Assembly: GCA_004212155.1 (NCBI GenBank)
Contig: RXIG01000020.1
Location: 1-23,052 of the forward strand
Source: an archaeon
Lineage (GTDB): Archaea > Methanobacteriota_B > Thermococci > Methanofastidiosales > NM3
Direction of reading: 5' to 3'
DNA: 23,052 nucleotides
The notes under the pieces were generated by a model that was given only the letters and a program-made list of their open reading frames with translations, ran no database searches and had not been told where the DNA came from. Position numbers and translations under genes: made by a program. Of the stretch, positions 1 to 23,052 are shown one piece after another (the first letter of the stretch is position 1; each line of letters starts with the position of its first letter).

Positions 1-110
1 ATGAAATGATTATCGCATACTCATTATCTTAGTAGAGGAGTGCCGGAGGAGTTCCCAAGGTGTTCGCTAGTTATAAGATGTGGGTAATAGTAGAAAAGAG
101 GTGAACATCA

Positions 111-269
111 ATGGGTTACAACGACCGAAGGCGAGACGACTTTGGCCCACGCGAAATGCACAAGGCCATCTGTTCGGAATGCGGCGAAGAGTGTGAAGTT
201 CCATTCAAGCCGACCGAAGGAAGACCAGTCTATTGCCGAGACTGCTTCCAGAAGCGCAAGAGATACTAA
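111..269 (+). CDS. CxxC-x17-CxxC domain small zinc-finger-like protein (52 aa)
   Basis: Below the ORF-track cutoff; translated by hand: MGYNDRRRDDFGPREMHKAICSECGEECEVPFKPTEGRPVYCRDCFQKRKRY. CSEC-x17-CRDC with the VPFKP...RPVYC signature; GAGGTGA SD upstream of ATG 111. Confidence 0.93.
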   Translation: MGYNDRRRDDFGPREMHKAICSECGEECEVPFKPTEGRPVYCRDCFQKRKRY

Positions 270-313
270 TTCTATTAGTGCTCTTCTGAGCCTTCAATAA
301 ACCTTACAGAAGC

Positions 314-402
314 TCGTCTCGATCTCAAACGATTTCGAGACGATTCCTTCCTTTTGAATATTATTTTTTTGAATCCTTTTACCCCTATAAAACACTTTTT
401 TT
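314..402 (+). terminator. Hairpin plus T-tracts between convergent genes
   Basis: TCGTCTCGA (314-322) / TCGAGACGA (335-343) inverted repeat followed by several T runs. Confidence 0.5.
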
Positions 403-430
403 GTCCCATATGGCCGACCGTCAATATGAA

Positions 431-1102
431 TCAGCCTTTTTTACATAGATAGAGCACGGACTCCATCTTATCTGCATCGCCTATTGCGTTGCTCATATCC
501 TTCCAATCCTGTTCGAGCTGTTCGATCAGTTGCGCATCCTTGGTTCCCGCGCATGATATGGAACGAATCAGGTCCATGAGGGGACCTATATACAACCTCA
601 ACCATTCATTGGCAGTGATAGTGGCCGTGGCCATCAACTCATATCCGTTGGAGGAAATTGCCATCTCTCTCTTTTCCCTTTCGAGGGAATCGGTGTGTAT
701 TAAAAGGTACCCGCCCTTTCTCACCATTCCCTCCCACTTCCCGAGGGCATTTTCAAATCCGATAATCTGTACCGAGCCCTCAGAGATTATCATGTCAAAG
801 TAGTTCTCAGGAGATGAAACGTCGCGCAGGTCCATATGACAAATCTCTATACGGTCATCAGTACCGCTGTGGATAGAGTTGTTTCGCAGGGCCTCAAGGC
901 TCCCTTCGTCCCTGTCAACGCATGTGATGACCACGTTGTGACGTCTCGCAAGCATTAGCGCCATCACGCCCGTTCCACACCCCATATCTATGACACGGGT
1001 GATGTCGTTCCAGGGGAGTAGCTCAAACATTTTAAGGGCAGCGTCGGCAATCGACATTCGCAACGCATCCCTCTTTTCCATGTACCTCTCGAAGGAGTAC
1101 AT
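431..1102 (-). CDS. Class I SAM-dependent methyltransferase
   Basis: Motif I VIDMGCGTG, acidic residue in CVDRD, FDMIISEGS, RKGGYLLI. Confidence 0.9.
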   Translation of the reverse strand: MYSFERYMEKRDALRMSIADAALKMFELLPWNDITRVIDMGCGTGVMALMLARRHNVVITCVDRDEGSLEALRNNSIHSGTDDRIEICHMDLRDVSSPENYFDMIISEGSVQIIGFENALGKWEGMVRKGGYLLIHTDSLEREKREMAISSNGYELMATATITANEWLRLYIGPLMDLIRSISCAGTKDAQLIEQLEQDWKDMSNAIGDADKMESVLYLCKKG

Positions 1103-1297
1103 TCATCATAATATCATTGCGGGAACATAAATCCTTTTTTTCTTCTTTCGAGTGACACTATGATTGATCTATGCATGAAAAGAACAGTATATAAAATTAT
1201 GAAGAATGTGAATCACTAACATGACTTTATTAAAAAAACGCCACAAAATAGTAAGAAAAAAAAGGAAATTATAAATAGAATTGAACATATCTTGTGT

Positions 1298-2668
1298 ATG
1301 CATAAGAATATGCCCTTCTTGTTGGTATTGTGTATCGTGGCTGCCCTCTTGACGGGTTGTATCAATGAGGACATGTCCCTCACGCTCACCTCCGAACCGG
1401 AAATAAAGGATTCCGATGGCGACGGCATCCAGGACACATACGATAAATGTCCATATGTCTATGGGCCTATACACAATGATGGATGCCCAATGGCAACGAC
1501 CGCTGCACCCCCTACAACTTCGCCTGCGACCAACGCTCCCACCACCACAGTACCGCCTACTTCACTCGCGCCCCCTACGTCTCCCCCATCGACCACGGCG
1601 CCACCACAACCATCACTGAAAATAGAGCCCACGGATTGGGCCATGGAAGGGTATGACCTTATGCGTTCGGGCGTGACATCAAGCGAAGGGGTGAGTGTAT
1701 TCGCTTCACTATGGGCAGTGCAAAGATCTGACACCTTTACGTCTTCACCCATCATCGCTTACGGCAATGTCTATGTGGGCACGGGAGATGGGGACATCGT
1801 TTGTTACGACAAGACAACGGGTAATGAGCTCTGGTCATACGGTACGCGCGACATCGTCTTGTCCACGCCCGCGGCATACGAAGGAACGATAATTGCTGGC
1901 TCGTATGATGGGTATGTTTACTGTCTCGATGCAATGTCGGGGGATCTCTTATGGCTGCATAGGGTAGGAAGCGACATCAGGGGCCCGGTTCTTGCGTTCA
2001 ACGACAAGGTATTTGTCACGTCGTTTGACCAACACATATACTGCATCTCAAGCGACAACGGCAATCTACGATGGGCCTTCCAGGCAGACGACCTATTGAT
2101 AGGCGGTGCATCCTACGATGATGGAGTTGTCTATTTCGGTGATGGAAGTGGCACGGTGTATGCCCTGGGCTCCATGAATGGTAACCTGATATGGAAGAAT
2201 CAAATCCAAGGGGCCGGCTCGATCTATTCGACGCCGTGCGTAACGGATGACAGCATCTACATCGGCACGACGAACTACGATGTATACCGTATCGACAGGC
2301 AGGATGGGTCTGTGGTTTGGGAAAAGGAAACGCGTAATGCCGTACGGTCATCGCCTGTGTTCTATAACGGTTATGTATATGTCGGGGCAGAGGACAGCTT
2401 CTTCTACTGCATTGATGTGGAGGACGGATCATCCGAATGGCTAAAGATGTGCAACAGCCCCGTGAGTGGAACACCGACCATTGCAAATAGCAATGTATAC
2501 TTCATGACCCTTGAAGGGGAAGTATACTGCCTCGATGCCGCTTCGGGTGCCCAACACTGGATATATGAGTCACAAATCGGCGATACAGGATATTCAAACA
2601 GTGCAATTTCCATATCGGGCCCTTATGCCTATTTTAGCGCGCACGCGCTCCTCTATTGCATCGGATAG
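1298..2668 (+). CDS. Lipoprotein with thrombospondin type-3 repeat, Pro/Thr linker and PQQ-like (BamB-type) beta-propeller
   Basis: Lipobox LLTGC; DSDGDGIQDTYDKCP...GCP; PTT-rich linker; repeated S(S/T)P...VYxG..DG.VYCLDA.SG..LW blades. Start ATG 1298 or 1310. Confidence 0.88.
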   Translation: MHKNMPFLLVLCIVAALLTGCINEDMSLTLTSEPEIKDSDGDGIQDTYDKCPYVYGPIHNDGCPMATTAAPPTTSPATNAPTTTVPPTSLAPPTSPPSTTAPPQPSLKIEPTDWAMEGYDLMRSGVTSSEGVSVFASLWAVQRSDTFTSSPIIAYGNVYVGTGDGDIVCYDKTTGNELWSYGTRDIVLSTPAAYEGTIIAGSYDGYVYCLDAMSGDLLWLHRVGSDIRGPVLAFNDKVFVTSFDQHIYCISSDNGNLRWAFQADDLLIGGASYDDGVVYFGDGSGTVYALGSMNGNLIWKNQIQGAGSIYSTPCVTDDSIYIGTTNYDVYRIDRQDGSVVWEKETRNAVRSSPVFYNGYVYVGAEDSFFYCIDVEDGSSEWLKMCNSPVSGTPTIANSNVYFMTLEGEVYCLDAASGAQHWIYESQIGDTGYSNSAISISGPYAYFSAHALLYCIG

Positions 2669-2759
2669 CACTGATTTTACTATGTGCACTGGGAAGGGTG
2701 GTCTCCTCGCCAGTGCACCCACATGGGGTGTTCAAAAAAGAACAGTGTTACGTAACATG

Positions 2760-2778
2760 CGTTCGTTTCCTTTTTAAA
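2760..2778 (+). promoter_or_regulatory. Promoter copy 1 of DUF1102-like gene pair
   Basis: CGTTCGTTTCCTTTTTAAA, 17/19 identical to 3377-3395, ends in TTTTAAA TATA-like box; preceded by the perfect palindrome TGTTACGTAACA (2746-2757). Confidence 0.6.
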
Positions 2779-2823
2779 TAACTCAACCAAATGCCATATC
2801 AAGACCTTTAAAAGGTGCATATC

Positions 2824-3330
2824 ATGCTGAAAAAACTCATACCACTGTTTGGAATCCTATTGGCGGCCGTTGTCGTCATGTCGACAGGTGCTTTCACGTC
2901 GGTGACCGCTGACCGAGAGGCCACTATTAATGTATCTGGTGACGCAAGCGCTCTCCTCGGCCTCGAGGCACATGCGCCGTATGCATCGTATGACGACAAT
3001 GGGGCACTCGTTGTGGAACTGCCAAGCGGCGTTAACGTCGATGCGGAGACCGATTTAGGAAAGGTGTTCACCATATCCAACAACGGGACGCAGACGGTAA
3101 ACGTAACGATCCGCCAGATGTTGGGTGCAAACGACGTGACGGATACATCGCCGATCCTGTTCACAAGCTCGCCTGATGGCAATCCATCCAACATGCAGGC
3201 AGTGTGGAACACGCCTCTCGGAAGCGGTGATTCCATCGATGTCTACATCAAGGTGTATACCAACATGCAGGGACAGTACCCCTATCAGATCGGCACCATC
3301 ATGGACAGCATGACCATAGTAGCCGAATGA
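2824..3330 (+). CDS. DUF1102-like secreted/surface protein
   Basis: Signal peptide followed by TGAFTSVTADREATINVSGDASALLGL and FTISNNGTQTVNVTI; AAAGGTG SD favours ATG 2824. Confidence 0.8.
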   Translation: MLKKLIPLFGILLAAVVVMSTGAFTSVTADREATINVSGDASALLGLEAHAPYASYDDNGALVVELPSGVNVDAETDLGKVFTISNNGTQTVNVTIRQMLGANDVTDTSPILFTSSPDGNPSNMQAVWNTPLGSGDSIDVYIKVYTNMQGQYPYQIGTIMDSMTIVAE

Positions 3331-3376
3331 AGTGATATAATATACGAAACGTAAAGGAACACCGTTCCTTACGTCT

Positions 3377-3395
3377 CGTTCGTTCCCCTTTTAAA
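3377..3395 (+). promoter_or_regulatory. Promoter copy 2 of DUF1102-like gene pair
   Basis: CGTTCGTTCCCCTTTTAAA; abuts a long imperfect inverted repeat at 3344-3379. Confidence 0.6.
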
Positions 3396-3432
3396 GCCAT
3401 GCACATAACTACGGACGAAGCGAGGTAACAAC

Positions 3433-3903
3433 ATGAAAAAGCTCATAGCACTACTGGCGATCATCGCGGCAATGCTTGCCGTAACTGCTAGCGGTGCGTT
3501 TACCTCGATCACGGCTGAAAGGGATGCAACGATCTCCGTCTCTGGCGATGGAGAGGCGCTTCTCGCGCTTGCGCCAACGACGACCGTGAATGGCGCATAC
3601 TTTGTCGATAGCGACGGGGACGGAGCATACGAGCTTCGCATCAGCGATGCCCAAAATGGGCTCAACGTCGATGCCATCATCGTGTTCGAAGATATATTCA
3701 CTATAACGAACAACGGCACGCGCGGTGTCACAGTGACGCTCCAGGACATCGGGGCCCATGACGACAAGACAGACTTCGGAGACCTGGAAAGTGGCATCGT
3801 GCTCGCCCCCGGCCAGTCTACGACCGTGTCATTGTCGATCGATACGTATGGCCTCAGTATGAACGACTCGCTCATAGATTCGATAAAAATCACTGCACAG
3901 TAA
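3433..3903 (+). CDS. DUF1102-like secreted/surface protein (paralog)
   Basis: Signal peptide then SGAFTSITAERDATISVSGDGEALLAL; FTITNNGTRGVTVTL; LAPGQS; DSDGDG loop; GAGGT SD. Confidence 0.82.
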   Translation: MKKLIALLAIIAAMLAVTASGAFTSITAERDATISVSGDGEALLALAPTTTVNGAYFVDSDGDGAYELRISDAQNGLNVDAIIVFEDIFTITNNGTRGVTVTLQDIGAHDDKTDFGDLESGIVLAPGQSTTVSLSIDTYGLSMNDSLIDSIKITAQ

Positions 3904-3911
3904 GAGAGGAG

Positions 3912-4328
3912 ATGAAAATGACAACATGCGGCATAGTTTCAGTGGAAGACAACAAGATGGACGGTCTCGTCATAAAACGGACGCTCTCGGACCTCACCTG
4001 TGAGGACGTGACGGTGATACGGGATGGCCACACGGCGTTGGACTTCTTCTGTGATGATTCAAAGATCCCCTGCCTCATACTCCTTGACATCAATCTTCCT
4101 TTCAAAAGCGGCCTTGAGATCCTCAAGGAGATACGTGAACGCGAGCATCTCAGGAAGGTGCCCATCGTGATGTTCTCATCCTCCCAGATCGATGAGGAGG
4201 TCGAGAACGCATACGAGTTGGGCGCAAACAGCTATGTGGCAAAGCCAAGCGACCATGAGCAACTCGAAAAGGCGTTGGAAAGGATCTACGAATTTTGGTT
4301 CGAGACCGCCATGACGGCACATAAATAA
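3912..4328 (+). CDS. Single-domain response regulator receiver (CheY-like, Rcp1-type)
   Basis: VEDN acidic pocket, LILLDINLP phospho-Asp, PIVMFSSS, AYELGANSYVAKP, FWF tail. Confidence 0.92.
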   Translation: MKMTTCGIVSVEDNKMDGLVIKRTLSDLTCEDVTVIRDGHTALDFFCDDSKIPCLILLDINLPFKSGLEILKEIREREHLRKVPIVMFSSSQIDEEVENAYELGANSYVAKPSDHEQLEKALERIYEFWFETAMTAHK

Positions 4329-4375
4329 ACGCGCCTTCATCAATTATTTATAAGGTGCGATGCATGATTTTTCAT

Positions 4376-4603
4376 ATGGATGAAAAAAAATCACGTGGTC
4401 CGGTATTTGTCATGATGCCAGATGGGACGGTGCGTGATATCTCTGATGATGCGCCACGGTTTCTTTCATTGCTCAAGAGCCCCTCCGGCGACACATCACT
4501 ATTTCTCGATGCGATTAATCAGACGATAGAGGAACTCGAACACGACCTGGCAGAGGAAATGGCGCAGGGAGAGGAGGATGAACACGATGAAGAAAGTGGA
4601 TAA
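4376..4603 (+). CDS. Hypothetical small acidic protein
   Basis: ORF after TTTATAA box (about 4347-4353); MDEKKSRGPVFVMMPDGTVRDIS...; overlaps the next gene. Confidence 0.6.
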   Translation: MDEKKSRGPVFVMMPDGTVRDISDDAPRFLSLLKSPSGDTSLFLDAINQTIEELEHDLAEEMAQGEEDEHDEESG

Positions 4604-4922
4604 GACAGAGATTTTGTCTCTTTACAAGAAGGGAGCCGGTTCTGATGACATTGCCAAAGAGCTTGGCGTCAACGTCAACACCGTCAAGGACATCGTTGAT
4701 GCGTACAATGAGGAGCTTCCGAAAAACGTATTCGGCGATATCAACGCATACCTTGACACCATCGATGAGCAGATAGGGCGCCTGAACGAGATAATGGACA
4801 AGGAGTACAGCGCACAGGACTGGTCGGATTTCAAGAAAAGCTATAATCTGTGGCTTGAAAGCATCATGGCCAGGATGAAACTTCTCAAGGACCGCAACCA
4901 ACTCTCAACGTTCCTAAAATGA
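4578..4922 (+). CDS. Helix-turn-helix domain protein
   Basis: EILSLYKKGAGSDDIAKELGVNVNTVKDIV is an HTH pattern; helical C-terminus; GGAGAGGAGG SD. Confidence 0.78.
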   Translation: MNTMKKVDKTEILSLYKKGAGSDDIAKELGVNVNTVKDIVDAYNEELPKNVFGDINAYLDTIDEQIGRLNEIMDKEYSAQDWSDFKKSYNLWLESIMARMKLLKDRNQLSTFLK

Positions 4923-4930
4923 AGGGTGCG

Positions 4931-5152
4931 TTATACTCCCTTTCGCACAACGATGTAGTGAAAGGGGCGCGGGCATACGACGACCCGTTCGTATCTCAAC
5001 TGTGCAAGCATGTCATAGAGCCACCGCGTGCTCAGGTGCCACATGAAGATGAAGTCATAAAGCAGGAGAAGCGGACACCCCTCGGGGTATCTGCTTCCAA
5101 CTTCTTCGATATAATCCACCAGTTGTTGTCGTCGTTCCTTTCTGACCTTCAT
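4931..5152 (-). CDS. Small winged-helix-like protein (resembles the MCM C-terminal wHTH pattern)
   Basis: MKVRKERRQQLVDYIEEVGSRYPEGCP...LAQLRYERVVVCPRPFHYIVV; start uncertain (ORF open to 5236). Confidence 0.5.
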   Translation of the reverse strand: MKVRKERRQQLVDYIEEVGSRYPEGCPLLLLYDFIFMWHLSTRWLYDMLAQLRYERVVVCPRPFHYIVVRKGV

Positions 5153-5284
5153 CGCCCACACGATTTGTGGTACCGCACCGCTTCCCATGAAAAGGACGTT
5201 TATCGGGGGTATCATATAAGCACAATCGAAGAGCACGGGTAACGTGACTATGCAAGAAAGAGATAATTTATATAGTTTAATTCA

Positions 5285-6652
5285 ATGAGTAAGAGCATGC
5301 ACACCTCCCGGATCGCAGTGGTGATCCTTTTAGGAGTCGTTTTCTTTTCCGGGTGCATGGGTCAATCCGACAATACCCCTCCAACGACCACGCCGCTCAT
5401 GCCCGAGGGGGCGATCCCCCTCTCTGCAGCACATGTCGCGGCGGTCCGAGATGCATGGGACCAACAGATGCCCCGTACCGAACAAACGCTTGAAGACCTT
5501 GAGGAACAGTTCGAGATGGCAGTGAGGATTGCGCTTGCCACAAATGATGCAACGGACCTGGAGGGGGTGATGGCATGCTACGAGGAATTCCTCGCATACT
5601 ATCTGCTCGGCACCACGGAAAGTACAACGGCAACAGTGCTCCTTGATCGCTCGGCCCCAGCCGACGGCGACATGCTCCTCATCGACAAGGCCCGCGTACC
5701 CTTCGCGCATCCGGACGGAGGCATTTCCCCTGACGGCCTCGACATGTATGTGCAACAGCGCACGGCACTGGAGTCAGACATCGATGCGATGGTGGAACGC
5801 CTACGGGGAGGCGATGCCACATGTGGTGAGGCGATGGCACTTTTCGAGTCGTATTTCTCATTCGTGCGAGAATATGCGACCATGAACGAACGGTCGGTAT
5901 ACACGGTCCTGGGGTCGCAACTCTACTCCCAGTCGCTGGAAAGCGACGTGATCATAAGGGGGTGCGATCCTTACTGCATCGGATGTGTATACCACGATCC
6001 GCCCGATTCCTGCCCGATGTGGGTGACCCCTATTGCCGGCAGTCCATACTCTGCTGAAAGGGTGTATGAAACGAAAGCGCTATGGTCCAATCGACTGCCT
6101 GACGCAGAGGAGGATTACGTGCAGGCAAGGGAGCGTGTGATGATGCTCCTCGCACAGGAGGGCGGATGGTCGCAGCGGCAAAAAAACGAGATGCGGACAG
6201 CTATTGAAGACTACCTGCGCTGCGCGGCATACCAGGCATGGGGGATGTACAATCACGCCATCGTTGCAACGATGGCAGCACATACGGTGCCTCTTGACAA
6301 TGATATGCTCCTCATCGATGACACCGCTCTGCAAGGATACGGATACATGCCTCCCGAGGAGGTAGACGCGCATGAAGCGGTATTGCAGGAAGAGCTTGCA
6401 GCGATGAATACACAACTTGAGCTCCTCCTCGGTGCAAAAGAATGGGACGAGATATGGGGGATCGCGATGAGAAGGTCCTTCGAATCATTTGCCGAATGGT
6501 ATGAGGACTACGCCGAGACGTCAGCATCACATGCCCGGGACACCGTCCTGCACATGCTTGCGCGACAGGGAGAACAACAGCGTATTCTCGCCTTCGACTG
6601 TATACCGCAGTGCGTCTTCATACGATACGCGAAGCAGTACCCATTCCCCTGA
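5285..6652 (+). CDS. Hypothetical lipoprotein with internal ~210-aa duplication
   Basis: Lipobox FFSGC, PPTTTP linker, two helical halves each with P-x-D-x-DMLLID, FES, TVL and C-x-P-x-C. Confidence 0.8.
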   Translation: MSKSMHTSRIAVVILLGVVFFSGCMGQSDNTPPTTTPLMPEGAIPLSAAHVAAVRDAWDQQMPRTEQTLEDLEEQFEMAVRIALATNDATDLEGVMACYEEFLAYYLLGTTESTTATVLLDRSAPADGDMLLIDKARVPFAHPDGGISPDGLDMYVQQRTALESDIDAMVERLRGGDATCGEAMALFESYFSFVREYATMNERSVYTVLGSQLYSQSLESDVIIRGCDPYCIGCVYHDPPDSCPMWVTPIAGSPYSAERVYETKALWSNRLPDAEEDYVQARERVMMLLAQEGGWSQRQKNEMRTAIEDYLRCAAYQAWGMYNHAIVATMAAHTVPLDNDMLLIDDTALQGYGYMPPEEVDAHEAVLQEELAAMNTQLELLLGAKEWDEIWGIAMRRSFESFAEWYEDYAETSASHARDTVLHMLARQGEQQRILAFDCIPQCVFIRYAKQYPFP

Positions 6653-6702
6653 GTCAAAAACAGGCACAATATATATATGATTAAAACAGGGATGGGACCA
6701 CG

Positions 6703-7314
6703 ATGAAGCACTATCTCCTTCTGATCGCAGTGGCCGCCATAACGGTGATCGCAGTGGTCGCTGGTCCCGCAGCGGGTAATGATACCTACGAGGGAAACAT
6801 TGGGGACCTCCTTCTCACTTCCACTGACGTTCCAGCATCATATTTCATCGCTCAGCAGATGGAGGACGGTTGGACGTTCGTGCCTGAGGGGTTCGGCGAT
6901 GACCCCAAGATAGAAGACGGTTGGACGTTCGTGCCTGAGGGGCCTGATGGCACGGCAAACGAAGCATCCCGGCCGATCGAATATGATTTTGCCGTCTTCT
7001 GGAACGTGGATGATGATGACGATCCGCTAGGCAACATCATCCAAATCGTGGAAAGGTACACGCATGAACAGATAGACGAGATGTTCTCAAAAGAAGGATG
7101 GACGTTCGTGCCTGAAGAGGACCTTGAGGGTAATGACCTCGACGACTGCAGGGCACGGGTAAACGTCAGAGAGAGCAACGAGCGCACCTATTACTTCATC
7201 GACCTGGCAAAAAAGGACATCATCATCCACCTTCTGGCGACCGTGATGGGCGACGAGGAAATGGATCTGGATACGCTCTTCACAATGGCACGCCCCATCC
7301 TCGAACGCATCTGA
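6703..7314 (+). CDS. Hypothetical secreted acidic protein with three GWTFVPE motifs
   Basis: Hydrophobic signal peptide; upstream ATATATAT box; three motif copies. Confidence 0.8.
   Translation: MKHYLLLIAVAAITVIAVVAGPAAGNDTYEGNIGDLLLTSTDVPASYFIAQQMEDGWTFVPEGFGDDPKIEDGWTFVPEGPDGTANEASRPIEYDFAVFWNVDDDDDPLGNIIQIVERYTHEQIDEMFSKEGWTFVPEEDLEGNDLDDCRARVNVRESNERTYYFIDLAKKDIIIHLLATVMGDEEMDLDTLFTMARPILERI
6865..7115 (+). repeat. In-frame direct repeats encoding (D/E)GWTFVPE
   Basis: 27-bp GACGGTTGGACGTTCGTGCCTGAGGGG at 6865-6891 and 6916-6942; 17-bp core TGGACGTTCGTGCCTGA again at 7099-7115. Confidence 0.95.
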
Positions 7315-7354
7315 TGCTGCTTTTTCTGAGAGCGTCGCCATAGTGCTCCTTTTT

Positions 7355-7390
7355 TTACTCATTTATGATTAACTACCCAAAATTATATAA
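7355..7390 (+). promoter_or_regulatory. Palindromic operator (candidate RbkR site) and TATA box of rib operon
   Basis: TTACTCATTTATGATTAA (7355-7372; 7 of 8 pairs symmetric) upstream of TTATATAA (7383-7390). Confidence 0.6.
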
Positions 7391-7426
7391 CAACAACGCG
7401 CTCGACACATGTAAGAGGTGTCATGC

Positions 7427-8053
7427 GTGTTTACTGGCATTGTAGAGAATGTGGGAACCGTCATATCAGCGCGCCTTGGTCCCCATGGTGGAACGATCTG
7501 CGTAGCCTCGCGATCGATAGCGGAGGGGACGCGCGTAGGCGATAGCATCGCCGTGAATGGCGCTTGCCTGACCGTTCGGGAGGTATCCCGAGAAACGATG
7601 ACCATGGACATCATGCCAGAGACGATGCGGACAACGACCCTACCCGGGTTAAAACGCAACGAGGCAGTGAATCTCGAACGGGCCCTGAACGGTGCAGGAA
7701 GATTTGGGGGTCACATCGTCACGGGGCACATCGATGCGGTTGGTACCGTGACATGCGCGCGCTCCGAAGGTAACGCGCGATGGCTTTGCATCTCGCTTCC
7801 CAACACGAAATTCGTCGCGCGCAAGGGATCCATCGCGCTTGACGGTGTGAGCCTGACGGTATCATCCGTTGGTCCGCAGAGCGCATGGGTGTCGCTCGTG
7901 TCTCATACGAGGGCACACACGACACTAGGAAAGCGGCGGGCAGGCGAACTGGTGAACGTGGAGTACGACATCCTGGCTCGGTATTGCGAACGCATCGCTG
8001 CACACTCTGCTAACACACCCACCATCGAGATGCTGGAACAAAATGGATTTTGA
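7427..8053 (+). CDS. ribE: Riboflavin synthase, bacterial-type alpha chain
   Basis: GTG start giving MFTGIVE; GDSIAVNGACLTV, VNLERAL, GGHIVTGHID, KGSIALDGVSLTV; GAGGTG SD. Confidence 0.96.
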   Translation: MFTGIVENVGTVISARLGPHGGTICVASRSIAEGTRVGDSIAVNGACLTVREVSRETMTMDIMPETMRTTTLPGLKRNEAVNLERALNGAGRFGGHIVTGHIDAVGTVTCARSEGNARWLCISLPNTKFVARKGSIALDGVSLTVSSVGPQSAWVSLVSHTRAHTTLGKRRAGELVNVEYDILARYCERIAAHSANTPTIEMLEQNGF

Positions 8054-8062
8054 GGTACTATC

Positions 8063-9292
8063 ATGGCATTGGCAACAATAGAAGAAGCGATAGAGGACAT
8101 AAGAGAAGGAAAGATGATCATCGTGGTCGACGACGAGGACCGCGAGAACGAGGGCGACCTCGTCATGGCGGCGGCACTGGCCACGCCGGATGACGTGACA
8201 TTCATGGTAACACACGGAAAGGGACTGCTCTGCGTGCCGCTCGAGGAGAGCATGACCCGGACCCTCGGCCTTCCCCAGATGGTAACTGACAACACCGACC
8301 CGCACGCCACCGCATTTTGCGTATCGGTCGACGAGACCACCACGGACACCGGCATATCCGCGCATGAACGATGCAAGACGATACGGGCGCTTGCCTCCGC
8401 AGATACAACACCGTCGTGCCTCAGGCGGCCTGGACACGTGTTTCCCCTGCGGGCGCGCAAGGGTGGCGTGCTAAGCAGGCCTGGTCACACCGAGGCGTCG
8501 GTCGATCTCGCCCGACTCGCGGGATTGCCCCCGGCAGGCGCGATATGCGAGATACTCAATGAGGACGGAACGATGGCCCGGCTTCCGGAACTCGAGGTGT
8601 TTGCAAAGCGCCATGGGCTCAAGATCATCACGATAGAGGACCTCATACGCTACAAGAGACGTACGGAGGAGCACGCGCGATGTGAGGCGGTATTCCACGC
8701 GCCCACGCGCCACGGGACTTTCGAGGGCAGGAGCTACCGGGACCAATCGACCGGCGAGTGCCATGTTGTCCTCATCAAAGGCAACCTTGAGAATGCACAT
8801 CGCGTGCTCGTGCGTGTGCATTCGGAATGTCTCACCGGCGATGCGCTCGGTTCGCTTCGCTGTGACTGTGGAGCGCAGCTCGAGACCGCGCTCGATGCTA
8901 TCGGGAAGAGCGAGGCCGGCGTGCTCGTCTATCTGCGCCAGGAAGGGCGCGGGATCGGGCTGCACAACAAGCTGCGGGCCTACGAGCTGCAAGACGAGGG
9001 AGAGGACACCTACGAGGCCAACGAATCGCTTGGATTCCCCCCCGATGCACGCAACTATCGTGTTGCAGGACACATACTCTCCGACCTTGGGGTGAAGCGA
9101 ATCCTCCTTCTCACAAACAATCCACAAAAAATAGGCGACCTTGAGACATACGGCATCGATGTCGTCCACGCGCCACTCCAGGTGCCCGTTCACGATGAGG
9201 GGCTACGATACATGCAAACAAAACACGAGAGGTTCAAACACATGCTGGGTCCGATCGAGATCATGGGTGGTACAACGGATGAGGATTATTGA
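8063..9292 (+). CDS. ribBA: Bifunctional 3,4-dihydroxy-2-butanone 4-phosphate synthase / GTP cyclohydrolase II
   Basis: [27 protein letters not shown]; [34 protein letters not shown]. Confidence 0.97.
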
Positions 9293-9749
9293 GGGAACAC
9301 TTTCGGCACGCGGGATTAAGGTAGCGCTCCTCGTAAGCAGATTCAACGAAATGTTTACCAGAAAACTGCAAGAAGGTGCCGTCGACTGTCTCCTGCGTCA
9401 TGAGGCGTCTGAGAATGACATCGACGTCATCATGGTACCGGGCGCATACGAACTACCAGCGGTCGCATCACGTATCGCCCACGGGGGCACATATGATGCC
9501 ATCGTATGCCTTGGTGCTGTGATCCGCGGCGATACGCCGCACTTCGACTATGTGTCGGCCGAGGTCTCAAAAGGCATCGCCAACGTCGCACTTGCAACGG
9601 GAATACCTGTCATCTTTGGTGTACTGACGACCGATACGGTTGAGCAGGCGATCGAGCGCTCGGGAACGAAGGCAGGCAACAAAGGATTCGATGCGGCGCT
9701 GTCAGCGATAGAGATGGCAAATCTCTACAAAAGGCTAGATGGCAGGTAA
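9279..9749 (+). CDS. ribH: 6,7-dimethyl-8-ribityllumazine synthase
   Basis: [35 protein letters not shown]; ATG 9279 overlaps the end of ribBA. Confidence 0.97.
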
Positions 9750-9790
9750 CAAGACCGCATCACGGAAACGTAATGAGCAAAAAAGAGATA

Positions 9791-9881
9791 TGGCGCCGAG
9801 GTAGGGATTTGAACCCTAGCTCCCCGGATGGGGAACTGGCTCTCAAGGCCAGCGCGTTTGTCCGAGCTCTGCCACCTCGGC
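9791..9881 (-). tRNA. tRNA-Ser (anticodon TGA)
   Basis: GCCGAGG/CCTCGGC acceptor stem, CTGGC-CTTGAGA-GCCAG anticodon arm, long variable arm, TAGGG-TTCAAAT-CCCTA T arm, discriminator G, encoded CCA. Confidence 0.96.
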
Positions 9882-10844
9882 CTAGCGTTCCATCCTAGAC
9901 TGCCGTGCTATAAAAAACTTACCATAGGGATTCTGTCCCGTGCGATTGGCGATAAGGAACGAGAGATTGCGGGAAAGAAGGAAAAACTCTGAGAAAAGGC
10001 CTATATCGCGCAGCTTCTCCTCGAGCAGAGGCGTTGCCTCGTTCTTGTCGCCCCCGAGTATGATCGACGTCTCATCCTCGGAAAACGACATCCTCCTGAT
10101 ATGCCCAAGGTAGGTGCGGTTCAGGGGACACACCTCCTGGCATCGCATGCATCCCACGACACAGGTCATCCAGGAGGGGTCCAGCCAGGAGGGGAAGGGG
10201 TCGGTCGACTCGTTATGGAACGTGATGCAGCGATATGCATCCATGATGTCCCCATCGCGGAGCGCACCTGAGGGGCAGGCTTCCACGCAACGCTCGCACA
10301 GTTCGCAAGAGGAATGGAGCCTCGGAGCGTAGAGGGGGCGGATCGTGGAGGGAAGGTCCGTGTGGAACGAGACGAGGCGTGCAAAGCTCCCAAGGCCAGC
10401 AAGGTAGAGAATGTTGTTGCGACCGTACTTGCCAAGGCCGGCGCGTGCGGCCAGATATTTTTTCGGTAATTCGATCGGTACGATCCCGTATCCCGCCCCT
10501 TCAAGGATGGGCGCGATGTGCGAGATGACCTGTTCGTCGATGCGTCTGTCGTATGTGGGCGGCACGACTGCATCGATCTTTTGACCGCGGTAAAAGAATC
10601 GGACCTTGACGATCCTTTGTGGCACGGCAGCGATGATCACCGAACCATCCTCCGGAAGGAAGTCGGCTGGCTCGGGGAACAACGCGTCAAGCATGGTCTG
10701 CAGATGCGGCGGCAATCGAGAATAGGTATCCGCATACTCCCGCATGAGCCGAGGGAGCCTGCTACAGCTGATCCATGTCATGCGCCCCCCCAGAGAATGT
10801 TTCACGACAGAGCGCATCTTCAACCAAATCGGCGACGGTGGCAC
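9882..10844 (-). CDS. Epoxyqueuosine reductase (QueG)-like 4Fe-4S double-cluster protein
   Basis: LPKKYLAARAGLGKYGRNNI, GSFARL, CELCERCVEACPSGAL, RCITFHNE, GCMRCQEVCP. Start uncertain (10781, 10817, or frameshifted 10848). Confidence 0.82.
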   Translation of the reverse strand: MPPSPIWLKMRSVVKHSLGGRMTWISCSRLPRLMREYADTYSRLPPHLQTMLDALFPEPADFLPEDGSVIIAAVPQRIVKVRFFYRGQKIDAVVPPTYDRRIDEQVISHIAPILEGAGYGIVPIELPKKYLAARAGLGKYGRNNILYLAGLGSFARLVSFHTDLPSTIRPLYAPRLHSSCELCERCVEACPSGALRDGDIMDAYRCITFHNESTDPFPSWLDPSWMTCVVGCMRCQEVCPLNRTYLGHIRRMSFSEDETSIILGGDKNEATPLLEEKLRDIGLFSEFFLLSRNLSFLIANRTGQNPYGKFFIARQSRMER

Positions 10845-10903
10845 GCATCACTATAAGGTGAAGAAAAGATATAAATGTGCGCAAAAGGTGTGCAAACGGG
10901 ACA

Positions 10904-11479
10904 TTACCATTTGACGTCCGAGTCCGGCGGGCGTCCCGCGATCTCGAGGAGGTACTCGGTACGGCATGCCGATTCCAGTACGGACGTCAGCGAGAGAGCG
11001 TCCTCGAGCAGCTTCGCATGGACAAAGGTGCCATGGCCCCTCAGGATGACGCCCTTGTAGTCGCGCATTGCCTCGGAAACGAGCTCGGCCGACTCGTCGC
11101 TCCCTATGCCATGCTTGACGCTGACCACAGGTATCTTGTGGAAGAAGTACGAACCCTCGACGTTGCGAGGGTATATCTCATCGTAGAGCATCGAGAGCGC
11201 GATGGCATATGGGGGATGTGCGTGCACGATGGCCAGCCCCGGCGTCTTCTTGTAGATGGCGCGGTGCACCTTGATCTCAGTGCTCGCGAGGAGGATGCCG
11301 CTGTCATCCTCGTAGATGCCCGTCTCGATGATATCGGAAGGGCGCAGATCGCCGACTATCGACCCGCGGCGCGTTATGAATATACGGTCGCCCGAGCGCA
11401 CAGAGAGATTGCCCGAGTGCGAACCGACGATGCCAAGACCAAAGAGCACCTTTCCGATCCTTTTGAATTCCTCATACAT
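10904..11479 (-). CDS. Class II aldolase/adducin family protein (fuculose-1-phosphate aldolase-like)
   Basis: SGNLSVR, ASTEIKVH, IVHAHPPY, LRGHG metal ligands; probable start MYEEFK at 11479 overlapping the aor stop. Confidence 0.92.
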   Translation of the reverse strand: MYEEFKRIGKVLFGLGIVGSHSGNLSVRSGDRIFITRRGSIVGDLRPSDIIETGIYEDDSGILLASTEIKVHRAIYKKTPGLAIVHAHPPYAIALSMLYDEIYPRNVEGSYFFHKIPVVSVKHGIGSDESAELVSEAMRDYKGVILRGHGTFVHAKLLEDALSLTSVLESACRTEYLLEIAGRPPDSDVKW

Positions 11480-13241
11480 GATCCAGTCCCAACTCCTCCA
11501 GTTTGTATGGCAGCGGATTTCCCTCCGTGTCCCATCCGCGCGCCCGATAATACCCGGGAAGCATCTTCCCAAGACGGCATACCTGGCCTGCGGCAGGTCC
11601 TTCAGCGATTGGTTCCTCGAGCAGGCGCGGCGGGAGGGTGTCGTCATCGCGAGAGAATCCGCAGCGCGTGTTGTAGAGCCGCTCAAGATTCCAGATTCGC
11701 TCGCCGATGCGCATAAGGTCGGTCTCCGAATACTCGACGCCCGTGACACTCGTGAGCATGCGTGAGAAGTACTCCTCCGAGAGTGAAAACGTCGTGAAGC
11801 GGCAAAGCGAAAGGCTGTCGACCGCGGCGTTGAGGTGTTCAAGCGTGATCTCGAGAGAGACCTTCTCTCCCGTGAGCATGCGGTCGAGAAGCTTGGGTAT
11901 ACCGAGGACCTCTGAACCGAGAATGTATGAGCGAAGGTGACAGGCGCCCCTATTCGATACGGCATATGCAAGCCCCATACCCTGTGCGCCGCGAGGGTCG
12001 TAGGCGGGAAGTTCGAGACCCTTGACCTGCATTGCATATCCTGGAGCTCCGGCCGACTCGGCAAGGCGCCTGGACCCCTCGGCCAGCCGGGCGCCAATGC
12101 CTTCGCGGCGGGCTATCAGGCCGATGGTATCGGAGATGTCCATGCCGAACGAAATGGGGGCATCGAGGTGGCCCCGTTCCACGAGCTCCATCGCGCACGC
12201 GATCGTGGCGCCGCATGTTATCGTGTCAAGGCCGAGGGTGTTACACAGCTTGTTCGATGCGGCGATCGAGCGAAGGTCGAAGATGCCACAGTTAGGGCCA
12301 AGTGCCCACACGGTCTCGTACTCGGGACCACGCGAGCGCACACCATCGATGGAGGTAATCCTATCACACTGTATCGTGCACGCCGTGCAGGCGCGCCGTT
12401 TCTCCAGCATCGTGGCGGTGATCGTCTCGCCCGATATCTCATCGGCCCGGTCGGTATGCGAGCGTTGATAGTTGTTGACGGGAAACATGCCCATGGTGTT
12501 GACGATGTTGACAAGGATGGGGGTGCCAAACGCCTTGAGGCCGCGGGACGTGATGGGGTTTGCCCCAAGGAGCTTGAGCGCCTGCTCGCGGACGAATCTG
12601 AGCTGTGCAGGGTCGGCAACGGCGGTCTTGCGCGAGCCCAAAAACACGACGGCCTTGAGGTTCTTGGACCCCATGACCGCGCCAAGCCCCCCGCGCCCAA
12701 AGACGCGGTAGTCGTCGGTGGAAATGGTGGCAAAGCGCACACCTGCCTCCCCCGCGGGACCGATCATCGCAAGACCGGCGCGCGTTCCGTAGCGCCCCTT
12801 GAGTGCGGCGCCTGCAGATGGGATGTCCATGCCCCACAGATTTTCGGCAGGGACGATGGATGCCGTGCCCTCCTCGACGACAAGGAGTGATGGCGCATCC
12901 GCGCGGCCGGTGATGCTTACCGCATCGATGTCGCAGGCCTTTGCCCTGGTGGCAAGCGAACCGCCGCAGTTGGAATCGAATATCGTCATGGTAAGGGGTG
13001 AACGCGTCACGGCGCTGCAACGTCCGGACGTCGGAGCGGTGGTGCCGTTTAACGGGCCAAGAGAAAAGATGAGAGGACATGACGGGTCATAGGGGTCGAT
13101 ATGTGGCGATGCACGTTCGAAAAAGAGGCGGACGCCAAGGCCCCTGCCGCCGATGTAGTCCTGGAGGTATGGGGTATCCTCATATGCTATGGAACCGTCA
13201 GACAGCGAGACGTTGAGAAGGTTGCCTGACCATCCATACAT
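11472..13241 (-). CDS. aor: Aldehyde:ferredoxin oxidoreductase (tungsten AOR family)
   Basis: YIGGRGLG, SPLT...DSNCGG, GRGGLGAVMGSKNLKAV, CTACTIQC, GPEYET, PAYDPRG, RGACH, YYRARGWD. Confidence 0.95.
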   Translation of the reverse strand: MYGWSGNLLNVSLSDGSIAYEDTPYLQDYIGGRGLGVRLFFERASPHIDPYDPSCPLIFSLGPLNGTTAPTSGRCSAVTRSPLTMTIFDSNCGGSLATRAKACDIDAVSITGRADAPSLLVVEEGTASIVPAENLWGMDIPSAGAALKGRYGTRAGLAMIGPAGEAGVRFATISTDDYRVFGRGGLGAVMGSKNLKAVVFLGSRKTAVADPAQLRFVREQALKLLGANPITSRGLKAFGTPILVNIVNTMGMFPVNNYQRSHTDRADEISGETITATMLEKRRACTACTIQCDRITSIDGVRSRGPEYETVWALGPNCGIFDLRSIAASNKLCNTLGLDTITCGATIACAMELVERGHLDAPISFGMDISDTIGLIARREGIGARLAEGSRRLAESAGAPGYAMQVKGLELPAYDPRGAQGMGLAYAVSNRGACHLRSYILGSEVLGIPKLLDRMLTGEKVSLEITLEHLNAAVDSLSLCRFTTFSLSEEYFSRMLTSVTGVEYSETDLMRIGERIWNLERLYNTRCGFSRDDDTLPPRLLEEPIAEGPAAGQVCRLGKMLPGYYRARGWDTEGNPLPYKLEELGLDHV

Positions 13242-13260
13242 CCAGCTACACCCAAGGGGA

Positions 13261-13512
13261 TTACTCGATCTTCTCGAGCTCGCTCAACACTTCCCATATC
13301 ACCGTTCGTGTGTGCATGGGCATGTTGGGATCGTTTGATATCTCGTCGAGGAGCTCGATGGCGGCGTATGCCTTTACCTTGTTCTCGACACCGCTGCGCT
13401 GCAGCTGAGAAATAGCATCGGAGGCCGCCTTCCTGATATTGCGTGGGACCATCGTATCTGCTACCACATAGTTTTGCATATATTCAATCACGTTCTGTAT
13501 TCTGTCACTCAT
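13261..13512 (-). CDS. UPF0147 family protein
   Basis: DTMVPRNIRKAA...LDEISNDPNMPMHTRTVIW signature; AGGGGTG SD before ATG 13512. Confidence 0.93.
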   Translation of the reverse strand: MSDRIQNVIEYMQNYVVADTMVPRNIRKAASDAISQLQRSGVENKVKAYAAIELLDEISNDPNMPMHTRTVIWEVLSELEKIE

Positions 13513-13657
13513 TCTAACACCCCTTTTGTCAACACTTCCCATATACAAAATATGTTCCCTTTAAATAAGTTGGTGGTGGTACCACTACTTGAAAGGAGAA
13601 AGGTTATTATAACGAGATACCATATTACATATATAAATGCTTTGATGAGGTGACCGT

Positions 13658-13882
13658 ATGTATACAAAGGTATTTGAAGTCGTCAGGGACACGGACACGC
13701 CGCTCACAAAAGAGGAAGTGGCGAAGAAGGCTGGTCTGCCAACTGCGAAGGCAACGCTCAATCTTTTGCGCCTCAAGGAGGAGGGAAAGATCGACAGCAA
13801 GGAGTCCGAACGCGGCGTGGTATGGTACCTCAAAGAGGAACATGAGCATGAAAAGGAGCGAAGGACCTCGGGTAGAAGCTAG
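13658..13882 (+). CDS. Small winged-helix DNA-binding protein
   Basis: PLTKEEVAKKAGL...LLRLKEEGKIDS...VVWYL; GAGGTGA SD; TATATAAA box upstream. Confidence 0.82.
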   Translation: MYTKVFEVVRDTDTPLTKEEVAKKAGLPTAKATLNLLRLKEEGKIDSKESERGVVWYLKEEHEHEKERRTSGRS

Positions 13883-14361
13883 AGCGACGAAAGTTCCTTT
13901 TGGTATTCTATCAGGTCGTTGACGTACTGCACCTTCAGGTCGAGGTACTCCTTGTCCTCGATGTCACCGCTCTGTTTCAATCTTTCTATCTCCTTCAAAG
14001 ACTCGTTGACCTTGTCGATCTTCACCGAGAGGATCTTTATCTGCTCCTTCTTGTACTCCTCCGGGGATTTTCGCTGCACGATTTGCTTGTAGAACTCGCT
14101 GTAGAGACTCTCAATGCGCTCCAGAAATTCGGCAGCCTCGTCGCTGAGATAAAAGATCACTTTTGCCCTGCCCTCTTCGACGTATGTCTCCTTCTCCACG
14201 AGCGAGCAGTCGATGAGTATCTTGAGATGGCGCTCAAGTCCCCCCCGCGTGAGCCCTGTTATCTTTTCCATGTCCTGGGGGCGCTTGCTTCCCTCCTTGA
14301 GGGCGTCCAGGATCATCATCCGGTATTCATTAGACATCGCCGAAAGGGCATCAATGAGCAT
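13879..14361 (-). CDS. ArsR-family wHTH regulator with C-terminal helical-hairpin (SHOCT-like) extension
   Basis: LSAMSNEYRMMILDALKEG...HLKILIDCSLVEK...FYL; C-terminal GDIEDKEYLDLK; TATA-like ATATATA about 25 nt upstream of ATG 14361. Confidence 0.88.
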   Translation of the reverse strand: MLIDALSAMSNEYRMMILDALKEGSKRPQDMEKITGLTRGGLERHLKILIDCSLVEKETYVEEGRAKVIFYLSDEAAEFLERIESLYSEFYKQIVQRKSPEEYKKEQIKILSVKIDKVNESLKEIERLKQSGDIEDKEYLDLKVQYVNDLIEYQKELSSL

Positions 14362-14547
14362 GATTAGCCGTTTTTCTTTTTTGTATATATATTTTTCTGT
14401 TTTGAAAAAACGTTTTAATTTTTTAAAAAACAAGAAAATAAGGCTAATTATTATTTTTTTAATAAATTAAAGCAAAAATTATCAAGAAAAGCTTAAATAA
14501 GAGGACATAGTAATATTTTCATAGCAAGAATTCAAGTGAGGTGCAAA

Positions 14548-14715
14548 ATGATGAACACATCCAACGCACAACGTTTCGCATGGAACGTTTTTTCATTGGT
14601 GAAAAACAAGATGACGCGTGATTCGAAGGAGACCGTTCAGCCCTCGGATGAGGAGATCACCGAGCGTCCGGAGTACGGATGTTGCGAGCGGTTCACCCTC
14701 AACACGCTCCTCTGA
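14548..14715 (+). CDS. Small hypothetical protein (55 aa)
   Basis: Not in ORF track; MMNTSNAQRFAWNVFSLVKNKMTRDSKETVQPSDEEITERPEYGCCERFTLNTLL; GAGGTG SD at 14538-14543; CTTAAATA box upstream. Confidence 0.7.
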   Translation: MMNTSNAQRFAWNVFSLVKNKMTRDSKETVQPSDEEITERPEYGCCERFTLNTLL

Positions 14716-14772
14716 TCACCAAAAAGGAAACATTAATATGTACTCAAAAAAAGTGGATAAACATCCAAGCTG

Positions 14773-15981
14773 GTGGGAAACGTGGCTGTAAAGGACAAAC
14801 TCGAACTGGAGCGTCTTCTCTCGATTGTCGAGGACATTGAAAGGATGTACAAGAACAACGAGATCAGCGAAGAGACCTACAGGGAGATGAAGAAGAACTA
14901 CAAGGAGCGCATCAAGAAGCTCCAGAATCGCATCATGGACCTCGACCATGAACCATCCGAGACCATCAGCCGCGACATCGAACAGATGACCACCGAGGTG
15001 ACGGAGAACGTCAACGAGGTGCTCAAGAACACGATGCGCATGCTCAAGGAGCAGCTCAAGACGGCAGGCATGAACAATCCTACCGGCGAGAAGTACGAGC
15101 GTGAGGAAAAGATCACCGTCCCCCTGGAGGGCGACGCGCCCATTGAGCTCAAATGCCACGTCGAACGCGGCAAGATCTTCGTGAAGGGAAGCGACGACAA
15201 GAACGTGGAGATCCGCGTCGTGAAGTCGTGCAAATCCTCACAGCGCGAACGCTGCGAGGAGGTGCTCGATGAGATCGACCTCGACTACAAGGTCTATCTC
15301 AGGGACACGATGCGCGTTATCAGGATTGCCCCGGACATGCCGCGCGGCACATCGGTAGACCTCTACATATCCATTCCGCACACCACGATGCCCTCGCTTG
15401 AACTCACTACCGAGAAGGGCAACATCACGCTCAAGACGCTTGACTGCGAAATGTGCCGGCTCACGTCGGAGAACGGGAACATCGACATCAGGGAGCTAAG
15501 TGCCGATTCCATGTATATTGCCGCAGAGACTGGTTCGCTCTCACTTGAGGACATGAACGTCAAAAGCAAGCTTGCGCTCTCGAACGAGAATGGGAACATA
15601 CGCATCGTAAACGTCACGGGGTCCGAGCTTGCCGCAAGCACCGAGAAGGGCAACATCACAACGAACATTTCATTTGACCGTGGCTCGCTTGCCACCGAAC
15701 TGGGCAGCATCAAATTCAAGACACGCCTGTGGGAGCGCGAACAGTCATATGACGTCGCTTCAGAGCTCGGGTCGATCCGCATCGTCGTAGACGAGGCCGA
15801 GCTGCCACTGCGGGTGAGGGCATCTGTCGAGAAGGGCTCTATCACCAACACCACCTACCTCGAACGCAGGGCCGGAGAACATCCGTCAAGCTTTGAATCG
15901 CCCTCATATGAAAAGGCTTCCAACAGGATATCGCTCAAGGCGGCGACCGAGCTTGGCACCGTTCGCATCTATGAGGAATGA
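14773..15981 (+). CDS. DUF4097-family beta-strand repeat protein with N-terminal helical (SHOCT-like) domain
   Basis: About ten xE(K/N/L/T/R)G(N/S/K/T)(I/L/V) repeats; N-terminal NEISEETYREMK; no signal peptide; start GTG 14773 or 14782. Confidence 0.85.
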   Translation: MGNVAVKDKLELERLLSIVEDIERMYKNNEISEETYREMKKNYKERIKKLQNRIMDLDHEPSETISRDIEQMTTEVTENVNEVLKNTMRMLKEQLKTAGMNNPTGEKYEREEKITVPLEGDAPIELKCHVERGKIFVKGSDDKNVEIRVVKSCKSSQRERCEEVLDEIDLDYKVYLRDTMRVIRIAPDMPRGTSVDLYISIPHTTMPSLELTTEKGNITLKTLDCEMCRLTSENGNIDIRELSADSMYIAAETGSLSLEDMNVKSKLALSNENGNIRIVNVTGSELAASTEKGNITTNISFDRGSLATELGSIKFKTRLWEREQSYDVASELGSIRIVVDEAELPLRVRASVEKGSITNTTYLERRAGEHPSSFESPSYEKASNRISLKAATELGTVRIYEE

Positions 15982-16033
15982 TAGGGCCACACGGGTGGGC
16001 AACCTTTTTCTAGGAATGTAAGATAATACCCAT

Positions 16034-16450
16034 ATGCAAAGGGTAACACGATTTGGCGTCTCAGTGCCTACGACGCTTATGAAAAAGTTCGATGATATCA
16101 TCGAGTCGGAACGCTACAAGAACCGTTCGAAGGCGATATCGGAACTGATACGCTCAAAGGTGAGCGAATCCGAGTTCATGAAGGGGTCACATTTTCTCAT
16201 AGGCACCATCACGTATCTCTACGATCCCACTGTGCACTCCGTCCTCAAGCAGCTCCACGATGCCACCGTCTCGTCAAAGGCAACGGTGCATGCATCAACG
16301 AGCGTTCCTGCGAAGGAGAACAAGGTGCTTGGCGTGCTCACGTGCGAAGGGGACTGGTTTGACATAAAGGAGACGTATCAAAGGATAAACAGGACAAAGG
16401 GCGTCGAGTACTGCAAGGCTTCGTTTGTCAATCCCACCATCGAGGAGTAA
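16034..16450 (+). CDS. NikR-like ribbon-helix-helix regulator (nickel ligands absent)
   Basis: TRFGVSVP..LMKKFD....YKNRSKAISELIR and GTITYLYD ACT-like domain. Confidence 0.85.
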   Translation: MQRVTRFGVSVPTTLMKKFDDIIESERYKNRSKAISELIRSKVSESEFMKGSHFLIGTITYLYDPTVHSVLKQLHDATVSSKATVHASTSVPAKENKVLGVLTCEGDWFDIKETYQRINRTKGVEYCKASFVNPTIEE

Positions 16451-16454
16451 GTGA

Positions 16455-17120
16455 CTATTTCTTGGCGACGTCGACGTCAAGCGTGCCGACCGACTCTATG
16501 TATGCGTGCAGGGTGTCGCCCGGACGAAGCGGTCCCACGCCCTCTGGGGTCCCGGTGGCGATGACATCGCCATGTTCGAGTGTCGTGACCTTTGATATCT
16601 CCGAGATGATGTCCTCGACGGAAAATATCATGTCCTTCGTGTTCGAGGACTGGCGCACCTCGCCATTGACCGTGAGGCTCAGGTCGAGGTCGTTGGGGTC
16701 CTTGATGGCGGCTGCTGGAACGATATCGAGCTTCATGGGCGCAAACGTGTCAAACCCCTTGGCTATCGACCATGGGCGACCCTCCCGTATGTACTTGTCC
16801 TGGAGGTCGCGTGCCGTGATGTCAAGAAGTATGGAGTAACCGAGAACGTGGTCGAGCGCCTCCTCGCGGGGTATGTTGCTTCCGCCATTGCCGATGATGA
16901 CGGCCAGCTCCACCTCGTGGTGAATGTTTTCGGAAAGCTCGGGCAAGACGATCGACTCCCCATCGCCGATGATCGTTTGCGGCGGCTTGAGGAACCAAAG
17001 CGGCATGTCGGGAACGGCATGCTTGAGCTCCTTGCCGTGGGCATGGTAGTTGACGATGAGGCATACCACCTTCGTGGGATGGACCTCATTGCCATCCAGT
17101 GTGAGTGCCCGCATCTTCAC
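16455..17120 (-). CDS. Fumarylacetoacetate hydrolase family protein
   Basis: NYHAH, FLKPP, HHEVELAVIIG, LDITARDLQ, AKGFDTFAP, GDVIATGTPEGVG. Confidence 0.95.
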   Translation of the reverse strand: MKMRALTLDGNEVHPTKVVCLIVNYHAHGKELKHAVPDMPLWFLKPPQTIIGDGESIVLPELSENIHHEVELAVIIGNGGSNIPREEALDHVLGYSILLDITARDLQDKYIREGRPWSIAKGFDTFAPMKLDIVPAAAIKDPNDLDLSLTVNGEVRQSSNTKDMIFSVEDIISEISKVTTLEHGDVIATGTPEGVGPLRPGDTLHAYIESVGTLDVDVAKK

Positions 17121-17359
17121 TCCTCCTCCCAGATGACGTCTCCCTCTTTTCCGATGCTGAGTATGTTGTTCCTTCTCAGGACGAGGCGTTTGTAGTCGCG
17201 CGTCGTCTCTCCCTTCTGCGACGTCGCGTCTGCGAGCGCGATGTTGAGGTCCTTGTCGTACCCGACCATCCTGCCACGTATCATGCGGCCGTCGCGAAGA
17301 TAGACCTCTACATCGTTATCAAGATTCTTATGAATGAGATCGAATGGTTTTCTGCTCAC
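17117..17359 (-). CDS. Sm-like archaeal protein (LSm/SmAP)
   Basis: GTG start MSRKPFDLI; VEVYLRDGRMIRGRMVGYDKDLNIALADA (Sm1), LVLRRNNILSI (Sm2); AGGGGA SD. Confidence 0.88.
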   Translation of the reverse strand: MSRKPFDLIHKNLDNDVEVYLRDGRMIRGRMVGYDKDLNIALADATSQKGETTRDYKRLVLRRNNILSIGKEGDVIWEEE

Positions 17360-17437
17360 GTGAAATCCCCTATTAAACATCGCCGAGACGTTTATAAAGA
17401 TTGCGTCGCGAAGGACATGCCGGACCGCGGTCATACC

Positions 17438-17466
17438 TACCCAAATATGAGACCAAAGATATTTAT
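17438..17466 (+). promoter_or_regulatory. Candidate autoregulatory operator and TATA-like box of rbkR
   Basis: TACCCAAATATGAGAC (17438-17453) resembles TACTCATTTATGATTA upstream of ribE; followed by CAAAGATATTTAT. Confidence 0.45.
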
Positions 17467-17502
17467 GCGTATGAACGTGGAGAGATATACAAAGGTGGTA
17501 CT

Positions 17503-18171
17503 GTGGAGATCGAGGAAGTGGCGAGCCTCATACCGCTCGCCAAGCGTGGAGCGATAGAGGAACGGATCTATCTCACGTCAGGAGAGTTCGCACAGGAACT
17601 GGGCACGTCGCAGCAGACGGCCAACAGGCGCCTTCAGATGCTTGAGGAAAGGGGATTCATAGAACGTACGGGCAGCCCCCGGCGCCAGCAGGTCATCCTC
17701 ACCGAAAAGGGCGCTGCGAAGATGAAAGACCTCTTTTTTACCCTCTACAACATCTTCAGCAAGCCTGAAAACGAGATAACGATCCGTGGGCGCCTCATCA
17801 CGGGCATGGGGGAAGGGAAGTATTACATCTCGCAACAGGGCTACAGGAACCAGTTCATACAGAAGCTGGGCTTCTCGCTCTACCCCGGCACGTTCAATCT
17901 CAAGCTCGACGACAACAATCTCGCACGGTTCAACGCCGCCATTGAAAAGCTCACGTTCATACCGATAGAGGGATTCAAGACCGAGGACCGGTCGTTTGGT
18001 GCGGTGAAGGCATACAAGGCAAAGATTGGCAACAAGATCGACGGCGCCATCATCATACCGTACCGTACACACCATGACGAAAACATCGTCGAGATCGTCG
18101 CGCCCACATACCTGCGCAAGGCGCTTGCCGTCAACGAGGGGGACGCCGTCGACGTCACCATATACGGATAA
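17503..18171 (+). CDS. ribK: CTP-dependent riboflavin kinase with N-terminal wHTH (RbkR type)
   Basis: LTSGEFAQELGTSQQTANRRLQMLEERGFIER HTH; GMGEGKYYI, YPGTFNL, PYRTHH, EIVAPTYLRKAL; AGGTGG SD before GTG 17503. Confidence 0.95.
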   Translation: MEIEEVASLIPLAKRGAIEERIYLTSGEFAQELGTSQQTANRRLQMLEERGFIERTGSPRRQQVILTEKGAAKMKDLFFTLYNIFSKPENEITIRGRLITGMGEGKYYISQQGYRNQFIQKLGFSLYPGTFNLKLDDNNLARFNAAIEKLTFIPIEGFKTEDRSFGAVKAYKAKIGNKIDGAIIIPYRTHHDENIVEIVAPTYLRKALAVNEGDAVDVTIYG

Positions 18172-18177
18172 GATACC

Positions 18178-18618
18178 ATGAAGGTCTACTTCAGCCACCC
18201 ATCGCTTGCATACCACACACCAACCGAAGAATACGCCATACGCCTCATCAAGGAGGAACTGGGCGCAAAGAGCATCATCAATCCCTACGACTATCGGGGA
18301 AAGGACAAGAAGCGTCTTGGCACGTTCCTCGAATCATCTGATGCGGTCGTCGGGATGTCGGTCTACGAAACGTATCCCTATATCGTCTGGAACGACCTTG
18401 AATTTGCACAGACGCTGCATAAGGACGTTTATACGCTCACATTCCCCTCAGACCACAACGAGAAGATCGAACTAATCGAGGGCATCGTGGACGAGTTCGC
18501 TTTCCTGGACGCACATGAGACCGACGAGTTCTACAACAAGATCCTGAAACGCCAGAGCAAGGGGCTCCTCTCAACGCTTTTGTTCGGGAAGCTGGCCAAA
18601 AAGGACAACGTGTTCTGA
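18178..18618 (+). CDS. Hypothetical protein (possible nucleoside deoxyribosyltransferase-like Rossmannoid fold)
   Basis: MKVYFSHP...IINP...SDAVV pattern; 6 nt downstream of ribK, so probably co-transcribed. Confidence 0.7.
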   Translation: MKVYFSHPSLAYHTPTEEYAIRLIKEELGAKSIINPYDYRGKDKKRLGTFLESSDAVVGMSVYETYPYIVWNDLEFAQTLHKDVYTLTFPSDHNEKIELIEGIVDEFAFLDAHETDEFYNKILKRQSKGLLSTLLFGKLAKKDNVF

Positions 18619-18683
18619 CCGTGCTCGTGTGGCCTTCCTTTCTTGGATTGCTTGATGTCCCTGCCCCATTGTGCACAAGGGCA

Positions 18684-19427
18684 CTAGTACTCCATGGGAG
18701 CAAGATAAAAGATCATGTTGCCGTGCTCGAATGAGAACTCGAGCTTGAGCGGATAGTCCTTCTCGCCCATTGAAAGGCGTATGGTGTCTGATATCTGCCC
18801 AGCCTTGAGAAACGACACGAGATACGAGAGATTGTAGCGTGCTGAGCAGGGCCTGTCTATCGTGACATCGCGAAGCGACTCGTTGTCTTTGCTGATTGTG
18901 ATGACCGCGTTGCCAAGCTCGCCTATCGACGACATGACGAGTGCATCGTCGCTTACGTCAAACGTTACCGACCCCCCCGCCACGGCAAGGTCCTTGATGC
19001 AGTTTCGAAACACCTCCGTGTCAAGCTCCATGGCAACGGGAAAAGTGATGTCAATGCGCGGAAGATTGTTGTTGAGCTCGATGAGCGAAGCGTCGAACTT
19101 GCGCTCGATACCTCCGTTGAGGACGATCTCAAGGAGGTTCTCTCGATCGCGGGAGATGAGCCGCACGGTGTCAGGCCCCTGGATACGCTTGGCGATCTTG
19201 TCAAGCGAGACCATATCGACGCCGAACTCAAACGAGGTGTCAACGTTGTACTCCATGAAAAAACTGTTTTTGAGGTAGACCTCGACCTTCGAGATGATCG
19301 AAGGGTCGGCACCATCGATGCGGAAGCAGTCGTTATCGAAGATGAAGGCGGCCTCATCGACTATCTCTGCTATCGACTCAAAGATATTTTTAAGCGTCCT
19401 TGAGTCAGCAACTGAGACGTCGATCAT
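18684..19427 (-). CDS. pcn: DNA polymerase sliding clamp (PCNA)
   Basis: 247 aa; IVDEAAF, DPS, FGVDM..L.KI.KR, ARYNLSYL, YPLKLEF, FYLAP. Confidence 0.9.
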   Translation of the reverse strand: MIDVSVADSRTLKNIFESIAEIVDEAAFIFDNDCFRIDGADPSIISKVEVYLKNSFFMEYNVDTSFEFGVDMVSLDKIAKRIQGPDTVRLISRDRENLLEIVLNGGIERKFDASLIELNNNLPRIDITFPVAMELDTEVFRNCIKDLAVAGGSVTFDVSDDALVMSSIGELGNAVITISKDNESLRDVTIDRPCSARYNLSYLVSFLKAGQISDTIRLSMGEKDYPLKLEFSFEHGNMIFYLAPMEY

Positions 19428-19515
19428 GAAAGTGGTCCTCCGCAAAGAAGTAACAAATATATCTATTAAAATCTTGCGGATAAAATGTAAATGATGCAAA
19501 AGAAATCAATGCCGC

Positions 19516-22500
19516 TCAGACCTCTGCCACGCCGTAGCGCTGCATGTCGCCTAGCTCGGCGACCTGTTCGAGCTCCACTGAGACGATGCGCGAGATCTTG
19601 TCCTTCTGGAGCGACGTGCCAAACAGCCTGTCCGCGCGTGCCATCATCGCGTCCCTATGCGTGACGACGATGAACTGGGACGACTCGCACGAATGCTTGA
19701 TTAGCTCCGAGACCTTGCGCACGTTGTCGTCATCGAGATGGGCATCGATCTCGTCGAGAATGTAGAACGGGGCCGGCTTGTACTGCTGGATGGCAAACAC
19801 GAACGCCAATGCGGTCAGCGCCTTCTCGCCGCCGGACATGCTCTCGGTCCTCACGAGCTCCTTGCCCGCGGGGCGCGCCTCGATGAAGAGGCCGCCGCCG
19901 AATGGGTCCTCGTCGTCCTCAAGGACCAGATTGCCCTCGCCCTGCGGCGAGAGTTGGTCGAAGATCTCGGTGAAGTTCTTGCTGACAACGTCAAATGCCT
20001 GCATGAAGACGTCGCGCTTTTTCGTTTCCACCTCGTCGATGAAGCGGAGGATGGATGTCTTCTCCTCAAGCAGCTTGTCGCGCTTGCTCGAGAGCAGGAG
20101 GTACCGGCTCTCGACCTCGTCATACTCCTCTATGGCACGCATGTTGATGGGCTCAAGCTCTTCTTTTTCTTTTTCCATGCGCCCGATCTTGAATCTGAGC
20201 TCCTTGAGGTCCTCGACGACCTCCTTAGGCCGTTCAAACGAGGCGGATTCCTCCTCGAGCTCCCGTATCTGCTCATCGAGCCCCTCCTTTTTTACCTCGA
20301 GCGCCTTGATGTCTGCCTCTGCCTTGGCGCTGCGTCCCATTACCTTCTCACGGCGATCACGTGTCGCCGAGAGCGTGGTGCGCAACGTGTCGCGCTGCTC
20401 CTTGATGTCCTGGAGCACGGACGAGAGGGCGGACTCCTCGTCGCGCTTGTTCTCGAGGTCGAGCTCCGCTGTCCCTATCTCGTCCTCGAGCGAGGAAAGT
20501 TCTGTTTCAAGGCCCTCGGCATCGCTTGAAAGCGAGGCAATCTCGTCCGATATGGACGCGTTGCGGGCTGCGAGGGTATCCCGTTGGGATTCAAGAGAAT
20601 AGATCGATGAAACGAGCTCTTCGCGCTCATGGCGTTTTTTGGCAAGCTCGTCGGCAAGCTTCTGCGAGCGTTCGACGCTCTCTGAGCGATATTCCTCCAC
20701 CTTGGCGTCGAGTGCGTCCTTGCGCTCTCGTGCCTCGCGCAGCTGTTCCTCCACCGTGGCGAGCTCCTCCTCGTGCGACGACATGCGCCCACGTATGTCC
20801 TCGAGAGACTCGCGGGCCTTTGCGAGCGAGGTCTCGATAGCCTGATTCCTTGAACGCTTGGACCCGAGGGAGCGCTCAAGTTCCCCGGCGCTCTTTCGTG
20901 CAGCGGCGATCTCAGCGGAGAGGCGTGCGTCGGCCTGGGAGGCGTTCTCGATCTCCTCGCGAAGCGATGCGAGGTCCTCGCGAAGCGAGGTGCGCTGTTT
21001 CTCGAAATTCTCCTTTTCCCCCATGAGGCGGGCGAGCTCCTCCTCGTCCTCCTTCGTCTCGAACGACTCGAGATAGCGGCGGGGGCGCCAGTAGCCGCCG
21101 GTCATGATGCCTGAGGCCTCGATGATGTCGCCGTCAAGCGTGACCATGCGCTGGCGTGACATGGAACGCGACACATCGATGTCGCGTATGATGAGCGTGT
21201 TTGAGAAAACGAACTCGAACGCCTTGCGGTGCTCCTCCTTGAACGAGACAAGATTGATGGCGAAGTCGATGGCACCCTCCCTCTCGAGATTGCCACTGTA
21301 GCGTTCGGGCGTGAATCGGGGTGATATCTCCGCAAGCGGGATGAAGGTGACGCGTCCGAGCTTCTTCTTCTTGAGTATCGATATGCATGAGCGGGCCACG
21401 TCGCTGTCCTCGACCACAATGTCTTTCATGCGCGCGCCGGCGGCCACCTCGAGGGCGACAGCATACTCCTTGCTCGTTGTGCCAAGGTCTGAGACCTTGC
21501 CTATGATGCCCTCGACCTCACCGGTCTCCATGAGGCGCAGCACCTCGTCAGTGGCGCTCTTGTTTCGTCCCTGCACATCGCGAGACTCCTGCTTCTTGCC
21601 CATCTGCGACTGGAGCTCGGTGATTGCGTTGCGAAGTGCTATGAGCTTGCGCTCGATCGCATCGAGGTGCGAGGATAGCTCGCGCTCTCGTTCGCGCAAT
21701 CTCCCCACGTCAAGACGCGTTCGTTCGTGCTGCTTTTCCTCGAGCGTTCGCTGCGTCTCTGCGAGCTCGGACTCGATCTCATCGATGCCAAGGTCGGCAA
21801 GGTCGTTTTGCAGCGACTCGATGCGTTCGGCGGTCGCGCTCTCGCGCTCGTTGAGTGATGTGAGGTTGTTACGTAATGAGTATTCCTGATCCTTGAGGCC
21901 AGCGATATGGTCCTCCATGCCGTCGGCCTCCTCCTTGTACTCGAAGAACTTGTTGCTCGTCTCCTCGAGCGAGTCGATAAGCGATGCATACGTGCGCTCC
22001 TTCTCCCCTATCTCGGCGTCGAGCTCGGAGAGCTCTTCCTGGAGCCGCTTGATCTCGGCATTCATCCCTGCGATCTGTGATTCGTTTGATGCGTGCGTGT
22101 CGGAGAGCTGTTCGATCTTGGAACGGGCAGATTGGAGCGAAGAGCTCTTCATCTCCTTGCGTGCGTTGAGCGTATCGAGTTGTGATGAGAGGCGCGCGAC
22201 CTCGCGGGATAATGCAAGGTACTCGTCCTCGCGCTTCTCCTCGATCTCGGACTCGATCTCCTTGCTGCGCTCCTCGTACTCGGCGATCTTTTCGTGGAGG
22301 TCCTCTGCCTCGGCGTTGAGGCGTTCGATCGTCTCCTGCTTGTCGGCGATGCTTTCCTCGAGCTCGAGGCGCTGAGAGGTGCACTCGTCGAGCTCCCCGT
22401 AGATGAGCTTGCCCTTGTCCTTGGCGATCTCATCACGGAGGTACTGGTAGCGCAGCGCATCGTTCTTCTCGTTCTCGAGCCTGTTGAGCTGGGATGCGAC

Positions 22501-23052
22501 CTCCTTGACGACAAGGTCGACGCGTGCTATGTTCTCCTCGGCCTTCTGCAGCTCGCGCAGGCCTTTTTCCTTCTTCTCGTCAAACTCCTGAATGCCGGAT
22601 ATCTCCTCTATGATGGCACGTCGCTCAAACGACGACATCTTGATGAAACGGGTGATATCGCCCTGGGCTATCATGTTGTAGCCGTCCGGAGTGAGGCCGA
22701 CGCTGTTGAGCAGGTCAACGACATATGAACGCGTCTCTCGCTTGTTGTTCACGCGATAGACGCCCTTGCCCGATTTGTCGACCTTGCGTGAGATGATGAC
22801 CTCCTTCTTGTCAATGGGAAAGGAACCGTCCTCGTTGTCGAAGAAGATGCTCACATCGGCGTATTCGGCAGGTTTGTGTTTTTCCGTACCGGCGAAGACG
22901 AGGTCGGCGATTGAGCCGGCGCGCATCGACTTGGCAGACATCCTCCCAAGGACGAACGAGATGGCATCGAATAGGTTCGACTTGCCCGAACCGTTGGGTC
23001 CCACCACGCATGTGAACCCTTTATGAAGGGGCACGGCTATGCGCTTGTTGCC
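19516..23052 (-). CDS. smc: Chromosome segregation protein SMC (5' end outside window)
   Basis: Walker A GPNGSGKSN, coiled coils, hinge (GRVTFIPL, VTLDGDIIEASGIMTGG), signature MSGGEK, Walker B ILDEIDAHLD; frame open to the window edge. Confidence 0.98.
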   Translation of the reverse strand, partial: GNKRIAVPLHKGFTCVVGPNGSGKSNLFDAISFVLGRMSAKSMRAGSIADLVFAGTEKHKPAEYADVSIFFDNEDGSFPIDKKEVIISRKVDKSGKGVYRVNNKRETRSYVVDLLNSVGLTPDGYNMIAQGDITRFIKMSSFERRAIIEEISGIQEFDEKKEKGLRELQKAEENIARVDLVVKEVASQLNRLENEKNDALRYQYLRDEIAKDKGKLIYGELDECTSQRLELEESIADKQETIERLNAEAEDLHEKIAEYEERSKEIESEIEEKREDEYLALSREVARLSSQLDTLNARKEMKSSSLQSARSKIEQLSDTHASNESQIAGMNAEIKRLQEELSELDAEIGEKERTYASLIDSLEETSNKFFEYKEEADGMEDHIAGLKDQEYSLRNNLTSLNERESATAERIESLQNDLADLGIDEIESELAETQRTLEEKQHERTRLDVGRLRERERELSSHLDAIERKLIALRNAITELQSQMGKKQESRDVQGRNKSATDEVLRLMETGEVEGIIGKVSDLGTTSKEYAVALEVAAGARMKDIVVEDSDVARSCISILKKKKLGRVTFIPLAEISPRFTPERYSGNLEREGAIDFAINLVSFKEEHRKAFEFVFSNTLIIRDIDVSRSMSRQRMVTLDGDIIEASGIMTGGYWRPRRYLESFETKEDEEELARLMGEKENFEKQRTSLREDLASLREEIENASQADARLSAEIAAARKSAGELERSLGSKRSRNQAIETSLAKARESLEDIRGRMSSHEEELATVEEQLREARERKDALDAKVEEYRSESVERSQKLADELAKKRHEREELVSSIYSLESQRDTLAARNASISDEIASLSSDAEGLETELSSLEDEIGTAELDLENKRDEESALSSVLQDIKEQRDTLRTTLSATRDRREKVMGRSAKAEADIKALEVKKEGLDEQIRELEEESASFERPKEVVEDLKELRFKIGRMEKEKEELEPINMRAIEEYDEVESRYLLLSSKRDKLLEEKTSILRFIDEVETKKRDVFMQAFDVVSKNFTEIFDQLSPQGEGNLVLEDDEDPFGGGLFIEARPAGKELVRTESMSGGEKALTALAFVFAIQQYKPAPFYILDEIDAHLDDDNVRKVSELIKHSCESSQFIVVTHRDAMMARADRLFGTSLQKDKISRIVSVELEQVAELGDMQRYGVAEV

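Follow-up and report, generated by a model that had tools for sequence, protein, structure and literature searches.

Why should a DNA-binding regulator and a soluble β-rich protein, encoded divergently in an archaeon of the order Methanofastidiosales, carry the same short helical hairpin? Toastrack (DUF4097) proteins recur in envelope-stress systems, and their coupling to transcription has mostly been inferred. To our knowledge, SHOCT and SHOCT-like hairpins are widespread, without a demonstrated function. An earlier note on this DNA had proposed that the Toastrack protein binds its own regulator through a helical segment shared by the two proteins, within a three-gene sensing circuit. The following protein-coding features were assigned in the window, i.e. 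the whole stretch of 23,052 nucleotides that was analysed.

13879 to 14361, reverse strand: ArsR/HxlR-type winged-helix regulator of 160 amino acids with a C-terminal helical extension; stop codon at 13879-13881 (Pfam, orthologs, AF2)
14149 to 14361, reverse strand: winged helix-turn-helix (wHTH) DNA-binding domain of the regulator, residues 1-71 (alignment A1, model, Foldseek)
13882 to 14025, reverse strand: SHOCT-like hairpin of the regulator, residues 113-160 (hhalign, model helices, SHOCT match of the G009 ortholog)
14782 to 15981, forward strand: soluble Toastrack (DUF4097) protein of 399 amino acids (Pfam, AF2, Foldseek)
14800 to 14943, forward strand: N-terminal SHOCT-like hairpin of the Toastrack protein, residues 10-57, with helices at 3-27 and 33-56 (hhalign, Pfam SHOCT, model)
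14944 to 15081, forward strand: low-confidence linker, residues 58-103 (pLDDT below 50 for residues 58-82 and 93-103)
15088 to 15972, forward strand: Toastrack β-rich domain, residues 106-400 (Pfam match, model)

The start of the regulator gene was placed at the ATG at 14361, and an upstream TTG was discarded because the orthologs start at this ATG. The protein matched Pfam HTH_5 (PF01022) at 31.0 bits against a cut-off of 22, as did 21 of 21 aligned homologs; the match to HxlR (PF01638) was marginal (22.6 bits, cut-off 20.8) and was found in 18 of the 21. The AF2 model had a mean pLDDT of 92.2, and the recognition-helix stretch T38-L46 was invariant in all 21 sequences of alignment A1. In the model, the hairpin comprises the end of a helix spanning residues 100-131, a turn at 132-135 and a second helix at 136-159. 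Foldseek searches with this model returned ArsR, HxlR, MarR and PadR structures, including HlyU, BigR, SqrR, CzrA and SmtB; these were generic wHTH folds only, the long-helix matches (PadR 5x11, PH1932 1uly/2cwe) having an rmsd of about 12 Å. Matches in the protein atlas were confined to archaeal ArsR/HxlR clusters, with scores of at most 0.89 that serve as leads. Metal and metalloid sensors of the ArsR/SmtB type have a conserved set of Cys/His ligands in helix α3 or α5. Assignment of the regulator to that class was rejected, given that it contains one His and a single Cys that is replaced in orthologs, with no Cys among the invariant columns.

The Toastrack gene probably starts at the GTG at 14782, which is favoured because the two ATG-bearing orthologs (G004 and G006) start at the equivalent position; an alternative GTG at 14773 would yield 402 amino acids, and Toastrack residue numbers follow this 402-residue frame. 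Residues 130-361 matched Pfam DUF4097 (PF13349) at 70.1 bits (cut-off 22.9), and the family was matched by 12 of 12 orthologs. The AF2 model (mean pLDDT 85.2) is all-β over residues 106-400, where pLDDT is mostly above 90, and its best Foldseek matches were “putative adhesin” structures (4qrk, 3pet, 3ljy and 4opw). A helix was weakly predicted at residues 76-97 within the linker. No transmembrane-like segment was found in the protein (maximum KD19 of 0.76), and in the Pfam scan of the Toastrack and regulator proteins LiaF-like_C stayed below threshold (16.5 bits versus 29).

The two segments on which the earlier note had based its proposal are exact translations of the DNA and share 9 identities over 41 residues. 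Aligned in this register without gaps, they score 50 with BLOSUM62, a value reached by none of 20,000 shuffles (mean −19.9, S.D. 14.4); nine identities were attained in 0.6% of 20,000 fixed-register shuffles. The hairpin diagonal was also the top ungapped 41-mer diagonal when the whole regulator was compared with the whole Toastrack protein. A chance resemblance between two charged coiled-coil segments would be consistent with the richness of both regions in Glu and Lys and with the outcome of composition-adjusted BLASTP of one protein against the other, which missed the hairpin alignment and placed its top match elsewhere (E = 0.63). This explanation is contradicted by comparison of the profiles built from ortholog alignments, the sole match being that between regulator residues 113-157 and Toastrack residues 10-54 (45 columns, E = 4.4e-5). 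With the helical halves alone, hhalign gave 36.9, compared with 12.7 and 12.8 for reversed profiles, a mean of 11.0 and a maximum of 20.8 for 200 column shuffles, and a mean of 11.2 and a maximum of 18.6 for 200 heptad-class shuffles, so that none of the 400 shuffles exceeded 20.8.

Searches of the 28,015 six-frame ORFs of the genome also weigh against chance. The regulator-hairpin model ranked the Toastrack N terminus first among non-self ORFs; the Toastrack-hairpin model ranked the regulator first when the wide model was used and second with the 41-residue core, and just three non-self ORFs reached at least 10 bits with it. The same register is kept in three families. Chance is thus a very improbable source of the likeness. 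The claim of a shared hairpin holds, the element being real, conserved and SHOCT-like on the evidence of profile comparison and orthologs, and as judged from their sequences the two hairpins are homologous.

The segments are called SHOCT-like only, since the Pfam SHOCT cut-off is not reached. Against a cut-off of 27 bits for PF09851, the Toastrack hairpin scored 17.1 bits (E = 0.0047), and the model gave no match on the regulator hairpin of this window. SHOCT matched 8 of 12 Toastrack orthologs at E values up to 10 (best 6.8e-5), all under the cut-off, and positions 1-26 of its 28 aligned with the G009 regulator ortholog (E = 0.011). As in canonical SHOCT, which occurs on many unrelated globular domains, each hairpin is a short terminal two-helix unit in which hydrophobic and acidic residues follow the SHOCT pattern around the short turn. 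DUF1707 SHOCT-like (PF08044) was listed for neither hairpin; it matched the tail of an unrelated 498-residue membrane protein (E = 0.048). In this surface protein a third SHOCT-like hairpin of the genome lies right after a transmembrane helix, and no regulator was seen in the neighborhood of its gene.

To what extent the two genes belong together was assessed in related genomes. A Toastrack ortholog was present in 13 of 41, and strong matches to the C-terminal half of the regulator were found in exactly these 13. The genes were adjacent and divergent in 12 of the 13 and lay at two contig ends, across a contig break, in the remaining one (G003), such that no relative whose contigs permit the comparison shows them unlinked; these genomes are not independent of one another. 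The divergent pair is kept across three families of Methanofastidiosales, and the genes flanking it vary between families. A conserved two-gene signalling module of Methanofastidiosales is proposed, consisting of a hairpin-ended wHTH regulator and a divergent, hairpin-led Toastrack gene.

Divergent regulator-target pairs are common, and the locus might simply comprise an ordinary local regulator that represses or activates the neighboring Toastrack gene. Each hairpin would then serve homo-oligomerization of its own protein only, and the two would be alike because a helical module of this kind is promiscuous and mobile. Proteins of the ArsR family form dimers by means of terminal helices, a property that fits such an arrangement. 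So does the occurrence of SHOCT in 63 different architectures (PMC3581485). Hairpin likeness within the same genome (diagonal mean 53.5) was no greater than that between different genomes (off-diagonal mean 59.2); the comparison therefore carries no co-evolution signal, and the lack of a same-genome excess also favors an ordinary regulator.

What this explanation does not predict is the behavior of the hairpin when the partner changes. In G009, a full-length regulator ortholog is divergent to a 430-residue protein that shares the hairpin only: its residues 24-67 match Toastrack residues 10-53 (E = 4e-5), and it lacks both a Toastrack domain and any Pfam domain that passes the cut-off. The hairpin has thus been retained by a neighbor whose other domain is replaced. 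Remote full-length regulator relatives from metagenomes, one of them labelled Bathyarchaeota by NCBI, likewise end in the hairpin. A hairpin-bearing neighbor was found at 7 of 12 metagenome loci, which come from few lineages and include a near-duplicate pair (L074 and L075), and four of the remaining five loci are truncated by contig ends. The partners were PKD-domain single-pass membrane proteins with a C-terminal hairpin directly after the transmembrane helix, a MacB-type ABC ATPase with a C-terminal hairpin, and bactofilin plus zinc-ribbon proteins with an N-terminal hairpin. By contrast, none of 45 ORFs at eight control loci around hairpin-less ArsR-type genes reached 8 bits with the hairpin model; the ArsR-type genes of family f6, which encode membrane-anchored wHTH proteins lacking the hairpin, were used as controls. 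The presence of the hairpin on bactofilin, PKD membrane protein and ABC ATPase beside remote regulators, and its absence from the controls, is likewise not expected of an ordinary regulator, which is regarded as distinctly unlikely. The comparative evidence suggests that it is the hairpin, not the Toastrack domain, that stays with the regulator when the other domain of the partner changes, and hence that the hairpin matters for pairing. It probably links the regulator to a sensor.

The reading preferred, with a somewhat better than even chance of being correct, is that the hairpins are matching docking modules that would join the regulator and the Toastrack protein in a complex whose state sets the amount of free regulator. 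The regulator consists of an ArsR/HxlR-type winged helix and a C-terminal helical stalk ending in the two-helix hairpin, and the Toastrack protein would be soluble and cytoplasmic, its hairpin tied to the β-rich body by a flexible linker. The complex may be a helical bundle formed by one hairpin with the other, or regulator and Toastrack scaffold may both belong to an assembly built on hairpins. How much regulator is free for the shared divergent promoters, including that of the regulator itself, would then depend on the state of the Toastrack protein, and this state, by analogy with bacterial YvlB and LiaX, may be expected to mirror envelope or membrane stress. Our inferences concern whether the proteins touch, in which direction control runs (sequestration, as the earlier note had it, or activation), where the regulator binds DNA and what kind of signal is sensed.

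Prediction of a complex between regulator residues 86-160 and Toastrack residues 1-100, run with alignments and no controls, gave values of 0.29 and 0.17 against a mark of 0.32 and counts neither way. Two-hybrid tests have shown the Toastrack protein YvlB, which carries SHOCT-like domains, to interact with PspA and LiaH (PMC9239133). The sole published test of SHOCT self-association, in which a bacterial SHOCT was fused to CD4 domains, was negative (PMC3581485).

Co-localization might also account for the shared hairpin, with no contact between the proteins. Each hairpin would anchor its own protein at the inner face of the membrane, where the two would share a compartment only; the membrane would keep the regulator off the DNA until stress freed it. 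Inner-leaflet anchoring, not partner binding, was predicted by the group that defined SHOCT-like domains (PMC11237479). The third hairpin, which adjoins a transmembrane helix in the 498-residue surface protein, and the juxtamembrane hairpins of the PKD partners agree with anchoring, but a docking site for a cytoplasmic regulator would be expected there just as much. Moreover, both hairpins are highly charged, with 8 Lys/Arg and 12 Asp/Glu among the 48 residues of the regulator hairpin and 11 of each among the 48 of the Toastrack hairpin, and anchoring alone leaves unexplained why hairpin-bearing genes cluster beside hairpin-bearing regulators. Anchoring is accordingly considered unlikely.

The DNA on which a docked or freed regulator might act was also inspected, and the following features were assigned between the two genes.

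14362 to 14547, no strand: AT-rich divergent control region (composition; conserved blocks in a five-genome alignment)
14369 to 14400, reverse strand: block near-invariant in family f1, with a TATA-like run at 14384-14391 (columns 8-39 of alignment A3)
14483 to 14500, forward strand: rightward BRE/TATA-like element, core AAAAGCTTAAATA (9-mers, alignments)
14548 to 14715, forward strand: small gene of 55 amino acids, 53-63 in relatives (ORF in family f1 genomes)

The spacer is indeed very AT-rich, with a GC content of 0.21 over 14362-14547 compared with 0.54 across the window. The regulator gene would have its promoter in the leftward block, leaving only a very short leader, and the element at 14483-14500 is a putative rightward promoter. 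When no more than one mismatch was allowed, the 9-mer CAAAAAAGC occurred in 12 of 12 intergenic regions and AAAAGCTTA in 11 of 12. The BRE/TATA-like element was also present upstream of the hairpin-partner gene in f2, f4 and G009 and upstream of a paralog of the small ORF. Apart from this element, the operator search revealed no motif common to all clades. A GC-cored palindrome was observed in f2 and partly in f4, and is absent from f1.

The 55-residue ORF, which the earlier note had counted as the third member of the circuit, is a genuine conserved gene: an ORF occupies the same place in 7 of 7 f1 genomes, with conserved VFSF-like N-terminal and DRNTFNVL-like C-terminal motifs, and four synonymous changes and one non-synonymous change separate G000 from G001. 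None of its twelve database homologs has a Pfam family, and a paralog of the gene is present at another place in the genome. Because the ORF was found in family f1 only, it is an add-on and not a third component of the core circuit.

The module was compared with known systems. The Toastrack β-rich domain is common to this protein and to the YvlB/LiaX/LiaG-type proteins of Firmicutes. YvlB has N-terminal SHOCT-like bihelical domains, is predicted to be soluble and intracellular, and is tied to envelope-stress signalling (PMC11237479). Whereas genes of that type belong to operons that also contain PspC or LiaFSR components and are under two-component control, the Toastrack gene of the archaeal host described here faces a divergent, hairpin-bearing wHTH regulator. 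PspA was not found in the genome that contains this locus (G000, 89.8% complete), which counts against the docking proposal, and the single PspC-domain gene of G000 is on another contig, unlinked. A Psp/Lia envelope-stress operon was rejected, there being no linkage to PspA, PspC, LiaI/F or a two-component system.

DUF2089 regulators, which combine a zinc ribbon, an HTH and a C-terminal SHOCT-like domain, occupy bacterial four-gene Toastrack neighborhoods, an arrangement read as converting membrane-associated signals into transcription (PMC11237479). Both there and here a DNA-binding protein with a terminal SHOCT-like domain adjoins a Toastrack gene, but the present regulator is an ArsR/HxlR winged helix devoid of a zinc ribbon and the module is divergent, with two genes. 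Its identity as a DUF2089 protein was rejected: no such Pfam match was listed, the wHTH lies directly at the N terminus and there is a single Cys. For the dyad of HAAS and PadR-like wHTH proteins, a role in place of two-component systems has been proposed, in which the regulator is released or reconfigured (PMC11237479). The concept is similar, a standalone winged-helix regulator being combined with a partner in which a helical signalling domain is attached to Toastrack, PspC or another sensor domain; HAAS, however, has three helices and a GxP kink and occurs on the partner only, whereas here the same two-helix hairpin is on both proteins. Membership of this dyad was also rejected, as the regulator is not of the PadR type and DUF1700 and DUF1129 were listed for neither protein.

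The earlier suggestion that the circuit is not recognizable as described stands for the archaeal variant with two hairpins. It does not stand for the arrangement as a whole, since published work (PMC11237479) already describes Toastrack proteins that begin with SHOCT-like domains, as well as bacterial regulators of the HTH-SHOCT-like type in the neighborhood of Toastrack genes. The main text of that paper does not contain the term “ArsR”, and in the sections covered matching hairpins on both partners are not named as the link. A literature search found no proposal of hairpin-to-hairpin pairing between regulator and partner; Text S2.4 and Table S4 of PMC11237479, which lay outside the search, may list archaeal examples. 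The novelty here lies in the archaeal variant and in a pairing rule that is broader and open to test.

With two soluble domains of small size and 186 bp of DNA, the locus is a minimal two-protein system for testing the matching-hairpin hypothesis, and the same pairing is seen with four or five unrelated partner architectures. If physical, it would define one-step signalling systems of a new class in archaea and would guide annotation of the many regulators now described as a wHTH with an unknown C terminus. A more general reading, tentative and rather doubtful, is that SHOCT-like hairpins form a heterotypic docking code, by which a matching hairpin on any sensor or scaffold would recruit or release archaeal wHTH regulators; the displaying scaffolds would include Toastrack, bactofilin, PKD membrane receptors and MacB-type ABC ATPases. 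The function of SHOCT was given as not known in PMC3581485. A docking code, if true, would be a phosphorylation-free counterpart of two-component signalling and would settle a question open since 2013 by providing the first defined role for the SHOCT domain.

The earlier note had proposed that an ArsR-type regulator and a divergently encoded DUF4097 (Toastrack) protein share a 41-residue segment, through which the latter would bind its own regulator in a three-gene circuit. The genes concerned are as follows.

13879-14361, minus strand: regulator (160 aa), its winged helix of the ArsR/HxlR type; Pfam HTH_5 at 31 bits (cut-off 22)
14548-14715, plus strand: small gene, a 55-aa ORF, lying in family f1 (the window's genome and its relatives) between a BRE/TATA-like element and the Toastrack gene
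from GTG 14773, plus strand: DUF4097/Toastrack ORF (Pfam, 70.1 bits versus 22.9)

The regulator starts at ATG 14361, where all orthologs begin; a longer ORF from TTG 14433 merely reads through the AT-rich promoter. GTG 14782 appears the likelier Toastrack start because both ATG-bearing orthologs begin three codons after GTG 14773, from which residues are numbered here (402-aa frame). The window belongs to an archaeon of the Methanofastidiosa group, and database homologs of the regulator carry the name "Candidatus Methanofastidiosa archaeon". No transmembrane-like stretch was found in the regulator, Toastrack or the 55-aa ORF product.

The quoted 41-residue segments proved to be exact translations with 9/41 identities. 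Aligned without gaps they score 50 in BLOSUM62, a value that 20,000 shuffles kept in that register never attained, and no other ungapped diagonal of the full-length proteins does better; BLASTP with composition correction missed the match. Profile-profile comparison of 21 aligned regulators with 12 aligned Toastrack orthologs returned a single match, regulator residues 113-157 against Toastrack residues 10-54 (E = 4.4e-5). On the helical halves alone the score was 36.9, compared with 12.7 and 12.8 for reversed profiles, a maximum of 20.8 (mean 11.0, S.D. 2.5) for 200 column shuffles and a maximum of 18.6 (mean 11.2) for 200 shuffles that kept heptad position classes. As a natural control, each hairpin's model was run against the complete six-frame ORF set of the window's genome (28,015 ORFs). 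The best non-self match of the regulator-hairpin model was the Toastrack N-terminus (E = 0.016-0.16), and the Toastrack-hairpin model ranked the regulator first when wide and second when restricted to the 41-residue core. In the core search a 498-aa surface protein came out above it through its cytoplasmic tail, a segment that is SHOCT-like too (E = 5.6e-4 with Pfam SHOCT). The shuffled and reversed controls, together with the genome-wide ranks, therefore rule out a coiled-coil accident as the source of the likeness.

In AF2 models the shared segment forms a helix-turn-helix hairpin in both proteins. In the regulator, helix 100-131 supplies the first arm with its final part, and a turn of four residues leads into helix 136-159 (mean pLDDT 92). 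Toastrack has helices at 3-27 and 33-56; residues 58-103 form a linker modelled with low confidence, and the body beyond it (106-400) is all-beta, with the "putative adhesin" structures 4qrk, 3pet, 3ljy and 4opw as its top structural matches. Pfam SHOCT matched 8 of the 12 Toastrack orthologs (best E = 6.8e-5) and, over positions 1-26 of 28, a regulator ortholog in another genome, G009 (E = 0.011), all under the 27-bit cut-off; the window's own regulator hairpin gave no match to this model. The accurate label for the hairpin is "SHOCT-like". A CdvA-like coiled-coil Pfam model also gave sub-threshold matches in 12/12 Toastrack orthologs (14800-14943 and equivalents; best E = 4.9e-5), which may reflect either a link of the hairpin to ESCRT-related archaeal proteins or mere helical likeness.

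Linkage of the pair among relatives was confirmed. Of 41 related genomes, 13 encode a Toastrack ortholog bearing the hairpin at its N-terminus (f1, 7/7, including the window's genome; f2, 4/6; f4, 2/4; f3, 0/17; f5, 0/7), and exactly these 13 gave strong matches to the C-terminal half of the regulator, the remaining five matches (E about 1e-4) being 544-547-aa ORFs of f3. In 12 genomes the two genes lie side by side in divergent orientation, with 114-477 bp between them; in the thirteenth, G003, they are on separate contigs, Toastrack at the end of one and the regulator at the start of a second. Since hairpin-less Toastrack genes also exist (G009, G012, G015, G018 and the f5 genomes), the regulator association is specific to the hairpin-bearing form. 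Flanking genes vary between families, leaving the pair as the only conserved unit. Within f1, regulator identity (76-78%; 13882-14361) far exceeds that of Toastrack (42-46%; 14782-15978). When a single genome of each species was scanned for the pattern, the regulator turned up only in the taxonomic order of the window's archaeon; Haloquadratum gave one match, to the HTH alone.

Synteny of three neighbours, UPF0147 (13261-13548; E = 1.3e-29), a 74-aa protein with weak wHTH-like matches only (13658-13882) and a protein containing NikR_C (16034-16450; E = 2.4e-12), is limited to f1. The ORF at 11472-13241 is presumably an aldehyde:ferredoxin oxidoreductase, and a similar ORF flanks the G009 regulator.

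The divergent spacer (14362-14547) is AT-rich, as described earlier, with a GC content of 0.21 against 0.54 for the window. The 32 bp beside the regulator start, which include a TATA-like run, are nearly invariant in f1, and a BRE/TATA-like element (AAAAGCTTA, then A/T-rich bases) precedes the rightward gene in all clades. Between two divergent TATA-like elements, f2 has a palindrome of 12-16 bp with a CGCG core (e.g. CGTTTTCGCGAAAACG; L010 2559-2582, and loci L011, L012 and L013), which is a candidate operator. Its CGCGAAA core is common to f4, and the palindrome is absent from f1 intergenic regions although the recognition helix is invariant. About 40 nt ahead of the Toastrack start, a ATTAATATG element (14731-14760; L002), conserved in three of five aligned f1 genomes, may be a second Toastrack promoter; the A-run after it is 7 nt in the window's genome and 8 nt in a 94%-identical relative, G001.

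The 55-aa ORF, taken earlier as the third member of the circuit, was found in 7/7 f1 genomes (53-63 aa, termini conserved), with four synonymous changes and one non-synonymous between the window's genome and G001. No copy was found in f2, f3, f4 or f5, and 5/7 f1 genomes carry a paralog elsewhere (two copies per genome). Given this f1-only occurrence and the paralog, it is a real gene but a family-specific addition rather than a core component. The paralog in the window's genome (contig C15:36089-36250; L029 3090-3251) precedes an MFS_3 transporter gene, as it does in G002; other copies lie in L039, L040 and L041. Where they align, its promoter region and that of the small gene share ~80% identity, rising to near-identity at the BRE/TATA block; the second copy retains, almost unchanged, a promoter-upstream module of about 95 nt. 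The small-protein family may belong to the same regulon.

The hairpin also occurs in other partners. Across 133 genomes of the phylum, a profile search yielded one further full-length regulator, that of G009, whose divergent neighbour encodes a 430-aa protein with no Pfam family above cut-off and only the hairpin in common with the Toastrack family (24-67 versus 10-53, E = 4e-5); an MFS transporter gene follows. Between the G009 regulator and its hairpin partner, the 611-bp spacer (L067 847-1457) contains an imperfect tandem duplication, whose short ORFs bear no relation to the small protein of f1. Among 1.84 billion representative proteins, 282 matched at E up to 0.001. Beyond the regulator family's four clusters, several remote full-length relatives, one labelled Bathyarchaeota, end in the same hairpin motif. 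Eight remote relatives were aligned and 12 metagenome loci retrieved, in 7 of which a neighbouring gene also bears the hairpin.

L069, L071, L073, L074, L075: single-pass membrane protein with three PKD domains; hairpin at the extreme C-terminus, past the transmembrane helix
L069: ATPase of a MacB/FtsX-type ABC system; C-terminal hairpin (ATPases of L074 and L075 are weaker matches)
L078, L080: N-terminal-hairpin proteins; that of L080 is complete, with bactofilin and zinc-ribbon domains, and the L078 homolog ends at a contig edge

Four of the other five loci (L070, L072, L076, L077) are interrupted by contig ends; L079 has no hairpin-bearing neighbour, and its own regulator hairpin is doubtful. 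At 10 bits or more the Toastrack-hairpin model matched 17 of the 133 ORFs in the 12 loci (nine regulators and eight neighbours), compared with 3 non-self matches among the 28,015 ORFs of the window's genome at 10 bits and 0/45 ORFs at 8 bits in eight control loci whose ArsR-type gene lacks the hairpin. L074 is nearly a duplicate of L075 and few lineages are represented, so these counts describe a pattern and carry no formal test. The hairpin follows the regulator rather than Toastrack. The 498-aa surface protein of the window's genome (contig C16:39093-40586, minus strand) resembles the PKD partners, with a signal peptide, an extracellular region, one transmembrane helix and a C-terminal hairpin, the third SHOCT-like hairpin of that genome (DUF1707, E = 0.048); no regulator adjoins its gene.

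The simplest interpretation treats the hairpins as a matched pair of docking modules, which would place regulator and partner in one complex; this complex would determine the amount of regulator that acts at the shared promoters. Three elements of this reading are inferences: that the proteins bind, whether binding sequesters or activates the regulator, and what the signal is. A plain local regulator with no hairpin link would leave retention of the hairpin across partner types unexplained. The main rival is that the hairpins anchor proteins to the membrane instead of docking partners, as the authors who defined SHOCT-like domains predicted (PMC11237479) and as the juxtamembrane hairpins of the membrane partners would fit; alone, it leaves the gene clustering unexplained. 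Also counted against docking are a within-genome hairpin likeness no higher than that between genomes (53.5 versus 59.2) and the negative outcome of the sole published SHOCT self-association experiment (PMC3581485).

The idea that the arrangement is undescribed holds for the matched-hairpin link, which no paper found in the literature search proposes, but not for its parts: PMC11237479 already describes SHOCT-like domains at the N-terminus of Toastrack proteins (YvlB), DUF2089 regulators (zinc ribbon, HTH, SHOCT-like) encoded near Toastrack genes in bacteria, and the HAAS-PadR dyad; "ArsR" does not occur in its main text. The window's pair lacks every feature that defines DUF2089, HAAS-PadR or the Psp/Lia operons, and is rated a new archaeal form of a known theme. 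The wider rule that regulator and partner carry paired hairpins is new within the literature searched, and testable.
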